IMG/VR virus record: IMGVR_UViG_3300045988_096244 | Strand: one strand, 5' to 3' | DNA from: a virus | Length of the DNA: 64,000 nt | Part shown: positions 1 to 64,000 of the stretch, in pieces | Position numbering within the stretch: the first letter of the stretch is position 1 | How the letters are laid out: the number at the start of each line of letters is the position of its first letter | Translations under genes and position numbers: made by a program | Notes under the pieces: generated by a model | Seen by the model: only the letters and a program-made list of their open reading frames with translations | Told to the model about the DNA's origin: nothing | Databases searched by the model: none

Positions 1-110
1 ATAAGTACGTAGAGCTGACCAAATACATTCTTGAACTGAGTGAAATAAATCATTACGAGGATGAAACCACAGTGAAGACCAATACGACTTTCAAAGTGAA
101 ACCTAAATAA
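1..110 (+). CDS. 3' end of an upstream CDS entering from the window edge (...TTFKVKPK*); function unknown
   Basis: Frame open from position 3 to TAA 108-110; next gene starts 8 nt later. Confidence 0.4.
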   Translation, partial: KYVELTKYILELSEINHYEDETTVKTNTTFKVKPK

Positions 111-117
111 AAAAAAA

Positions 118-750
118 ATGGCCGAAGTAAAACAGAACGGTATAGTTGTCAATCCGTCGACAGGTTCTGGTGATACTACTCTCCAAGTAAAAGCTGAAAC
201 CGCCAATCGCGGTAACCGTGTAGCTCAAACTGCAACCTTCGAAGTAGAAGGTACTGGTGTTGCTAAGAAGCAACAGTTCGTAGCAAAACATCTTCCTGCA
301 GCTGAGTTTATCCAGTTCGATAACAAGAGTCCTGCGGTAGACAAGGGTGGTGGTACTATTACCTTAATAGGTAAGTCCAACTCCCAGAAGATTACCTTCT
401 CGAAAGGTACTGGAGATATCATCGATGCCAATATCGCGGCAATCAAGTTCACTGCAAACGGAGCCGAAGCTACGAGCGGTACTGCTATATCGGGTGACCC
501 GGGAGCAAAAGCAAAGTATAGCTTCAGCTTAACTCTGACTGCAGCAGAGAACGAAACCATCGAAGCCCGTACACAGCAGATTATTGCAACGGCAAACGGT
601 GGTCAGAGGGCAACGGCCACTCTGAACCAGACAGCTGGTGACCCATTCATCGAAGTTACACCGACCTCCATCGATGTGCCTCAGGATGGTTCGGCAGTTC
701 AGGTCACTGTGGACACCAACACTACCTTCACAGTTACTCCAAAAGCATAG
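118..750 (+). CDS. virion-associated protein made of Ig-like (BACON/Big-like) beta-sandwich repeats; possible head decoration protein
   Basis: 210-aa ORF with repeated short beta-strand segments (TLQVKAET.., TITLIGKSN.., AVQVTVDTN..TFTV); C/G-ending codon preference like the sheath gene; lies at the head/tail junction. Confidence 0.45.
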   Translation: MAEVKQNGIVVNPSTGSGDTTLQVKAETANRGNRVAQTATFEVEGTGVAKKQQFVAKHLPAAEFIQFDNKSPAVDKGGGTITLIGKSNSQKITFSKGTGDIIDANIAAIKFTANGAEATSGTAISGDPGAKAKYSFSLTLTAAENETIEARTQQIIATANGGQRATATLNQTAGDPFIEVTPTSIDVPQDGSAVQVTVDTNTTFTVTPKA

Positions 751-817
751 GGCTAAGGAGTCTTGGTATAGCAGGGTGGGATATCTCTGCTATGCCCCTA
801 AATTTAACCTTTAATGT

Positions 818-1186
818 ATGGCAAAAATTACTATACCTTGGGATGATGGTTCCGGTGATAGCTTTTACATTGACTACACTGGGATAGAAGGAAGCTCTGA
901 ATCCATTATAACTTCTGATACAAACCTAACCGGCGTAGAAAGAAGGAAAACTTTGGTATTCAGGACTACAACAGCAAATGTAGGTACTGCACAACAGGCG
1001 GAAGCTTACTTAACAGTAGTTCAAAGAACTGACAGCTTGATAGTTGCTATGTTCGAAGGTGTAGTATCTATCTACGATGACAAGAAGGCAGGTTACAAAA
1101 TAGACGAAGCTCAGTACCTAAGGACACAGCTTGGGGGTTACATGAAAACTTTAGAAGACGAGAAAATACAATTAAAAGAGGAATAA
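818..1186 (+). CDS. hypothetical virion-module protein
   Basis: 122-aa ORF tightly packed in the structural operon. Confidence 0.55.
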   Translation: MAKITIPWDDGSGDSFYIDYTGIEGSSESIITSDTNLTGVERRKTLVFRTTTANVGTAQQAEAYLTVVQRTDSLIVAMFEGVVSIYDDKKAGYKIDEAQYLRTQLGGYMKTLEDEKIQLKEE

Positions 1187-1189
1187 GAT

Positions 1190-2341
1190 ATGGCAGAATT
1201 TCATGAGATTGGTAGTTCTCAGTTTACTGAGGTAACTCCAGCTGGTACTGAACAAATTCAGATATCAGCCACACAGAAAACTACTCTGCGGAAGATAGCT
1301 AATCTTTTCAAGGCTATGTCTGCAGCCTTAACAGGGTTCACCCCTCTCGATAGAGGAGCTCCGAGTATAAATTCAAGCTCCACCATACTTCAGGCATTCC
1401 AAGCTCTGTATCAGTTGGTGGGTTCTGCAAAAGTAAAGATACTCGGTAATAATGGGTCTACTCCTGGATTTGTATCCTGGTCGGGTACTACTTGTTATGG
1501 TATTCTGTTTGATACCGCCGGTGAACAAGTGTACATCAGGGACAGGTGGACAATAAGCAATCCTTCAGGGCAAACTGATGCTCAGTGGATAGCTGCTATA
1601 AAAGCCGGTAAGGCCATTAAATTTGGTGGCAGCGGAAGTATAGCTGACTTAAAAATATCGGGTTGGTCGGATATTACTAAGTATGCTGATGTCCAAGACC
1701 CTTACATTATTAATGGGGATACTCTGATAGATGCTCTGAGGAAGTTACAGTGGATGACTGGTAACAACACCATTAAGACCTTTGGTAATATTTCTGGAGT
1801 AGGTATTATGTGGTGGGATGGGTATGCTGAAGCTGACTTATTCACGGCTTTCTACTTCGAAATAGAGACACGTAAGTTGTATATCATTTCTAAAGATAAC
1901 TTCTCTGAATTAGGTGCACAGGCTACCAATGACCGAATTATAAGCTACATTAAACTTAATGGATCTAGTATATACATAGATGATAATTACCAGGCTCCTA
2001 TGACATATACCAATCTTTCTTCAGGGTCTTTAACTCTCGATGGTAGCTCAAGCGTTTGGTATACGGGTAATACTAATCCAACGGTAACTGTCAATGGTAA
2101 TTCGTTTAATGGGAAAAGGCCTACGTCATATTTTATATGCCCATATAATATAACTCCAAACTTTAGATCCTTATCAAATACAAATACAATATTACACCTT
2201 CAGAACTCCCCCACTGTGAGTACCGTTTCAGGTTACAAGGTGTATACTCTGTATTGTCATAAAGTAATACCTACAAGTCAAACTCGTATAGTAGACAATA
2301 CTAAAAGTCACATTTTTATAAACTTAGGTTTCTATAAATAA
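1190..2341 (+). CDS. hypothetical virion-module protein (383 aa)
   Basis: Long ORF starting 4 nt after the previous stop; no motif recognised. Confidence 0.55.
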   Translation: MAEFHEIGSSQFTEVTPAGTEQIQISATQKTTLRKIANLFKAMSAALTGFTPLDRGAPSINSSSTILQAFQALYQLVGSAKVKILGNNGSTPGFVSWSGTTCYGILFDTAGEQVYIRDRWTISNPSGQTDAQWIAAIKAGKAIKFGGSGSIADLKISGWSDITKYADVQDPYIINGDTLIDALRKLQWMTGNNTIKTFGNISGVGIMWWDGYAEADLFTAFYFEIETRKLYIISKDNFSELGAQATNDRIISYIKLNGSSIYIDDNYQAPMTYTNLSSGSLTLDGSSSVWYTGNTNPTVTVNGNSFNGKRPTSYFICPYNITPNFRSLSNTNTILHLQNSPTVSTVSGYKVYTLYCHKVIPTSQTRIVDNTKSHIFINLGFYK

Positions 2342-2353
2342 ACTACATACCAC

Positions 2354-2554
2354 ATGAAAATCTCAAAACTTGGCTGGTTATATATCGGCCTGCTTATTGT
2401 ATCGGTAATAATTTTCTCCTGTATCTGGCGATGGCTGGATAATGGGCTGGTAGCATTCCTGCTCATCATATACCCGATAGCATATTTCATTGCTGGGTAC
2501 TTTGCACATTATCTCAAGATAAAAGCAAAGGCTGACGCAAAGAAGAAGAAATAG
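2354..2554 (+). CDS. small membrane protein (2 predicted TM helices, Lys-rich tail)
   Basis: LGWLYIGLLIVSVIIFSCIW and VAFLLIIYPIAYFIAGYF hydrophobic spans, C-terminal KAKADAKKKK. Confidence 0.5.
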   Translation: MKISKLGWLYIGLLIVSVIIFSCIWRWLDNGLVAFLLIIYPIAYFIAGYFAHYLKIKAKADAKKKK

Positions 2555-2557
2555 GCA

Positions 2558-3070
2558 ATGTCTAGTATCCTAAAAGAACATTCCCATAAAACTAAGTTGG
2601 GCAAGTTCTTGCATACTCTGGTACATATCTTTTTGTATATTTGGCAATTACCACAAAACTTTGCCGGACTTATATACCGGATAGTTCTAAAAGGTGAGAA
2701 AAGAAGCCTTAAACAGAGAAACACTGCTTTCTATGTGGCTCCCACAATGAATGGCGGTGTAAGTTTAGGAAACTACATTTTCCTTTCAGAGAAGTCCGGA
2801 TTAAAGGAGCCGGTATATGACCACGAGTTTGGCCATTGTATACAATCCCGAATTTTGGGCCCATTATATCTACCAACGGTTGGCCTATGTAGTGGCTTGC
2901 ACTGCTTGTTCCACAACAGTGCTAATAACTACTACGACTTTTGGACAGAAAAATGGGCAAACAAACTCGGGGGAGTAGAAGGATATGCTGGTGAGTTCCA
3001 TTATCACAAGGATGGTGTAATCAGAACTGCATATACAGAACTGAAAGCTTTTTACGGTAAACATTTTTAA
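2558..3070 (+). CDS. putative HExxH zinc-metallopeptidase-like protein with hydrophobic N-terminus
   Basis: VYDHEFGHCIQS contains HExxH; N-terminal FLHTLVHIFLYIWQLPQNFAGLIY hydrophobic segment. Confidence 0.4.
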   Translation: MSSILKEHSHKTKLGKFLHTLVHIFLYIWQLPQNFAGLIYRIVLKGEKRSLKQRNTAFYVAPTMNGGVSLGNYIFLSEKSGLKEPVYDHEFGHCIQSRILGPLYLPTVGLCSGLHCLFHNSANNYYDFWTEKWANKLGGVEGYAGEFHYHKDGVIRTAYTELKAFYGKHF

Positions 3071-3073
3071 CAA

Positions 3074-3640
3074 ATGGCAAGGAAGGTTAATATCACACTT
3101 CCCAAAGTATCTGACCTTGTTCTTCAGGTAAAGCTCAATGGTGAATGGCAAAAGGTAGAATCCTTAGTCAGTAACCTTGGGCCAAGTATGCAGAGGGGAT
3201 ATGATAAAGCCGTGAGTAAATTCTCACGCAACCTCCTTGCAATAGTAAAGAAGTCACTAACTTTGGGAATACCACCAGTAGGTGGAGGAGTAACATGGCA
3301 ACCCTTGGCTCCTTCAACTATAGAAAGGTATGGACAACATCCAATCTATAACCTGACTGGCCTGTATTCCAGGTCAGTTGGGTTGTTTAGATATAAATCG
3401 AGGGTTCTAATAGGATTACCCATTGGAACCAGACGCTCTTCACAGAAGAAGCTAACTATGAACCAACTAGCTATGATGTTGGAATTCGGTTCCAATGATG
3501 ATAGGATTCCACCCCGGCCCGTGTGGGCACCATCTCTCAAAGCCGCTGGTGGTAAGAATAAGCTCAAGCAACTTATCCTAACGGAGATACGTAAAGAACT
3601 TCAAAAGTATGGTGTAAGACCCAATCAAGTAAAATGGTAA
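3074..3640 (+). CDS. putative tail-completion / virion morphogenesis protein (Mu gpG / HK97 gp10-like)
   Basis: GGGVTWQPLAPSTIERYG...NLTGLYSRSV resembles the virion-morphogenesis family; position upstream of the sheath gene. Confidence 0.4.
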   Translation: MARKVNITLPKVSDLVLQVKLNGEWQKVESLVSNLGPSMQRGYDKAVSKFSRNLLAIVKKSLTLGIPPVGGGVTWQPLAPSTIERYGQHPIYNLTGLYSRSVGLFRYKSRVLIGLPIGTRRSSQKKLTMNQLAMMLEFGSNDDRIPPRPVWAPSLKAAGGKNKLKQLILTEIRKELQKYGVRPNQVKW

Positions 3641-4332
3641 ATTCTCAGGAAATTATAGAGAGGTCCATATACGTGGCCTTATTAAACATGGCTATAAGGT
3701 TGGGCTATACTATAAACCCAGAAGACTATCTCCCAACAAGTGAAGCGAATGCAAAACGCTTCCAGGAAGACCTCAAAAAGATTACCGATGATAAGGGTTT
3801 CTACGTCGGTATATTTGGAGTGGGTAATAACCACTCCCGAGGTATTAAAGAAACCCCTCGTATCGTAGTTGATTCAGAAGGATTTTATCCTGGAGATATC
3901 GGACTACCGAAACAGGTAATCGAGAAAGAAGAGGGCATAGGCTACACTGCAACAGAAGTAGCCTTTGAAACCCTATCACAATACATGAACATACGGCTGT
4001 GTGCACACTCTGCAGAACACATGAGATTGTTGCATCAGATTATGTTCTGGGCAGTTCCTCAAAGAGGTTACCTAAAACCCTACGATGAGCCCAAGTTTTT
4101 ATTCACGGGGAATATATTCCTCCGGATAGTTAATTTTTATAACATGCCGGATTTGGATAACGGGTTAATGGAAAAGGTATACCAATTTGAAGTACAGGAT
4201 TGCCTCTTAGAGGGAAATACTCCCCCAGAGGTAATTACTCCAATAAAAGATATTTCTGTGCTTCTAGAAAATGCCGATTACACTCTGAAGGTTCCCAAAG
4301 AACCCGACCCCCCCTCTACCACCTATCAATAA
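3634..4332 (+). CDS. hypothetical neck/tail protein
   Basis: 232-aa ORF overlapping the previous stop by 7 nt; position only. Confidence 0.45.
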   Translation: MVNSQEIIERSIYVALLNMAIRLGYTINPEDYLPTSEANAKRFQEDLKKITDDKGFYVGIFGVGNNHSRGIKETPRIVVDSEGFYPGDIGLPKQVIEKEEGIGYTATEVAFETLSQYMNIRLCAHSAEHMRLLHQIMFWAVPQRGYLKPYDEPKFLFTGNIFLRIVNFYNMPDLDNGLMEKVYQFEVQDCLLEGNTPPEVITPIKDISVLLENADYTLKVPKEPDPPSTTYQ

Positions 4333-4392
4333 AGGTTCATACTTTAAGGTTAGTGGGGGTGGCTTCTTTGAATATGCTAACTAATCAAAAGT

Positions 4393-4808
4393 ATGACTAA
4401 AGAAGAGTTAAAACCCAATAACGGAAGTTGTTAGGAAAAACGACATGAGGAATCGTCATGGTAAAAACCTCCATATACTCCTGGGTATTTTGGATTATAT
4501 AGATTCAAATATATCTTCTTATGATACCGATGGCAATGTAGTATTGAAAAAAGAGGTTCAAACTGTTAGGTACTGATGAGAATGGTGATACTTATCTACT
4601 TATTGCCTTAAACCGTTATCCTAGCGAAGACGGTAGTAATAAATATGCTACCGAGGTAGGTTCTACTAAAATACATCTGACTCTGAATACCCGTGAGGAA
4701 TCTAAATAGGGTAACAAGGTTCAGGTAGATACTCCAAGTGGAGAAAAAACTCTGATATATTCAGAGGAGACCCCAAGAATAAAGAATTCAATTAACCTTA
4801 ATCAATAA
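4393..4808 (+). pseudogene. interrupted ~138-codon ORF (two frame changes plus one in-frame TAG) immediately upstream of the sheath gene
   Basis: Pieces: 4393-4434 (MTKEELKPNNGSC*), 4412/4445-4576 (..MRNRHGKNLHILLGILDYIDSN..VRY*), 4548-4709 (..TDENGDTYLLIALNRYPSEDG..ESK-TAG), 4710-4808 (GNKVQVDTPSGEK..NLNQ*). Confidence 0.45.
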
Positions 4809-4812
4809 CAAT

Positions 4813-6687
4813 ATGCCACAGACTCCAAGAGTTAGGTTCAACTTCAAGAACCTAAATGTACAATCGAGTGTGCCTATGTTGGGCGTAATCAACATGGTAG
4901 CTCGTACTACCAAGGGCCCGTTCGAAGACCCTCAGGACCTGATTTCAAGCCCCTCACAGTTCGCTCGCATCTTCGGTTCGGAAATAGTTCCAGATGGTTC
5001 GGTATCGAACATACTTAAAGCCCTTGAAATGGGTGCAAAAGTCCGGGTATCCCGAGTAGCTGGTAAGGGGGCTACTTACGGATGGGCAAAACCCATGACT
5101 GTAACTAGGTCAGAGGGACGGGCAGTATCTTCGGTAACTGTTCCTGACGGGTCTTCCGTAATCTCTATAGTAATCTCCGACCCGAGTGGTGCTGAGAACA
5201 GCCTGACTATGCACATGGCTATCCGTACTAAGGAAGCAGGTTCCCCGGTATTGGATTATACGGGATTAAATCTCAACCGTCCTTTCTATCTGAAACTGAA
5301 TATGTCCACGGAACCAACTCTCCGTGCAAGCATTATTCAGTACGGTGCAAGGGATGAAACCTCCAATGTACCCACTTCTGACAGCATACTTAATGAAATG
5401 CTGTTCTTCTCGGCTGTATCTGCAAACACCGCCGAGGGAGTAACTAACCCATCTATCAACGTGAATACTCTCCAGAACTTCCTGGACAATGCTCCTAATA
5501 TTACCTTCGAAGCCATTAAGGGTAAAGAAGGAGATGGACAGGGTACTATGAAGAGCCTGGCTACCGGTATCCAAACAATGGAAGATATCATATCTATTCT
5601 TCGTCAGTTCTCTAATTGGAACTCGATGATTACTATAGGTAAGATTACTTCCGGAACTGTAGATACCGATGAACCCAGTGATTCAAATGTATACATGGAA
5701 TGCTCGGAGGGTAGTGCAGGTACAACTCCTACGGCTAGTGAGTGGCTTTCGGCTTATCAGGCCAGCAAAGCTTACTACGAAGCATACTCGGTAATCCTTT
5801 CCCATATCCATCAGCATCTGCCCGATGACTACACAAAAGTGTATATATCGGTAGGAACGGATGTTCACAATACGTTCGAGAACATGCTGTATGTGGAGGT
5901 ACCGAAATATACTCCGGGCACTCGTACACCAGCCACGGTAGCAGAGACTCTCTCTGCTCTGAAAGTTCTGGTGCAGGCTATCGGGGCAAAGAAGGAAGTA
6001 GCATACTTCGGCGGTGGTATCAAGTACTACAACGAAAACGGTTCTCTCCATAAATGCGATGTACTTGGTTCGGTAGCCGGACTGGATGCAACATGTGCTT
6101 CTACCTACGGACCGTGGTACTCATTCTCCGGTATGAACCGTGGTGTAATAACCTCGGCACTCGGTCCGGTAATGAAGAACCTCGGAGGTCCTGCTGATGT
6201 AGATACTCTTAACGAGTTCGCTCAGTGGTACATGAACCTGTTCGTAATCAAGAACACTCGTACTCAGGGTCAGCGAACTATGCTTTGGCATGGTTTCACC
6301 TCTAATCCGGTGGATGATTCCGAGAAATTCATTTCCATTGTACGTCTCAACTTGTATCTGAAGAAGAATCTCCGGCCTATTCTGGAGAGCTACATCGAAG
6401 AGCCCAATACCTTCGAGTCGTGGAAAAGAATATACCACGAAGCAAAGGATATTCTGGACGACCTGCAAACCCGCAATGCCATTACCTCATACGAGTGGCT
6501 GGGTGACCAGGATGCTCAGAGCTACGAAGACCTTCAGGTTAACAACGAGGCCGATGTCCGCCAGGGTAAGTACAAGGCTCAGCTGAAGTACAAAGAAGTT
6601 GTTCCAATGCAGGACATAGAAATGGATGTCATCATCGACATTGCTATGAATAAGAGCACCGGTGAAATATCCATCTCTGCCCAGTAA
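4813..6687 (+). CDS. contractile tail sheath protein
   Basis: 624 aa, directly upstream of a gp19-type tube gene; C-terminal sheath-like region (GPWYSFSGMNRGVITSALG..NLFVIKNT..); strong C/G-ending codon bias. Confidence 0.85.
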   Translation: MPQTPRVRFNFKNLNVQSSVPMLGVINMVARTTKGPFEDPQDLISSPSQFARIFGSEIVPDGSVSNILKALEMGAKVRVSRVAGKGATYGWAKPMTVTRSEGRAVSSVTVPDGSSVISIVISDPSGAENSLTMHMAIRTKEAGSPVLDYTGLNLNRPFYLKLNMSTEPTLRASIIQYGARDETSNVPTSDSILNEMLFFSAVSANTAEGVTNPSINVNTLQNFLDNAPNITFEAIKGKEGDGQGTMKSLATGIQTMEDIISILRQFSNWNSMITIGKITSGTVDTDEPSDSNVYMECSEGSAGTTPTASEWLSAYQASKAYYEAYSVILSHIHQHLPDDYTKVYISVGTDVHNTFENMLYVEVPKYTPGTRTPATVAETLSALKVLVQAIGAKKEVAYFGGGIKYYNENGSLHKCDVLGSVAGLDATCASTYGPWYSFSGMNRGVITSALGPVMKNLGGPADVDTLNEFAQWYMNLFVIKNTRTQGQRTMLWHGFTSNPVDDSEKFISIVRLNLYLKKNLRPILESYIEEPNTFESWKRIYHEAKDILDDLQTRNAITSYEWLGDQDAQSYEDLQVNNEADVRQGKYKAQLKYKEVVPMQDIEMDVIIDIAMNKSTGEISISAQ

Positions 6688-6713
6688 AACTAACCAATAA
6701 ATAAGATAATACT

Positions 6714-7181
6714 ATGGCAGGAGCTAAAGTAAAAAACCCGAGGAAGAAGTTTTTATGGCAAATCATATTTGTCAAGCATCCAATAAACGCATTCCTCTTT
6801 CAGAAGGTGGGTATTCCCGAAATAAGTATCGAACAGGTATCACACGGGGATGTAAACTACGATGTAAAAACAGGCGGCCGGGTATCGGTGGGAAACCTAA
6901 CTGCTTCAAAGTTGGAAACAACTTCGGGCTCTGATACCTGGTTATGGGACTGGCTGATGTCGGTTCAGGATATGCTGCTCGGTGGAGGTTTAACCCCAAG
7001 TCAGTATAAGGAAACAGTACTCATCAACGAGCTGGCCGAGGATGGAGTATCTATCCTTAACTCTTGGACTTGTACCGGAGTATGGCCTTGCAAAGTAAAT
7101 GGACAGGACTTAGACCGAATGAGTTCGGACAACACTCTGGAGGAAATTGAGTTCTCTGTAGATACTTGCGAGAAGCTGTAA
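6714..7181 (+). CDS. tail tube protein (T4 gp19 / PVC-type tube family)
   Basis: 155 aa; FLWQIIF..F.KVGIPEISIEQV..Y..KTGGRVSVGNLT..LWDW..SWTCTGVWPCKV..DLD..SDNTLEEIEFSVD matches the conserved tube pattern. Confidence 0.8.
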   Translation: MAGAKVKNPRKKFLWQIIFVKHPINAFLFQKVGIPEISIEQVSHGDVNYDVKTGGRVSVGNLTASKLETTSGSDTWLWDWLMSVQDMLLGGGLTPSQYKETVLINELAEDGVSILNSWTCTGVWPCKVNGQDLDRMSSDNTLEEIEFSVDTCEKL

Positions 7182-7194
7182 TAAGTTAATCACC

Positions 7195-7230
7195 AAGGGA
7201 GAGCTTTGCAATGAACTCTCCCTTTTTTCG
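7195..7230 (+). terminator. rho-independent terminator after the tube gene
   Basis: aagggagag(7195-7203)/ctctccctt(7216-7224) stem followed by a T6 run. Confidence 0.7.
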
Positions 7231-7276
7231 TTATCAAAGATTATATTAATCGGAATACACTTAACAACTCAACAAC

Positions 7277-8065
7277 ATGGAAGACCAAACCCTTTACGGT
7301 AAGAAATTTACCTTCAAACTCCCCAGCGGTTACGAAGTAACCATAAGGGAACAGAATGGAGAGGATGATGACATCCTCTCAAACCCTGTAGATGCCAGAA
7401 CATTTATGAACATATCTAAATTCATTTCTGGTATCGTAACTGACACAGACATTACAGCAAATAGATTGCTGAGTGCAGAGGATGTACAGAAGATGCCCTC
7501 ACTTGACCGGTATGCAATCATGTTGAACTCACGAATCTTCTCATTGGGCAAGATTCTTGATTTCAGTTATGATTTGGAAGGCCCAGCAGAGGGTCAGGTA
7601 CGAACCCTAGATTACGAAGTAGACCTTCAGGAAGAGTTCCTCTTCGACTACGGTACAATCCCAACTATGGAAGAGATGGAAGCAAAGCCCAATGCAATTC
7701 CTTTCTATCCGGTACCAAAGCAAAGCAAGGGTATTCAGATAACTACCAAAAGCGGTAAAGAGCTTTGCTTCGACCTACTCAGTGCAGAGGGTGAATCCTA
7801 TGTAATGAATCTTCCAGCAAAGGAGAGAACGAAGAATCAGGAACTGGTTGCACGTAACCTCCAACTGAAGGTGGGAGAAAACTACGAGCCGGTAAAGAAC
7901 TTCCGACTTTTTTCTTCTCAGGATATGATGGATATCCGTTCTGCAGTCAAAGGCATGGACCCCGTATTCAACGGTACTACTCAAATCGAGGACCCGGAAA
8001 CGAAACAGAGAATCATGGTACCGGTAATGGCTGTGGATAATTTTTTCTACCCCAGGGAGAGCTAG
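7277..8065 (+). CDS. putative tail assembly chaperone (zero-frame product)
   Basis: Sits between the tube and tape-measure genes; acidic 262-aa protein; slippery heptamer 18 nt before its stop. Confidence 0.55.
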   Translation: MEDQTLYGKKFTFKLPSGYEVTIREQNGEDDDILSNPVDARTFMNISKFISGIVTDTDITANRLLSAEDVQKMPSLDRYAIMLNSRIFSLGKILDFSYDLEGPAEGQVRTLDYEVDLQEEFLFDYGTIPTMEEMEAKPNAIPFYPVPKQSKGIQITTKSGKELCFDLLSAEGESYVMNLPAKERTKNQELVARNLQLKVGENYEPVKNFRLFSSQDMMDIRSAVKGMDPVFNGTTQIEDPETKQRIMVPVMAVDNFFYPRES

Positions 8066-8211
8066 AGGATGTATATTTATACATAATAAAGGCAAAGATT
8101 AGTATTGACTTTAATACTCTAGCAAAACTCCCCTGGCGGCGCAGGAAGAAATTTATAGAAGCCGCCTCCAATTATTATGAACAACTTGAAAAGGAGAGGG
8201 TCCATTCTTAG
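7277..8211 (+). CDS. frameshift-extended chaperone (join 7277..8047, 8047..8211)
   Basis: The -1 frame is open from 8041 to TAG 8209-8211 and adds 54 aa (LPQGELEDVYLY..KKFIEAASNYYEQLEKERVHS), ending 37 nt before the tape-measure start. Confidence 0.5.
8041..8047 (+). promoter_or_regulatory. -1 programmed frameshift slippery heptamer T_TTT_TTC
   Basis: Zero-frame codons aat ttt ttc (8039-8047); X_XXY_YYZ phasing is exact. Confidence 0.55.
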
Positions 8212-8229
8212 GGCCCTCTCTCTTTTGTT
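8193..8229 (+). terminator. hairpin plus T-tract between the chaperone and tape-measure genes (terminator or attenuator)
   Basis: gagaggg(8194-8200)/ccctctc(8214-8220), extendable via cc/gg, then tcttttgtt. Confidence 0.5.
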
Positions 8230-8247
8230 CGTTAAATCTGAAACTAT

Positions 8248-10335
8248 ATGGCTTTTACAAGTGGTAGTCCTTCTGCAGGACAACTCGAGATAGGCGTAGC
8301 TCTTGTCCTTCAGGATAGGTTTTCAAATCAGGCAAGAGAAGCCAGCTCGGTTATACGAGGTTTACATAGGGATGCCAAAAATGCTGTACAGGCTAACTTA
8401 ACTGCAGTTCAGTCGTACGCTAACATGGCAAGTGGTGTAGCTAACTCAATTGTGTCAACGTTAACTACTACCATTGAGACTGGAGCAGACTTCATTGACA
8501 TGATGACTACCGTTGGTGCTATCTCGGGAGCCACCGAAAACCAAATGTCTTGGTTATCAGAAACAGCTCAGACATTAGGTTTAAGGACCATGTTCATGTC
8601 AAGGGATATAGCTTTAGGTATGAAATACTTGGCAATGGCCGGTAATGATGCAAATCAGATTCAGGAAATGATATCTGGTGCTGCTATGATGGCCAATGCT
8701 ACCGGCATGGAATTGGGAGGTAAAGGAGGTACTGCCGACTTATTAACCAATATCATGAGGACCTTCAAACTTGAGGGTCAACAGGCTGCTGATATAGTTG
8801 GTGACCAGCTTACTAAAGCTGCCATGTCATCCAACGTATCAATGGCTGACTTAGCTGAGTCAATCAAATACTCGGCTGCATCGATGGTAACTCTGAAACA
8901 ACAGTTACCACAAGTAGCTGCAATGATTGGTACCTTAGGTAATGCAGGTATACAAGGTTCCATGGCAGGTACTTCTATACGAAATATGGCTGACTACCTG
9001 ACCCAGTCTATAACCAACCCTAACTTCAAAGGAGCTAAAGCCCTGGCAAAACTGGGACTGGGTAAACAGGACTTTGTAGATGCTAACGGAGACCTTCAGG
9101 ACTTTGCTGTCATATTGGAAAAGATTGGTACAGCTACTCAGGGTTTATCTACTGTAGACCAGAATGCTGTATTCAAGAGTATCTTCGGTGTACGTGGTAT
9201 GCGTGCAGCAGTTGCAATCATGCGGGATACCGAGGGTTACTTTGACCTGCTAAACAAGATACAAAACAATTCTGCCGGGTTTGCTGAAGAGGTAGTGAGA
9301 AAACGAATAGAAACTCTTGCAGGTAAGATTGATATTGTTCAGTCTGCTGCAGAGAACCTTATGACTACCTTTAGTATGGCACTTGGTAAGAATCCTATAA
9401 TAATGGGATTCCTCGATATGGTTGGTTGGGCAATATCTCAACTCCGAGATTTGATGGCAACTCCATTCGGACCATGGATAGCTGGATTTGCTGCTATTGC
9501 GGCTGTCGGGTTAAAGATAGGTTCTATCTGGATGGGACTAAGAGCTCGTTGGTTATTACTCAACGGAGACTCTCAGGTTTCATTCCGAACCATGGTAAGA
9601 CTCATGATAGGGGGATGGAATCAAGCCACCATATCTGCTCAGGGTTATCTCAACATGGAGAGAGCTATCCTTGCTCAAAGGGAAGCTGGTATTGGGGCAA
9701 GTGCTGCAACCGTGGCTGCTATGGGAGGTATGCCTGTTTACTACTACAATGGCAACACTCCAGCAAAAATGGGAGCTAATGGTAGGTATTATGCAAATAC
9801 TGGTAGAGGAGCTTCTGGATGGACTCCTGTACCGGCAGCTATGGTAACTACTACTAATGCAGGTAAGATGACCCGTAGTCTTATGGGAGGTGCTGGAGCT
9901 GCAGCTGGTGCTGCATCCAGAGGTGCTCTTGCTTCTGTAGGCAGAGGATTACTCGGACTCGGTTCAAGAATAGTAGGCTTATTTGGTGGTCCACTTGGAT
10001 TAGCTATCACAGGTATATCCATATTCGGACCAATGATATACAGTGCTATCAAAGGTAATAAGTCGGCTCAGGATGAAAATACCAGGGCTACAAATGACTT
10101 AGCATCAGCCATCAAAGCTAGCCGAGAAGGATATAAACAAAAGGATAATCTTCAAATGCTAACTATACAAGAGATGAGATGGTTAGTGCAGACTCTCGGA
10201 TTATATGCTGAAAGACTCAATCAACGAGATAATAAGGGTACTCACTTAACTATCAATATGGATGGTAAGAAGTTCCTTGAGGAGTATCTCGGAGATAGGG
10301 ATGCAGAAATAAATGTAGCAGCTGGAGTAAACTAA
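8248..10335 (+). CDS. tail tape measure protein
   Basis: 695 aa; TP901-type TMP core (MKYLAMAGNDANQIQEMISGAAMMANATGMELGG..ADLLTNIMRTF), Gly/Ala-rich hydrophobic central part; correct position. Confidence 0.85.
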   Translation: MAFTSGSPSAGQLEIGVALVLQDRFSNQAREASSVIRGLHRDAKNAVQANLTAVQSYANMASGVANSIVSTLTTTIETGADFIDMMTTVGAISGATENQMSWLSETAQTLGLRTMFMSRDIALGMKYLAMAGNDANQIQEMISGAAMMANATGMELGGKGGTADLLTNIMRTFKLEGQQAADIVGDQLTKAAMSSNVSMADLAESIKYSAASMVTLKQQLPQVAAMIGTLGNAGIQGSMAGTSIRNMADYLTQSITNPNFKGAKALAKLGLGKQDFVDANGDLQDFAVILEKIGTATQGLSTVDQNAVFKSIFGVRGMRAAVAIMRDTEGYFDLLNKIQNNSAGFAEEVVRKRIETLAGKIDIVQSAAENLMTTFSMALGKNPIIMGFLDMVGWAISQLRDLMATPFGPWIAGFAAIAAVGLKIGSIWMGLRARWLLLNGDSQVSFRTMVRLMIGGWNQATISAQGYLNMERAILAQREAGIGASAATVAAMGGMPVYYYNGNTPAKMGANGRYYANTGRGASGWTPVPAAMVTTTNAGKMTRSLMGGAGAAAGAASRGALASVGRGLLGLGSRIVGLFGGPLGLAITGISIFGPMIYSAIKGNKSAQDENTRATNDLASAIKASREGYKQKDNLQMLTIQEMRWLVQTLGLYAERLNQRDNKGTHLTINMDGKKFLEEYLGDRDAEINVAAGVN

Positions 10336-10341
10336 ACAATT

Positions 10342-11331
10342 ATGGCATCACTCATAGGAAAGCCTGTTGGAAAGGTAGCTCAAGAAATAACAGAACTTGA
10401 GCAGGGGAGAATATTCCAATCTCCTCTTAATAAGGTATGGAGAGCCCTGATACTCATTAACAGGGCCACTTCTCCAATGGCTAAGGCAGAACCAAATAAA
10501 CTTGGAAAAGTATATGATGCTCAAAATGCACATGTAGCCAGGGAAGGTTCTTATTCATTAGCTCAAACTCAAAGCGAATGGTATCAAAACATAATTGCTG
10601 CAAAGACAGCAGGTATTAACCCCGATGAAGTACTTAAGGCTAAGTCTGTAGATTATACCATAGCCAACAAGTTTACTTCGGAACTCATTAAGAACGATAT
10701 TGTAATTGCTAATTTGAATGTATCACCTGCAATCAGTTTAGTAATTCAAAATCGTCCTGACAGATTGAGGGTAGAGCCTGCTGCAACTTGGGCAGCAGTT
10801 AAATCCATGGGTCGTAACAATCCTTTCTACTTCTATACAGGAGGAGAGGACACTATAACTTTTGATATCTCTTGGTATTCAGTAGATGCGGACCACAGAG
10901 ATGATGTGGTTAATAAATGCCGACTCTTGGAATCATGGGCAAGAGCCGATGGGTATTCAGCATCACCTCCTACATTACGTATCCAGTGGGGTAATTCGGG
11001 GTTATTCGAAGATGACCTCTTCATACTGGCTGCAGCTCCTTATGAGCTGACTCACTTCCAGAATGCTTCTCGTATGATGAGGAGGTACGATAATGACCCA
11101 GATACCGGCCAGAGGATAACTAATACGGTTAGCAAACCTTATAATCTTAAGCTATTGCCTAACTGTGCAACTCAAACCCTCACTTTCAAAAGGGTAACTA
11201 AGAACAACCGAACCTGGGAGGAAATCATCCCTGCTAGTAAGTTGCAATATACTCCTGGAGTAATTATAGATGGTGGGGAGGTAGATTCTCTAGAAAATTC
11301 CGATACCGAGAGAATAGGCACACAAAATTAA
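10342..11331 (+). CDS. tail/baseplate protein (occupies the Mu gpN-like position after the TMP)
   Basis: Position only; 329 aa. Confidence 0.35.
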   Translation: MASLIGKPVGKVAQEITELEQGRIFQSPLNKVWRALILINRATSPMAKAEPNKLGKVYDAQNAHVAREGSYSLAQTQSEWYQNIIAAKTAGINPDEVLKAKSVDYTIANKFTSELIKNDIVIANLNVSPAISLVIQNRPDRLRVEPAATWAAVKSMGRNNPFYFYTGGEDTITFDISWYSVDADHRDDVVNKCRLLESWARADGYSASPPTLRIQWGNSGLFEDDLFILAAAPYELTHFQNASRMMRRYDNDPDTGQRITNTVSKPYNLKLLPNCATQTLTFKRVTKNNRTWEEIIPASKLQYTPGVIIDGGEVDSLENSDTERIGTQN

Positions 11332-11337
11332 ATTATT

Positions 11338-11610
11338 ATGGTAACTATTCCTGGAACAAGTCCCTATGAGGACAGTTATGTAATAAAGTTTCATGATGGG
11401 GATATATCCCTGGAAAGAAATATCTCATCCATATCTTCTGACCATATAATCCATTCGGTACTGGAAGGAGAAACCATACAGAACATTGCTTTCAAGTATT
11501 ATGGAGATTCTGGGATGTGGGGAGTCATTGCAGATGCCAATGATATACTAAATCCTTTTGAAGACCTTCATACTGATATGGAGTTAATCATTCCTAATTA
11601 TGGAGGATAG
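11338..11610 (+). CDS. LysM-domain tail protein (P2 gpX-like)
   Basis: HSVLEGETIQNIAFKYYGDSGMWGVIADANDILNPFEDLHTDMELIIP is a LysM motif. Confidence 0.75.
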   Translation: MVTIPGTSPYEDSYVIKFHDGDISLERNISSISSDHIIHSVLEGETIQNIAFKYYGDSGMWGVIADANDILNPFEDLHTDMELIIPNYGG

Positions 11611-12154
11611 CAAACCAATTCTCGTAAACGGTAATGGTACACCATACCTGGCTATATTCGATGGGGCAGGTTCTCCTATTATGGATGAATTCAATGGTCT
11701 GCCCATCGGTATGGAAGTTGAGAACTTTAACTACAGATATACTGAAGGTAAAGGTGACAAAGGTAAGTTTACTATAGTAACTGACTTTGTAGGAATTGTA
11801 GACCATCCTTCTCTACAATTCAAGATGCCTTTGAAGATACAGTGGGGATGGATATTCAGTGATAGCTCTTTCAAATCTGGTCCTGTAAGATTAGTGAATG
11901 TAAAGAGTCATCAAATAGAATTCACTCCTGAGGGGGTAAAGTTTACCATAGAGTTTGCAGATGCAAAAATGTTCTTGGAAGCTGAGCCTTCTAAGTTTGT
12001 GGGCAATAAAACTGAATATCTGGATGTCTTTAAGGAGTTAGCACTCGGTAAGATGCCGTTAATAGTGACTGACTATGCAGAGAAAGCTGGTACGGCTTTG
12101 GTGATAACCGATAATCAACCTTGTGATGGCAAAACAGAGCAACGAGAAAAGTAA
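11600..12154 (+). CDS. baseplate hub-associated protein (gpD/gp27-region, N-terminal piece?)
   Basis: Position between the LysM protein and the spike; 184 aa; overlaps the next ORF by about 30 nt. Confidence 0.35.
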   Translation: MEDSKPILVNGNGTPYLAIFDGAGSPIMDEFNGLPIGMEVENFNYRYTEGKGDKGKFTIVTDFVGIVDHPSLQFKMPLKIQWGWIFSDSSFKSGPVRLVNVKSHQIEFTPEGVKFTIEFADAKMFLEAEPSKFVGNKTEYLDVFKELALGKMPLIVTDYAEKAGTALVITDNQPCDGKTEQREK

Positions 12155-13760
12155 GCCTTGCTTACCTTGCTATATGAAAATACAAAGCTCCGAGAAATTG
12201 GATGATGGGTTGGTAGGGGTAAACATACTTAAGCTATCCCCGGAGAACTTATCTAAACCAGCACAGGATCCAGATAGATATAAGTTGAGAACGATACCGG
12301 CTACATTCGCAGAGGGTACTGCAATTGTGGGTTCGGCAACCTTCTTAAACAAATACTCTCAGTTAGTGGGCATAGCTAAAGCCATGTCTGGTGGTCCTAA
12401 CTTTGTGGACACTCGTGATAACCAAGTAGAGATACATAATGGGAAGCAATCCGGTAAAGCTGTATTTGCATATACCTATGCAGGTGGAACCGGAGAATTG
12501 CTTGAGTTCAGGGTTCAAACTAAATACGTTCAAAGTATAGAAGCTGGTAAAGCTTCAAGTGTTGACCCCGATACTAAAACCATTGAAACTGATGTAGTAC
12601 AATGTGTACCTACTAATGATGACCCTTGTAAGCCCGATGCTTATGTAAAAGAGAACAAACCGAACCTATTGAGGTTCCAAAGGGATGTAACTCGTATGGC
12701 AAAAGTTGAAAGGGCTGTAGTACCCAGTACATCGGTATGTAGGGAGATAAGGAGTACTACTCCAAAACCCCCGGTATATGAATCCCCTACTGATGCTCAG
12801 CAGAAGATAGCTTCAAATCCATCTTTAACTAAAGAGGAGGTAAAAGCATACAACTCTCAGCTTGAGTCAGAGTGGAAGAAGTATCTGGATGGGTTAAAGG
12901 AATTTGAAGATGCCATACGTTCGGGTAAAACCGATGTAGGACTTCCCCAACCTCCAGATGAGGTATCTGACTTTGTAATCAAGAGGAAGGTAAGAGTATT
13001 ACTCAATCCTCATGACTATGTGCCCGAGAAATACAAATACCTGTATGGTGGTAACAAAGCTTTCTGGAAAATGGGATTCCGAGCATTGGAGGAAAGAAGT
13101 GATATAACCATCATATACCCAGCTAACGGTAAGTACAGTCCAGGTAACAACTACGGTACTCCCGGTGATAAAGTGCTTGCTGAAATGGTGGTTGAGATAC
13201 AAGTACCAGGTGTACGAGTAGTATCAGATCCTTTGTTTGCAACTCTTGGTGACTTCATGGCCAATGATATCATCGAGTCAGTAAACAGTCAGATTAAATC
13301 TAAGGCTAAGTTTGTTGGTAACCCCAACATGAAATCTTCTCAGATTATCGAAATTAAGAATGTAGGTCAAAGGTATTCTGGAGATTGGTATGCTAAGGAG
13401 GTAGACCATAGCTTCGATACTGGCGGGTATTTTACCGAGGTTACTTTCGAAAAGAAATCTCGAAACTCTATACTGAACAAGATATCTACTTCTGTCAATA
13501 TGCAGGAGGTATTCCAGAAAGCCCATGATGTGGCAGAGGAATCTTACACTACAGATGCTTGGAAGATACCGAGTCAAATCAAAGCTGAGGTGGAGAAATA
13601 CAGAGAGTCATCCTGGAAGAAGGGTGAGAAAGAAAATCCCAGAAGAGCTGGTCGTCAGATTGTGGTTCAACAGGATGCCGATAACCCAGCTGACTACCAA
13701 ATCTTTGAGGCAAACACTGACTTTCAAGTAGGTAGAAACATAAGTCCTAAAGAACAATGA
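12126..13760 (+). CDS. baseplate hub / tail-associated protein
   Basis: 544-aa ORF (ATG 12126; alternative ATG 12174); position upstream of the gpV-like spike. Confidence 0.4.
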   Translation: MAKQSNEKSKPCLPCYMKIQSSEKLDDGLVGVNILKLSPENLSKPAQDPDRYKLRTIPATFAEGTAIVGSATFLNKYSQLVGIAKAMSGGPNFVDTRDNQVEIHNGKQSGKAVFAYTYAGGTGELLEFRVQTKYVQSIEAGKASSVDPDTKTIETDVVQCVPTNDDPCKPDAYVKENKPNLLRFQRDVTRMAKVERAVVPSTSVCREIRSTTPKPPVYESPTDAQQKIASNPSLTKEEVKAYNSQLESEWKKYLDGLKEFEDAIRSGKTDVGLPQPPDEVSDFVIKRKVRVLLNPHDYVPEKYKYLYGGNKAFWKMGFRALEERSDITIIYPANGKYSPGNNYGTPGDKVLAEMVVEIQVPGVRVVSDPLFATLGDFMANDIIESVNSQIKSKAKFVGNPNMKSSQIIEIKNVGQRYSGDWYAKEVDHSFDTGGYFTEVTFEKKSRNSILNKISTSVNMQEVFQKAHDVAEESYTTDAWKIPSQIKAEVEKYRESSWKKGEKENPRRAGRQIVVQQDADNPADYQIFEANTDFQVGRNISPKEQ

Positions 13761-14452
13761 CCTTATACGAACTAATTCAGCAGAGAGGTATAGAGGCAAT
13801 CGGTAGGTTCTACTCTACATATCGAGGGGTTGTTATAACCAATGATGACCCGGACTCTCAGAATAAGGTATGTATATATCTGCCAAGTATTTTGAGGGGA
13901 GTGGAGGTATGGGCATATCCAAAACACCAGCAAGGTGGACCTGGTTCAGGGTTTAAGTGGTTATCTCCAAGAGAGGGTTCTATAGTATATGTAGAATTCG
14001 AGAATGGAGACCCAAGACACCCACTTTGGTCTTATCATGGTTGGGCAATAGGTGAAATGCCCGAAGAACTAAACAAGCCCAATGTACTTGGGTTTATAAC
14101 CCCAAAAGGTAATAGGATTATACTGGATGAAAGTGAAACGGGAGTATTAACTGCAATAATCCAACAGGATATTGTTGTTAAAGCTCTAGAGGGCAACATA
14201 AACGTCGATGCGGAGCAAATTATAATGCAGAGCGGGGAAGTTGGTATTCCCGAATCCACTTCAGTAGTAGAAAGGATAAACACTATAGAGAAAGACATCA
14301 ATAACCTTAAACAGGTATTCTCATCCTGGACTCCAAAGCCTCAGGATGGAGGTGCTTCTCTAAAAGCCTCTGCTTCATCATGGTTTGGAAGTCAACTAAT
14401 TGAAACCAAGGTGGAGGATATCGAGAGTGAAACAATTAAACAACCTAACTAA
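13757..14452 (+). CDS. baseplate spike, gpV / gp5 OB-fold family
   Basis: YRGVVITNDDPDSQNKVCIYLPS..VWAYP..GSGFKWLSPREGSIVYVEFENGDPRHPLW matches the Phage_base_V pattern. Confidence 0.8.
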   Translation: MTLYELIQQRGIEAIGRFYSTYRGVVITNDDPDSQNKVCIYLPSILRGVEVWAYPKHQQGGPGSGFKWLSPREGSIVYVEFENGDPRHPLWSYHGWAIGEMPEELNKPNVLGFITPKGNRIILDESETGVLTAIIQQDIVVKALEGNINVDAEQIIMQSGEVGIPESTSVVERINTIEKDINNLKQVFSSWTPKPQDGGASLKASASSWFGSQLIETKVEDIESETIKQPN

Positions 14453-14928
14453 TGGCAAACTATAATCAACTCAACACAATTGGTAGTGGTGCTTATTTCC
14501 CGGTAAAGCTAACTCAGGCTATTGGGAGTGATGGTAAACCAGAAACAGTACAGTTGCCTGATGGAAGGACAGTACCTAAAATTGGGTGGTATATATTGCA
14601 GGGGGATGTAGCTTTGATAAAGCAGAATCTAACCGCAATACTCACCTATCAAATCGGTCAAAGATTCCGACAAGAAGATTTTGGTTCTCGAACTTGGGAA
14701 TGCCTTGAAGAGCCTAACACAAGTGCCCTTAATCTGATGATTAAGAATTTTGTGAAGGATGGCATAGCAGCTTGGGAACCTCGAATAACTGCTCTTAAGG
14801 TATTTGCTCTGAAACCCACTAAAGAGTCCATACGACTCTTGATATATTTCAAGATACAGAACTCTCAGAAGGTAGAAGAGCTGAACTTTCAATATAACTT
14901 AAATAACTCAACAACAAATGTCTACTAG
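14452..14928 (+). CDS. baseplate wedge protein, gp25 / gpW family
   Basis: IKQNLTAILTYQIGQRFRQEDFGSRTWECLEEPN...IAAWEPRITALKV is the GPW_gp25 signature. Confidence 0.85.
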   Translation: MANYNQLNTIGSGAYFPVKLTQAIGSDGKPETVQLPDGRTVPKIGWYILQGDVALIKQNLTAILTYQIGQRFRQEDFGSRTWECLEEPNTSALNLMIKNFVKDGIAAWEPRITALKVFALKPTKESIRLLIYFKIQNSQKVEELNFQYNLNNSTTNVY

Positions 14929-16693
14929 CAACCCTTGGCTTACTCCCTTTCAGAGGTCATACAATGACATAAAAGCCAAACTAATTCAATCTCTGAATGA
15001 AAGGGTTCCAGAGATTAATGATATGAGTGAGGGTAATATATTTATCCTTACACTCTCAATCTTTGCAGGTATTGCAGAGGTGATACATTACTACATTGAT
15101 GGTATGGCAAGGGAAGCATTCCTCCCAACCTGTAGAAGGTACTCATCTTTGTATAAACATGCAAAGCTGGTAGACTACCATATCAAATCAGCTATACCAT
15201 CTTCTGTAGATTTAACGGTATACATGCAAGACGGTAGCCCTTTCCCGGTAGATATATCTATTCCCCAGAATACCGTTTTTAATTCAAAGGACGGTAAACA
15301 ATGGATAACTACCAGGAATGTAACTATAGAGAAAGGGACCTACACTTATAAAATTCCGGTAGCTCAAAAGGAGGCAGTTGCCGAAGTAGAACTCGGTACA
15401 TACACTTCTCATGATATTATCATCACTCTGGGTGATTTGCCTACGGATAAGAAGTATGTAGAAGGTTCTATGGTACTTACCATAGGTGGAGAGGCTTGGA
15501 CTCTGGTAGATACCTTTGCTTATTCAGGTCCTGGTGATAAGGTATACAAGGTAGAGCTTGACAGTACTCTGAAACCTTATCTGGTATTCGGGGATGGTCA
15601 GTTTGGTAGGAAGCCCACCATAGGTTCTCAAATCAAGGGTCAGTACTACCTGACTTACGGTTCTAATGGTAATATTCCGGCTAACCAATTCGATAAAGTG
15701 CCAGAAGTGATGACTGATGTAACTTCTGGACTTACTTTGACAAACACTATAGCTGCAACCGGAGGCTCAGATTATGAGGACTTCGATACGTTGAAAGAGC
15801 ATATCCCACTCAGTATCAAAACTCTCGGAGTGGCAATTACCAAAGAAGATTACGAGGCAATAGCTATGCTTATCGACGGTGTGGATAAAGCCTACTGTAA
15901 CTACATTTGTGGTAAATATGTAGAGATATACATTACCCCAGATGGAGGTTCCGAAGCAAGCACTGAGCTTATCAACAATGTAAAGCAGAGGATGGAATCT
16001 TCTAAGGTACTTACTACCAGGGTAAGTGTATATTCTACACATGCTGCCAAGATATACCTGTCAGCAACTATAACCGGCCGGAAGTCTTTCAAGTCAATAG
16101 ATATAAGCAATCAAGTGAAGAAAGCTTTACTGGATGCCTATAACTATCAGAACTCTGATATCAACAAACCGGTAAGACAGTCTGACCTGTATGCTCTTAT
16201 GGATAATCAACCCATGGTTGACTTCCTAACTATAACTGAGTTGTACTTACTGCCTTATCCGATAGCTATAAATATCAACTCACAAAATACGGAGGAGATA
16301 GTATCGGTACCCGCTCTAAACATAACCTATTTCAAGATGCTGTCATTTGCTACAGCAACTCCTGAAACAGGTTATGAGAACTGTTACATTAAAACAGTAA
16401 TCGAGGATGGTAATGCTTTCTATCGGATATATGCTAACAAGGACCTTTCAGGAAATGCTTTGTACACTGGCCAGTATGGTAAACCTCTTGAGGTATCCCT
16501 GACCAAGTCGAAATTCAGCTTAACCATCAACTTACCGGTTGAGAATGCAAACTATGAAAATGGGACCGTATATCAACTAACTACACAACCAATGGGTAGT
16601 GGAGGAAAGCTGGTAGACCTTATCCCTCATAATTACAATATCCCAACTATCAGTTCGGATAACATAACTCTTACAATCAATGAAGTGGTTTAA
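14918..16693 (+). CDS. baseplate J-like protein (gpJ/gp6 family)
   Basis: 591 aa directly after the gp25-like gene; typical gpW-gpJ-gpI order. Confidence 0.65.
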   Translation: MSTSNPWLTPFQRSYNDIKAKLIQSLNERVPEINDMSEGNIFILTLSIFAGIAEVIHYYIDGMAREAFLPTCRRYSSLYKHAKLVDYHIKSAIPSSVDLTVYMQDGSPFPVDISIPQNTVFNSKDGKQWITTRNVTIEKGTYTYKIPVAQKEAVAEVELGTYTSHDIIITLGDLPTDKKYVEGSMVLTIGGEAWTLVDTFAYSGPGDKVYKVELDSTLKPYLVFGDGQFGRKPTIGSQIKGQYYLTYGSNGNIPANQFDKVPEVMTDVTSGLTLTNTIAATGGSDYEDFDTLKEHIPLSIKTLGVAITKEDYEAIAMLIDGVDKAYCNYICGKYVEIYITPDGGSEASTELINNVKQRMESSKVLTTRVSVYSTHAAKIYLSATITGRKSFKSIDISNQVKKALLDAYNYQNSDINKPVRQSDLYALMDNQPMVDFLTITELYLLPYPIAININSQNTEEIVSVPALNITYFKMLSFATATPETGYENCYIKTVIEDGNAFYRIYANKDLSGNALYTGQYGKPLEVSLTKSKFSLTINLPVENANYENGTVYQLTTQPMGSGGKLVDLIPHNYNIPTISSDNITLTINEVV

Positions 16694-17576
16694 TCCAGCT
16701 AAGAGGTTCTTCAGGGATTACATCTTCAGTAACCTATTCGACCATTACTATAAAGCCAATGATACTTATCAGGATTCAGAAGGCAAGGGTATATTCGAAA
16801 GGTTCATAGATGTATGTTCAGGTTATTTCGATACTGAAGTAATGCCCGATATAGATAATTTCATGGAATGTCTGGATGTGGATAAAGCCAATCCGATATT
16901 CCTGAATTATCTTTGGGAATACTTTGGGTTCATCCCCTATGCCTATGGCGTACTTACTAAGGGAGAACCATATACAGAGGAGAATCTAGAGAATTGGGTA
17001 AAAGAGGACAGGGGTTTTCCTACCGCTGATTTCCGATTAGTTCTAAGATACGCCATATCTTTATATAAGATACGAGGTACTCGAGGGTTTTATGAAATAT
17101 TAGGCCGATTTTATGGAGTAACCTTTACTCTCACCGAAGTAGATGAAGGAACAAAACAAGCTGTTGCCCAGGCAATAGGAGATGGTTCTGTAAACTATGA
17201 CACTATCTCTCACTTCGATACTCCATCAGCTACATACGATACCGAGACAGATTGCTGGGAATGCGTACCAATGATTCTCACTATTGGTATACCAAAGGGT
17301 CAATGGGACTTTATGTTAAAGAGGGACAAGGAAATTCAGGAACAACTCCTGGAAGAGTGGAAGCTAATGAACCCAGATGCAACTGAGGAAGAGATTCAGG
17401 CTGCAAAGGAACAAATAGAATCAGAACATCCCTCTGATTACAGTGATAAGGTACGAGAGACTTTGGTAAACCTTGTCAACAAATACCTTCCAGTAAATGT
17501 AAAGTATTTCGAACCAAAAGATAGTTCAGTAGTATTCGAACAAACCTCAGTAGTAATCTATATTGTATATGCTTAG
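16680..17576 (+). CDS. baseplate/tail protein, P2 gpI-like
   Basis: Position after the gpJ-like gene; LYKIRGTRGFYEILGRFYGV resembles the gpI-family motif. Confidence 0.45.
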   Translation: MKWFNPAKRFFRDYIFSNLFDHYYKANDTYQDSEGKGIFERFIDVCSGYFDTEVMPDIDNFMECLDVDKANPIFLNYLWEYFGFIPYAYGVLTKGEPYTEENLENWVKEDRGFPTADFRLVLRYAISLYKIRGTRGFYEILGRFYGVTFTLTEVDEGTKQAVAQAIGDGSVNYDTISHFDTPSATYDTETDCWECVPMILTIGIPKGQWDFMLKRDKEIQEQLLEEWKLMNPDATEEEIQAAKEQIESEHPSDYSDKVRETLVNLVNKYLPVNVKYFEPKDSSVVFEQTSVVIYIVYA

Positions 17577-18213
17577 TAGACCTCTAATCTCATTTCTATT
17601 CTTAACTGCTCAAGAAGACCCTAAGTTGGACCATGCAGTTCAGTCGCTAACCAAATCTTCTATCGAGTTAGCTGAAGCAGTCTCCAACTACGGAGCTCTA
17701 AAAGTAATCTTCGGTATCTTCATGGTATTGGTCCTTGTAATGGTAACGGTGTTTATATACACTATCTGGAACCTAAACGAGAAGATATCTATAGTATCTG
17801 AATCTTCACAACAGGTAGAGGAGTTCTTCGACGGGGCCACTGATTCTACGGTGGGTATAACCGAGGCTCAAATACTGATTCGCAGGGAGTTCAATTGTTT
17901 GGGCCATATATTAAAGTATGCCATACTACGAATAAGATTCGAGAACCATATAGACAACAAGGAGTCTACAATAAAGAAAGTGGAAAGCTTAGTAAACAAT
18001 GAATATTCTGAGCTATACGGACTACTTTCTAACTTCACTTGTAATGGTAAATCTCTCTCAAATATCTTTGAGCCTCAGGATAACGAGGCAATAAAAGATT
18101 TGGTAATAGAACAGATATACATACCTAAGGACCAGTTCTCCATTTCAAACATGGACCAATCTGTAAGTATGTATCTCAACGGATTAAAACTAATGTACCT
18201 TAAAAAATTATAA
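17563..18213 (+). CDS. membrane protein upstream of the endolysin (candidate holin or lysis accessory)
   Basis: One strong TM span ALKVIFGIFMVLVLVMVTVFIYTIW; adjacent to the amidase gene. Confidence 0.3.
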   Translation: MYMLSRPLISFLFLTAQEDPKLDHAVQSLTKSSIELAEAVSNYGALKVIFGIFMVLVLVMVTVFIYTIWNLNEKISIVSESSQQVEEFFDGATDSTVGITEAQILIRREFNCLGHILKYAILRIRFENHIDNKESTIKKVESLVNNEYSELYGLLSNFTCNGKSLSNIFEPQDNEAIKDLVIEQIYIPKDQFSISNMDQSVSMYLNGLKLMYLKKL

Positions 18214-18215
18214 CT

Positions 18216-18842
18216 ATGGCACGAAGATTATTGCCTATTATCGACTTTGCTCATGGGTCTGATGTAGCAGGAAAACAATCTCCAGACGGTAGACATAAAG
18301 AATATCTCTGGAGTCGTAAAGTGGGAAAAGCTTTGGCAGAGCGTCTCGAGCAAGAGGGATTCGAGGTAGCTTTCACTAATACCGGGGACACCGAAATCGG
18401 GCTGTCTAGAAGAAAAGAAATTGCAAACAAATTAGATACTCCCCGAGGGGGTGCAAAGTTTCTGATTTCACTCCATAACAATGCTGCAGGTATGGGGAAT
18501 GAGTGGTGCGCTGCAAGGGGTTTTGAAATATATACCACTAAAGGCCAAACTCGTTCGGATTTATTTGCCACGGTGATATTCGAACAGTTACAGGAAGACT
18601 TCCCAATCACCGACGGTTATAAGCATAGGACAGACCCATCTGATGGAGATCCTGACAAGGAAGCTAACTTCACTGTTCTCATGGGTAATAACTATTGGGG
18701 AGTACTTCTCGAGTGGTTATTCCAGGATAATCCAGATGATGTGGCATTACTCGAAGATGAGATTGTAAACCGGAAATTGGTAGAATCTCTCACCAAAGCC
18801 CTCATCTTCATCGATGAAAATCTCGACAAATTAAAATTGTAA
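18216..18842 (+). CDS. N-acetylmuramoyl-L-alanine amidase (Amidase_3 type endolysin)
   Basis: IIDFAHGSDVAGKQSPDG..EYLWSRKVG..GLSRRKEIAN..FLISLHNNAAG..GFEIY matches the Amidase_3 pattern. Confidence 0.85.
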   Translation: MARRLLPIIDFAHGSDVAGKQSPDGRHKEYLWSRKVGKALAERLEQEGFEVAFTNTGDTEIGLSRRKEIANKLDTPRGGAKFLISLHNNAAGMGNEWCAARGFEIYTTKGQTRSDLFATVIFEQLQEDFPITDGYKHRTDPSDGDPDKEANFTVLMGNNYWGVLLEWLFQDNPDDVALLEDEIVNRKLVESLTKALIFIDENLDKLKL

Positions 18843-18845
18843 GCC

Positions 18846-20660
18846 ATGGCACAGAAGAATGAAACCGAAGTTGTAAATGGTGTAGTACAACCAAGGTTCT
18901 ATCAGGTGTACGGTGACTTGATAGAGTCTAAAGAGGTTATGGAACCTCTTGCTATAATGGGGGGTACAGGACCTATTTGTGGCTTCGACTGGGTAGATAC
19001 TACCCAACAGAACATAACCATAACCAGTATCTTCAAAAGGTCCGGTACTATGCCTTCGGGGATAGGCAATATCTTAGGCAAAGCCAGGAGAGTATTTCTT
19101 TCTAACAAGGATAACACTGCCGGCCAGGTATTCAATGCCTATACTACTCCAGACGGCTTATGTCATATAGCCCCTGACACTCTTACTTTCACAAGTGTAA
19201 GACCTGATGGGGGTTGGCCAAGCTTAACTAATCCTCAGAAGTTGGTAGCTTTTGCAGTAAAAGCGTCCCATACTTATCGTCAAGATGGTAGTGAGAATCC
19301 ACCGAGCATATCCAATTTTGGATGTGGGTGGATAACTTTCGACAATGCCTATGGATTGGAGGAAATACTTTCTTGGGGGTATGGAAGAATGCTAAGTCTG
19401 TTAGAAGACTCTAACATACCTTTCAATAAAGATACAGACACTCTCATAGGAATATACTTGGTAGGTTGGAGACCCGAATGGAACCGTGATGAAGTAAGCC
19501 TTAGGTATAAGGATATCATGGCATCACTGAACTACACTCTTTGCTTAGTACCCTACAATGGTCAGTTCCCGGTAAAACCCTATGGACTCAATCCTCTTGA
19601 TTTACTTGACCTGAAGAGTCGAGTTAAGGCCCTGGAGGAGAGTACGGTTCCTACTGATATAAGTGTATTGACTCGGTACTTAAACACTCAGATGAACAGT
19701 CAGGGTAAGGGTATAGAGATAGAGTACTCCATTAGTAATAGAGATGACTATGAAGTATACACGTTTAGCAAATTGGTTATCAACGGGTGTGTATTGGCTA
19801 AACCTTCAGCTCCAGTAAGCAAACAGATATCATATCAATGGAGAGAAGGTAGTCCTTGTATATGTATATATACTACAGCATCTGTATTAACTAACGCTTC
19901 TCTCACTCCAGCTCAATGGGGTATAAAGAGTGGAAATACTAATGTGGATTACAATGCAGAATTTTGGGATGGCTCATTTAATAAGTTAGGTATGAACCTA
20001 CCAAGCAATGCTACTTTGGTAGCAGTATTCGAAATAAGTTCCCCAGACGTAAATGCTTTAGTACTCCCGGAACATGCCTACAGCCTTCTCAACAATGAAA
20101 AGGTAGATGGTCTTACAAGGGCCATACTCGGATTGTTTAGGTATACCTTCGAGAAAGGTAATACTGGTTTAGATACCAGCGTAGAGCAAACTACCTCAGG
20201 AAGCGGTGGTACTCGGTCAAGGTTAACGGTAGATGCTCATTACCATAATGGAGTGGCAATATTTGACTTAACCGAGATTATGTTCTCCGGATGTCCGTCC
20301 TTTAAAGATGTGGCTGTGAACGTGACCGACCTGTTAACTAATAAAGATTCAAGGTGGGGTCCTATCTTAACTCAAATAGCTAAAAAGTATCACTCGGGTA
20401 CTTATGGATATGGGCCATATATGCAGAAGTATGGTGATACAGCTTACTACATTGAAATCTATCCAAACCTCTTTACTACAAGTGATCTGGAATCGTTCAG
20501 GGTAACGGTATCCGGAAACAATGGTACTTCTGGCAGTGATTTAAGGGCTTATAAAGTACAACTTACCTTTGTAGTGGGCGATGTTGGAAAGGATACTCTT
20601 ACCAATGATGCGCGCCTACTTTTGGCATGTCTTAACAATCCTTTCAAATCGAATTATTAA
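18846..20660 (+). CDS. putative tail fibre / receptor-binding protein
   Basis: 604-aa last ORF of the structural block; position only. Confidence 0.3.
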   Translation: MAQKNETEVVNGVVQPRFYQVYGDLIESKEVMEPLAIMGGTGPICGFDWVDTTQQNITITSIFKRSGTMPSGIGNILGKARRVFLSNKDNTAGQVFNAYTTPDGLCHIAPDTLTFTSVRPDGGWPSLTNPQKLVAFAVKASHTYRQDGSENPPSISNFGCGWITFDNAYGLEEILSWGYGRMLSLLEDSNIPFNKDTDTLIGIYLVGWRPEWNRDEVSLRYKDIMASLNYTLCLVPYNGQFPVKPYGLNPLDLLDLKSRVKALEESTVPTDISVLTRYLNTQMNSQGKGIEIEYSISNRDDYEVYTFSKLVINGCVLAKPSAPVSKQISYQWREGSPCICIYTTASVLTNASLTPAQWGIKSGNTNVDYNAEFWDGSFNKLGMNLPSNATLVAVFEISSPDVNALVLPEHAYSLLNNEKVDGLTRAILGLFRYTFEKGNTGLDTSVEQTTSGSGGTRSRLTVDAHYHNGVAIFDLTEIMFSGCPSFKDVAVNVTDLLTNKDSRWGPILTQIAKKYHSGTYGYGPYMQKYGDTAYYIEIYPNLFTTSDLESFRVTVSGNNGTSGSDLRAYKVQLTFVVGDVGKDTLTNDARLLLACLNNPFKSNY

Positions 20661-20729
20661 ACTGAACCCTAGTTGAGTTGGTTAAGTGGGGTTGGAGTGA
20701 GGTTAGAGATAACCTTGCTCTGGCCTTTT

Positions 20730-21377
20730 TCATTGTTTAAGGTCTATGGCAGCTTGTTCTAAGGTCTTCTGTATAGTCTTTCGCATTTGAGAGAACATGT
20801 TGACTGCAAACTTATCCCGGGGCAACTCAAAGTAATCAATCAAGTGAAGGATAGATAACTTACCGTGGGAATCCTTGATACGAGCCTCAAACCATTTGGG
20901 AGGTTCTAATTGTATTTGCATCACCAGGTATTCATCCGGAGTAAGATGCTCTTTCATATACTTATGGAATCTTTGAGATTGCTCTTCTTTAATTCGAGTC
21001 TCTTCGGAATCATCCAATAACTCTTTATTATTATCGAATAGAACTTCGAAAGAAGTCAACTCTTGATTGAACTCAGCCTGTTTGGTATAAGCATTCCGAA
21101 GCAACTTACTTTTATAAGTTTGCAAGGAAGATAAGAGAGTTGCCTTTAACCTCTCTTCATCATATTCGTCTTGGTATTTATTAAATACATACAAGAACTT
21201 ATCCCAGAAAAAAGAGTTAATTATATCGGGAGTAAGATTGAATCTTCTGGAATCCACTCCCCTTGTCAGCCTACGGATTAAAGGTTTGCAGGTTTTATAC
21301 AACCTATTAAACAAATCCTCATCATAGGGTTTTAATTCTGTTAATCTGTGTAGTTCACTTCCGTTGTTGCCTTTCAT
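20730..21377 (-). CDS. ECF-sigma-like transcription factor (regions 2 and 4-like)
   Basis: Only convincing - strand gene. LFNRLYKTCKPLIRRLTRG..DIINSFFWDKF...LRNAYTK is region-2-like; EHLTPDEYLVMQ..SILHLIDYF..MRKTIQKTLEQ is region-4-like. Start set at MKGNNG because a TATATTTG box lies inside the longer ORF. Confidence 0.45.
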   Translation of the reverse strand: MKGNNGSELHRLTELKPYDEDLFNRLYKTCKPLIRRLTRGVDSRRFNLTPDIINSFFWDKFLYVFNKYQDEYDEERLKATLLSSLQTYKSKLLRNAYTKQAEFNQELTSFEVLFDNNKELLDDSEETRIKEEQSQRFHKYMKEHLTPDEYLVMQIQLEPPKWFEARIKDSHGKLSILHLIDYFELPRDKFAVNMFSQMRKTIQKTLEQAAIDLKQ

Positions 21378-21384
21378 AGTAGTA

Positions 21385-21410
21385 AAGTTATTTACAATGC
21401 AAATATAATA
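21385..21410 (-). promoter_or_regulatory. -7-type TATATTTGCA box for the - strand gene
   Basis: + strand caaatata at 21400-21407 is TATATTTG on the - strand, 23 nt upstream of ATG 21377. Confidence 0.4.
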
Positions 21411-21552
21411 TAATAAGTAACCACTTGTATGAATTTTTATCAAAATATTTCACCGTCTGTGTTCAAGTTAGTTCAAAGATGAGCTCAGGGAACTATATTA
21501 TCTAGCAGATACTATTGGTTATACACTTATGAATATTATATAATATATATAT

Positions 21553-23019
21553 ATGAAACAAAATAGGGTAAAGAAAAGGTTAAACTCCTGTAACAAGTTC
21601 ACATTCTCTATTGAGTTTCAATTGGAAGTACTCAGGTTTTTAATACAAGGGAAGGAATCTCTCTTGTATGTTCAAAAGATAAAACCTGGGTACTTTACTT
21701 TGATTGAACACTCGATAGTGGTAGAAGCCTTGGTAAAGTTCGTAAAGAAATATCAACGAATCCCAAGTGAGGTTTTAATGGTAGAGCAGGTAAAAACTTT
21801 ATTGGAAGGTAGGGATTATGTAGACTTGGTTACCAAGGACGACATCCCCAATATTCATAAGTTAATATCCGAGCTTTATAATAAGCCTTTGAAGGACGTA
21901 GATATCGTATTAGAGAACATTCATAAGTTCATTGCTTATATCGAATTGAAGGCTTTGAACGAGAGTATGGACTTCTCTGATTACAATTCATACGAAACTT
22001 ATCAAGCTAAGTTAACCAAAATACTCCAAAGTTCAAAGCCCCAGAAAAAAGATGAACCATTACTTATGGTTAGTGGAACTGCAATGCGTCAGCTTATGAG
22101 AAAAGTTGACCCGGATGTAGTACCTACTCCTTTCTGGCAATTAAATAGATTGGGTAATGGAGATGGCTATCCTAAGAATTCTCTATTCGTTTTAATTGAC
22201 CGACCTAAACGGAGAAAGACATTTGCTCTCATCAATATTGCAAGAGGTTATCTGGCAATGAAAAAGAATGTTCTTTACATTGATACCGAGAACGGTAAGA
22301 ATCAGTTAATGGACCGTATGATTCAGTCTACTCTTAACAAAACTAAGAGAGAGATGTTAACTGGTGATTACGATAAGATGGAGCAAAGGCACATGCGTAA
22401 ATATAAACGTTTAGGTGTAGAGTTTATAGTCGAACGTGTACCTGCAACCATTGCTGATTGTAATACCATTATGAACTTGGTTAGGAAATTGGAAACTGAG
22501 AAAGGTATCAAGGTACATGTCATCATGATTGACTATGCTGCAAAGTTAGCCTCTATAGCCAGAGATAGAGATGATGTGGAACGTATCAACAATGTATATA
22601 TAGATATAGATAATATGGGTGATGAGTTAGGGCTTGATGCGGTATGGACTGCCCAACACGTTACCAGAGAAGGTGCTAAGCATCAAGAAACCAAGTACGA
22701 GGATAATGATATAGCATCTGCTATATCTATCATAAGGAATGCAAAATGCGTCATGGGATTAAACTCTACTCAAGATGAAGAGGAACATAACATTATGAGA
22801 ATGGAAGTTGTAGTTCAGAGGGATGGAGTTCCAAGTGGTAGGGTAATGTTTAATATGGACCCAGAAAGACAACGTATGAAAGAGTTCTCAAAAGAAGCTC
22901 GGGCAAAGTATGATGAGTCCATAGGTAAACAGGTAGATGACTTACTTAAGAAAAGGAAAAGGGTAAGCAATCCCAATGCAGACCCCGAAAAGAGAAGTAA
23001 AACCTCAGGAGATATTTAG
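21553..23019 (+). CDS. DnaB-like replicative helicase (atypical P-loop)
   Basis: DnaB-like N-domain (FQLEVLRFLIQ..YFTLIEHSIVVEAL) and RecA-like C-domain (VIMIDYAAKL Walker B-like, WTAQHVTREG); Walker A reads DRPKRRKT. Confidence 0.6.
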   Translation: MKQNRVKKRLNSCNKFTFSIEFQLEVLRFLIQGKESLLYVQKIKPGYFTLIEHSIVVEALVKFVKKYQRIPSEVLMVEQVKTLLEGRDYVDLVTKDDIPNIHKLISELYNKPLKDVDIVLENIHKFIAYIELKALNESMDFSDYNSYETYQAKLTKILQSSKPQKKDEPLLMVSGTAMRQLMRKVDPDVVPTPFWQLNRLGNGDGYPKNSLFVLIDRPKRRKTFALINIARGYLAMKKNVLYIDTENGKNQLMDRMIQSTLNKTKREMLTGDYDKMEQRHMRKYKRLGVEFIVERVPATIADCNTIMNLVRKLETEKGIKVHVIMIDYAAKLASIARDRDDVERINNVYIDIDNMGDELGLDAVWTAQHVTREGAKHQETKYEDNDIASAISIIRNAKCVMGLNSTQDEEEHNIMRMEVVVQRDGVPSGRVMFNMDPERQRMKEFSKEARAKYDESIGKQVDDLLKKRKRVSNPNADPEKRSKTSGDI

Positions 23020-23043
23020 ATAAACCTTAATAATTAAAATTGT

Positions 23044-23256
23044 ATGGCACGAGTTATCGATTCTATGGATTTAGCTAAGTTTGGAGAAGGCGTTACATCT
23101 TGTAACAAGTGTAAAAAGGTAATAGCCTTCAATAAGAAGGAAATATTTTTAGACTTAAGCTATAGTCCAGGACATGATGGAGAAGAAAGTGTTAGATGTC
23201 CTCAATGCAATTCGGTATTACATGTAGGAAAGTTTCACGCCACTGAACACATGTAA
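23044..23256 (+). CDS. small zinc-ribbon protein
   Basis: CNKCKK...CPQCNS, a pair of CxxC motifs in 70 aa. Confidence 0.5.
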   Translation: MARVIDSMDLAKFGEGVTSCNKCKKVIAFNKKEIFLDLSYSPGHDGEESVRCPQCNSVLHVGKFHATEHM

Positions 23257-23258
23257 TT

Positions 23259-23618
23259 ATGAATATCAGGTTACTTAGGATATTCCGGAGAAGAGCTTCA
23301 AAGGAAATCTGTATCAGAAGACAACCTGGTAAAAGGTACGAGATAGTATGTCCATCTGAGGATGCTCCATTAGGGTATTTCTTTAGAGATTGGGTACCTA
23401 TCAACTCTCAGCTTGCCTCAGTAACTTGGGAAAAGGTTATCCCTAACGGCAAAGACTTTCACGATAGATCTTTGGGTTATAGGTCCGACTGTTGCGTACC
23501 TTTTAAGAACACTTTCTTAAGCCTGGAGGAAGCCGAGGAAGAGTTGGTAAAGATAAGAAGAGGTTACATAATTCATCATTTGGTTTCGGAATTATGTAAA
23601 AGACTACCAGTTAGATAA
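23259..23618 (+). CDS. hypothetical protein
   Basis: 119-aa ORF, 3 nt after the previous stop. Confidence 0.5.
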   Translation: MNIRLLRIFRRRASKEICIRRQPGKRYEIVCPSEDAPLGYFFRDWVPINSQLASVTWEKVIPNGKDFHDRSLGYRSDCCVPFKNTFLSLEEAEEELVKIRRGYIIHHLVSELCKRLPVR

Positions 23619-23623
23619 CAACT

Positions 23624-23657
23624 ACCCGGCTATGGTTTACATAGCCGGGTATTTTCG
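23624..23657 (+). terminator. rho-independent terminator
   Basis: Perfect 11-bp stem acccggctatg/catagccgggt, 5-nt loop, then attttcgtt. Confidence 0.75.
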
Positions 23658-23665
23658 TTGATGAT

Positions 23666-24193
23666 ATGAAACTCAATAGCAATATCAAAGGTTTTCCTTT
23701 ATACCATGTCACTAAATATGGAAAGGTATATAATATAAAGCGCAGTCGTGAAGTAACCATACATCCACACTATCGTACCGGTAGAAATATAGTTCATCTG
23801 TACTCTAATGGGAAAAGGTATAATCTGAAAGTATACAGGTTAGTAGCCGAGGCCTATATACCTAATCCGGAAAATAAGCCCTGTGTATGTCATAAGGATA
23901 ACGACAAGTCTAACGATGGAGTAGAGAATTTATACTGGGGTACGTACAAAGAGAATTCTCAGCAGATGGTTAGAGAGGGTAGAAGTACAAAGGGCCAACA
24001 CCGCAAAGGTATTAAACAACCGAGATGTTTCAGAAATCCTCGTTCAGTACTCACTAAAGTTAGATATCAGACTTTATTAAAATGTATAGGTGATAAGACT
24101 AAACTAAAAGCTTTAGTTAAAGCTTGGGGTATATCAACACGCAGTATGAATAGATATGTACATAAAATAAAGACTGGGTATTATGAAGCTTAA
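23666..24193 (+). CDS. HNH homing endonuclease (NUMOD4 + HNH_3 + C-terminal HTH), intact copy
   Basis: GFPLYHVTKYGKVYN..YRLVAEAYIPNPENKPCVCHKDNDKSNDGVENLYWGTYKENSQQM; inserted between helicase-region genes and the primase. Confidence 0.8.
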   Translation: MKLNSNIKGFPLYHVTKYGKVYNIKRSREVTIHPHYRTGRNIVHLYSNGKRYNLKVYRLVAEAYIPNPENKPCVCHKDNDKSNDGVENLYWGTYKENSQQMVREGRSTKGQHRKGIKQPRCFRNPRSVLTKVRYQTLLKCIGDKTKLKALVKAWGISTRSMNRYVHKIKTGYYEA

Positions 24194-25136
24194 TGGTAAT
24201 TTCAAGGGTAGGCTCCATCAATACTTTATGAGAAAGATAGGGGCATTTGACTACAGACACTCGTGGATGAAGTCAGACTGCCCGTATTGTGGCGGAGAGA
24301 AGAAGTTCGGTATCAACCTTTCAAACAATCGGTGTAATTGCTTTAAGTGTGGTGAGCATCCTTCTCCAATAAGCCTGGTAATGTATCTGGAGAATACGGA
24401 TAGTTTTCATGAAGTACTTTCTATACTGGAATCAAGTGATTATTCTGGATATGTTTTCAAGGAAGAGAAGGTTGAGTTAAAAGGTAAGAAGGAGTTCTTT
24501 CTTCCCGATGGCTTTAAGAATATATCCATGGGCACCTCTCTATTAGCAAGGTCAGCCAGGAACTACCTTAAGAAACGTGGGTTTAATATAGAGGAGTTAG
24601 CTCGTAAGGGATGGGGATACTGTAATACTGGAAAGTATCTCGGATATATCATTATACCATTCACGGAGCATGGGCAATTAACTTACTTCAATGCCCGATT
24701 ATATATGGGCGCTGGTCCTAAATATAACAACCCAGAAGTAGATATAACGGGTTTGGGAAAGAGTTTTATTATATATAATGCAGATGCTCTAGAAATATAC
24801 CGAACCATTTTTATTTGTGAGGGTGCAATCAATGCAGAAACCCTGGGAGAGAATGGGATTGCAACTGGTGGTAAAGCAGTATCAAGGTATCAAGTAAATC
24901 GCTTAATTAAAAGTCCAGTTGAGAAATTTATCATATTGATTGACCCTGATGCTAAAGATAAGTCATTGGACTTGGCATTCAAATTAGTGCCTTTCAAAAA
25001 GGTAAAGGTGGTATTCCTACCAGATAATGAGGATGTCAATTCTTTGGGTAAGCGTAGGACTTTAGAATATGTACGAAAGACGACATATCAGACTTATCAA
25101 GAACTTTTAACTATAAAATCAGAATTGAAATTGTGA
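24183..25136 (+). CDS. DNA primase (zinc finger + TOPRIM)
   Basis: CPYCGGEKKFGINLSNNRCNCFKCGEH zinc finger; ICEGAINAETL and ILIDPDAKDKS TOPRIM motifs. Confidence 0.8.
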   Translation: MKLNGNFKGRLHQYFMRKIGAFDYRHSWMKSDCPYCGGEKKFGINLSNNRCNCFKCGEHPSPISLVMYLENTDSFHEVLSILESSDYSGYVFKEEKVELKGKKEFFLPDGFKNISMGTSLLARSARNYLKKRGFNIEELARKGWGYCNTGKYLGYIIIPFTEHGQLTYFNARLYMGAGPKYNNPEVDITGLGKSFIIYNADALEIYRTIFICEGAINAETLGENGIATGGKAVSRYQVNRLIKSPVEKFIILIDPDAKDKSLDLAFKLVPFKKVKVVFLPDNEDVNSLGKRRTLEYVRKTTYQTYQELLTIKSELKL

Positions 25137-25975
25137 TGGCAAAAAGAGAACCTTCTATACATATATCAAGGGTTACCTTTTCACGGATATTCAAAGAAGT
25201 GATGGGCAGGTCTCTTGGTGATAAGTTCATTGATGAATTCTTCTATAAGGCAAGGCAATCCTCATTAGACCATCGTTCAGTGGTAGGGGAGAATAAAAAG
25301 GTACAAACTCAAGCTGTTCGTAGAGCTTCAGGAAGTATAGGGGATGCAAACTTATTAGCAGATATCATCTATTCCACTAGAGTTCAGCTCAAACATATAG
25401 GAGTAACCAAGATAAAGCAAACTGATGTGCAATGGGCATCAGTTAAAGAATTGGTACCTGTTGTAAATGAATTCTGTCAAAAGTTTGGATTCGAACCTCG
25501 TCAGGGATATATAGAGTTTGTAACTACTGGTATTAAACTCATGTCTCAGGCAAAGAAGGTGAACTATAACTTCTGTGCTAATTGGTTACATCAGAGAGTG
25601 AATTGGATTATGGATGTATATGAGGCTGAAAAGGAAGTGAAGGAAGATAAATATCCCAAATTCACTCGGGAAGTATATGAACATTATACTAAAGAGATTC
25701 TTGATAGAGTAGGTATCAATAACACCTATGACAAGAATCCTCAAGAGTACGTATGGTTTGTAAGAGCAAGGAATCTTGCAGATGAGATGGGTATTGACTA
25801 TGAAACATTTGTACAGGCTCAGTTTTATGCACTAGAGTTCTGTAATGGTATACCCAAGATAGAAGACCTATCAAATGATAAGGCTCGTCAAAGGGTAATA
25901 AACTATATGGCAAAATTCAATATTGTATCACGCCCAAAGGTTGATAACACCAACTGGGATGATTTTAAGAAATAA
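25136..25975 (+). CDS. hypothetical replication-module protein
   Basis: 279-aa ORF; its ATG overlaps the primase TGA. Confidence 0.5.
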   Translation: MAKREPSIHISRVTFSRIFKEVMGRSLGDKFIDEFFYKARQSSLDHRSVVGENKKVQTQAVRRASGSIGDANLLADIIYSTRVQLKHIGVTKIKQTDVQWASVKELVPVVNEFCQKFGFEPRQGYIEFVTTGIKLMSQAKKVNYNFCANWLHQRVNWIMDVYEAEKEVKEDKYPKFTREVYEHYTKEILDRVGINNTYDKNPQEYVWFVRARNLADEMGIDYETFVQAQFYALEFCNGIPKIEDLSNDKARQRVINYMAKFNIVSRPKVDNTNWDDFKK

Positions 25976-25979
25976 GGTT

Positions 25980-26093
25980 ATGAAAAAGAAGATTGATAGG
26001 GAAGCTATAGCTTTCTATGTTATTCTGTCAGGTATTATTGTAATGGGGATTTTATTCCTTGCCCATCTCTTCATATTAACTCTACACTCATGA
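25980..26093 (+). CDS. small membrane protein (37 aa)
   Basis: MKKKIDREAIAFYVILSGIIVMGILFLAHLFILTLHS; stop overlaps the helicase ATG (ATGA); below the ORF-track cutoff. Confidence 0.4.
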   Translation: MKKKIDREAIAFYVILSGIIVMGILFLAHLFILTLHS

Positions 26094-27517
26094 TAACTAT
26101 CACCATAAAGAACTGTAATGTTTGTGAAATTTCTGGCCCAGCTAAGTTCACAAATAAATTATATGAGATGTTCCGGATTAAGCATCCGGATGCTTGGCAT
26201 ATAATGATGTATAGTAGGGCAAAGAATTGGGATGGGTATGTAAAGTATATCTCAGATTATGGGCAATTCAAAATAGGCCTTTTGAATAAGGTTTATAATG
26301 AATGCCTCAAGATGGGTCAAAAGGTAAAAATTATAGATAATAGACCCCCGTTAGGAATTAAACCAGTAATTCCAACAGTTATGGGGGATAAAGAATTACG
26401 GGAAGTACAAAGGGAAGCTCTAGAAAAGATACTGTATAATAAGGTTGGAAATACTCCTTTTCTTATTTGTGCATCCGACTTGGCAGTTAACTTCGGAAAG
26501 ACTTTGGTGTTCTGTGGATTGCATCAAGCATTCAAGAGGAAGTTGAAGACTGTCTTGCTGTTGAATAGTGCAGACTTATTCAAGCAATTCAAGAGGGAGA
26601 TTCCAGAGTTACTACCTGGAGAGAAGGTAGCATTTATCCAGGGGAGTAAATGTAGTGAGTGGGGCAACTTTAACGTTTGTATGGTTCAATCTCTGGCAGG
26701 CAACATAAACAGGTATCAAAAGTTCCTTTCGGAAATAGACATGGTACTTATAGATGAGGCTGACGTGATTGACAATAAAACTTATAAGACAGTAATACAA
26801 CATCTGTATAACTCAAGAGTAAGAGTGGGATTGAGTGGTACCCTTTATATGAGTGAGCTCAAGAAGAAGCTGGTTCACAACATGAATATCATGTCATTTA
26901 TTGGTGATAGAGTAAACCAGGTGAAACTGGCTGAGATGATTGATAAGGGGTACTCTACTCCCATTATCTGTAAGTTGGTATATGCCCATTACAAGTATAC
27001 CAAAGATGGGGATTATCCCACCGAATATAAGGAAGTGATATCGGATAATGTAAAAGCTTGGCGATTGTCTTTGTCTCGTACTAAGTATAACATCCGACGA
27101 AAAAGATTGCCGGCACTCATTGTATGTAAGTTCATTGGTCATTGTGAAAACCTTTATAGGTACTACGTTAAACATCTCGGAAATCAATACAATATACAAT
27201 ATGTCCATCACAAGACAAAAGGGCGAGATGAAATTCTACAAGCTTTCAGAGAGGGGAAAATAGATATACTAATCGCTACCACGATTATTTCTAGAGGTCA
27301 AAACTTCCCTGAATTGAAATATCTGCAGAACACAGCATCAATGGATTCTAATGAAAAATCCTTGCAGATATTGGGCCGACTTGCAAGAACTCACATGAAC
27401 AAAAAGAAAGCTTATTTGGACGACCTTCAATTCCCAGGTAGTTATCTAAAGAGACATGGGAACCATCGTAAGAACTACTACATGAAGGAGAAGTTGAAGG
27501 TAATTAAGATTGAATGA
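26090..27517 (+). CDS. SF2 DEAD/DEAH-box helicase
   Basis: NFGKTLVF (Walker A), LIDEADVI (motif II), LSGTL (III), TTIISRGQNFPEL (VI). Confidence 0.75.
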   Translation: MITITIKNCNVCEISGPAKFTNKLYEMFRIKHPDAWHIMMYSRAKNWDGYVKYISDYGQFKIGLLNKVYNECLKMGQKVKIIDNRPPLGIKPVIPTVMGDKELREVQREALEKILYNKVGNTPFLICASDLAVNFGKTLVFCGLHQAFKRKLKTVLLLNSADLFKQFKREIPELLPGEKVAFIQGSKCSEWGNFNVCMVQSLAGNINRYQKFLSEIDMVLIDEADVIDNKTYKTVIQHLYNSRVRVGLSGTLYMSELKKKLVHNMNIMSFIGDRVNQVKLAEMIDKGYSTPIICKLVYAHYKYTKDGDYPTEYKEVISDNVKAWRLSLSRTKYNIRRKRLPALIVCKFIGHCENLYRYYVKHLGNQYNIQYVHHKTKGRDEILQAFREGKIDILIATTIISRGQNFPELKYLQNTASMDSNEKSLQILGRLARTHMNKKKAYLDDLQFPGSYLKRHGNHRKNYYMKEKLKVIKIE

Positions 27518-27541
27518 ACCCTAATTACTCGTGTATACATA

Positions 27542-27592
27542 TATACCCGTATACAAGCACATAGGGATAATATCCCCGATATACGGGTATAC
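27542..27592. repeat. 12-nt inverted repeat TATACCCGTATA / TATACGGGTATA enclosing the mini-palindrome GGGATA-A-TATCCC
   Basis: 27542-27553 and 27580-27591; inner palindrome 27564-27576; several GTATAC palindromes. Confidence 0.6.
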
Positions 27593-27603
27593 GGTATATA
27601 GTT

Positions 27604-27647
27604 ACCTCTAAAATCGGTAACATATATACTTACAGAAATTTTAGAGG
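27604..27647 (+). promoter_or_regulatory. hairpin that can sequester the AGGAGG ribosome-binding site of the next gene
   Basis: cctctaaaat(27604-27613)/attttagagg(27638-27647); the right arm runs into gaggagg 4 nt before ATG 27652. Confidence 0.45.
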
Positions 27648-27651
27648 AGGT

Positions 27652-28110
27652 ATGAAAATAAAATGTCACTATTTTGAAATGAAAAAGGTAAATCACATAA
27701 AGGTATTAGATGAGCTATTAAACGAATTCGAATTCAAGTACGGCAGTAGGGTTCAAAATAAAATGTTTGTGAACCAGTTATTTAGGTATCTGGTTAATCA
27801 TGGGGTGGATGTTGATAAGTACGTAGGGTTTGGTAAAGGTACAAAAAGAGATTCTCAAAAGATACATTTAGTGTTTGAGTATGAAGGCTTTACCTATGCT
27901 GTGGACCTTAGCCGAAAATACCCGAGAAGATATTCTTTAGAAAAACTATCGGAGGTCCCAGATTCGTTTGTAAAAGTTCTCTTCATAATTGATGGAGAAT
28001 ATAGATGGAGAGTAAGGTCAGAAGATAATTCAGTAAATATCGTGTACTCTTCTAAATTAGCTAAAGAAAATACCAGCCGTAACCCAAGTAGAAAGTCTAT
28101 TAGATACTAA
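27652..28110 (+). CDS. hypothetical protein
   Basis: 152-aa ORF with a strong SD (aggagg). Confidence 0.55.
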   Translation: MKIKCHYFEMKKVNHIKVLDELLNEFEFKYGSRVQNKMFVNQLFRYLVNHGVDVDKYVGFGKGTKRDSQKIHLVFEYEGFTYAVDLSRKYPRRYSLEKLSEVPDSFVKVLFIIDGEYRWRVRSEDNSVNIVYSSKLAKENTSRNPSRKSIRY

Positions 28111-28132
28111 CGATAATCAAACACTCAAATAT

Positions 28133-28534
28133 ATGGCGAAGAAAAAGAAAGACAAATTTAATGAAGTAAGGGGAGAACTTGAGACCGGAGATATCCTGGA
28201 ACCTATGGACATCACCAAATTAGGTTCAGGTAATGACCCTTGCTTCGGTAAGCATTACGACCTTTCAACCAAGGAATGTAAGATGTGCGGGGATTCAGAA
28301 CTCTGTTGCATTAAGTTCACAGCTCTCATGGGTAAAACCCGTAAGGAGTTGGAAGCAGAGACTCAGTTCAAGGATTTGGAACCTCTCATAGATATGGAAG
28401 GTTGTAAAAAGTATTATCGTAAACTGGTAAGGGAAAAACTCGGTAAGAAGGAAATACTCGATAAGCTTCAGAGTAAGTTCGAGTTATCCCGTAAGGAAGC
28501 AAGAGACTTATATCGTAAATTTAACAGTAAATAA
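28133..28534 (+). CDS. hypothetical Cys-rich, Lys-rich protein
   Basis: CFGKHYDLSTKECKMCGDSELCC cluster; 133 aa. Confidence 0.5.
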   Translation: MAKKKKDKFNEVRGELETGDILEPMDITKLGSGNDPCFGKHYDLSTKECKMCGDSELCCIKFTALMGKTRKELEAETQFKDLEPLIDMEGCKKYYRKLVREKLGKKEILDKLQSKFELSRKEARDLYRKFNSK

Positions 28535-28535
28535 C

Positions 28536-29111
28536 ATGGTTCAATTAGAGTTTACAAAGATTCGAGAGGTTAAATCCCCTAACCGAGCAAATGACGGGGA
28601 TGCCGGATTGGATTTCTACATCCCTCAGTTATCTGACCAAGATATTCTTAAGGTTGGAGAGAAAGGTGAAAATGACTTTTCTGGTATCAATCGGAAGATG
28701 TTTGGTAAAGGTTACATCAAACTGAAAGCATTGGGTACTGAAGATGTATATGTAGCAATTAAACCAGGTGGAAGACTTCTCATTCCTTCTGGTATAAAGG
28801 TACTTATCAATCCAAAAGAGTCCATGCTCATGGCAGCAAATAAATCCGGGATTGCAACCAAAGAGGGTTTATCATTTACTGCCGAGATAGTGGATAGTCC
28901 ATATACTGGTGAAATGCACATCGGTATTCATAACGGTTCCCCCGAAGAGGTTTATATTCCTCTGAACCAAAACAAGAAGATAATGCAGTTTATACATGTA
29001 CCAATTATACTTTCAAACCCGGTAGAGATTACCAATGAAGAGTATGACGAGAAAGCCAAGAATTGGGGAACTCGAGGGGATAAGGGATTCGGTGCTCACG
29101 ATAATAAGTAA
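28536..29111 (+). CDS. dut: trimeric dUTPase-family enzyme (dUTPase/dCTPase type)
   Basis: All five motifs are recognisable: DAGLDF, NKSG, IVDSPYTGEM, KIMQFIHV, RGDKGFGAHD. Confidence 0.8.
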   Translation: MVQLEFTKIREVKSPNRANDGDAGLDFYIPQLSDQDILKVGEKGENDFSGINRKMFGKGYIKLKALGTEDVYVAIKPGGRLLIPSGIKVLINPKESMLMAANKSGIATKEGLSFTAEIVDSPYTGEMHIGIHNGSPEEVYIPLNQNKKIMQFIHVPIILSNPVEITNEEYDEKAKNWGTRGDKGFGAHDNK

Positions 29112-29116
29112 AAACC

Positions 29117-30022
29117 ATGGATAGCAGAGACATTAAAGAAGAACCAAAAAACATAGAGGGTAACAAATATCTCGAGGAGATATACTCTATGCAAAAGAAC
29201 CTCTTATCTGGTTATATGGGTATAGAGGGACTACCACAGTATCCCATAGATATCAATACAAAAGCTTCTCAAACCTTACTCAAGGACTTCACTGCACGGG
29301 TAATAGAGGAGTTATCAGAGGGATACGAATCTTTTCAAGCAGTGGATGGTATCATGCAGGACAGTCACCACAAGATTATGGCCGGTGATGACCTGGTATA
29401 CATTGAACTGCTTAATCACCTTCAGAATGCCAATGAGGAAAATGCCGATGCAGTACATTTCTTCGTTGAGTTGCTGATATATGCTAACATTCAACCCGAT
29501 GATATCAAGGCATACATGGTGAAGTGGGTAAGGGATAACAAATGCGAACAGAGTACGGTAGATTACTTTAACTCTATACGGAATGATATCCTAAATACTG
29601 CTCAATCCCTTGGAGTGAAGTGGTTGATGAATGAGAGAGATATAGAGGTAATCTTTGACAGCAACTCAACCAACTTATTGAAGTGGTATGAAGAGAAAGA
29701 CTCTGAAACTTTCCCTGAGTACAATGATAAGTTACTGAAAGGTGGTCATAAGTATAACCACGAAAACTATGCTCTTCAATATCCCTACATATTGTGGAAG
29801 ATAACTCACCACCTTAATATAGCCAGGAATTTCCTGAAGAACAAACCTTGGAAACAATCTCAGGTAATGACTCAGGAGTTAAAGTATCAGGCTGAGTTGG
29901 TGAAGGCTTTCATATACTTCTGTGGTTATCTTGGATGGATAGGAATGGATTCTAAGGAAGTGTTCTATATTTACTTCAAGAAAAATCACATAAACCTGTT
30001 CCGCCAAAAATCTAAGTATTAG
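29117..30022 (+). CDS. all-alpha NTP pyrophosphohydrolase (dimeric dUTPase / MazG-like)
   Basis: KDFTARVIEELSEGYESF and EENADAVHFFVELLIYANI resemble the dUTPase_2/MazG metal-binding helices. Confidence 0.55.
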   Translation: MDSRDIKEEPKNIEGNKYLEEIYSMQKNLLSGYMGIEGLPQYPIDINTKASQTLLKDFTARVIEELSEGYESFQAVDGIMQDSHHKIMAGDDLVYIELLNHLQNANEENADAVHFFVELLIYANIQPDDIKAYMVKWVRDNKCEQSTVDYFNSIRNDILNTAQSLGVKWLMNERDIEVIFDSNSTNLLKWYEEKDSETFPEYNDKLLKGGHKYNHENYALQYPYILWKITHHLNIARNFLKNKPWKQSQVMTQELKYQAELVKAFIYFCGYLGWIGMDSKEVFYIYFKKNHINLFRQKSKY

Positions 30023-30023
30023 T

Positions 30024-31013
30024 ATGAATCTTATAAAAACTAAGAGCCCAATAGAGGCTTGGGAGAAGATACTCGAAAACTTCTTAATCAAGAAGACCGA
30101 GTGGTTCTGTGAAGGAGTTGGTTACAATCTAACCGACTCTCTATTCACTTATGACTTAATGGTAGAGATAGTAGAAGCTAAGTTCGACCCAAACTTCGAC
30201 TTCGGTAAGATGTTTGGGTACACCATGACAAAGTGGACAGGTTTAATTACCAACTACTTGGATTTGGATGTACTTGACCAAGCTAAGTTGATGATAAGGA
30301 AGTTAGAAGAGAATAAGACCGTAAACAGGAATTATCACATAGGCTTCCATTTTGCCGATAATCACGGCAGCGGTAAGGGATGTTTGGTGGGCGGTATATT
30401 CTCTCGTAAGATAGGGATTGAAAATCCCGAGATAACCGTGATACTTCGCTCATCAGAGGTGGTTACACGATTGCCAATAGATATTCTCCTATTCTGTCGT
30501 ATGGGACAGTATATCTACGGTCATGATAACTTCTCGCTAAAATTAGTTATCAAGGCTGCTTGGGCAAATGATACTACAATCTTGTTGTATCAGAACCGAA
30601 AAGATATCAAGGAGTTCTTGAAAGAGAACTGTGATGATGAAGCTCGTAGAAAAAAGATACGTAAGTCTCTCAAGAAACTAATGACAAGTGATGAAGCTGT
30701 TTATAAAACATACGGTAACAGTTTCAGAGCTTTCAAAGTATTAAGGAAAGACTTGGGATATAATCAGAAGTCCATGTTGGCATCATCTTTAGAGATTGGT
30801 GATTGGGATGGTATTCCTTTACCAGAAGTATGCCCATCTATACTTAAGCGAAACATGATAAAGAAGACATACTTAAAGTTCACTGAAAAGTACGGACTTA
30901 AGTTAAAGCTTGAAGAAAGTGGGGAAAGGAAAAAGAAGAAACTAATCTCGTTCTCCTCATCAGACGAAGATGATATGGATGATAATGAATCAACTGTAGA
31001 ATCAGATGAGTAG
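30024..31013 (+). CDS. divergent thymidylate-synthase-fold-like protein, paralogue A, with acidic C-terminal tail
   Basis: DPNFDFGKMFGYTMTKW..LDQAKLMIRKL..GSGKGCLVGG..ITVILRSSEVVTRLPIDILLFCRMGQYI parallels the TS core by eye (DQ.., PC.., QRS.D.., PFN..); tail SSSDEDDMDDNESTVESDE. Confidence 0.4.
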   Translation: MNLIKTKSPIEAWEKILENFLIKKTEWFCEGVGYNLTDSLFTYDLMVEIVEAKFDPNFDFGKMFGYTMTKWTGLITNYLDLDVLDQAKLMIRKLEENKTVNRNYHIGFHFADNHGSGKGCLVGGIFSRKIGIENPEITVILRSSEVVTRLPIDILLFCRMGQYIYGHDNFSLKLVIKAAWANDTTILLYQNRKDIKEFLKENCDDEARRKKIRKSLKKLMTSDEAVYKTYGNSFRAFKVLRKDLGYNQKSMLASSLEIGDWDGIPLPEVCPSILKRNMIKKTYLKFTEKYGLKLKLEESGERKKKKLISFSSSDEDDMDDNESTVESDE

Positions 31014-31794
31014 AGTAAAGGTAAAGAATAACCTGTTAATGTTCAAGAACAGCATGAAAGCTTGGGAAGGACTTAACAGGTTATTCCTGTTCAATACGCT
31101 TGGTTTGGACATAGAAAGAATTGGTAAAGCTCAATACATAAATGATTTAGTCATTAGTATTAAAGAACCTCTGGTAGACCCCGAATTTGATTTTGGTAGG
31201 CATTTCAATTATACCATGTCAAAGTGGAAGTCATTAGTGGCTAACTATGTTGATGAGAATAGTCTTTCATTACTGAGGCTGGATGTTATAGAGGCTATCA
31301 ACAATAGAAAGATATTCAACATAGGCTATCAGTTTAATAATAAACATGCCCACGGAAAGAATTGCCTATTATCCATGACTGTATCTAAAAAAGTGGGTAT
31401 GGATAACCCCATGATAACAGTATTCATGAGGGCATCCGAGGTTACTAAAAGGCTGATATGTGACCTACTCCTTATTCAACGTATGGGAGAATATATATTC
31501 GGATATGGGCAGAAGTTTCATGTATCAATACATTTCAGTCAGATATTCAATGATGATACTGTACTTCTTATGTACCATGCCCATGAAGACTTACTTAAGT
31601 TGAGTGATAAGCTTGGTATATACGACGGTAATTGGTATGACCGATTGAAGTATCTGCTTGAGGTGGACCCTGACAAAATAAAATATAAGGTACATAAAAG
31701 GGCAATAAAAGTATTAAGACCTGAGCTTTTCAAATATCCTAAGACCTTAGCTAAAGACTGTACTCTTGGGAGTGAAGACTGGCTACCGTTCTAA
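31006..31794 (+). CDS. divergent thymidylate-synthase-fold-like protein, paralogue B
   Basis: Clear paralogue of 30024..31013: DPEFDFGRHFNYTMSKW, HGKNCLL, ITVFMRASEVTKRLICDLLLIQRMGEYI. Confidence 0.4.
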   Translation: MSRVKVKNNLLMFKNSMKAWEGLNRLFLFNTLGLDIERIGKAQYINDLVISIKEPLVDPEFDFGRHFNYTMSKWKSLVANYVDENSLSLLRLDVIEAINNRKIFNIGYQFNNKHAHGKNCLLSMTVSKKVGMDNPMITVFMRASEVTKRLICDLLLIQRMGEYIFGYGQKFHVSIHFSQIFNDDTVLLMYHAHEDLLKLSDKLGIYDGNWYDRLKYLLEVDPDKIKYKVHKRAIKVLRPELFKYPKTLAKDCTLGSEDWLPF

Positions 31795-31830
31795 TATAGG
31801 GAAGTCTATTGAATTGCAAATACCAATGCA

Positions 31831-32010
31831 ATGAATATAGAAGTAAAGAAATCCCCCTATACAAGTAAGCTTGGTGGAGATATTGATATTACCTTTTCTA
31901 CTGATAGCGGATGGTTGTTCAATACTGTAGTCAATATAAGTAGGAAGGATTTAAGACAACTCAAAAGAAAGATAAGGAGGTATCTCCATGAAACAATAGA
32001 AGAAAAGTAA
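31831..32010 (+). CDS. small hypothetical protein (59 aa), paralogue 1 of a tandem pair
   Basis: MNIEVKKSPYTSKLGGDIDITFSTDSGWLFNTVVNISRKDLRQLKRKIRRYLHETIEEK; just under the ORF-track cutoff. Confidence 0.45.
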   Translation: MNIEVKKSPYTSKLGGDIDITFSTDSGWLFNTVVNISRKDLRQLKRKIRRYLHETIEEK

Positions 32011-32188
32011 TCCATACTTTGGTGTAGAAATATCCAGGAGCGAGTATAAAAATAGGTATGATAGAGATATTGAATTATCTATATCTACTAACGGTCATCA
32101 CTGGATAGGATTGCCAAATATGAATATCCAGGACCTGAAAGAACTACGAAAATCTATAAGAAAATATATTAAAGAAAACAAACAATGA
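31988..32188 (+). pseudogene. paralogue 2 of the tandem pair, with in-frame TAG at codon 4
   Basis: atg aaa caa TAG(31997-31999) aag aaa agt aat cca.. gives MKQ*KKSNPYFGVEIS..ELSISTNGHHWIGLPNMNIQDLKELRKSIRKYIKENKQ*; no alternative start after the TAG. Confidence 0.4.
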
Positions 32189-32955
32189 GAATATATTCGA
32201 ACCCCTATGAGTTAATGTCAGAGACGGCAAGAAACTTATGGGAAATGGGTAATGAGGTAAAACCCCGTACCTATCAAAACAAGGTAATAGAAGGCAATGA
32301 TGACTTCATTACAAAGGAACTCATCTGTGAGCAGTACTGTTTAACTCACATGGAAGACCCAGCTGCACTTTTTGTATTCACTAAGTCCAAAGATTGGGCA
32401 GAGGCAGAATTCGAAGAGAGAGTATGCGGTAGGATGGAAAATCCAGGTAAAGCATGGGAACTCCGTAAAAACGTTTGGGAAGAGTTTTTAGTTGATGGGT
32501 TCTTTGACTATACCTATGCAGAACGTATGAACGAGTCAGTGTTATACAAAGGTAAGGCATTCTCAAAACTCGAAGCAGTAATAGAATTGTTAAGGAATGA
32601 CAATGATACAAGAAAAGCCATATTAAATATATATGGTGAAGTCGGTTACCATGAGGACTGCGATTCAAACTATCTCGGTGGAGAAAAGAGAATACCGTGC
32701 TCCATGTATTACGACTTCCTCATCCGAGAGAATGCCCGAGGAGAAAAGCAACTCAATATATGTTATCACCAAAGGTCTTCTGATTTTGTAACCCACTTCG
32801 GTAATGATGTTTACCTGGCATGGAGACTCATGGAATATGTAGCTAGCGAGGTGGGAATCAAGCCTGGATATCTCTATCATACTATTGATAGTTTGCATAG
32901 TTATAAAAAAGACTGGGTGAAACTGAAGACCTCAATCCAAACCGAATTGAGATAA
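32185..32955 (+). CDS. thymidylate synthase (ThyA)-family enzyme, divergent
   Basis: RKAILNIYG.., catalytic-Cys context IPCSMYYDF, ICYHQRSSDFVTHFGNDVYLA.., TIDSLHSY parallel the ThyA motifs RR..saWNp / PCh..qF / yQRS.D..G.PFN / gd.HiY. Confidence 0.65.
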   Translation: MRIYSNPYELMSETARNLWEMGNEVKPRTYQNKVIEGNDDFITKELICEQYCLTHMEDPAALFVFTKSKDWAEAEFEERVCGRMENPGKAWELRKNVWEEFLVDGFFDYTYAERMNESVLYKGKAFSKLEAVIELLRNDNDTRKAILNIYGEVGYHEDCDSNYLGGEKRIPCSMYYDFLIRENARGEKQLNICYHQRSSDFVTHFGNDVYLAWRLMEYVASEVGIKPGYLYHTIDSLHSYKKDWVKLKTSIQTELR

Positions 32956-32960
32956 CCTCA

Positions 32961-33036
32961 GAAGGTAACGGTATAATTGGAGGGGATTGTTCTTTTCTGT
33001 AACCTTGAGATTAGTAGTAAAGTTACCGTTACCTTC
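32961..33036. repeat. perfect 13-bp inverted repeat (long hairpin) just upstream of tRNA-Met
   Basis: gaaggtaacggta 32961-32973 and taccgttaccttc 33024-33036, 50-nt spacer. Confidence 0.6.
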
Positions 33037-33040
33037 ACTC

Positions 33041-33114
<74 letters not shown>

Positions 33115-33164
33115 CAAGATGAATCTTTACTTTGCGCTGTGGACCGCGAGTCCTGATTCACCCC

Positions 33165-33206
33165 GGGTATCAGACTGTAGGGATATAGACTGATACCCAT
33201 TTTTAT
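33165..33206 (+). terminator. terminator-like hairpin plus T-tract ending at the 5' end of tRNA-Pro
   Basis: gggtatcag 33165-33173 / ctgataccc 33190-33198, then atttttat. Confidence 0.4.
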
Positions 33207-33281
33207 ACGGAAGTAGCACAGTCCGGTTAGTGTACTTGCTTTGGGAGCAAGGGGTCGCAGGTTCGAATCCTGTCTTCCGTA
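33207..33281 (+). tRNA. tRNA-Pro (anticodon TGG)
   Basis: Acceptor acggaag/cttccgt, anticodon arm cttgc-ttTGGga-gcaag, T arm gcagg-ttcgaat-cctgt. Confidence 0.85.
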
Positions 33282-33393
33282 CAAGGGCTATATGCTGGGT
33301 CATAACCGGAGATACGACCTCCAGCTAGCAATGGGCAATAACCCGGTACGAGATACCAAAAGCTCATAATTAAAGTCGAAGGCTATAGCTCTA

Positions 33394-33430
33394 GGAGATG
33401 AGCGAAGAACAGTACCTCATCTCCCCTTTT
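33394..33430 (+). terminator. terminator-like hairpin plus T-tract just upstream of tRNA-Leu
   Basis: ggagatgag 33394-33402 / ctcatctcc 33416-33424, then ccttttg. Confidence 0.4.
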
Positions 33431-33436
33431 GTAAAG

Positions 33437-33519
33437 GCTCGGATGGAGAAATAGGTAAACTCATCAGATTTAAGCTCTGACGGTCATTGACCTTGCGGGT
33501 TCGATTCCCGCTCCGAGTA
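33437..33519 (+). tRNA. tRNA-Leu (anticodon TAA), class II with long variable arm
   Basis: Acceptor gctcgga/tccgagt, anticodon arm tcaga-ttTAAgc-tctga, variable arm ggtc-att-gacc, T arm gcggg-ttcgatt-cccgc. Confidence 0.85.
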
Positions 33520-33534
33520 CAAAATACCCTTAAC

Positions 33535-33870
33535 ATGACAATCACATTCAAAGATTACCCTTGCGGTACAATTTCATTAGGTACTTCAGTAACAATAATA
33601 CCTAATTCATATCAGATTAAATCAATCCAGGATATGGAAGATATAATCAACCGTTCTAGAGAAGAAGTAAATAAAAGTCCAGTATTCCATACGTTTGCAA
33701 TAAATAAAAGAACTACAGCTGGTATGATTATTGAATGGCGAGCCCATAATATGCTATATGCACTGCATATAAAAAGGAATAGGACTCGAACGGTTGACCT
33801 GGATATAAATGAACCATGGTACCGTAAAGTAGGATATTTAATATTATCAACACTATATCTAAGATGGTAG
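33535..33870 (+). CDS. hypothetical protein (111 aa)
   Basis: Start moved to ATG 33535 (MTITFKDYPCG..) because the track start 33487 lies inside tRNA-Leu. Confidence 0.5.
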   Translation: MTITFKDYPCGTISLGTSVTIIPNSYQIKSIQDMEDIINRSREEVNKSPVFHTFAINKRTTAGMIIEWRAHNMLYALHIKRNRTRTVDLDINEPWYRKVGYLILSTLYLRW

Positions 33871-34472
33871 AAATTACAAACGTAGATGTGTATGACTTAG
33901 AGAAGTCAATTATAGCATGTAGAAATGCTATGCGTACAGAACCAGTATTCCCAGTAGACATGGATGCTTGGGGACATCCAATTTATGAACAGAAAGAATG
34001 GGATGATTCATTTAAGAGGGCCGTTAACTTGGCCAAATCCCCATCTAACAGTGGTCACCCTAATTTCTTAACCGGAATAAGGGTATCATTTGACATCCTA
34101 TACCCAAACTACTTTTCACCCGAGTTACAACGATATCATTGGATAGATATTGTAACCTCATCTTCAAAGATGCACAGGCTCGGTGAGATTGTAAAGAAGG
34201 AGTCATTCAATAAGTATGTAACCCCGGAGGTAATAGCTATAGTTCAGGACTTGGCAAATAAGTTCATAGAAGACCCAAGCTATGAGAATCGTATCAAGCT
34301 GCTGAGTAATTGCCCTCTCGGGATAGAATTATTCATGAGGGTAAGTACCAACTATATGCAACTCCGGAATATATACCATCAGAGGAAAGATCATCGTCTG
34401 AGAGAGGATTGGGGAGCATTCTGTAAGATGATTCAAGAGTTACCCTTCTTCGAAGAGTTCATAAACAAATAA
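33864..34472 (+). CDS. ThyX-fold (flavin-dependent thymidylate-synthase-like) protein lacking the canonical RHR motif
   Basis: GHPNFLTGIRVSFDILYPNYFSPELQRYHWIDIVTSSSKMHR and NYMQLRNIYHQRKDHRLREDWGAFCKMI parallel ThyX blocks (H.s.lEH..F.i...SR...hql.RHR....qS.RY; l..l.hf..lR....Aq.Eir). Confidence 0.45.
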   Translation: MVEITNVDVYDLEKSIIACRNAMRTEPVFPVDMDAWGHPIYEQKEWDDSFKRAVNLAKSPSNSGHPNFLTGIRVSFDILYPNYFSPELQRYHWIDIVTSSSKMHRLGEIVKKESFNKYVTPEVIAIVQDLANKFIEDPSYENRIKLLSNCPLGIELFMRVSTNYMQLRNIYHQRKDHRLREDWGAFCKMIQELPFFEEFINK

Positions 34473-34475
34473 GGT

Positions 34476-34715
34476 ATGCCATAAGATTACGAATATGTAA
34501 ACCATCCTAAACATTATAATCACTACAGTGTAGAAGTTATAGATATGATGGTATCTATCTATGGAATAGAAGCAACTGCTACCTGGTGTGAGATGCCTGC
34601 TTTCAAATATCGCATGAGAGTAGGTACCAAACCTGACAATCCTGTAGAACAGGACTTGGATAAAGAGAGATGGTACCTTAACAAGGCAAAAGAATTAAGG
34701 AGTAAGCTTGAGTAA
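34476..34715 (+). pseudogene. DUF3310-like gene with in-frame TAA at codon 3
   Basis: atg cca TAA(34482-34484) gat tac.. gives MP*DYEYVNHPKHYNHYSVEVIDMM..AFKYRMRVGTK..QDLDKERWYLNKAKEL; the first in-frame ATG after the stop removes the HP.HY motif. Confidence 0.45.
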
Positions 34716-34723
34716 AATAAAAG

Positions 34724-34760
34724 GGACAGTATATTGTGAAAGGTATACTGTCCTTCTTGT
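34724..34760 (+). terminator. rho-independent terminator
   Basis: ggacagtata 34724-34733 / tatactgtcc 34744-34753, then ttcttgt. Confidence 0.65.
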
Positions 34761-34844
34761 CGAAGAAGCTGAAGAGATATCTACAGAGATATGGTTTACT
34801 AAAGAACTATTGCATACTACAAATATTTATATTAAATACCACAG

Positions 34845-36413
34845 ATGGAGTCAAGATATGCTATACTAAAGAGTTTCTCACAAGTCAAGCGGCTTGTGAA
34901 AGCTTGTTTAAGAACTGGCCTAGCTTCCGTCGACTTCGAGACAAATGCTGAAGGTATCTATAACAAATCTTTCAAACCAACCATCCTATCAGTAACTTTT
35001 CAGGTAGGTTCTGGTGTATCAATCCCTTTATGTCATCATGAATATAACAACCCTCATTGGAAACGTTGGTTAAAGTATTTTGGTAGGCATGTGATTGAAA
35101 ATCCTAAAATAACTAAAGTAGGATGGAATCTGAAGTTTGACCTTCAGATATTCGAGTTATTTGGGATATATGTTAGAGGTACTGTTCTGGACGGAATGCT
35201 TATGAAGTATCTCCTAAATGAGGAGAAACCTAATGACCTGAAATCAATGGTTAGAAGGTATCTACCAGAACACGGAGATTACGAAAAGTCGGATAAGTTT
35301 GATAAGATACCATGGGACAAGAAACCATTGGAACCCTTATGCAAATACGGTTGCCAGGATACGGATTATACCTTAAGATTATCTATGTTCTTTGAGAGCA
35401 AGTTAATTGAGATAGGTATGTATCCATTATTTAGGCATTTGATAATGCCAGCATCCAGGGTACTCCAACATGCAGAGAAAACTGGGTTATACCTTGATAG
35501 GGAATTCAATCAGGAATTGCTTAAATCCTACAAGCCAAAGATTGACCAAGCAACTGCTAATTGCTTGAATCTTCCCAGAGTAAAGAAATTCTCTAGATGG
35601 CTTACCGAACAGAGAATAAGCAAATACCTGGAGTCCATAGAAAGTGAACTTGAAGATATGGATTATAGAGACCCTGCAAATAAGAGGAAGATAGCAAGTA
35701 GGGAACAAAAGATATCCAATATCAGGGCTGGAGTATTTACAACTAAGAAAGAACTTGAATTAACTCGAGAAGTAAACTTGGGCAGTCCTATTGATTTACC
35801 TTTATTATTGTACTCTAAAAAGGGATTCAACTTCCCGGTTATCAAGTATACTAAGGATAAGAAAACAAATAGGGATACTGATAAACCCAGTACCGATGAA
35901 GACACATTGGTAGAACTTCGGTTAACGGTTAAAGACCCTGAAAGTCCCAAAGCAATCTTCCTGGATAATCTTCTCGAGTTGAGAGGGTTAAAGAAAATGT
36001 ATACAACCTATATTGAGGGATGGCATGATAAAGTTCAGGATGATGACAGGATTCACGGGCAATTCAAAATCATTGGTACTACTTCTGGCCGTTTAAGTTG
36101 CATAAGTGGAGATACTAAAGTATTAACCCAGTATGGAGAAATACCCATTATAGATATTAAAGATTGGATTGGTGAAGGGTTGTGTGCCATGACTAAAGAG
36201 GGGTGGCAATTAATAGAAAACTTCATATATAAGGGTGTTAATGATATGTATGAAGTAACACTTGAGGATGGTACTTCTATTCAATGTACTTTAGACCATA
36301 AGTTTATAACCAATCAGGGGACTAAAAGATTAGGGGAAATTTACAATAAATACCGAAATACTATTGATTCTAAAGTTAAACTTTTAAGATATGTCCCAGA
36401 CCACGAACAATAG
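34845..36413 (+). CDS. polA: DNA polymerase I (family A), N-terminal part (3'-5' exonuclease and first half of the pol domain) fused to an N-terminal split-intein fragment
   Basis: ExoI motif SVDFETN; ..HGQFKIIGTTSGRLS then CISGDTKVLT..TLDHKF.. (intein blocks A/B), stop after 104 intein residues. Confidence 0.85.
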   Translation: MESRYAILKSFSQVKRLVKACLRTGLASVDFETNAEGIYNKSFKPTILSVTFQVGSGVSIPLCHHEYNNPHWKRWLKYFGRHVIENPKITKVGWNLKFDLQIFELFGIYVRGTVLDGMLMKYLLNEEKPNDLKSMVRRYLPEHGDYEKSDKFDKIPWDKKPLEPLCKYGCQDTDYTLRLSMFFESKLIEIGMYPLFRHLIMPASRVLQHAEKTGLYLDREFNQELLKSYKPKIDQATANCLNLPRVKKFSRWLTEQRISKYLESIESELEDMDYRDPANKRKIASREQKISNIRAGVFTTKKELELTREVNLGSPIDLPLLLYSKKGFNFPVIKYTKDKKTNRDTDKPSTDEDTLVELRLTVKDPESPKAIFLDNLLELRGLKKMYTTYIEGWHDKVQDDDRIHGQFKIIGTTSGRLSCISGDTKVLTQYGEIPIIDIKDWIGEGLCAMTKEGWQLIENFIYKGVNDMYEVTLEDGTSIQCTLDHKFITNQGTKRLGEIYNKYRNTIDSKVKLLRYVPDHEQ

Positions 36414-37445
36414 GCAAAAGGTATTTGAAGATAAATCTACTAGGGGTCCAAGGAGAAAATTAAAGCTAATAATAGAGGATGGTAAAAGGTATATAAAGAA
36501 AGAAGATCTTTTACATTACTTCTTTCAAGAGAATTGGAATATAGAAGACTTCAATTATCATTTTGGTATTGGCCATAGAATAGTGAGAGGTTCTCTATAT
36601 AAATGGTTTACTAGAGAGGAGATAGAGGAATCCCATAGAAAGAAGATTGCTAATAAACAAAGGGGTAGTAACAATTCTAATAGGGTTAATTGGTATAAGC
36701 CTCGTAAGCTTATACCTTTATTGGATTTAGAGGAAGCTATTAAAAAATCTACTTGTAAACGGGATTTGAAAGAAAGATTACAATTAACTACTTGGGAATT
36801 GTCTTCTATACAGCAATTCTATAATTTTAAGCTCCCTAATAAATCTTCTTTACTCAATACTAAACTCCAGTATTCTCTTTCTAAAGAAGATGTAAAACTC
36901 TTATGTAAAGTTATTACAGGAATGCAATTGGAAGACCTATTTTTCTCTAATACTCCTCAAGCTATCTACAAAATAGATTGTCTTGTTTGGGAACTTAAGA
37001 AGATTAACCGCTCTCTTAGAAGAGCTTTTAGGAAACCTATAGTAGCTCAGGGTATTAAGTTTTCTACTAATTTGATAGAATATAAATTCCACAAAGCTTT
37101 AGAAAAAATGGGTATAGAACATGAAATACAGTATTACATACCCGAACATAATATACACCTAGACTTTTTAATACAAGGTCACTACAACTTAGAATTAGAT
37201 GGAAATTTACATGAAAAAGAAGCAGATATGGATAGAGACTATGTTCTCAAATCCCTTGGCTATAAAGTTATACGATTAGATTTAAAAACCCTTGGTATCA
37301 CTAGATTTTCAAAAGAAAAGGAGGTAAGAAAATGTATAAAGAAGTTGGTATTACCCAAGTTAAATTCGTAGGTAGAAATGGGGTATATGATTTATCAGTT
37401 ATGAACTGTCATCAATTTGTGGCTAATAATATCTTAAATCACAAT
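36099..37445 (+). mobile_element. split intein (IntN 36099-36410, IntC 37332-37445) with an embedded free-standing homing endonuclease gene
   Basis: Cys1 codon tgc 36099-36101; IntC ends ..NNILHN, then Ser+1 at 37446. Removing it restores TTSGRLS-SSEPNLQQIP. Confidence 0.8.
36391..37371 (+). CDS. free-standing homing endonuclease, Vsr/DUF559-like PD-(D/E)XK C-terminal domain
   Basis: Different frame from both pol halves and overlaps both; very AT-rich; EHEIQYYIPEHNIHLDFLIQGHYNLELDGNLHEKEADMDRDYVLKSLGYKVIRL. Confidence 0.7.
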   Translation: MSQTTNNRQKVFEDKSTRGPRRKLKLIIEDGKRYIKKEDLLHYFFQENWNIEDFNYHFGIGHRIVRGSLYKWFTREEIEESHRKKIANKQRGSNNSNRVNWYKPRKLIPLLDLEEAIKKSTCKRDLKERLQLTTWELSSIQQFYNFKLPNKSSLLNTKLQYSLSKEDVKLLCKVITGMQLEDLFFSNTPQAIYKIDCLVWELKKINRSLRRAFRKPIVAQGIKFSTNLIEYKFHKALEKMGIEHEIQYYIPEHNIHLDFLIQGHYNLELDGNLHEKEADMDRDYVLKSLGYKVIRLDLKTLGITRFSKEKEVRKCIKKLVLPKLNS

Positions 37446-38480
37446 TCTAGTGAACCTAACCTTCAGCAAATACCTAAAACCTCCGTAGATGCTAACATAA
37501 AGAAACAGTTAGTAGCTCCTAAAGGAAAGTTATATATGGCACTTGACTACTCTCAGGCAGAGTTAAGAATCATGGCTCACCTTTCCGGGGATGAAACTTA
37601 TCTCGAGGCTTTTGCAAAGGGTCAGGACCCTCACCTTGCTATTGCAGCAAAGAAGTATGGTGTATCGTACGATGAAGCAAACCAAGCTTATAGTGACGAG
37701 CAACATCCAGATTACAAGGTTTGGAAGAACAGGAGAAAGCAGGCAAAGCAGATATGTTTTGGTATTATCTATGGTATTCAAAAGAAACTACTTGCAGTTA
37801 AACTGTCTGACCCAAAAGCGGGTATCATTGTAACACCCGATGAAGCTCAACAGCAATTGAATGAGTTCTTCCAGGAACACCCCAAGATTAAGAAGTTCAT
37901 GATTAACCAGGAGAAGGTACTGATTGAGCATGGATATATTAAATCTCTGTTTGGTAGGAAGAGAAGGTTACCACAAGTATATTCTGACAATGAGCAAGAG
38001 GCAGCATACGCAGTAAGATTATCAGTTAACATGCCATGTCAATCAGCTGCATCTGATATGACTCTGTTTGCATCCATACTCAATTATTGGAAAATACGAC
38101 AAGGTATACTTCCACCACTGCTTGAAACCTGTACAGTACATGATGCCGTTTATTACTTGGCAGACCCTGAGTATATAAATATATTCACGGTGTACAATAT
38201 ATGGGAGACTTGCCGTAACCCAAGTACAAAAGAGTATTTCAAATTTGAAATCAACGATGTAGATATGTCAATGGACTTTACTATCGGACGTTCGATGGCT
38301 GAGGAGTTGCCATATATACCTGGATATGACTATAGAAAAATGCTTCAACCCGATTTTAATGTGGAGAAGTATTTGGAAGAACACCGTAAGTGGAAAGACT
38401 TATCCATCAAGGAGTTCCCCAAGAAGTTCCCCGAATACTTTAAGAAGGATTACTCATGGAGAAAGGAAAAGGTGGTATAG
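37332..38480 (+). CDS. polA: C-terminal split-intein fragment fused to the DNA polymerase I C-terminal part (motifs A, B, C)
   Basis: MYKEVGITQVKF..VYDLSV..HQFVANNILNHN|SSEPNLQQIP; LDYSQAELRIMAH (A), RRKQAKQICFGIIYG (B), TVHDAV (C). Confidence 0.85.
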   Translation: MYKEVGITQVKFVGRNGVYDLSVMNCHQFVANNILNHNSSEPNLQQIPKTSVDANIKKQLVAPKGKLYMALDYSQAELRIMAHLSGDETYLEAFAKGQDPHLAIAAKKYGVSYDEANQAYSDEQHPDYKVWKNRRKQAKQICFGIIYGIQKKLLAVKLSDPKAGIIVTPDEAQQQLNEFFQEHPKIKKFMINQEKVLIEHGYIKSLFGRKRRLPQVYSDNEQEAAYAVRLSVNMPCQSAASDMTLFASILNYWKIRQGILPPLLETCTVHDAVYYLADPEYINIFTVYNIWETCRNPSTKEYFKFEINDVDMSMDFTIGRSMAEELPYIPGYDYRKMLQPDFNVEKYLEEHRKWKDLSIKEFPKKFPEYFKKDYSWRKEKVV

Positions 38481-38917
38481 TACGTCTATCCCAGATTAAG
38501 AAAAATACTCTGAAGATTCTGTTTCAAGGTAAAACCTATGAGATTGATTTAGACCAGGAACTCATGATTGATGAGAACCTGGTCAATCAGTCTTTACGTA
38601 GAAGTCCATCCAATTACGCTTTATTGGTAATGGTAAGGGATAGGCTTATATATAAAAGGGATAAACTTGAAAAGGCCAAGGACCAAGCTTATAGCAAGGC
38701 ATGGCTTTACTACAAGGAGTCAGGTAACATCAACAACGATGCTGCAGCACATAAAGCTGAAAATAACCAAGCCTATCAAGGGGCTTTGAAAAGGTATATG
38801 AAGGCTGAGTATAATGCAAGTAAGTTTATAAGCATCTGCAAAGCCTATGAATCAAGGGAAAATATATTAAGAACCATAAGTGCGAACATAAGGGTACAAG
38901 ATGGATTTAAGAGATAA
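38456..38917 (+). CDS. hypothetical protein
   Basis: 153-aa ORF overlapping the pol stop. Confidence 0.5.
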   Translation: MEKGKGGIVRLSQIKKNTLKILFQGKTYEIDLDQELMIDENLVNQSLRRSPSNYALLVMVRDRLIYKRDKLEKAKDQAYSKAWLYYKESGNINNDAAAHKAENNQAYQGALKRYMKAEYNASKFISICKAYESRENILRTISANIRVQDGFKR

Positions 38918-39441
38918 CCATCCCTATTTAATAGGGTATCATATTTCTAATGTAGGTAAAATATACAGTAGAGTAAAGGGTTATTGGAGAGAATTAACTC
39001 CTCGTATCAATAGAGAGGGATATCTTAGGATAAAATTAAATGGTAAGCAATACTCAATACATAAATTAGTTGCTGAAGCTTATATACCTAATTCGGAAAA
39101 TAAGCCCCTGTGTATGTCATAAGGATAACAATAAGCTAAACAATTCGGTTGATAACTTGTATTGGGGAACACAAAAGGAGAACTTAGAACAAATGATTAA
39201 AGACGGTAGGAGTTTGAAAGGTAGAAGAAACCCTATGTGGAAAAATCATTATAATTCTGGTTATGGTAGATATGGAGAAAAAGCAACAGCTAGTAAACTA
39301 TCAAACAAAGATAGAATAAGTATAGTTAAAAGTCTAAACTCGGGTATAAGTATAGATACTTTATCCAAAAGATACAAAGTATCAAGAGCCTGTATTAGAA
39401 GTCAAATAAGAATAGTGTCAAACTTACGTAAACAACAATAA
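38901..39441 (+). pseudogene. HNH homing endonuclease (NUMOD4/HNH_3/HTH) disrupted by a +1 frameshift in a C-run
   Basis: ORFs 38901..39122 and 39070..39441 are the two halves. aagCCCCtgtgtatgtcataaggataac (C4 at 39105-39108) versus aagCCCtgtgtatgtcataaggataac in the intact copy near 23875. Confidence 0.75.
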
Positions 39442-39443
39442 TT

Positions 39444-39818
39444 ATGTCAAAAGTAGAATTAAACCTTATCTCGGTAGAAGAAGCAAGGTATTTGAACAGT
39501 AAACTTGAGGGATATGGAACACCCACGGGAGGCAGGGTACTGATAGTATCACCGATTGTAACGGCTGATACAAAAACTAAAGGTGGACTCTATATCCCTC
39601 AGGAACACGATAAAGAAACCGTTCCCCGTAAAGGAGTAGTGATTCAAATGAGTTACATGACTCCCGAACAGGAAATAGATTATCCAGGTCTTCAGGTAGG
39701 TGCTGTGGTTACATACGGATTATATGCCGGCAAAGAGCTAGACGTAGTAGACCTTCCTAACCAGGTAACAACTATATTATCTCTGAATGAGATACTTTAC
39801 ATAGAAACCAATAAATAA
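39444..39818 (+). CDS. GroES-like co-chaperonin (Cpn10 fold)
   Basis: GRVLIVSPIVTADTKTKGGLYIPQ....RKGVVIQMS....LQVGAVVTYGLYAGKEL......ILSLNEILYIE follows the Cpn10 pattern. Confidence 0.65.
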   Translation: MSKVELNLISVEEARYLNSKLEGYGTPTGGRVLIVSPIVTADTKTKGGLYIPQEHDKETVPRKGVVIQMSYMTPEQEIDYPGLQVGAVVTYGLYAGKELDVVDLPNQVTTILSLNEILYIETNK

Positions 39819-39822
39819 AGCC

Positions 39823-40608
39823 ATGAAAGAAGAGAAAAAAAAGAAAAAAGGTAGTGTAATGACTACTCGGGAAAAGATGCTTGCCAGGAAAAAGGAACTG
39901 GAAAAGCGAAGCAGTGGTGGAGGTATTATCTACCCGAAAGAGGGAACTACACGAGTACGTATCAAATCTCGTGGTGCAGATGAAGAGCTGGGTATAGAAA
40001 TTGTACAGTTCTACCTGGGACCGAAAGAGGGAGGTATCATTTCTCCGGCCACTTTCGACGAACCATGTCCTTTCATGGAGAAGTTCCAGGAGCTCAAGAA
40101 CTCAGATGACCCAGATGACAAGGCACTGGCATCGAAGTTGGTACCGAAGAGAAAGTATCTCATAGGGGTACTCGGTTACAAAGATACCAAGGGTAAGGAG
40201 ATTGACCCTGACAGGGTTGACAAACCCATGATGGTACCACGCTCTGTATATCAGGATATTATCGACCTTTATCTCGACGAAGAGGATTGGGGCGATATGA
40301 CTGACCCAATCGAAGGATACGATGTCAAGATTACCCGTACCGGCTCTGGTAAGAATGATACCAGTTATTCTGTATCACCTTGCCAGAAAACCAAGCTGGA
40401 CAAGAAGTATCAGGGAGAGGTCGACCTGGAGAAAGCAATCCGTGCAAACATTCTTTCCTATGAGGAGCTCGAGGAGAAGCTGGCTTCATTCCTTAACGAA
40501 GATAGGGATGACGATGAAGAGGATGAAGCTCCCCGCAAGAAATCTTCCAAAAGCAAGCTAGCGGACAAGAAGGAGAAAAAGAGAAAGAAATATAAGGGTG
40601 ATATCTAA
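39823..40608 (+). CDS. ssDNA-binding protein, T4 gp32-like architecture with acidic C-terminus
   Basis: Basic N-terminus, core (TRVRIKS..QFYLGP..EPCPFMEKF..KRKYLIGVLGY..GYDVKITRTGSGKNDTSYSVS), tail NEDRDDDEEDE; next to the recombinase; high-expression codons. Confidence 0.5.
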   Translation: MKEEKKKKKGSVMTTREKMLARKKELEKRSSGGGIIYPKEGTTRVRIKSRGADEELGIEIVQFYLGPKEGGIISPATFDEPCPFMEKFQELKNSDDPDDKALASKLVPKRKYLIGVLGYKDTKGKEIDPDRVDKPMMVPRSVYQDIIDLYLDEEDWGDMTDPIEGYDVKITRTGSGKNDTSYSVSPCQKTKLDKKYQGEVDLEKAIRANILSYEELEEKLASFLNEDRDDDEEDEAPRKKSSKSKLADKKEKKRKKYKGDI

Positions 40609-40634
40609 AATCTCTGGATATATACCTAAAGCAG

Positions 40635-40666
40635 GAGTGAGGTATAGTTATACCCCACTCTTTTCA
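40635..40666 (+). terminator. rho-independent terminator
   Basis: gagtgaggtata / tataccccactc (one mismatch) followed by ttttcat. Confidence 0.6.
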
Positions 40667-40683
40667 TATAATAAATAATAATT

Positions 40684-41874
40684 ATGGCACGAAAGGCAAG
40701 AGCTCCTAAAAAATCCGGAGGTCATAAATTCAAAATACCAACACAAAACGAGATACTCAAGAAATATGGGTCATCTCTCCAATTCAAAGCCAGTACCATA
40801 AATCATCACGGGTTATGGATTCCTTCAACCTTCTTTGCTCTCAATTATCAGATGGGTGGTGGTGTACCATTCGGAAAGATAATCGAAATAATGGGAGAGG
40901 AATCATCGGGTAAATCTCTGATAGCATATAACTTTGCGTATGCAACTCAGCAACTCGGGGGTCATGTAATCTGGGTGGATGCAGAACAAGCTTGGATGAA
41001 CTCATGGGCTGAAGAGAATGGTCTGGACCCTGAAAGGGTAACAGTACTGAACGACACCCGAATAGAAACCATATCTGATGCTATAGCAGACTTGGCAATC
41101 TATTGGAGGTCAAAACTCACTAACAACGAACCTATTATCGTTGTGATAGACTCTATAGCAGCCTTGGATTCAATAGAAGCCATAGATGCAAAGATGGCTG
41201 ACGGTAAAGCCGAAATGGGTAACCGAGCAAAACAGATATACAAGATGTTCCGAATCAGGAATGAACTGTTCTATCGGTTGGGAGTAACTATGGTATGTAT
41301 CAACCAATTACGTAGTAAACTGGGAGCAGGCTTCGGTCAAGATACAAGTACTACTCCCGGAGGTGCAGCACTCAAGTTCTATGCTTCAATACGGTTGGCT
41401 TTCTATTCGGGTAAGACTCTGAAGATTAAGTATAAGGGTAAAGAAAGACGGGCAGGTAAATATGTAACTGTCCAAATGAAAAAGAATAAGGTATCTCCCC
41501 CAAGAGAAACCATATCTAAGGCCCCTATATATTTCAATCCAAAATATCACGAGGTAGGGTTTGACAGATATTTCTGGTTGGAAGAGTCACTGGAAGATGC
41601 GGGTGTAATTGAAAAACTCGGTGGTGGAACATATATGTTCGAGGGGAGTAAGTTATGCCGAGGAGAAGATGCCTTCCACAAGTTGATTGAAGAGGATGCT
41701 GAACTTCGAAAGAAACTTCTTAAGGCTGCAGGTATAAATACTATAGGAACAACAAAACGCAAGATAAAGAAGATTGCACGAAACATGTTCCCTGTTGATG
41801 CAGACTTAGACTATGAATCTCAAATAGAATCTGATGATACAGAAGAAGACGAATACATCCCGGACGAGGGGTAG
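40684..41874 (+). CDS. RecA/UvsX-family recombinase
   Basis: GGGVPFGKIIEIMGEESSGKSL (Walker A), IIVVIDSIAAL (Walker B), CINQLR; acidic C-terminus. Confidence 0.85.
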   Translation: MARKARAPKKSGGHKFKIPTQNEILKKYGSSLQFKASTINHHGLWIPSTFFALNYQMGGGVPFGKIIEIMGEESSGKSLIAYNFAYATQQLGGHVIWVDAEQAWMNSWAEENGLDPERVTVLNDTRIETISDAIADLAIYWRSKLTNNEPIIVVIDSIAALDSIEAIDAKMADGKAEMGNRAKQIYKMFRIRNELFYRLGVTMVCINQLRSKLGAGFGQDTSTTPGGAALKFYASIRLAFYSGKTLKIKYKGKERRAGKYVTVQMKKNKVSPPRETISKAPIYFNPKYHEVGFDRYFWLEESLEDAGVIEKLGGGTYMFEGSKLCRGEDAFHKLIEEDAELRKKLLKAAGINTIGTTKRKIKKIARNMFPVDADLDYESQIESDDTEEDEYIPDEG

Positions 41875-41884
41875 AAAGCCGAGG

Positions 41885-42784
41885 ATGCTTATGGTAGTGG
41901 ACGGGAGTAACCTTGCTCACCGTTCATACCATAAGTTTAAGAATCTTAAAGCTAATAACGGAGCTGGTACCGGATTAGTATATGGATTCTTAAGAATACT
42001 CGGTTCATACCTTGTAAGGTTTAAACCAAGTCACGTGGTAATAACATTTGACACTCAGAAGAGTAAAGAGTCTAACTTCCGTAATGAATTACTTGAAGGT
42101 TACAAAGCTCACCGGAGTAAGATAAGTATGGATTATGAAGACTTCAATAAACAGTTAGCTCTGTTGAGAAGGATTTTAAGACTACTCGGGGTTCAGATGA
42201 TTCTAGATAAGAAAGGGTTAGGACATGAATCAGATGACTACATTGCCTGGCTGGCTATAAACCATCCTGGTAAATCTCTCATAATATCTTCAGATAAGGA
42301 CTTCTGTCAATTACTTGACAAACGAGTGAAGATATTCAATCCCAACAAAGAGACACTAATCCACAATCAAACCTGCAAGGAGATTATGGGTTATTCTGCT
42401 GAGGAATGCGTTGATTACCTAATACTTAACGGAGATAAGTCTGATGATATCCCGGGTTACTACGGTATGGGTGAAGTGAAGACCAAAGCTTTCCTGAACC
42501 AATTCGGGAGTATAGCTGACTTCATAGATGCAAGAGGAGCAGAGTTTAAGGGCATAGAAAGGGACCAGCTAGAAGAGTTATATAAGAAGAACAAGCCTCT
42601 TATAGATTTGAAAGCTGCTTTAACTCTATACCCGATAAAGAAAGTCCCTTGGGTAAAAGGATGTACTAATAATATAAGGAAAGATAGGTTATTCATGGTC
42701 CTCGATAAGTTCAATCTGAGGTCATTCAAGATACCTGACTTTTTGGAACCTTTCAAAAAACTACAAACGTATGTACAACGGTAA
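41885..42784 (+). CDS. 5'-3' exonuclease / flap endonuclease (T4 RNase H / PolI N-domain family)
   Basis: MLMVVDGSNLAHRSYH, VVITFD, YKAHR, IISSDKDFCQLL, GDKSDDIPGYYGMGEVKTKAFL; start moved to ATG 41885 after the recA stop. Confidence 0.8.
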   Translation: MLMVVDGSNLAHRSYHKFKNLKANNGAGTGLVYGFLRILGSYLVRFKPSHVVITFDTQKSKESNFRNELLEGYKAHRSKISMDYEDFNKQLALLRRILRLLGVQMILDKKGLGHESDDYIAWLAINHPGKSLIISSDKDFCQLLDKRVKIFNPNKETLIHNQTCKEIMGYSAEECVDYLILNGDKSDDIPGYYGMGEVKTKAFLNQFGSIADFIDARGAEFKGIERDQLEELYKKNKPLIDLKAALTLYPIKKVPWVKGCTNNIRKDRLFMVLDKFNLRSFKIPDFLEPFKKLQTYVQR

Positions 42785-43430
42785 ATATCAAATTATGTTT
42801 ACAGGTGTTTCCGGAGTAGGGAAAACAACCATTGCAAAGGAAGTATCGGAAATGTTGAAGATACCCTTTATATCTGGTTCATACTCTGACCTGGTACCAG
42901 AAACAAAAGACATGCCCCACGCTGACATGATTCAGCAGGATGCAAAGACAGTATTCATGCAGGATATGCAGGTACTCAATCTTCGTAACAAAGCCTTTCG
43001 AGGGGAGGATAACTTTGTAACTGACAGGTCATACTTTGACTCTGCAGCATACTTCATCAATAAGTTATCTCATAGGTTGGCAGAGTGTGACCTGGACCAT
43101 GCTATAGACTTATGCAAAATGCTACTTGGTCAACAGTGTACTCACTTGATATTCATACCATTCTCCTCAAGCTTTTTCAAGGACTGGGTAACCGAGGATA
43201 ACGGGAAACGAGTACTGTCAAAGTACTATCAGTTCCAAGTTTCTCAGGTTATGTATGGATTACTTGACCTGTGGGGGTACAAGCCAGATTCCAAAGTAAT
43301 GCAAGTCGTGGATGGAATACCAAGTACTGGTACTCTGGAAATAATGGGTTACAAGGTAAAGGTTCTCATATTAGATGAGATGAACTACGAAAAGAGAAAG
43401 CATCTAATAAGGAAATTTCTTCAGTTATGA
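42771..43430 (+). CDS. P-loop kinase (dNMP / nucleoside-kinase-like)
   Basis: IMFTGVSGVGKTTIAKEV Walker A near the N-terminus; 219 aa, kinase-sized. Confidence 0.45.
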   Translation: MYNGKYQIMFTGVSGVGKTTIAKEVSEMLKIPFISGSYSDLVPETKDMPHADMIQQDAKTVFMQDMQVLNLRNKAFRGEDNFVTDRSYFDSAAYFINKLSHRLAECDLDHAIDLCKMLLGQQCTHLIFIPFSSSFFKDWVTEDNGKRVLSKYYQFQVSQVMYGLLDLWGYKPDSKVMQVVDGIPSTGTLEIMGYKVKVLILDEMNYEKRKHLIRKFLQL

Positions 43431-44743
43431 AGGTAGATAAGGTGGATAATATTAAAGACTTCCCGGGATATTATATTTCTCGGGAAGGTTTTTTATATAG
43501 TAGGTATGATAAGGTAGGCCGTTTAACAGACACTTATAAGAGAAATAAGACATATGTAAGGTCTAACGGTTATGTACAAGTGGTATTGAAAATACGAAAG
43601 GAGAATAGATTACGTAGAGTATATATACATAGGTTAGTAGCTGAAACTTATATCCCTAATCCATATAATAATCCCTGTGTAGGACATAGGGATAATAATA
43701 GAGAGAATAACTCTGTAGAGAACCTATATTGGTGTACTCATAAGGAGAATACTCAACAGTGTATAGATGACGGTCGTATGAACTTTAGGCCTAAACTACA
43801 ATTCTTATTATTTTCAGACTTACACATATCAGACTATAAGAAGTTTCCAAGTAGAGAGCATAGTGGATTTAGAGTATTGGATATTATATCTCAACGATGT
43901 GAAAAGCTTGGAGTACCCGCAGTACATGTGGGTGATTTGATACATAGACCTGAGGTTATAAGCAATGAGTTATTGTACAGGTTAATAAAAGAGTTTAATC
44001 AATTATCTCATCGTAAGTGGAAATTATATTCTATATCGGGTAATCATTGTATAAGTACTCGTAGTGAAATAGGCCATAAACCAATTTCATGGGATAGAAC
44101 TTTATCTATGATATACCCATGGTTTAAGTGTATAGATTACAAAAGAGTTCATGTAGATAAATGTTATATATATGGAATACCTTATATAGACCATAATATA
44201 GGTTTATCTAAATACATATCAGAACTAAAGCTTACTGGCAGTAAAAGAAGTAAACACATACTCCTATTACATACTGACTATCCTGGGGCAAAGGATACGG
44301 ACGGTACAGTAGTAAACAGTGTAGAGAACCTGAATATAAATTCTATATCAAAGTTTGACTTAACTCTTTGTGGGCATATACACAAACCCCAGAGGTTAGG
44401 TAAGAAGGTGTATATGGTAGGTTCACCATATCAACAACGTAGAACTGATAAGAATTGTGAATTGGGCTACTGGGAAGTATACTCAGATATGTCACTTAAA
44501 TTTATACCGTTAAATGATTTTCCTAAATTTGTGGATGTATCATCAGAGGATGAAATTAAAGATGACGGCAATTATTATACTGTTGTTGCTAGCAAGTCTC
44601 GGGTTGTGGCGGTGGAAGATACCCCGCAAATAACTCGGGAACTTACTAAGAAATCCATGGTACGCAGATATATGAAAGCCAAAGGCATAAAAGACAAAGA
44701 AAAGAAGGCCACATTATTAAAGGTAATAAAGGAGGCAGAATGA
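43427..44743 (+). CDS. sbcD: HNH endonuclease domain fused in frame to an SbcD/Mre11 (gp47-like) nuclease
   Basis: aa 1-117 are NUMOD4/HNH (FPGYYISREGFLYS..HRLVAETYIPNPYNNPCVGHRDNNRENNSVENLYWCTHKEN). From M118 (ATG 43778): MNFRPKLQFLLFSDLHISDY, HVGDLIH, SGNHC, LLLHTD, CGHIH phosphoesterase motifs. Confidence 0.75.
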   Translation: MKVDKVDNIKDFPGYYISREGFLYSRYDKVGRLTDTYKRNKTYVRSNGYVQVVLKIRKENRLRRVYIHRLVAETYIPNPYNNPCVGHRDNNRENNSVENLYWCTHKENTQQCIDDGRMNFRPKLQFLLFSDLHISDYKKFPSREHSGFRVLDIISQRCEKLGVPAVHVGDLIHRPEVISNELLYRLIKEFNQLSHRKWKLYSISGNHCISTRSEIGHKPISWDRTLSMIYPWFKCIDYKRVHVDKCYIYGIPYIDHNIGLSKYISELKLTGSKRSKHILLLHTDYPGAKDTDGTVVNSVENLNINSISKFDLTLCGHIHKPQRLGKKVYMVGSPYQQRRTDKNCELGYWEVYSDMSLKFIPLNDFPKFVDVSSEDEIKDDGNYYTVVASKSRVVAVEDTPQITRELTKKSMVRRYMKAKGIKDKEKKATLLKVIKEAE

Positions 44744-46455
44744 TACAGTTCGGAAATATAATCATAGATGGATTCTGTTCTATACCCTACCTGGAATTAA
44801 ACCTGGGTTCAAAGGGTATAACCGTAATCAGAGGAGCTACCGGGGAAGGTAAGACTACAATCTTATCAGCTCTGGTGTGGGGTGCTTATGGTAAGAATCT
44901 CAAAGGCAAATCTGATGTAAACACTTGGGAGAAATATAGACCTAAGAATTACAATGGTACCAAAGTGGAGATATACTTTGGTAAAGATGGAAAGACCCAT
45001 AAGATAACCAGATGCCTTAAGTATAAAGGTGAGGTAAACGGAGCTAAGGGTAAAGACAGACTTATATATGAGATAGATGCTGTTGAAGTATCTGAAAAGA
45101 ATAAGGGGGAGATACAGGCGCTTATAAACGCTGATTTGGGTATGTCTTATAGCCTTTTTATGAATTCTATACTATTCGGTCAAGGTATGAAAAGACTGAT
45201 ACAGGAATCCTCTTCAGACAAGAAAGACTTGTTTGAGGAGATTTTTGAGTTGGAATACATATCCAAGGCAAGAGATATTGCAAAGGGCTACTATACAGAA
45301 GCTTTGAGAGAGTACAATGAAATAAGCCAGAAGTACTCATCAAGCAAAGAAAAGAAGCAATCTATTCAGCGAATGCTTGATGACTTGAAGAAGCAGGCCA
45401 ACCATGTAAAGAATGACCTATCTTCAAGAGTAAAGGTTTTGGAAAAGAAGTTATCGTTGCTAGCTAAGGCCAAAAAAGAGAACGAGCTTAGGGAGACAGT
45501 AACTTATAAGAACCGTATAGAACAGAGAATTCAGGAAGCCCGGGACAATCAAAAGGAGTTACTCAATAAGATAAATGATGCCAAGAAGAAGACCAGGGTA
45601 TCTCTAGAAGAGTTTATTGGTGTAATTATAAAGTTACTAAAGAGAGGTGATATTAAAAACTCTTTGAAACGTCTAATGGAGGTAAAGAAAGCCTTTGGAG
45701 ATATAGAAAGGTTACAAGATAAATGTTCTAAACTGGCGGACAAAATCTCCAACTACAGGGATAAGTTGGAAGAGCTTAGGGACCAAGAATATGAGGCAAA
45801 TAAAGTTCAGAGGGATATTGACTTAACTAAGGCCGAGATAAAGAAGCTTTTGTCTGAAAAGAAAGCAGGGGTTAACATGGGCTTAATCAAGAAATATAAG
45901 ACCCAGTTATCAACTCTATCTGATAAGCTTCAAGCTATAGAGAGTGAAATGGAGGAGAAGAGGTCTAAAGTAGATAACTACAAATGGGTAATGGATGACC
46001 CTCTTGGGAATAGGGGTATAAAAGCCTTCTTATTTGAAAGCTCTTTGGATATATTAAATGAGACTTTGGAATCATACTCTGAGGTACTTGGGTTTAGTAT
46101 ACTGTTCTATGTAGATATCCAGGGTGTAAAGAAGGATTTCAACACCCAGATAATTATGGATGGTATAGAGGTATCTTATGAAGAGCTATCAGGTGGTCAA
46201 AAGCAATTAGTTAACTTAGCTATGGCATTTGCTATGAACGAAGTTATGACTAAGGCTAAAGGGATTAACATTGCTTTCTTGGATGAGGTATTCGAGAACC
46301 TTAGTTCAGAGTATGTAGACCTCGTAATAGGCCTTATCAGGAAAATATACAAGGATAAAACCCTATACCTTATATCACACCAGGAATCACTCCCAATACC
46401 CAATGCCAGGGTGCTTACTGTGACCAGAGAAAGGGGCCTTTCACAATACCACTAA
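44740..46455 (+). CDS. sbcC: SbcC/Rad50 (gp46-like) ATPase
   Basis: RGATGEGKTTIL Walker A, long coiled-coil middle, LSGGQKQLVNLAMAFA signature, IAFLDEVF Walker B. Confidence 0.85.
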   Translation: MIQFGNIIIDGFCSIPYLELNLGSKGITVIRGATGEGKTTILSALVWGAYGKNLKGKSDVNTWEKYRPKNYNGTKVEIYFGKDGKTHKITRCLKYKGEVNGAKGKDRLIYEIDAVEVSEKNKGEIQALINADLGMSYSLFMNSILFGQGMKRLIQESSSDKKDLFEEIFELEYISKARDIAKGYYTEALREYNEISQKYSSSKEKKQSIQRMLDDLKKQANHVKNDLSSRVKVLEKKLSLLAKAKKENELRETVTYKNRIEQRIQEARDNQKELLNKINDAKKKTRVSLEEFIGVIIKLLKRGDIKNSLKRLMEVKKAFGDIERLQDKCSKLADKISNYRDKLEELRDQEYEANKVQRDIDLTKAEIKKLLSEKKAGVNMGLIKKYKTQLSTLSDKLQAIESEMEEKRSKVDNYKWVMDDPLGNRGIKAFLFESSLDILNETLESYSEVLGFSILFYVDIQGVKKDFNTQIIMDGIEVSYEELSGGQKQLVNLAMAFAMNEVMTKAKGINIAFLDEVFENLSSEYVDLVIGLIRKIYKDKTLYLISHQESLPIPNARVLTVTRERGLSQYH

Positions 46456-46461
46456 TGACTA

Positions 46462-47013
46462 TTGGTATTAAACACTATCAAAACCATGAGAAAGAACAGT
46501 AGAAACAAAGGGAGCAGGTTCGAGCGTACCATAGCAAAGGCCTGGGAATCCTGGACAGGATATAAATTCTCTAGAACCCCTGGCTCAGGAGGATGGGCAA
46601 AGGCAAAAGATGCTATGGGAGACTTGGTATGCACCGACGAAAAACACTCGAGAAGATTCCCTTTCAGTATAGAATGTAAGAACTATCAAGAGATTAAATT
46701 CGAACATATACTCTTAGGCCTTAGAAGTTGTAAAATAATTTCTTTCTGGGAACAGGCCACAAAAGATGCCAAACGATGTGGAAAAATACCCGTATTGATT
46801 ATGAGGTATAATTCTATGCCAAAGGGGGAGGCCTTCTTTATTATAGAAGGAAATGGAGCACTGGATTTATTCATGTTAAACAGTTGTTCAGAACTATCAC
46901 GGATGGAAATCAAAACCCAAAAGGTACACTTATCCGTATACATGTTCAAAGAAGTACAAAGGTTGTTAAACTATATGGACATATTCAAGTATGTCCGGAA
47001 ATTAAATAAGTAA
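46462..47013 (+). CDS. PD-(D/E)XK nuclease, Holliday-junction-resolvase-like
   Basis: KGSRFERTIAKAWE..RTPGSGGW..MGDLVC..FSIECKNY; likely true start MRKNSRNKG at 46486. Confidence 0.5.
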   Translation: MVLNTIKTMRKNSRNKGSRFERTIAKAWESWTGYKFSRTPGSGGWAKAKDAMGDLVCTDEKHSRRFPFSIECKNYQEIKFEHILLGLRSCKIISFWEQATKDAKRCGKIPVLIMRYNSMPKGEAFFIIEGNGALDLFMLNSCSELSRMEIKTQKVHLSVYMFKEVQRLLNYMDIFKYVRKLNK

Positions 47014-47014
47014 T

Positions 47015-47725
47015 ATGAAGACCCCCTACGTATACTGTATTTTTAGGCTTGATAGGAAGTTCTACAAAAGAATCAACTCTGATTTGAAAAGTAGGGGGTA
47101 TAAACATGTGAAAGCAATAATCCCTACTATCAGCGTATTAAAGAAATCTCGAAAGGGTAATAATGAGTACGATGATGTACCATTATTGTTCAACTACGGA
47201 TTCATACGAATGAAGCCTGAGAAAGCTTTTGATAGATACTACTTAAACAAACTAAAGAAAGACATACCAGGCATAATGTCTTTCATGAAATCCCTTGACT
47301 ATCGTCCGAAAAGAAAGAGGCTGAGGGTGGATAATGCCGAGGACTTTGATGATTACTCAGTAGTAGCTACCATAACTAAGGAAGAGGTAAAGAAATACAG
47401 AAGAATGTCTAAAGCCAATAAGATATTCTCTGCAGATGATATTACCCGGGTAGCTATTGGGGATTACGTAGTACTTAGAGGATATCCGTTTGAGGGAATA
47501 CCTGCAATCTTATTGGAGAACAACTTGTCTACTAAGATGATGTTGGTAAAGTTATATCCAGAAATGGACGGCAGTTTGGAAATAGAGGTACCTCGAGAAA
47601 ATGTACTCTACTCTGCCTATCATGAATCAGACGAGTATAAGATGTATTCGGCAGACTATGAAGTAGACTTATCTCAGATTCCAGACGGTAGTACTGAAGA
47701 TATTCTAATGAACAAACAATACTAA
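47015..47725 (+). CDS. NusG-like (NGN + KOW) transcription elongation/antitermination factor
   Basis: NGN-like N-terminus (YVYCIFRLDRKFYKRINSDLKSRGYKHVKAIIPT..VPLLFNYGFIRM); KOW-like IGDYVVLRGYPFEGIPAILLE. Confidence 0.5.
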   Translation: MKTPYVYCIFRLDRKFYKRINSDLKSRGYKHVKAIIPTISVLKKSRKGNNEYDDVPLLFNYGFIRMKPEKAFDRYYLNKLKKDIPGIMSFMKSLDYRPKRKRLRVDNAEDFDDYSVVATITKEEVKKYRRMSKANKIFSADDITRVAIGDYVVLRGYPFEGIPAILLENNLSTKMMLVKLYPEMDGSLEIEVPRENVLYSAYHESDEYKMYSADYEVDLSQIPDGSTEDILMNKQY

Positions 47726-47727
47726 AT

Positions 47728-48657
47728 ATGGAACGACATCAAGAATTGGCTTGGGACTGTTTGACCGAGCCCGAGAAGAATAGCCTGATGTTTATTCAGG
47801 GCAGAGGACTATCAACTTGGGAAGCTGGAGAAATTCTCAAGATGTCTCATTACAAATATCTGGAACTAAAGGCCAGGGCAGAAAAATTCTTCAAACTATT
47901 CTCTGACTACTTTGAACTTCATCCATCATTAGTAAATCCCCAATCTCCAATAGAACCAAGGTTCAGGGACTACCTATTTGGAGCTATGGTTAAAAGGCTA
48001 CCAAAGGAGGAAGCAAAGATACATTCAGGAGATTCATCTTGGTTGTTAACTTCTATAACAAACCCAAGAATCATAAAGAATATGAAAAGGCTGAAAGAAT
48101 CAGAGAATAAGTGGGATAAAGACCTCTATGCTCTGATTCTTGAGTTTGATAGATGGAACAACTATCGAATAATGCCTCGTGTATTACAAGCTCCTACAGC
48201 ATATAAGAGAAGGTCAACTAAGAAGGATAAGGTATACTTATCTTACCTTCATCGAATACCTGACTTTAAGATAAGGCAATTGATTACTGAGTATTGGAAG
48301 AACGGTCCTTCCGGTAGGAGGTATTTCACAGCTATAGTATCAGATGAACTTTTCCCAGAAGAGGGTTATGGGGTGATGCCAATTAAGAGAGAGGATGATG
48401 TTATTAAGGCTGTTACTGATTTAAGGATGTATATATTCGAGAGTCAGCCTATTGCCGATACCTTTGGATTTTTGGTTACAAGGTACTTTGAAAAAACGGT
48501 GGATAGTAAAGGGGGCTTGAAGTTCTGGAAGGAGTACAGGGAGGTTATCCAGAAAGCTATTAACTACAAATCAATAAATAACATGGATTTTACTTGTGAG
48601 ACTCTGGATACTGCCTATAAATTACGCCGGAAAAGAACCACTAAATCTAACTCTTAG
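47728..48657 (+). CDS. protein with sigma-70 region-4 / LuxR-like HTH at the N-terminus; putative transcription regulator
   Basis: LTEPEKNSLMFIQGRGLSTWEAGEILKMSHYKYLELKARAEKFF. Confidence 0.4.
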   Translation: MERHQELAWDCLTEPEKNSLMFIQGRGLSTWEAGEILKMSHYKYLELKARAEKFFKLFSDYFELHPSLVNPQSPIEPRFRDYLFGAMVKRLPKEEAKIHSGDSSWLLTSITNPRIIKNMKRLKESENKWDKDLYALILEFDRWNNYRIMPRVLQAPTAYKRRSTKKDKVYLSYLHRIPDFKIRQLITEYWKNGPSGRRYFTAIVSDELFPEEGYGVMPIKREDDVIKAVTDLRMYIFESQPIADTFGFLVTRYFEKTVDSKGGLKFWKEYREVIQKAINYKSINNMDFTCETLDTAYKLRRKRTTKSNS

Positions 48658-48670
48658 AATTTTAATGCAA

Positions 48671-48712
48671 ATATTTTGCAACTTCGAGAAATTTGATTAT
48701 ATTTACATAACG
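48671..48712 (+). promoter_or_regulatory. Bacteroidota-type promoter (TTTG-N19-TATATTTA), CATAACGAAA start region
   Basis: TTTG 48675-48678; tatattta 48698-48705; 41 nt upstream of ATG 48746. Confidence 0.55.
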
Positions 48713-48745
48713 AAATAAGAAAATAAATTTTATACTTATATAAAT

Positions 48746-49312
48746 ATGCGCAAAAGTAAGAAAAAGGACAAAAGACCGTTAAAGCTTAACAAGGAAAAGC
48801 TTAAGGTCATGGGAAGTGGGTTAGAAAATATGACCTACAAGGACATGAAAAGAAGAGCAGTTGCTCTCGGCATGCCTTTCCCAGATGCTTGTTCAGCAGA
48901 TTACAATGGACTGGCATCATGGATTCACCACTCAGAAAATAAGCCGGATAACTCCCTTATTGATGAGTATGATAAGTGGATGGACCAGCAACTAGAACTT
49001 ACGGGTTATGCAAAGGACGATCCGATGAGAAACTATCAACTCAATCTAGGGTTCATTGGAGAAGATGCAGTAACCAAGCAAAAGAAAACTAAGAGGGTGA
49101 AAGGGTTGGAGAAACCTAAAAAACCTAAGAAAGAGAAGGATGATAACGGTCTCTGGAAAGGAACCAAGAAATCCTATGTATTCGAATTAACCTACAAAGG
49201 TTTGTCAATCGACCGTATTACTAGAAGAGTGCAAAAGAAGTTTCCTGATGCCAAGGAGAAATCCATTCAGCAATGGTATCGGGCAGCATTACGTAAACAA
49301 AAGAAAGAGTAG
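48746..49312 (+). CDS. Lys-rich hypothetical protein
   Basis: 188-aa ORF behind a promoter; KKKDKRPLKLNKEKLK, KKTKRVKGLEKPKKPKKEKD. Confidence 0.55.
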   Translation: MRKSKKKDKRPLKLNKEKLKVMGSGLENMTYKDMKRRAVALGMPFPDACSADYNGLASWIHHSENKPDNSLIDEYDKWMDQQLELTGYAKDDPMRNYQLNLGFIGEDAVTKQKKTKRVKGLEKPKKPKKEKDDNGLWKGTKKSYVFELTYKGLSIDRITRRVQKKFPDAKEKSIQQWYRAALRKQKKE

Positions 49313-49315
49313 GGT

Positions 49316-50143
49316 ATGCCTGTTGTATTTAGATTCAAGGGTCATGATGACTTTGAAGAATCCTGCTATAGATTAGGAATCCCATGGGTACCTCCTCAAG
49401 TTCTTAAGATGAGTCTAAAACTAAAACAGCAATGGCAAAGGAAAGTACTCTGTGGAAAACTAAAGGTTCATAAATATAGGGAAAGGGATAAACGCTTTCT
49501 GGATAGATACCGGGAATGCTTAAAAGAAGCTACCAGGATTAACGGGGTAGTAGACCCTGATTCTTTACCTCCTGATGTTAGGGCTTATTTCTTGGAAAAG
49601 AAAAGAAGGAGAGAGTACTACAATAGGTTCAATAAGGTAGTAAAAGAAATGGACTTAAAGATTTACCTTCACAAATGGTATCCATGGTCTTACAACTACA
49701 AAGGAGAACCAGCAGTAGTATTACAAGGGTTCTACTCATTAAAGGCAGCCAGAAGAAGGTTTTTAATCTATTATGGACGAGAGAACTTAAAAGCAGTCCA
49801 TTGGATAAAAGGTAAAACCGCACTTGAGAAAAAATTTGTTATAGGTAATTCTTTACTTATAGCTGGAAAAAGAAAGAAACCTATATCAAAGATATTGCTA
49901 ACCGAAGCCTACAGAAATCGTAAGGAAGCAGCCCAAAGAGAAATCGGTAAGAGGATGGCTCGGAAAAAGAGGCTGGGCTCTCAACAGAAGGAAAAGTACT
50001 TTTTGAACTTGGTAGATAAGTTTAATTATGGAGCAAAAGAATATAGAACTTTACTCAAGCCTGTTCCGGAAAAGCTTGTTAAGTTATCGAAGGCTAAGGA
50101 GATTGAGTCGAAAAGAAAGAAGGCTCTTTACGAAGAAGAGTGA
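49316..50143 (+). CDS. Lys/Arg-rich hypothetical protein
   Basis: 275-aa ORF, 3 nt after the previous stop. Confidence 0.55.
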   Translation: MPVVFRFKGHDDFEESCYRLGIPWVPPQVLKMSLKLKQQWQRKVLCGKLKVHKYRERDKRFLDRYRECLKEATRINGVVDPDSLPPDVRAYFLEKKRRREYYNRFNKVVKEMDLKIYLHKWYPWSYNYKGEPAVVLQGFYSLKAARRRFLIYYGRENLKAVHWIKGKTALEKKFVIGNSLLIAGKRKKPISKILLTEAYRNRKEAAQREIGKRMARKKRLGSQQKEKYFLNLVDKFNYGAKEYRTLLKPVPEKLVKLSKAKEIESKRKKALYEEE

Positions 50144-50573
50144 TTTAACCTGGGCTCAAATTAAAGTAGCCCTTGCATATAAAGCCATAACTAAACGTTC
50201 TGCTATCAGTTCTATCAGGTGGACTAAAAGACATTGGGATGAATATCAAAAGGCAGTACTACATAGGTTAGGTGGAATGCCTTTGGTAAGAAGAAGGTTA
50301 AATGAGAAGTATATTCTCAAAGAACTATTATCACAGGGTTTTGTTCTCAGGTCAGAGTTCCCTATGAAAATGAAATCTGGATGGTATGCTTACTTGGTAA
50401 CTAACCAAACGGTATGTGGAGAACACTATATTTATCCTGAACACTTTGCTCATGATTATAGGGCAGGTAGAAAGGGTTACAGGGATATCCATACTGCTCT
50501 GAACTCTGGAATAGGACAAGAAGGATATACGAGAATCTATTATACTGCATATAAAAACGGAATAGCGAAATGA
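50028..50573 (+). CDS. hypothetical protein (5' boundary uncertain; the first 116 nt overlap the previous gene)
   Basis: 181-aa ORF; the only in-frame ATG near the 5' end lies deep inside 49316..50143. Confidence 0.4.
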   Translation: MEQKNIELYSSLFRKSLLSYRRLRRLSRKERRLFTKKSDLTWAQIKVALAYKAITKRSAISSIRWTKRHWDEYQKAVLHRLGGMPLVRRRLNEKYILKELLSQGFVLRSEFPMKMKSGWYAYLVTNQTVCGEHYIYPEHFAHDYRAGRKGYRDIHTALNSGIGQEGYTRIYYTAYKNGIAK

Positions 50574-50830
50574 CAGTAGTAAATAAAAGGGAGCCAGAAA
50601 ATCCCTGGGATGGTATAAAACTCATAGTGGGTATAAAAAAATACTATACCGAAACAGGTAATGCAATAGACGATACCTTCACCATAGAAGGTGAACCTTT
50701 CGAAGTAAAAGACCAAAACGAATTTACTCAGAAAGTAGAAGCTATCAGGGATAAAAACGTATTCTTGAAAGCAATGGCGGTCCAAGAAAACAAGGAGATA
50801 TATACTCAAAAGTTTATCACGAAACTATAA
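50570..50830 (+). CDS. hypothetical protein
   Basis: 86-aa ORF, ATGA overlap with the previous stop. Confidence 0.5.
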   Translation: MTVVNKREPENPWDGIKLIVGIKKYYTETGNAIDDTFTIEGEPFEVKDQNEFTQKVEAIRDKNVFLKAMAVQENKEIYTQKFITKL

Positions 50831-50872
50831 TCAATCAAACATTTTTCAAACAACCTTTTAATTCATTAAATT

Positions 50873-51373
50873 ATGGCAAAGAAAAAAGCTGCAGTAAAAG
50901 AGGTAGAACGCAAGGTTCTCTCTAACGGGGTTATCCTCATCAAATACGATGACGGTTCCTATGCACTCCTGACTCCCATTTCGGCAGATGATGCCGAGGA
51001 TATCTTCGGTGGGGAAGCCGAGGATTCGGAGGACGAAGATGACGACGAGGATGAAGATGAGTCGGATGACGAAGATTCCGATGAAGATGAAGACGAGGAG
51101 GATTCCGATGACGAAAGCGACGAGGACGGAGATGAGGAAGACGACGAGGATGAGGATGAAGAGGATGACGAGGTAACCCCTGAGGACCTGGCCGGCATGG
51201 ACTTCGAAGCTCTAGAGGACCTCTGCGACGACAAAGAACTCGAAACTGACCCCGACGAATTCGACGAGGAGGACGTGGAGAAACTCCGCAAGGCGATTGC
51301 CAAGGAGCTGGGCATCACTCTGCCCAAGGCAAAGGCCGATTCCAAGAAGGACACCAAGAAAAAGAAAAAGTAA
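50873..51373 (+). CDS. extremely acidic protein (about 60-aa poly-Asp/Glu/Ser tract) with Lys-rich termini
   Basis: MAKKKAAVKE..; EDSEDEDDDEDEDESDDEDSDEDEDEEDSDDESDEDGDEEDDEDEDEEDDE; ..KKDTKKKKK; G/C-ending codons. Confidence 0.7.
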   Translation: MAKKKAAVKEVERKVLSNGVILIKYDDGSYALLTPISADDAEDIFGGEAEDSEDEDDDEDEDESDDEDSDEDEDEEDSDDESDEDGDEEDDEDEDEEDDEVTPEDLAGMDFEALEDLCDDKELETDPDEFDEEDVEKLRKAIAKELGITLPKAKADSKKDTKKKKK

Positions 51374-51507
51374 GGGTCCTTCCGACTATAACAATTCCCG
51401 AGGGCTGCTATACTCTTAATTAGCTGAAGATAATACCTGGTAAAGATGGCATCAAGTTCATTCAGGTCAGCCCTCTTTTTAATCAAAAACCTTAATCAAT
51501 AAAAGAT

Positions 51508-51939
51508 ATGGCAACCAAGAAGAAAGACCAAGCAGCTGAGGCAAAGGATGCAGCAAAAGCAGAAACGAAAAAAGGCGGTAAGAAAGAACTGACCGCAGAA
51601 GAGAAGAAGGCCAAACGAGAGGCCATGAAGGAGCGACTCAAGAACCGGGCACCTGGTCAGCGACCCAACAGCAAACAGTGCGATATCATCGACCTGGGCG
51701 GTGGCAACGTTGCAAAGACCTTCGCCATGAACGTACGGAAGTACGGCGTTCTCATCACCTCAGTGGTTACCGACAAGGACGGCAAGGTGATTGCTGTCTC
51801 GAATGCAACCATCCCCGGAGTATCCGTCAAGTCCAAGAAGGAGCACGGCACGCTGGTCCCGAAGATGCCCGGCATGGGTAAGAAAGGGAAGGCAGCCGAG
51901 GCAGAGGATGATGAAGATGACGAAGACGATGAGGAATAG
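51508..51939 (+). CDS. Lys-rich N-terminus, small globular core, acidic tail protein
   Basis: MATKKKDQAAEAKDAAKAETKKGGKK.., core ..VLITSVVTDKDGKVIAVSNATIPGV.., tail AEAEDDEDDEDDEE; strong G/C-ending codon use. Confidence 0.7.
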   Translation: MATKKKDQAAEAKDAAKAETKKGGKKELTAEEKKAKREAMKERLKNRAPGQRPNSKQCDIIDLGGGNVAKTFAMNVRKYGVLITSVVTDKDGKVIAVSNATIPGVSVKSKKEHGTLVPKMPGMGKKGKAAEAEDDEDDEDDEE

Positions 51940-51987
51940 GCACACGACGCAGCCTAACCAATTCGGACATAGTTTTTGAGTCATACA

Positions 51988-52030
51988 GGGGAGGTCATCC
52001 AAATTAAAGGGTGGACCTCCCCACTTTGTA
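51988..52030 (+). terminator. rho-independent terminator
   Basis: ggggaggtc 51988-51996 / gacctcccc 52014-52022, then actttgtat. Confidence 0.6.
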
Positions 52031-52037
52031 TAGGTAT

Positions 52038-52256
52038 ATGCAAGAAGACGATGAAATTATATACCTGGCATTATGTAATCAATTGCAATCATATCAGCTA
52101 TTGCTAGAGGAAGAAAAAGACCTCACCGAAGAAAATAGACTGATGGCTGAGTATATTATCTCTAGAACTGAGCAATTGATTGAAATATATGCCCAGAAAA
52201 TAGGAAGTGACACCTTTATTCAAAGACCCCAATGGGACAATTTAACTCCTCCGTAA
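52038..52256 (+). CDS. hypothetical protein
   Basis: Start moved to ATG 52038 (MQEDDEIIYL..) because the GTG at 52011 lies inside the terminator stem. Confidence 0.5.
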   Translation: MQEDDEIIYLALCNQLQSYQLLLEEEKDLTEENRLMAEYIISRTEQLIEIYAQKIGSDTFIQRPQWDNLTPP

Positions 52257-52612
52257 AAGGGTTGATATATCGGATTAAGGATATGACCCGATTGATTCAG
52301 GACATTGATGCTCAACTATCAGTGCCAGGATTATCCCCCGGAAAAAGGCAATCTTTAATCAAAGATAAGACCCTGAAATTAGGTAAGGTCAAGGCATTAG
52401 TCAAAAGGGTAGAAGACCTGGCTAATGGAAATATCTTAACCATAACCTTTGAAAACAAAGGCACTGGGGAAAGATATAGGATTATATACACCAACATCTC
52501 TCAGGATGATGCCATTGCCCATCTGAAATTGATGGCATATCTTCGGGGGATAGAAATAATCATCTCAGAGATAAAGGAAGTGCAGACCAAAAACTCCATG
52601 ACCAAACTATAA
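52232..52612 (+). CDS. hypothetical protein
   Basis: 126-aa ORF; alternative start ATG 52283. Confidence 0.5.
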   Translation: MGQFNSSVKGLIYRIKDMTRLIQDIDAQLSVPGLSPGKRQSLIKDKTLKLGKVKALVKRVEDLANGNILTITFENKGTGERYRIIYTNISQDDAIAHLKLMAYLRGIEIIISEIKEVQTKNSMTKL

Positions 52613-52659
52613 ACATGCAAAGGTAATTCAAACTCATTTTTTTAATCAACTCAACAACA

Positions 52660-53295
52660 ATGGCAAAGGACATTAGCAAGAAAGACCTGGCAGCAAAGAA
52701 AGCTCGCCGGGCTCAGAAGGAAATGCTGGCCTACATGGAAGAGAACAATCTCGACCCCAAGAAAGACTGGACAGGCCACAAGAAACACGGTAAGAAAATC
52801 CAGGCATGGATTGACGTTATCAACCTCGGAAACAAGAAGGCCCGGGAACTCAACGAGGAAAAGGCCATCGAGAAGTCCGAAAAGAAAAAGAACAAGAAGC
52901 CGGAAGCCCATCCCAAGAAGGAAAAGGTAACCAGCACTCCGAATGCCTACGACTATCCTACGGTAGATGGCAAGGAGATGACTTCGGACCAGAAAAAGAA
53001 GTATCGCCAGAAGATGCGTACTCTTCTGAAGACGATGTCGAAGGAGAAGGCCGAAGCAGAAGGAAAGAAATATGCTGCAGAGCTGGCTTCAGGTTCGACT
53101 GCTGCTCCAAAGAAGGAGAAGGCCGAAGCAGAAGGAAAGAAATATGCTGCAGAGCTGGCTTCAGGTTCGACTGCTGCTCCAAAGAAGGAGAAGGCAAAGA
53201 AGGAAGAGCCGGCCAAGGAAAAGAAGGCTGAGAAACCTGCCAAGGAAGGCAAGGACAAGAAAAAGAAAAATAAGGTAAAGAAAGAGGAGGATTAA
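52660..53295 (+). CDS. Lys-rich protein containing a perfect 24-aa tandem duplication
   Basis: KEKAEAEGKKYAAELASGSTAAPK x2; C-terminal KKEEPAKEKKAEKPAKEGKDKKKKNKVKKEED. Confidence 0.7.
   Translation: MAKDISKKDLAAKKARRAQKEMLAYMEENNLDPKKDWTGHKKHGKKIQAWIDVINLGNKKARELNEEKAIEKSEKKKNKKPEAHPKKEKVTSTPNAYDYPTVDGKEMTSDQKKKYRQKMRTLLKTMSKEKAEAEGKKYAAELASGSTAAPKKEKAEAEGKKYAAELASGSTAAPKKEKAKKEEPAKEKKAEKPAKEGKDKKKKNKVKKEED
53041..53195 (+). repeat. 72-nt perfect tandem direct repeat (2 copies plus an 11-nt third start) inside the CDS
   Basis: 53041-53112 is identical to 53113-53184; 53185-53195 repeats the first 11 nt. Confidence 0.9.
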
Positions 53296-53325
53296 ACCGA
53301 TAGGCAATCAGTGAAACTTCTCATG

Positions 53326-53359
53326 CCCCGAATCCACGAAGGGTTCGGGGTTCTTTGTT
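53326..53359 (+). terminator. rho-independent terminator
   Basis: ccccgaatcc 53326-53335 / gggttcgggg 53341-53350 (one G-U pair), loop acgaa, then ttctttgtt. Confidence 0.75.
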
Positions 53360-53387
53360 GAATATACCTATACAACACCACTGAATT

Positions 53388-53430
53388 TAATTTGTATATT
53401 ATAATAATAAGTATTATATTTGCATAACGA
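53388..53430 (+). promoter_or_regulatory. Bacteroidota-type promoter TTTG-N20-TATATTTGCATAACGAAA
   Basis: TTTG 53391-53394; tatatttg 53415-53422; 21 nt before ATG 53443. Confidence 0.6.
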
Positions 53431-53442
53431 AATATTATAAAG

Positions 53443-53886
53443 ATGAAAATCAACCGAGGCTGTATTAAACTGAAATTGCAAAGGCATCTATCTGCCCAGG
53501 AAATATGGAATCAGATTATGGATGTGCATATTCAGGCGCTGGAATCCCTTTTAGAGGATAAGAGCTTAGATAACTGGAAAATTATATTCCCCTGCTATGG
53601 AACTTCTCTAGAAGCGGTAGAATCAATGGCAAGGGAATATATAGAAGCCTTCAAAAGGGTTCAAGGCAATACGTTCAACGAAAGATATGAGGATGTTGAA
53701 ACTATGTTGGTAACCGGATTAAACCAAAGATGGTTCAATACTATCATGAGTACACTCTATATGATGGAAGAGGACTTAATGGAAATGAGTTCTGATTCCG
53801 TCTTCACTCTCTGGGATATTTTCTTCACATGCCAGGCACTGCGTAAAGAAAATAATGTGGTAGCTATGGGACTTAACACTTTCTAG
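53443..53886 (+). CDS. hypothetical protein
   Basis: 147-aa ORF behind a promoter. Confidence 0.55.
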   Translation: MKINRGCIKLKLQRHLSAQEIWNQIMDVHIQALESLLEDKSLDNWKIIFPCYGTSLEAVESMAREYIEAFKRVQGNTFNERYEDVETMLVTGLNQRWFNTIMSTLYMMEEDLMEMSSDSVFTLWDIFFTCQALRKENNVVAMGLNTF

Positions 53887-53903
53887 CTTAAAGGACAGTA
53901 AAG

Positions 53904-54131
53904 ATGAAAGACACAATTAAAATCACAGGCTCATCAAGGATTGAAAAGGTTATCTTTGATGACGAGACAAGGGACATTGAGATAACCTTCAAAGGGGAAA
54001 AGGTATACCGGTATAATTCGGTATCTGAATTCGACTTCAGAATGTTCAAAGAGGATATCCAAAACGGAGAATCCGTTGGGAAGTCCTTCGAGAAAAGAAT
54101 CAGGAATAAGTACGCAGGAGTAAGATTATGA
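53904..54131 (+). CDS. KTSC-domain protein
   Basis: SSRIEKVIFDDETRDIEITFKGEKVYRYNSVSEFDFRMFKE..SVGKSFEKRIRNKY fits the KTSC pattern (S..i..v.Yd...L.v.F..G..Y.Y..V.......S.G..f...Ir). Confidence 0.5.
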   Translation: MKDTIKITGSSRIEKVIFDDETRDIEITFKGEKVYRYNSVSEFDFRMFKEDIQNGESVGKSFEKRIRNKYAGVRL

Positions 54132-54547
54132 AAAGGTATTACACCCCAGACGGGGAACCCGATGAAGCTAAGACCACTTGGGTAGCAGTAAAGAAAGGAA
54201 TCATAGGGGTATCAGTATTCTGTGCAATATGCGTATTGTGGGATACTAAGACAGTTCCCCCTACTCCCGATGCTACTCCTCACTGGAAAAACTGGGATGA
54301 GTCAAGACACTTATCCGAGGTAAAGAGCTATGACTACAAAAACGGTATCATTCACTATCGGGATGAATCTACCGGAGAGAGACCCATGGAGTTAAATCTT
54401 CATGGGTCTTCTGGCAGTTATGGTTCTGGTATAACTCTGCAAGTATCAGGTGCATCAGTACACTTGGATATGGATGCAGGAGAATTGATGGACCAGTTAA
54501 CTGAGGATGTAGATTTTTACGAATACTTCGAACGAAATATGGATTGA
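54128..54547 (+). CDS. hypothetical membrane-anchored protein
   Basis: N-terminal TM span GIIGVSVFCAICVLW; ATGA overlap. Confidence 0.5.
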   Translation: MKRYYTPDGEPDEAKTTWVAVKKGIIGVSVFCAICVLWDTKTVPPTPDATPHWKNWDESRHLSEVKSYDYKNGIIHYRDESTGERPMELNLHGSSGSYGSGITLQVSGASVHLDMDAGELMDQLTEDVDFYEYFERNMD

Positions 54548-54548
54548 T

Positions 54549-54869
54549 ATGGCAGGTCGGATTAAATTCAAAGTAAACAAGTACGTTCACGGTTCAAGAA
54601 GCAAGGATGTATTTGAATTCAAGCCTAAAGCTCAGATTATATTCGAGGGTAAGAGGATTGGTCATATAATTGACACAGAGGTATACTTCCACATAAGTGT
54701 AAAAGACCCTATCCTAAACTACATACCTGAATTGTGGGGAAAATTCTCTACTCATCAGGAAGCAAAGGAAGCAGTAATAACTCAGGCAGAATATATCTGG
54801 AAAACACTAAACATTTATCACCCACTTAAAACATTAGCACCAAACTACGGATTATGGGAAAAGAAGTAA
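54549..54869 (+). CDS. hypothetical protein
   Basis: 106-aa ORF. Confidence 0.5.
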   Translation: MAGRIKFKVNKYVHGSRSKDVFEFKPKAQIIFEGKRIGHIIDTEVYFHISVKDPILNYIPELWGKFSTHQEAKEAVITQAEYIWKTLNIYHPLKTLAPNYGLWEKK

Positions 54870-55180
54870 AGAAACCGACAAACAGCTGGGTATGGAAAAA
54901 GATATTCGGTGTAACCCTATTGGGATGGATGAATATCCTGATATTCCAATGGCTATTCATCCGGATATCTTATAATTGGGTATATGTAGACCCTGACAAA
55001 GATGAAGATGCTAGAACAGATGATTTCTGGGATGATGAGAAACAGCAGTTTGTTGCAAAAACTTTCTACTACTATGCCATTATCGGGTGTATTATACCTC
55101 TAACGGGGTGGTGGGGAGACTATGTAATGCCGTTCAAATTCAAAGGTCGGTTAACTAAGGTAAAAGAATACTACGAATGA
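54854..55180 (+). CDS. hypothetical membrane protein
   Basis: Hydrophobic spans IFGVTLLGWMNILIFQWLFI and YYYAIIGCIIPLTGWW. Confidence 0.5.
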   Translation: MGKEVKKPTNSWVWKKIFGVTLLGWMNILIFQWLFIRISYNWVYVDPDKDEDARTDDFWDDEKQQFVAKTFYYYAIIGCIIPLTGWWGDYVMPFKFKGRLTKVKEYYE

Positions 55181-55410
55181 GTACAGTAGACTTCAAAGCT
55201 GCTTGTGCAGCTCATAGGAAATGTTGCCCATATAAGGCAACTCCATCTACAAAATGTAAAGTGGAGGACAAGGATAAGGAGAATTTATATGAGAGGTATA
55301 AAGGTAAATGTGGGGCTAATGTAGAAACTCCAGATGGTTTATGCCCGGTAAAAGATTGCTACTATATGGCTAAGTTCAAAAGAACACTCAAGAAGTTATC
55401 CGAGAAGTAA
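55177..55410 (+). CDS. small Cys-rich protein
   Basis: 77 aa with 7 Cys (CAAHRKCCPY, KCKVED, KCG, CPVKDC). Confidence 0.5.
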   Translation: MSTVDFKAACAAHRKCCPYKATPSTKCKVEDKDKENLYERYKGKCGANVETPDGLCPVKDCYYMAKFKRTLKKLSEK

Positions 55411-55589
55411 TGACACCAGTAGCTGTGGCTAAAACTTATAATGAGCTTATGGGACCTGAATCTCAGGTTAAATCCGTAGAGATACAAGATGATGGTCATA
55501 GGCAAACCCTCTATGTAAAGATGACACCCATACGTAGGGATAACTCACTCTCATCAATTAACATTGCCTTGAACGTACCAGAAAAGTAG
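55410..55589 (+). CDS. small hypothetical protein (59 aa)
   Basis: MTPVAVAKTYNELMGPESQ..; its ATG shares one base with the previous TAA; below the track cutoff. Confidence 0.4.
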   Translation: MTPVAVAKTYNELMGPESQVKSVEIQDDGHRQTLYVKMTPIRRDNSLSSINIALNVPEK

Positions 55590-55596
55590 TTGCAAA

Positions 55597-55640
55597 ATTA
55601 TTTGCGGGGATAAATATTTATATCTATATTTGCATAAACA
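55597..55640 (+). promoter_or_regulatory. Bacteroidota-type promoter (TTTG-N20-TATATTTGCATAA)
   Basis: TTTG 55601-55604; tatatttg 55625-55632. Confidence 0.55.
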
Positions 55641-55708
55641 ATAAAAGGGAAAGCCACAAGAGGTTAACACACAGAAGCCAAGAACACAACCTCAAAGAAA
55701 TTGATAAA

Positions 55709-55754
55709 AATATTTGCATATATATAGAAAAGTTCCCTTATATTTGCATTAGGA
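55709..55754 (+). promoter_or_regulatory. second tandem promoter (TTTG-N22-TATATTTGCAT)
   Basis: TTTG 55713-55716; tatatttg 55739-55746; 64 nt before ATG 55810. Confidence 0.5.
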
Positions 55755-55809
55755 AAAAGAAATAATAAAACACTTTTAATTTATTGTAAAACCTTTAATA
55801 TTGTTAGCC

Positions 55810-56265
55810 ATGAAAAAGAACAAGAAAAATCAGGCTCAGAAAACCAAAAAGACCAACCTGGTAGAGGGAATCAACAACCTCATCGAAGAGAAGACCCAGA
55901 AGGTCGAGAAATCCAAAAAGGATCTGAAGGCCGAGGCTAAAAAGGAGGAAACTCCTGAAGCGGCCAAAGAAAAGAAGGTCAAGAAGACTCAGAAAGAGAA
56001 ACTGGTCGATAAGACCAAGAAAAAGGCCGAAGCCAACCTCGTCGAAGAGGTGGTAACGAAACGGGAAGTCAAGTACATCTATCCGGCAGACTGCGAGGAC
56101 ACTCTTTCCCGGAAAAAGTTCCGGCAGACGGTCCGAAACAGGATTCATCAGCTGGAGCTGGCAATGCTCCGAATCGAGAACCAGGACTCCAAGGAGTTCA
56201 AGAAAGCAAAGAAGGAGTACCTCGAGTACAAGAACCAATTCGTCAAGGAATCCGTTGCAATCTAA
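55810..56265 (+). CDS. Lys/Glu-rich protein
   Basis: MKKNKKNQAQKTKKTN..KKEETPEAAKEKKVKKTQKEK..; C-part YIYPADCEDTLSRKKFRQTVRNR resembles YDYPTVDGKEMTSDQKKKYRQKMR in 52660..53295; start set at ATG 55810. Confidence 0.65.
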   Translation: MKKNKKNQAQKTKKTNLVEGINNLIEEKTQKVEKSKKDLKAEAKKEETPEAAKEKKVKKTQKEKLVDKTKKKAEANLVEEVVTKREVKYIYPADCEDTLSRKKFRQTVRNRIHQLELAMLRIENQDSKEFKKAKKEYLEYKNQFVKESVAI

Positions 56266-56347
56266 TCTTTCATAGTAGGAGAGGGGTACCGGGATAAGTA
56301 AGGTCCGGGCCCCTTAGTATAATAACACTTTAACGATATGAAAGATT

Positions 56348-56650
56348 ATGGTTGTCGGCTTACCTGAGAAAGCAATTCAGAAAGTAGACAAGGAATTGCT
56401 AGAATTACACAAAGAAGTTCTTAAGTCATATCTCACACAACGGAGTCTAAAGCACAAGTACCAAAAGAAATTCTTTAAGATATACGACCACTACATTACA
56501 GAGAAGAACATAAGAAGGTTTTTCTTCCGTTCTGCTAAGCTGTTTGTATATGCTTTAGTAACGGACCGATTGGATGAGATTGAAGACTATGTACCCGTAA
56601 AAGATAAGAAAAAACATGTTTCCCGAAAGAGTAAAAAGCGTAACGCTTGA
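56348..56650 (+). CDS. hypothetical protein
   Basis: 100-aa ORF. Confidence 0.5.
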   Translation: MVVGLPEKAIQKVDKELLELHKEVLKSYLTQRSLKHKYQKKFFKIYDHYITEKNIRRFFFRSAKLFVYALVTDRLDEIEDYVPVKDKKKHVSRKSKKRNA

Positions 56651-57032
56651 TAAGTCCAGGATTACCTATTACCTTCAAACTCAGGGAAGGGTGCAAACCC
56701 ACGCTGAATATCCCATAAACCCTGAATTATACCAGGTAGAGGATTTAGCCTTTGATTGCAGTGTAAGGTCTAATCAGTATCTTCCGGATTATGCAATCAA
56801 AGGGTATTTCACGGTAGATGAGAATTTACAGCACCCGGTATTCATTGAGAATACAAACGGGCCTCACCTATTATATATCACAGGGATTCCCAGTAATCTT
56901 CCTGAGGTAGAGAGGAATAGGTTTAGGTTCCAGGAACATATTTGGTTATCATACTGGGAAGATAAGCATATAGGCTACCTTTTCCAGGTGGTAACTAGAG
57001 AACAAGCATTAACTCACTTAATAAACCGATAA
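56616..57032 (+). CDS. hypothetical protein
   Basis: 138-aa ORF overlapping the previous one by 35 nt. Confidence 0.5.
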   Translation: MFPERVKSVTLDKSRITYYLQTQGRVQTHAEYPINPELYQVEDLAFDCSVRSNQYLPDYAIKGYFTVDENLQHPVFIENTNGPHLLYITGIPSNLPEVERNRFRFQEHIWLSYWEDKHIGYLFQVVTREQALTHLINR

Positions 57033-57052
57033 CTTACAAAATACAAAGCACT

Positions 57053-57562
57053 ATGAAAACTCAGGAGTATGTAAAGCAATTCAAATTGGACCGGGAACAT
57101 TACAACTTCAACCGGGAAAAATTTATGGAGGCCTTCGGTCAGGAATTTAAGGACCGAATTGAGGCAACCATTACGGCCTGTAAAAAAATGCAAGTGCAAT
57201 TCACCTATGAAAAATTCCTCCATGCCATAAAGGAGCAGCAGGATAAATTCTGGAATATTTCCAACAAGAAAATCGGGGAACCTTTTTCGGAAGGTTTATT
57301 CTCGGCATTTTTTGCCTTGTATGTTATCCCTCTCCGGGCAAGTCTTTTCCCTAACATTCATGCCGAATTAGAGGAGAAGAGGAGAAAGGCAATTGAAAAG
57401 GATGCCAAGATTAAGGCAGAACTGGAGGCCGCTGAAAAAGAACGGCAGGAAAGGAAAAAGAAAATGGAGCCGGTTGTAAATGCTCTGATGACCTACGTAG
57501 CAGCCAAAAACCTGGCAAAGCAACCCAAGCAGGTGGGTAATAAACTCAAAGGAAAGAAGTAA
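57053..57562 (+). CDS. hypothetical protein
   Basis: 169-aa ORF. Confidence 0.5.
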   Translation: MKTQEYVKQFKLDREHYNFNREKFMEAFGQEFKDRIEATITACKKMQVQFTYEKFLHAIKEQQDKFWNISNKKIGEPFSEGLFSAFFALYVIPLRASLFPNIHAELEEKRRKAIEKDAKIKAELEAAEKERQERKKKMEPVVNALMTYVAAKNLAKQPKQVGNKLKGKK

Positions 57563-57600
57563 ATCCTAATAATACAAGACTCTAAAGTTACTAAGATTTT

Positions 57601-57861
57601 ATGAAGACCATTTTAGAGATAGCAAAATTGGTAGAGGATAAAATGGTGACCTTGTATCAGGAAGCCGGAGAAAATGAGGTAAACATGAGCTATTGCTTCA
57701 GACAAAGTTCTCTAACCATAGAAATGCTTTATCCTAAACACGTGCACAAGCTGCTATCTGAACTTTTAGCTATGAGTAACCAGCTTAAATGCGAGAGTCA
57801 TATAGCAGATTACAAGCTCTCAATAAGCTCATCAATATTGAAGGTAAGCCTATTTCAGTGA
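57601..57861 (+). CDS. hypothetical protein
   Basis: 86-aa ORF. Confidence 0.5.
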   Translation: MKTILEIAKLVEDKMVTLYQEAGENEVNMSYCFRQSSLTIEMLYPKHVHKLLSELLAMSNQLKCESHIADYKLSISSSILKVSLFQ

Positions 57862-57892
57862 TCCAGCAACCTGACTATCAAAGAGTTAATTC

Positions 57893-57927
57893 AAAAAGGC
57901 CCTTACCCAATCGGGGCCTTTTTATTT
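57893..57927 (+). terminator. rho-independent terminator
   Basis: aaaaaggccc 57893-57902 / gggccttttt 57914-57923, T-rich tail. Confidence 0.7.
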
Positions 57928-57969
57928 ACTTATCTTGGGATTAACTATTAGATACCAAAACTTAACATT

Positions 57970-58812
57970 ATGAAAGAACAAAAGATAGTTCCAAGGTTTC
58001 CAAGAGGAATGGGAGTAACCCAATTAGCTCTACAGGCTAATGCTGGAGATGATGAAGCTCTCAAGAATCTGACCAAGTTCATTATCCATACCTGGATTGT
58101 CAACAACGGGAAATTATGGGCAAAGGTTTATTCCGTAAATGAACTCGCGGATTTCTTGAAATGTGAACCAGCAATTATTCAGATGCAAATGAAACAAACG
58201 TTTCTAGACAACGGTTTATTTGACCGTAGCAAGATGAATGAGATTGCTGATTCTCTTATGGGAGCTTGCATATCATGGGCACTTGAAGACCGTATGGAAG
58301 TAAGCCAGCAGGTTCAAATACTCAGGGATTCTCAGGGCGGAAGATATGCTCCATTCATCACCTCAGAAGTCAATAAGGCCCTTGGATTGAAACAGCAATC
58401 TACAACTTCTCTTCAGAGTTTAGTAAGGGCAGTAACTGGAGGGGGTACCGTGAATATCTTTGCTCAACAGAACAATCAATTCAATAATGGTGCCCAAGAA
58501 GAGCAGACTTTAACTAGAGATGAAGCCATGGAAATGATTCAAAGGGAGTTGGCTGACAAGGGTGGTATAAAGGAAATTGAATATGTAGAGAACCAATATG
58601 ACTTCAAAGAACTACCTGTTGTAGTTGCAACCAAACAAGATGGCAACAGGGGTGAGAAAGAAGGATTAACCCTTAAAAACGGAGAACTCGATAGCGTAAC
58701 AGGGGACTACCATGGTGCCTTAAAAGTTTTTGACGAAGACCATCACCAAATCCGACGAGAGATAGAAGAAGGAATAGCTTACGAAGAAGTAGACCCAGAA
58801 ATCCAAGATTAG
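57970..58812 (+). CDS. hypothetical protein (280 aa)
   Basis: Long ORF; possible N-terminal HTH (VNELADFLKCEPAIIQ); no confident family call. Confidence 0.5.
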   Translation: MKEQKIVPRFPRGMGVTQLALQANAGDDEALKNLTKFIIHTWIVNNGKLWAKVYSVNELADFLKCEPAIIQMQMKQTFLDNGLFDRSKMNEIADSLMGACISWALEDRMEVSQQVQILRDSQGGRYAPFITSEVNKALGLKQQSTTSLQSLVRAVTGGGTVNIFAQQNNQFNNGAQEEQTLTRDEAMEMIQRELADKGGIKEIEYVENQYDFKELPVVVATKQDGNRGEKEGLTLKNGELDSVTGDYHGALKVFDEDHHQIRREIEEGIAYEEVDPEIQD

Positions 58813-58821
58813 CCATTGATT

Positions 58822-58866
58822 TTTATTTGCATATTTGAATTATAATTATTAAATTTGTATAAACAA
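58822..58866 (+). promoter_or_regulatory. Bacteroidota-type promoter (TTATTTGCATA-N-TAAATTTGTATAA)
   Basis: TTTG 58826-58829; taaatttg 58850-58857; 24 nt before ATG 58881. Confidence 0.55.
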
Positions 58867-58880
58867 AAAATCAAAAGGCT

Positions 58881-59126
58881 ATGTATTTAATAATTAGACC
58901 CAGTAGCAATGACACTATAGCTATTGCTCTTGGTGGTAAATTAAAGGGAATAAAGGTTAAGAATTCCTGGGTAACTCTATATCTATCCCAAGATGATCTT
59001 TGTAAGATAAAATATACCCTTGAAAATTATGATTATCATGGTAAGTACTTAATATCATTCCTGGATAAATCTTTAAGTATTAAAAGTAAAAGTGAACAAG
59101 GAGAAGAGATTCAATTCAATCTATAA
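58881..59126 (+). CDS. hypothetical protein
   Basis: 81-aa ORF behind a promoter. Confidence 0.5.
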   Translation: MYLIIRPSSNDTIAIALGGKLKGIKVKNSWVTLYLSQDDLCKIKYTLENYDYHGKYLISFLDKSLSIKSKSEQGEEIQFNL

Positions 59127-59138
59127 CAAACACCTACT

Positions 59139-59651
59139 ATGAAAGAAGTATTAAACGCAACTCAAGTAGTAAACCGAGTAAATCAACTTATCAATGAAGA
59201 TAAGAAGTTAAAGGTATTCGGTTTACCTTATCCACCTTATCAGGAAGACTTGGTCTTTACCGATGAGAGAATCCATCGGCAGGGTTGGCTATGCACCAAC
59301 TCGAAGGTAACTTTATCAGCATCTGCCTGTGCTACCAAGATAAAGATACACACAATCACGGGTTGGTGCAACCTTTTCCAATATGTTGAAAACGGCAAAT
59401 ACATCGATACCCTCAGTGAAGACGGGAACTACGTCGGTATGTCGATTATGGATGATATCTGCCCGGGAATGCTTTTGGGAGAGTCTCAGGAAGACAAATT
59501 GATAAATCTGGGTATGATTATAGATGTAATGGATGATGAAGATGAAGCTATTCGTACGGTAACAGTAGTTGGCACGGATTTCTTGGAAAGAAACTATCAT
59601 TCATTAGCCAAAGAACCTTCAAGTTACTTTGTATTCGACAAAATCATGTAA
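59139..59651 (+). CDS. hypothetical protein
   Basis: 170-aa ORF. Confidence 0.5.
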   Translation: MKEVLNATQVVNRVNQLINEDKKLKVFGLPYPPYQEDLVFTDERIHRQGWLCTNSKVTLSASACATKIKIHTITGWCNLFQYVENGKYIDTLSEDGNYVGMSIMDDICPGMLLGESQEDKLINLGMIIDVMDDEDEAIRTVTVVGTDFLERNYHSLAKEPSSYFVFDKIM

Positions 59652-59662
59652 CACTTTTATAT

Positions 59663-59992
59663 ATGCACACTAATCATCGCATAGCTCTTTTAATCAGGGC
59701 AAGCAGACTTTACTGCCACAGCATGTACCAGGAGTATGACCCAAAATATTATCCCACAATCAAAGAAGTAGTTCTCAACTTTACTAACAAACTCTTCGGT
59801 ACAAAGAGTATTGAGAACAAGATAGATATCAAGGTATTGCCTCTGTTTGAGGATAATTACATAGGGGTAAATATAGCTATGGAGTTCCCTGATGAATCCG
59901 GTCTGGAGTTCGAGCTTACAAGCAACCACTTATTCCGGAAAAAGATTACTACTACAAGCCGAGACCTATACCAGCTAAGGCCTAATAAATAA
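59663..59992 (+). CDS. hypothetical protein
   Basis: 109-aa ORF. Confidence 0.5.
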   Translation: MHTNHRIALLIRASRLYCHSMYQEYDPKYYPTIKEVVLNFTNKLFGTKSIENKIDIKVLPLFEDNYIGVNIAMEFPDESGLEFELTSNHLFRKKITTTSRDLYQLRPNK

Positions 59993-60001
59993 AGGACCAT
60001 T

Positions 60002-60030
60002 AAGACCTCTTATCTAGAGGTCTTTTTTGT
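60002..60030 (+). terminator. rho-independent terminator
   Basis: aagacctct 60002-60010 / agaggtctt 60016-60024, 5-nt loop, T6 run. Confidence 0.8.
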
Positions 60031-60103
60031 GTTACTAAACTAAACTTACCTTTATAAGGATTAAAATCTCTAGAACCTATTCCTACTGCCTGATGCCGAG
60101 AAG

Positions 60104-60148
60104 TTTTATTTGCATATTAAAAATATTATTGCTATATTTGTATAAAGA
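60104..60148 (+). promoter_or_regulatory. Bacteroidota-type promoter (TTATTTGCATA-N-TATATTTGTATAA)
   Basis: TTTG 60108-60111; tatatttg 60132-60139. Confidence 0.6.
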
Positions 60149-60174
60149 TAAAAATAAACCTTAAATATAATACC

Positions 60175-60379
60175 ATGGAAAAGAAAAAGATTAAGGACTT
60201 AGCAAAAGGGGAATACTTTATTCTGAATCCCCTCGAAGAATCCCAATGCCTCTCAAGTCTGGGTAAGAGGAGAATACATCAGGGAAGCTAAGAAATACAG
60301 TACCTACAAATGAGAGGACACTAATCATGAAACTCTCAGGAAAGGAGACAAGGAAGTTTACATAGGTTTTACCTTTTAA
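60175..60379 (+). pseudogene. small conserved-looking gene disrupted by a +1 frameshift and an in-frame TGA
   Basis: Frame 1 reads MEKKKIKDLAKGEYFILNPLEESQCLSSLGKRRIHQGS*. The next frame continues ..VWVRGEYIREAKKYSTYK-TGA-EDTNHETLRKGDKEVYIGFTF* ending at 60379. Confidence 0.45.
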
Positions 60380-60390
60380 CACTTACAACT

Positions 60391-60621
60391 ATGGCACAGC
60401 AGAAAAGGTACAAATTGCTCATTTGGTTCTATCTCCACAATCACCTTCACAAAAGTATTCATGCTGCACATAGCATGGAGGTAGAACTAACCCGGAAAAC
60501 TGAAGTTAGTGAATGGGTAGATGAGAATGATGAGAGTATTGCAAAAGCATACCTCATTGACCGGGTTAAAGATACCCGAGAAACGGTAATAGAAAGAAAT
60601 ATTGAACGAACAATATACTAA
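60391..60621 (+). CDS. hypothetical protein
   Basis: 76-aa ORF. Confidence 0.5.
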   Translation: MAQQKRYKLLIWFYLHNHLHKSIHAAHSMEVELTRKTEVSEWVDENDESIAKAYLIDRVKDTRETVIERNIERTIY

Positions 60622-60632
60622 AACTAAAGATT

Positions 60633-60851
60633 ATGAGTTACACAGTAGAAGACCTGATTGGAGCTCTAGAAGAAATGGACCCTCAGGCACCAGTAATGGT
60701 AGCAGTACAACCCATATGGCCATTTGAACACAGTATCACTGGTGTTATCAATGCTCAGAATGGGACGGTATACCTTGCATCAAAACAGGAAGGTTATTTA
60801 CCCCCAGAAGCTAAAGAAGCTTTCGAAGAAAACGGTATCCCTTTTTTCTAA
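60633..60851 (+). CDS. hypothetical protein
   Basis: 72-aa ORF. Confidence 0.5.
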   Translation: MSYTVEDLIGALEEMDPQAPVMVAVQPIWPFEHSITGVINAQNGTVYLASKQEGYLPPEAKEAFEENGIPFF

Positions 60852-60869
60852 CCTCATCTGACCTCTGAT

Positions 60870-60914
60870 TTATATTTGCAAATATAGATTAAATTCATTA
60901 TATTTGTAATATAG
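60870..60914 (+). promoter_or_regulatory. Bacteroidota-type promoter (TATATTTGCAAA-N-TATATTTGTAATA)
   Basis: TTTG 60875-60878; tatatttg 60899-60906; 31 nt before ATG 60937. Confidence 0.6.
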
Positions 60915-60936
60915 AAAAGAAATAAAATCGAATATT

Positions 60937-61293
60937 ATGAAAGATTACAAAAAGGTATTGCTGGATGGGTTAAGGAAGTCGAGCAATGTTCAAGAAGAAG
61001 AGAGGGATTGCATTAAAGAAGCAATTAAAGAAACCTACCTTGGTATGGTAAAAGAGTTGGATGCCCGATTAGGGTTAGAACTCTTTGATTATCGGGTAGA
61101 AGTAAGATACTACTCTGATGGAATCCCGGAAAGGTTCAAACATACTCTCTGGGTTAAATTCTCGGATGAGACCATGCCCAAGATGTCTTTCAGAGGGGCA
61201 ATGCAACAGGTGGTATCTATCCTCTCAACTGGAGAGGATGAAGTAAAGATTATCAGTCATAACACTGGACTCAAAATCGAGATAGTAGCATGA
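60937..61293 (+). CDS. hypothetical protein
   Basis: 118-aa ORF. Confidence 0.5.
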   Translation: MKDYKKVLLDGLRKSSNVQEEERDCIKEAIKETYLGMVKELDARLGLELFDYRVEVRYYSDGIPERFKHTLWVKFSDETMPKMSFRGAMQQVVSILSTGEDEVKIISHNTGLKIEIVA

Positions 61294-61478
61294 GTGCATT
61301 CAATAAGATACAAAGAGAATACAACTGGGTATGCAAGCATATCAAAGGTCCTTTGTATAGAATAAAGATGCAAGAGCTATACAATGAGGCTAATAAAGCT
61401 ATCCTCGACCCAAAGTTAACTCCAGAACAGAAATTAAAACTAATCGGTATCAGAGATACATTAAAGACAAAACTATGA
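61290..61478 (+). CDS. hypothetical protein
   Basis: 62-aa ORF, ATGA overlap. Confidence 0.45.
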   Translation: MSAFNKIQREYNWVCKHIKGPLYRIKMQELYNEANKAILDPKLTPEQKLKLIGIRDTLKTKL

Positions 61479-61765
61479 AAAAGAAAGAAGAACAAGGGTG
61501 CTTAAGGCCCCTACTGATAGCTATCGTATTAGTATTGGTAGCGACGATTTGGTACCAGATATCCTACCAAAGTGAGGAAAAGAAAGAGCCCGAGACAAGG
61601 CAATTAGTAAATCCCGACGGGAGCCTAAAATTTGAAGCAGTTCAAAGATTGGCTCCCGATTATATTGATAGCCTCAAAAGAGCCGGTGAAATTGAGAGAT
61701 GGTTAAAAGAACACCCTCAGCAAAACCTTAATATTCATATAACCATCGAAGACGAACGCTGGTAA
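61475..61765 (+). CDS. hypothetical membrane-anchored protein
   Basis: N-terminal TM span LLIAIVLVLVATIWYQI; ATGA overlap. Confidence 0.5.
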   Translation: MKKKEEQGCLRPLLIAIVLVLVATIWYQISYQSEEKKEPETRQLVNPDGSLKFEAVQRLAPDYIDSLKRAGEIERWLKEHPQQNLNIHITIEDERW

Positions 61766-61771
61766 AGGCCG

Positions 61772-61790
61772 TTAATATTTGTATAAAGAG
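61772..61790 (+). promoter_or_regulatory. possible weak promoter (-7-like AATATTTGTATAA only)
   Basis: aatatttg 61774-61781; no TTTG box about 20 nt upstream. Confidence 0.3.
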
Positions 61791-61821
61791 AAATAAATAT
61801 AAACCATAAATTTAATAAGCC

Positions 61822-62043
61822 ATGATTAAACAAACTCATAAACCTATTCAATTAACCAAATCAATGTTAATTAATATACTTAGAGATATGGAGGCTAAAC
61901 ACTTAAAAAGTGCTACCATATACGACTATGATTCAGAGGAACATGTAATCCTATCAATAGAGGAGATTAAATACTTAATCGACTTACCTCAACAGAATTA
62001 CCGTATACTCCCCGCAGAGTACAACCCTAATAAACTCAGCTAA
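61822..62043 (+). CDS. hypothetical protein
   Basis: 73-aa ORF. Confidence 0.5.
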   Translation: MIKQTHKPIQLTKSMLINILRDMEAKHLKSATIYDYDSEEHVILSIEEIKYLIDLPQQNYRILPAEYNPNKLS

Positions 62044-62045
62044 TC

Positions 62046-62204
62046 ATGAAAACACAATCAGATCTTCATTTATACCTCTTGAAGAAAGTTCACGGATGGT
62101 GCAAAAGACAAGGCATGACAGACCCCCGAAATGTATTTCCTTCAATAGGAGGATGCACCTCATTTTGCAACGGAGAACGCTTCCAACAAAAGAACAGAAA
62201 ATGA
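62046..62204 (+). CDS. small hypothetical protein (52 aa)
   Basis: MKTQSDLHLYLLKKVHGWCKRQG..; starts 2 nt after the previous stop and ends in an ATGA overlap with the next start. Confidence 0.4.
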   Translation: MKTQSDLHLYLLKKVHGWCKRQGMTDPRNVFPSIGGCTSFCNGERFQQKNRK

Positions 62205-62533
62205 AACAAGAAGAATCTAGAGAGTTAAGGAATCTCTCCATGAATCAACTCAATGCAAAGTTATCTGAACTCTATAAGGAACTTCCGAGAAGGAATCCTA
62301 AGTACTCTTTCGAAAGACCTTACAGGAATCATCTCCTAAGGCAAATCAACCAAATCAAATACGAACAAACCCTTAAAGGAAAGGGGTTAAGGTCACAAGG
62401 AGTCTGGATAGAATCAGGATACACTCACCAAGGAACCAAGTCAGGAAGATTCTCTTCAGGATATCACTCCTCAGAATTATCCCTATCCAACCCCCCAAAA
62501 GAAGTTCTACCCCCAACACAAATAAAACCATGA
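62201..62533 (+). CDS. hypothetical protein (110 aa)
   Basis: Start set at ATG 62201 (MKQEESRELRNLSMNQL..) rather than track start 62096, which overlaps the small upstream ORF. Confidence 0.45.
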   Translation: MKQEESRELRNLSMNQLNAKLSELYKELPRRNPKYSFERPYRNHLLRQINQIKYEQTLKGKGLRSQGVWIESGYTHQGTKSGRFSSGYHSSELSLSNPPKEVLPPTQIKP

Positions 62534-62679
62534 AAAGAAAACCTAAAACCATATCCAAGGAAAAGGCCATAGTCATAGCCTCCAACCATAACAACCTCCC
62601 AATCCAAATCGCAAAGGGATATACAGAATCCGAACTAAGGGAAGTATTAAGGCATCTGAACCTAAAGCCAGGCTTCTAA
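62530..62679 (+). CDS. small hypothetical protein (49 aa)
   Basis: MKRKPKTISKEKAIVIASNHNNLPIQIAKGYTESELREVLRHLNLKPGF; ATGA overlap. Confidence 0.4.
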   Translation: MKRKPKTISKEKAIVIASNHNNLPIQIAKGYTESELREVLRHLNLKPGF

Positions 62680-62802
62680 TACAACCCCCAAACAAGAATA
62701 AATTCAAATATCCATATACATAACCATAATATATACATCATACCTATAGAATATTCATAAGGTAATATACATATAATATAAACCATCAATCATATATGGC
62801 TT

Positions 62803-63520
62803 TTAGGATTAGCTTTTATCTTAGAAGCCTTTAGTTTGACTGTTAAGATAGGGCAAAAGTTAACAAGCAGTCATTGTGACAGGTCAGGACAACGAAAAAG
62901 TCCAAGGGCCATAAAATCAGGTTAGGGCAAATTTTTTGGTTAAGGCAATATTAGGGCCTTACGGTGTACCCTAAGAGCTCTGGAGCTATCTATGTTACTA
63001 TACGTATTAGCTAAGTCGACTTAGGGCCCTAAGACCAGGAACAAGGTCCTAAAAGCACCTTTAAGGTACCTAAACCCCTACCTTATTCAAGTCTATATAT
63101 ATATATATAATATAAGTATATTAAGGATAAGGCTTAAGGCAGTAGCTAAGGCCTTTTCGATAAAGAGACATTAGGCCCCCCTGACTCTTGATATCTACAG
63201 CTTGACTCTATATTCATATTGGTACACTGATGGTACCTAAGATGGGCCTTAATCCCAAGCCTTAAAGAGTACAATCTATATTATATATATATATATGCGA
63301 GTCTTTTAGGTCATTTTGGAACAGGTGTCTAAAATCGATATGCCAGGAATAGAGTATTGGAGATTTGATTTCTCAAGTTAAGGCTGGTTTAAGGCACATT
63401 TAGGGTACCTTAAAAGGCCTTTTTGTGGTAGGTTAAGGTACCTTAATATAGCCTTCATATTATATAAGGATTGGCTTTTAGTGGCCTTTGGGATTATGGC
63501 CTTGGGCCTTATGAAGGCCT
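62803..63520. repeat. non-coding array of about 20 or more TTA(A/G)GG(C/G/T) half-sites in both orientations (iteron/operator-like)
   Basis: TTAGGGC 62922, TTAAGGC 62940, TTAGGGC 62951, TTAAGGC 63134, 63378, 63389; GCCTTAA 63246, 63259. Perfect 14-bp palindromes CTTAGGGCCCTAAG 63020-63033 and TTAAGGTACCTTAA 63433-63446. Confidence 0.75.
63095..63296. repeat. perfect 20-bp inverted repeat of (AT)7AATATA flanking a 162-bp iteron-containing core
   Basis: atatatatatatataatata 63095-63114; its reverse complement tatattatatatatatatat 63277-63296. Confidence 0.85.
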
Positions 63521-63562
63521 CCAATTATTATTTGCATATATAATATATTATATCTATATTTG
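63506..63562 (+). repeat. 57-nt direct repeat copy 1 (promoter cassette)
   Basis: gccttatgaaggcctccaattattatttgcatatataatatattatatctatatttg, identical to 63829-63885. Confidence 0.9.
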
Positions 63563-63570
63563 CATAACGA
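63527..63570 (+). promoter_or_regulatory. Bacteroidota-type promoter TTATTTGCATA-N-TATATTTGCATAACGAAA
   Basis: TTTG 63531-63534; tatatttg 63555-63562; 43 nt before ATG 63605. Confidence 0.6.
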
Positions 63571-63604
63571 AAGATAAATAATAAACTCTAAAACATTTAA
63601 GGCT

Positions 63605-63829
63605 ATGCTTAATTATAAAGACTTCACCACTGCCCTGGGAATTATCTCCAAACACCATTCAACCGAATTGGCCATCAATACTCCTCGCAATAACTTTGTA
63701 GGGTATATGGGCCAGACTAGATTCAGGTTGCATATTAAGAAATGCGTACCCGCCGTAATCCATAACCTTGTTAAGGAAGGTTTCATATTAAGTATGGGAC
63801 CTGAAGGATTAGAGGTAGATAAAATCTAG
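63605..63829 (+). CDS. hypothetical protein
   Basis: 74-aa ORF between the two promoter cassettes. Confidence 0.5.
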   Translation: MLNYKDFTTALGIISKHHSTELAINTPRNNFVGYMGQTRFRLHIKKCVPAVIHNLVKEGFILSMGPEGLEVDKI

Positions 63830-63885
63830 CCTTATGAAGGCCTCCAATTATTATTTGCATATATAATATATTATATCTATATTTG
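63829..63885 (+). repeat. 57-nt direct repeat copy 2 (promoter cassette)
   Basis: Identical to 63506-63562; starts at the last base of the preceding stop codon. Confidence 0.9.
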
Positions 63886-63893
63886 TAATGCAG
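63850..63893 (+). promoter_or_regulatory. Bacteroidota-type promoter
   Basis: TTTG 63854-63857; tatatttg 63878-63885. Confidence 0.6.
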
Positions 63894-63898
63894 TAAAA

Positions 63899-63934
63899 CA
63901 AATTAAACCAATTAAACAAATTAAACAAATTAAA
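63899..63934 (+). repeat. 4 tandem copies of the 9-nt unit CAAATTAAA (one variant CCAATTAAA) in a 5' leader
   Basis: 63899-63907, 63908-63916, 63917-63925, 63926-63934; ATG at 63937. Confidence 0.8.
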
Positions 63935-63936
63935 TT

Positions 63937-64000
63937 ATGAATTACTCGGTACACTCTTTTAAGGTTTATATTTATAAGGTTAATCCTGATAGTTGGATTA
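63937..64000 (+). CDS. 5' end of a CDS running off the window (MNYSVHSFKVYIYKVNPDSWI..)
   Basis: ATG 63937 behind a promoter cassette; open to the window end. Confidence 0.4.
   Translation, partial: MNYSVHSFKVYIYKVNPDSWI

What the first reader, a model, noticed from the sequence alone, without database searches (positions are those of the whole stretch)
62680..63604. 0.9-kb non-coding array of TTA(A/G)GG half-sites, perfect palindromes and an (AT)n inverted repeat: candidate origin or protein-binding centre
This is the largest non-coding stretch in the window. It contains about 20 or more copies of TTAGGGC / TTAAGGC / TTAAGGT and their complements. Several are paired into palindromes: CTTAGGGCCCTAAG 63020-63033, TTAAGGTACCTTAA 63433-63446, and imperfect ones at 63059-63073 and 63399-63414. 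A perfect 20-bp inverted repeat of (AT)7AATATA (63095-63114 / 63277-63296) brackets a 162-bp iteron-bearing core. An AT-rich stretch with three (A)ATATACAT repeats (62705-62790) lies upstream. Dimer-type binding sites plus easily melted AT tracts are the classic architecture of a replication origin. A partition, packaging or global-repressor site is also possible. No protein in the window is an obvious cognate binder.
Basis: partly seen in the sequence, partly recalled or inferred. Interest (0 to 1): 0.7.

Follow-up and report, generated by a model that had tools for sequence, protein, structure and literature searches.

The report
Conserved protein-binding repeat array, gut phage
A 0.8-kb gene-free stretch packed with short, helically spaced TTA(A/G)GG sites and two easily melted (TA)n tracts is conserved in a very common family of human-gut Bacteroidales phages; it is most likely a docking platform for a DNA-binding protein, with a replication origin as the best guess for its function, but no function has been demonstrated.

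Summary
62680-63604 is the largest ORF-free gap in the window. It holds 18 strict TTARGG sites against about 1 expected, and 34 relaxed ARGG sites (logo TTARGGY). It also holds palindromes found nowhere else in the window and two (TA)n tracts that rank first and third among the least stable 20-mers in 64 kb.

The array is conserved in about 60 related metagenomic phage contigs. Its architecture persists in lineages with only 55% TerL identity, while the flanking small genes turn over. Three features point to a protein recognition site: A/G toggling at motif position 4, an exact 11-bp unit indel, and about 11-bp phasing (p about 0.003).

Two blocks (62976-63019 and 63297-63377) are nearly invariant, and their role is unexplained. 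There is no ORF, Rfam hit, RNA covariation, DnaA box, host-derived core or partition ATPase.

GC skew does not mark the site as an origin. No initiator was found. The one co-conserved neighbour is an uncharacterised 49-aa gene.

Best reading: a unique cis-acting nucleoprotein locus, most likely the replication origin (about 0.4). Rivals are a regulatory hub, a pac site, a centromere and an RNA gene. The right end (63505-63562) is an ordinary PeSL-like terminator-promoter cassette. The phage fits published descriptions of 'Flandersviridae'/Gubaphage.

The parts
62530..62679 (+). 49-aa gene directly upstream. It is the only neighbour co-conserved with the array, which makes it a candidate (untested) binder. 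Its invariant 3' end itself contains CTAAGGG and TTAAGGC.
   Evidence: tblastn finds it next to the array in L130, L059, L060 and L061. The C-terminus SELREVLRHLNLKPGF is invariant in 24 homologues. Substitutions between relatives are synonymous. No Pfam or PDB match.
62680..62790 (.). G-poor, AT-rich zone with three ATATACAT copies (62714, 62731, 62765).
   Evidence: A similar G-poor zone rich in ATACAT precedes the array in the distant lineage L170. It is the second least stable 100-mer in the window.
62798..62839 (+). Intrinsic terminator of the upstream early operon: a 12-bp stem with G-U pairs (valid on the + strand RNA only), an 8-nt loop and a T-run.
   Evidence: conserved in relatives.
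62848..62975 (.). Left motif cluster. It contains TAGGGCA at 62849, the conserved GGCCATAAAATC at 62907-62918, TTAGGGC at 62922, TTAAGGC at 62940, TTAGGGC at 62951 (11-bp spacing from the previous site) and the inverted CCCTAA at 62969.
   Evidence: The sequence here is variable between relatives, but the motif count is maintained.
62976..63019 (.). Ultra-conserved block A (core GCTATCTnTGTTACTATACGTAnTAGCTA, containing the palindrome ATACGTAT). Role unknown.
   Evidence: Invariant columns in A1 and A2. The exact pattern occurs in 31 IMG/VR contigs. It has no other copy in the window.
63020..63033 (.). Perfect palindrome CTTAGGGCCCTAAG: two half-sites with 0-bp spacing.
   Evidence: conserved in relatives.
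63059..63076 (.). Imperfect palindrome TTTAAGGTACCTAAACC: half-sites with 2-bp spacing.
63094..63114 (.). Left (TA)n tract, the least stable 20-mer of the 64-kb window.
   Evidence: Its length varies between relatives.
63115..63276 (.). 162-bp core. Plus-oriented sites lie at 63121-63152 (TTAAGG, ATAAGG, TTAAGG, CTAAGG; a perfect (TTAAGG)3 in some relatives). A roughly 60-bp centre (63160-63220) is replaced by unrelated sequence in some relatives. Minus-oriented sites lie at 63232-63265.
   Evidence: I11: 63121-63140 against 63246-63265, 80% complementary; two central alleles.
63277..63296 (.). Right (TA)n tract, the third least stable 20-mer of the window.
63297..63377 (.). Ultra-conserved block B (core GGTGTCTAAAATCGATATGCCAGGAATAGAG invariant). 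Role unknown.
   Evidence: About 100% identity over 63326-63375 in 53 loci. 26 sequence variants were listed. It persists in lineages with 67-69% TerL identity. No RNA covariation. Among 185,579 genomes it was found only in 3 mis-binned phage fragments.
63378..63446 (.). Right motif cluster. Three direct 11-bp units start at 63378, 63389 and 63400. It also holds the palindromes TTAGGGTACCTTAA (63400-63413), AAAAGGCCTTTT (63411-63422) and TTAAGGTACCTTAA (63433-63446).
   Evidence: One exact 11-bp unit is deleted in several relatives, and A/G toggles at the same sites.
63447..63504 (.). Variable spacer rich in GGCC, present in only a subset of relatives.
   Evidence: coverage drops to about 30 of 55 loci.
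63505..63562 (+). PeSL-like cassette: stem-loop GGCCTTATGAAGGCC plus a Bacteroidetes-type promoter (TTTG at 63531, TAnnTTTG ending at 63562). It is repeated exactly at 63829-63885. It is not part of the array proper.
   Evidence: (D1, 57 nt, 100%).

Best explanation
The region is a single-copy, cis-acting nucleoprotein assembly site of an uncultured Bacteroidales myophage that fits the published 'Flandersviridae'/Gubaphage descriptions. A sequence-specific protein, not yet identified, recognises the half-site TTARGGY. It occupies about 20-35 sites arranged as palindromes, tandem hexamers and direct repeats spaced about 11 bp apart, so they lie on one face of the helix. The protein therefore probably wraps or bends the DNA. 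Two (TA)n tracts, the most easily melted DNA in the window, flank a 162-bp core bounded by inward-facing site clusters. The most likely function is the origin of early, origin-dependent replication: binding-induced torsional stress opens a (TA)n tract, where the phage DnaB-type helicase and DnaG-type primase are loaded. Shown: the anatomy, statistical enrichment, phasing, conservation and uniqueness. Inferred: that a protein binds, that melting occurs, and that the outcome is replication initiation.
For: - Enrichment and uniqueness: 18 sites against 1 expected, and the palindromes occur nowhere else in the window.
- Conservation: about 60 relatives carry about 20 sites at the same place. The array is 72-75% identical in lineages with 67-69% TerL identity. 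The same architecture exists at 55% TerL identity: AAGGCA/AAGGTACC sites, paired (TA)n tracts about 150 bp apart, a G-poor ATACAT zone, and the same downstream promoter. Meanwhile the flanking small genes are replaced.
- Signatures of protein recognition: A/G toggles at motif position 4 at fixed sites, and there is an exact 11-bp unit indel. Motif columns are 73-80% identical against 65-67% for non-motif columns. Same-strand spacing peaks at 11-13, 22-23, 32-34 and 43-44 bp. Vector strength is 0.47-0.53 at 11-11.5 bp, with p about 0.003 in both the window and L130.
- Meltable DNA: the (TA)n tracts are the first and third least stable 20-mers of the 64 kb.
- Transcriptional setting: the array lies between a terminator and the only host-type promoter of the region, which points away from it.
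- Available machinery: the phage encodes DnaB-type helicase, DnaG-type primase, PolA, SSB, a UvsX-like recombinase and SbcCD, but no recognised initiator.
Against: - No initiator-like or DNA-binding domain was found in any scanned ORF.
- The adjacent 74-aa gene is not co-inherited with the array.
- No DnaA box (up to 1 mismatch) and no IHF consensus is present.
- GC skew puts the cumulative maximum, not the minimum, near the array, and the minimum at a strand switch 4.6 kb away.
- T4-type phages classically use promoter/R-loop origins rather than iteron origins (own knowledge).
- The half-site spacing in the palindromes is inconsistent (0 or 2 bp).
- The two near-invariant blocks A and B are not explained by this model.
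- Phasing is not detectable in the most distant lineage.
- The same anatomy would serve a pac site, a centromere or a regulatory hub equally well.
Confidence: 0.4

Rival explanations
1. Regulatory or architectural hub. The sites bind a phage (or host) transcription factor or nucleoid-like protein that insulates, silences or times the neighbouring early promoters (63531, 63854 and onward) during the early-to-middle switch. There is no role in replication.
For: - The array abuts an early promoter and sits inside the early region, which holds eight Bacteroidetes-type promoters between 53 and 64 kb.
- The top Foldseek hits for the downstream 74-aa protein are the DNA-binding domain of T4 MotA, although the match is not significant (E 0.15-0.5, TM 0.34).
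- The 49-aa gene upstream is co-conserved with the array.
Against: - The other seven early promoters have no TTARGG sites, so this is not a general early operator.
- 20-35 sites spread over 600 bp, plus (TA)n tracts, is far more than an operator needs.
- The 74-aa gene is absent in lineages that keep the array.
Confidence: 0.2
2. Packaging initiation (pac) site. Small terminase multimerises on the two inward-facing hexamer clusters and the DNA is cut in the sequence-unconstrained centre of the 162-bp core, as at P1 pac.
For: - Site clusters bound a roughly 160-bp core whose central 60 bp is freely replaceable.
- Contig ends of at least six independent assemblies fall inside the array.
Against: - The contig ends are scattered over about 560 bp. 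They sit at palindromes, k-mer repeats and (TA)n tracts, and one carries a Nextera adapter, which are the marks of assembly artefacts.
- TerL is T4/Ackermannviridae-type, a type classically linked to headful packaging without a unique pac site (own knowledge).
- The array lies about 6.4 kb from TerL and is separated from it by an opposite-strand gene block.
- Even read coverage was reported for one 'Flandersviridae' genome (PMC8008677).
Confidence: 0.12
3. Centromere or plasmid-maintenance site. The phased repeats are bound by a centromere-binding protein that segregates, or simply retains, an extrachromosomal phage genome in a carrier state.
For: - Arrays of short repeats in direct and inverted orientation with 11-bp phasing, placed next to a promoter, resemble the R1 parC and omega-heptad centromeres (own knowledge).
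- The 'Flandersviridae' authors raised P1-like episomal persistence because closed contigs are so common (PMC8008677).
Against: - No ParA-type deviant Walker A motif occurs in any + strand ORF of the window.
- No partition-related Pfam or PHROG hit occurs in the window or in the 10 kb downstream.
- The published analysis also found no partition genes.
- There is no nucleotide similarity to 72,556 plasmids.
Confidence: 0.1
4. Non-coding RNA gene or genes. The ultra-conserved blocks A and B encode structured or regulatory RNA, and the TTARGG repeats are RNA-protein or RNA-RNA contact motifs (a sponge RNA).
For: - Blocks A and B are more conserved than the neighbouring proteins.
- Whole-region folding z-scores are -3.0 and -2.7.
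- A few substitutions in a small hairpin (63358-63376) are compatible with G-U pairing.
Against: - No Rfam match reaches threshold.
- The consensus fold of block B is -5.3 kcal/mol with 0 compensatory pairs.
- No promoter points into the region, and a terminator precedes it.
- Motifs occur on both strands (12 on +, 6 on -). As loop-less palindromes they make sense as duplex DNA, not as RNA.
- The folding z-scores are inflated by those palindromes.
Confidence: 0.06

Closest known systems
Iteron-type replication origins (lambda ori, P1 oriR, plasmids R6K/pSC101; T4 oriE with its iterons). From own knowledge.
   Same: Multiple copies of a short binding site, helically phased. An adjoining AT-rich unwinding element. 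One copy per genome. Copy number changes by whole repeat units.
   Different: The core here is only 6-7 bp (11-bp unit) rather than 17-22 bp. Sites occur in both orientations and as palindromes. No initiator gene lies in or next to the array. There are no DnaA or IHF sites. Two long invariant non-repeat blocks are interspersed among the sites.
SV40/polyomavirus core origin (GAGGC pentamers in inverted pairs, flanked by an AT tract and a melting palindrome). From own knowledge.
   Same: Very short (5-7 bp) G-rich half-sites in inverted arrays, flanked by easily melted AT DNA.
   Different: That origin is about 64 bp and is bound by an SF3 helicase-initiator. No such protein was detected here, and this array is about 10 times longer.
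Phage P1 pac site (162 bp; clusters of TGATCA/G hexamers on both sides of the cleavage region). From own knowledge.
   Same: Hexamer clusters bound a roughly 160-bp segment whose centre is not sequence-constrained.
   Different: P1 pac lies inside the terminase (pacA) gene and depends on Dam methylation. This array is 6.4 kb from TerL, has additional clusters outside the core, and sits in a phage with a T4-type TerL.
Plasmid centromeres bound by small ribbon-helix-helix proteins (R1 parC 11-bp iterons; pSM19035 omega heptads in direct and inverted orientation). From own knowledge.
   Same: Arrays of short repeats, about 11-bp phasing, mixed orientations, next to a promoter.
   Different: No partition NTPase gene and no recognisable centromere-binding protein. 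The genome otherwise looks lytic.
PeSL (promoter-early stem-loop) cassettes of T4-type phages (PMC2839356, PMC4122927).
   Same: The right-hand end (63505-63562) is a terminator-like stem-loop fused to an early promoter. It is repeated exactly 323 bp downstream and flanks mosaic small early genes.
   Different: The promoter is of the Bacteroidetes TTTG/TAnnTTTG type rather than sigma-70. The cassette explains only the last roughly 60 bp, not the TTARGG array.
Injection-stop-signal region of phage T5 (a large conserved non-coding stretch of repeats and palindromes beside the pre-early genes). From own knowledge; not checked in the library.
   Same: A kilobase-scale conserved non-coding region of repeats and palindromes embedded among early genes, with an unresolved mechanism.
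   Different: T5 is a siphovirus with fixed ends and long terminal repeats. Nothing here indicates fixed ends or two-step injection.

Membership tests
Iteron-type replication origin | Several copies of one binding motif, helically phased | tested here: met
   18 strict and 34 relaxed sites. Spacing peaks at 11-13, 22-23, 32-34 and 43-44 bp. p about 0.003 in the window and in L130.
Iteron-type replication origin | Adjacent AT-rich DNA-unwinding element | tested here: met
   The (TA)n tracts at 63094 and 63276 are the first and third least stable 20-mers of the 64 kb.
Iteron-type replication origin | Cognate initiator gene encoded in or beside the origin | tested here: not met
   No Rep-like or DNA-binding domain in the neighbours. 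The 74-aa gene is not co-inherited. The 49-aa gene is co-conserved but uncharacterised.
Iteron-type replication origin | Host-factor sites (DnaA boxes, IHF) | tested here: not met
   No DnaA box (up to 1 mismatch) after 61 kb, and no IHF consensus in 62600-63650.
Iteron-type replication origin | Strand-compositional switch at the site | tested here: inconclusive
   The cumulative GC-skew maximum lies about 61 kb. The minimum lies at a gene-strand switch 4.6 kb downstream in MT121964. Skew follows transcription.
Iteron-type replication origin | Replication actually initiates there | not testable with these tools
   Needs marker-frequency analysis, 2D gels or an ori-trap assay.
T4-type R-loop origin (oriF/oriG) | A promoter whose transcript runs into a downstream unwinding element | tested here: inconclusive
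   No Bacteroidetes-type promoter points into either (TA)n tract. The phage's middle-promoter motif is unknown. Blocks A and B are unique in the window, so they are not a recurrent promoter motif.
pac site | Virion DNA ends, or the start of a packaging series, map to the site | not testable with these tools
   Only indirect evidence: contig ends cluster here, but at scattered positions typical of assembly breaks.
pac site | Located in or next to the small-terminase gene | tested here: not met
   TerL is about 6.4 kb downstream, beyond an opposite-strand block.
Partition centromere | Linked partition NTPase and centromere-binding protein genes | tested here: not met
   No KGGxxK[ST] motif. No Par-related Pfam or PHROG hit. 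None was reported for the family (PMC8008677).
Structured non-coding RNA | Match to a known family, or covariation supporting a fold | tested here: not met
   Rfam scans at gathering threshold and at E-value up to 10 returned only chance-level hits. There were 0 compensatory pairs in block B.
attP integration site | Core identical to a bacterial attB, plus an integrase gene | tested here: not met
   The block B pattern was found in only 3 MAG contigs, all of them collinear phage fragments. No integrase was seen in the scanned ORFs. Block A was not scanned against bacterial genomes.
PeSL terminator-promoter cassette (right end only) | Stem-loop immediately followed by an early promoter, repeated between mosaic early genes | tested here: met
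   Exact 57-nt copies at 63506-63562 and 63829-63885. The promoter pattern occurs at eight sites. Flanking genes are present or absent among relatives.

The most novel reading that the evidence does not exclude
The array is a self-contained maintenance module, combining an origin with a centromere-like retention site. It would be serviced by a tiny, unrecognised phage protein (for example the co-conserved 49-aa product) or by a host factor. It would let these 'lytic-looking' and extremely prevalent gut phages persist as episomes in Bacteroidales, which would explain why they assemble so often as closed circles from whole-community metagenomes. A further unexcluded variant is a DNA decoy that titrates a host DNA-binding protein.
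Probability: 0.12. Interest if true: 0.8.

Novelty: new member of a known kind. Interest (0 to 1): 0.45.

Why it matters
This phage group fits 'Flandersviridae'/Gubaphage, among the most prevalent viruses of the human gut. It has no cultured representative in the literature I could search, and its lifestyle is unresolved (PMC8008677, PMC7895897).

The roughly 20-kb 'unknown' part of its genome has been described only as hypothetical ORFs. This work pins down one conserved, unique cis-element in it, with a defined motif (TTARGGY), defined unwinding tracts and two invariant blocks. That gives a concrete handle for several experiments:
- ori-trap or pac-trap plasmids in Bacteroides;
- DNA pull-downs to identify the binder;
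- a PCR or k-mer marker for the family (block B is about 100% conserved);
- a test of the episomal-persistence hypothesis.

It also explains why assemblies of these phages tend to break at this locus.

Tried and rejected
- Hidden or recoded ORF: rejected. TAA stops are abundant in all six frames.
- Known RNA family or structured RNA: nothing above threshold, and no covariation in block B (one search failed because I used wrong coordinates).
- Host-derived sequence or attB: block B occurs only in phage fragments mis-binned into MAGs.
- Homology to GenBank phages or plasmids at the nucleotide level: none. MT121964 is related, but its record starts inside the array.
- DnaA or IHF sites: none.
- General early-promoter operator: other early promoters lack the motif.
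- Blocks A and B as recurrent promoter motifs: only chance-level k-mer sharing with the rest of the window.
- Physical genome end: contig ends cluster here but at scattered positions, at palindromes and (TA)n tracts, and one carries an adapter. I attribute them to assembly breaks.
- 74-aa downstream protein as cognate binder: the AF2 model has pLDDT 80. Its best Foldseek hits are the T4 MotA C-terminal domain, but the matches are not significant, there is no sequence support, and the gene is absent from lineages that keep the array.
- 280-aa conserved early protein (57970-58812): it belongs to a large family (359 clusters). AF2 gives pLDDT 76 and a helical/coiled-coil model. There is no annotated structural or sequence match, so there is no basis to link it to the array.
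- Pfam/PHROG scans of about 60 ORFs for DNA-binding or initiator domains found none beyond the replisome genes.
- Literature searches for the motif, the accession and cultured relatives found nothing relevant.
Full report
**Context.** The window is a phage genome segment with nearly all genes on the + strand.
- 0-20 kb encodes a contractile-tail module: sheath, tape measure and baseplate.
- 21-50 kb encodes a replication, recombination and nucleotide-metabolism module. It includes DnaB-type helicase, DnaG-type primase, a split PolA, SSB, a UvsX-like recombinase and SbcCD. It also carries dUTPase and a thymidylate-synthase-like protein.
- There are three tRNAs.
- From about 50 kb onward come small ORFs without annotation.
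- Eight promoters of the Bacteroidetes type (TTTG-N~20-TAnnTTTG) lie between 53.4 and 63.9 kb, all rightward.
- TerL of close relatives is T4/Ackermannviridae-like.
- The closest GenBank records are human-faecal metagenomic phages.

This layout matches the published descriptions of 'Flandersviridae' (PMC8008677) and Gubaphage (PMC7895897). I did not compare the window directly with named genomes of those groups. The lineage is very abundant: single proteins are seen on up to 100 contigs of 77-80 kb.

**The observation.**
- 62680-63604 is the largest ORF-free gap and cannot be rescued by stop-codon reassignment.
- Strict TTARGG occurs 18 times against 1.04 expected from the rest of the window (P about 1e-16). 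Simulations with the region's own dinucleotide content give a mean of 3.3. No other 925-bp window exceeds 6.
- The most enriched hexamers are TAGGGC (72-fold), TTAGGG (29-fold), TAAGGC (26-fold), AAGGCC (23-fold) and TTAAGG (20-fold).
- Aligning all 34 ARGG occurrences in 62840-63510 gives the logo TTARGGY.
- The three TTARGG-NN-CCYTAA palindromes are the only ones in 64 kb.
- The two (TA)n tracts are the first and third least stable 20-mers of the window.
- However, any two (TA)n tracts are mutually complementary, and their lengths vary among relatives. The 'perfect inverted repeat' should therefore be read as 'two TA microsatellites about 160 bp apart'.

**Anatomy, left to right.**
1. A 49-aa gene (62530-62679).
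2. A G-poor, AT-rich zone with three ATATACAT copies.
3. A terminator (62798-62839) with G-U pairs that work only on the + strand RNA.
4. A left cluster of sites.
5. Invariant block A (62976-63019).
6. Two palindromes.
7. The left (TA)n tract.
8. A 162-bp core with +-oriented sites on its left and --oriented sites on its right. Its central roughly 60 bp is swapped for unrelated sequence in some relatives.
9. The right (TA)n tract.
10. Invariant block B (63297-63377).
11. A right cluster of three 11-bp direct units and three palindromes.
12. A variable spacer.
13. A stem-loop plus promoter cassette (63505-63562), repeated exactly at 63829-63885.

The last item is the equivalent of the PeSL cassettes of T4-type phages (PMC2839356, PMC4122927). 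It is not part of the array.

**Comparative evidence.**
- Searches with the flanking proteins, with TerL and with DNA patterns retrieved more than 150 loci.
- Every relative that covers the position has about 20 sites in the 750 bp upstream of the promoter, against about 2/kb elsewhere.
- The region is as conserved as the neighbouring genes, or more so, and 63326-63375 is about 100% identical in 53 loci.
- Lineages with 67-69% TerL identity keep the array at 72-75% nucleotide identity, with blocks A and B almost unchanged.
- A lineage at 55% TerL identity has a non-alignable but architecturally equivalent region. It has a G-poor ATACAT zone, AAGGCA/AAGGTACC sites in opposed clusters, two (TA)n tracts about 150 bp apart and the same promoter.
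- The genes on both sides differ between lineages. The element is therefore inherited for its own sake.
- At individual sites A and G interchange at motif position 4, and one exact 11-bp unit is present or absent.
- Motif columns are more conserved than inter-motif columns: 73-80% against 65-67%.
- Same-strand spacings cluster at multiples of about 11 bp. The periodicity is significant in the window and in L130 (p about 0.003) but not in the most distant lineage.

Together these are the expected marks of a degenerate protein-recognition site arrayed on one face of the helix.

**What it is not.**
- Not a known or structured RNA. There is no Rfam family. Block B shows no covariation: 0 compensatory pairs and -5.3 kcal/mol. 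No promoter points into the region.
- Not host-derived. Block B matched nothing host-derived among 185,579 genomes; the three hits are collinear phage fragments in MAG bins.
- No similarity to phage or plasmid records.
- No DnaA or IHF sites.
- Not a general early operator.
- Blocks A and B are unique in the window.

**Origin versus the rivals.** The architecture fits an origin: phased sites, opposed clusters, flanking unwinding tracts, a single copy, and a transcription-free gap. That is my leading reading, but several tests did not support it.
It therefore tracks transcription and composition.
- No initiator was found.
- T4-type replisomes classically start from R-loops rather than iterons (own knowledge).

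For the rivals:
- A pac role is weakened by the T4-type TerL, the 6.4-kb distance from the terminase genes, the even coverage reported for one family member, and the scattered, artefact-like contig ends.
- A centromere role lacks any partition ATPase.
- A purely regulatory role does not need 20-35 sites and TA tracts.

None of these is excluded, hence a confidence of 0.4 for the origin.

**Candidate binders.**
- The 74-aa downstream protein gives a confident small alpha/beta model. Its best, non-significant Foldseek hits are the T4 MotA DNA-binding domain. The gene is missing from lineages that retain the array.
- The 280-aa early protein is conserved across lineages and belongs to a large uncharacterised family. 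Its model matches nothing annotated.
- The 49-aa gene directly upstream is the only neighbour co-conserved with the array down to the 67-69% lineage. Its C-terminus is invariant, and the corresponding DNA itself contains TTAAGGC. It has no detectable homologue of known function.

**Verdict.** This is a real, conserved, previously undescribed cis-element in a highly prevalent gut-phage family. It is of a familiar architectural kind (a phased binding-site array plus unwinding tracts), its function is not established, and an origin is the most likely function. The two invariant blocks remain unexplained by any model considered.

Noticed in passing
window 63505-63562 and 63829-63885; promoters at 53391, 55601, 55713, 58826, 60109, 60875, 63531, 63854: Terminator-like stem-loop (GGCCTTATGAAGGCC) fused to a Bacteroidetes-type promoter (TTTG-N~20-TAnnTTTG). 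It occurs as exact 57-nt copies flanking mosaic small early genes, a Bacteroidales counterpart of the PeSL cassettes of T4-type phages.
   Followed up: partly
window 1-62679: Strong avoidance of GATC (14 observed against 217 expected) and GCGC (10 against 93.5). GGCC is not avoided. This suggests pressure from host restriction systems with those specificities.
   Followed up: no
window 34845-38480: PolA is split into two ORFs (34845-36413 and 37332-38480) by an intervening 326-aa ORF with a DUF559/endonuclease-like domain. An HNH domain is fused to the N-terminus of SbcD (43427-44743), and a free-standing HNH gene lies at 23666-24193.
   Followed up: no
window 28536-30022, 32185-32955, 42771-43430: dUTPase, a MazG-like pyrophosphohydrolase, a thymidylate-synthase-like protein and a thymidylate-kinase-like protein occur together. 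This hints at a modified thymidine in the phage DNA, as in Ackermannviridae. A C5-cytosine methyltransferase sits upstream of the terminase genes in relatives (L034:14491-15561).
   Followed up: no
window 57970-58812: A 280-aa early protein is conserved across distant lineages and belongs to a large uncharacterised family (359 clusters at 50% identity). It has an invariant N-terminal RIPRPxGxT-like motif. The AF2 model is a compact N-terminal domain plus a long coiled coil, with no annotated structural match.
   Followed up: yes
window 21444-21552: The divergent intergenic gap upstream of dnaB holds the second least stable 20-mer of the window and a GTTCAA direct repeat. It is an alternative origin candidate that I did not analyse comparatively.
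   Followed up: no
L049:1-41 (IMGVR_UViG_3300045988_088760): This public contig begins with a Nextera adapter (…GTCTCGTGGGCTCGGAGATGTGTATAAGAGACAG) joined to the right (TA)n tract. MT121964 and at least four other contigs also start or end inside the array, so assemblies of this phage family break here.
   Followed up: partly
window 63896-63934: Tandem repeat (AAACAAATT) x 4.3 in the leader of the gene that starts at 63938.
   Followed up: no
L034:16393-18888 versus L057:6510-8018: TerL is 831 aa in many relatives but 502 aa in MT121964, and tblastn aligns it in two pieces. This indicates an intein or a homing-endonuclease insertion in the longer form.
   Followed up: no
window 4790-4812 and 51485-51507: The same AACCTTAATCAATAA element sits about 10 nt upstream of the start codons of the tail-sheath gene and of the gene at 51508. 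It may be a shared translation or late-expression signal.
   Followed up: no
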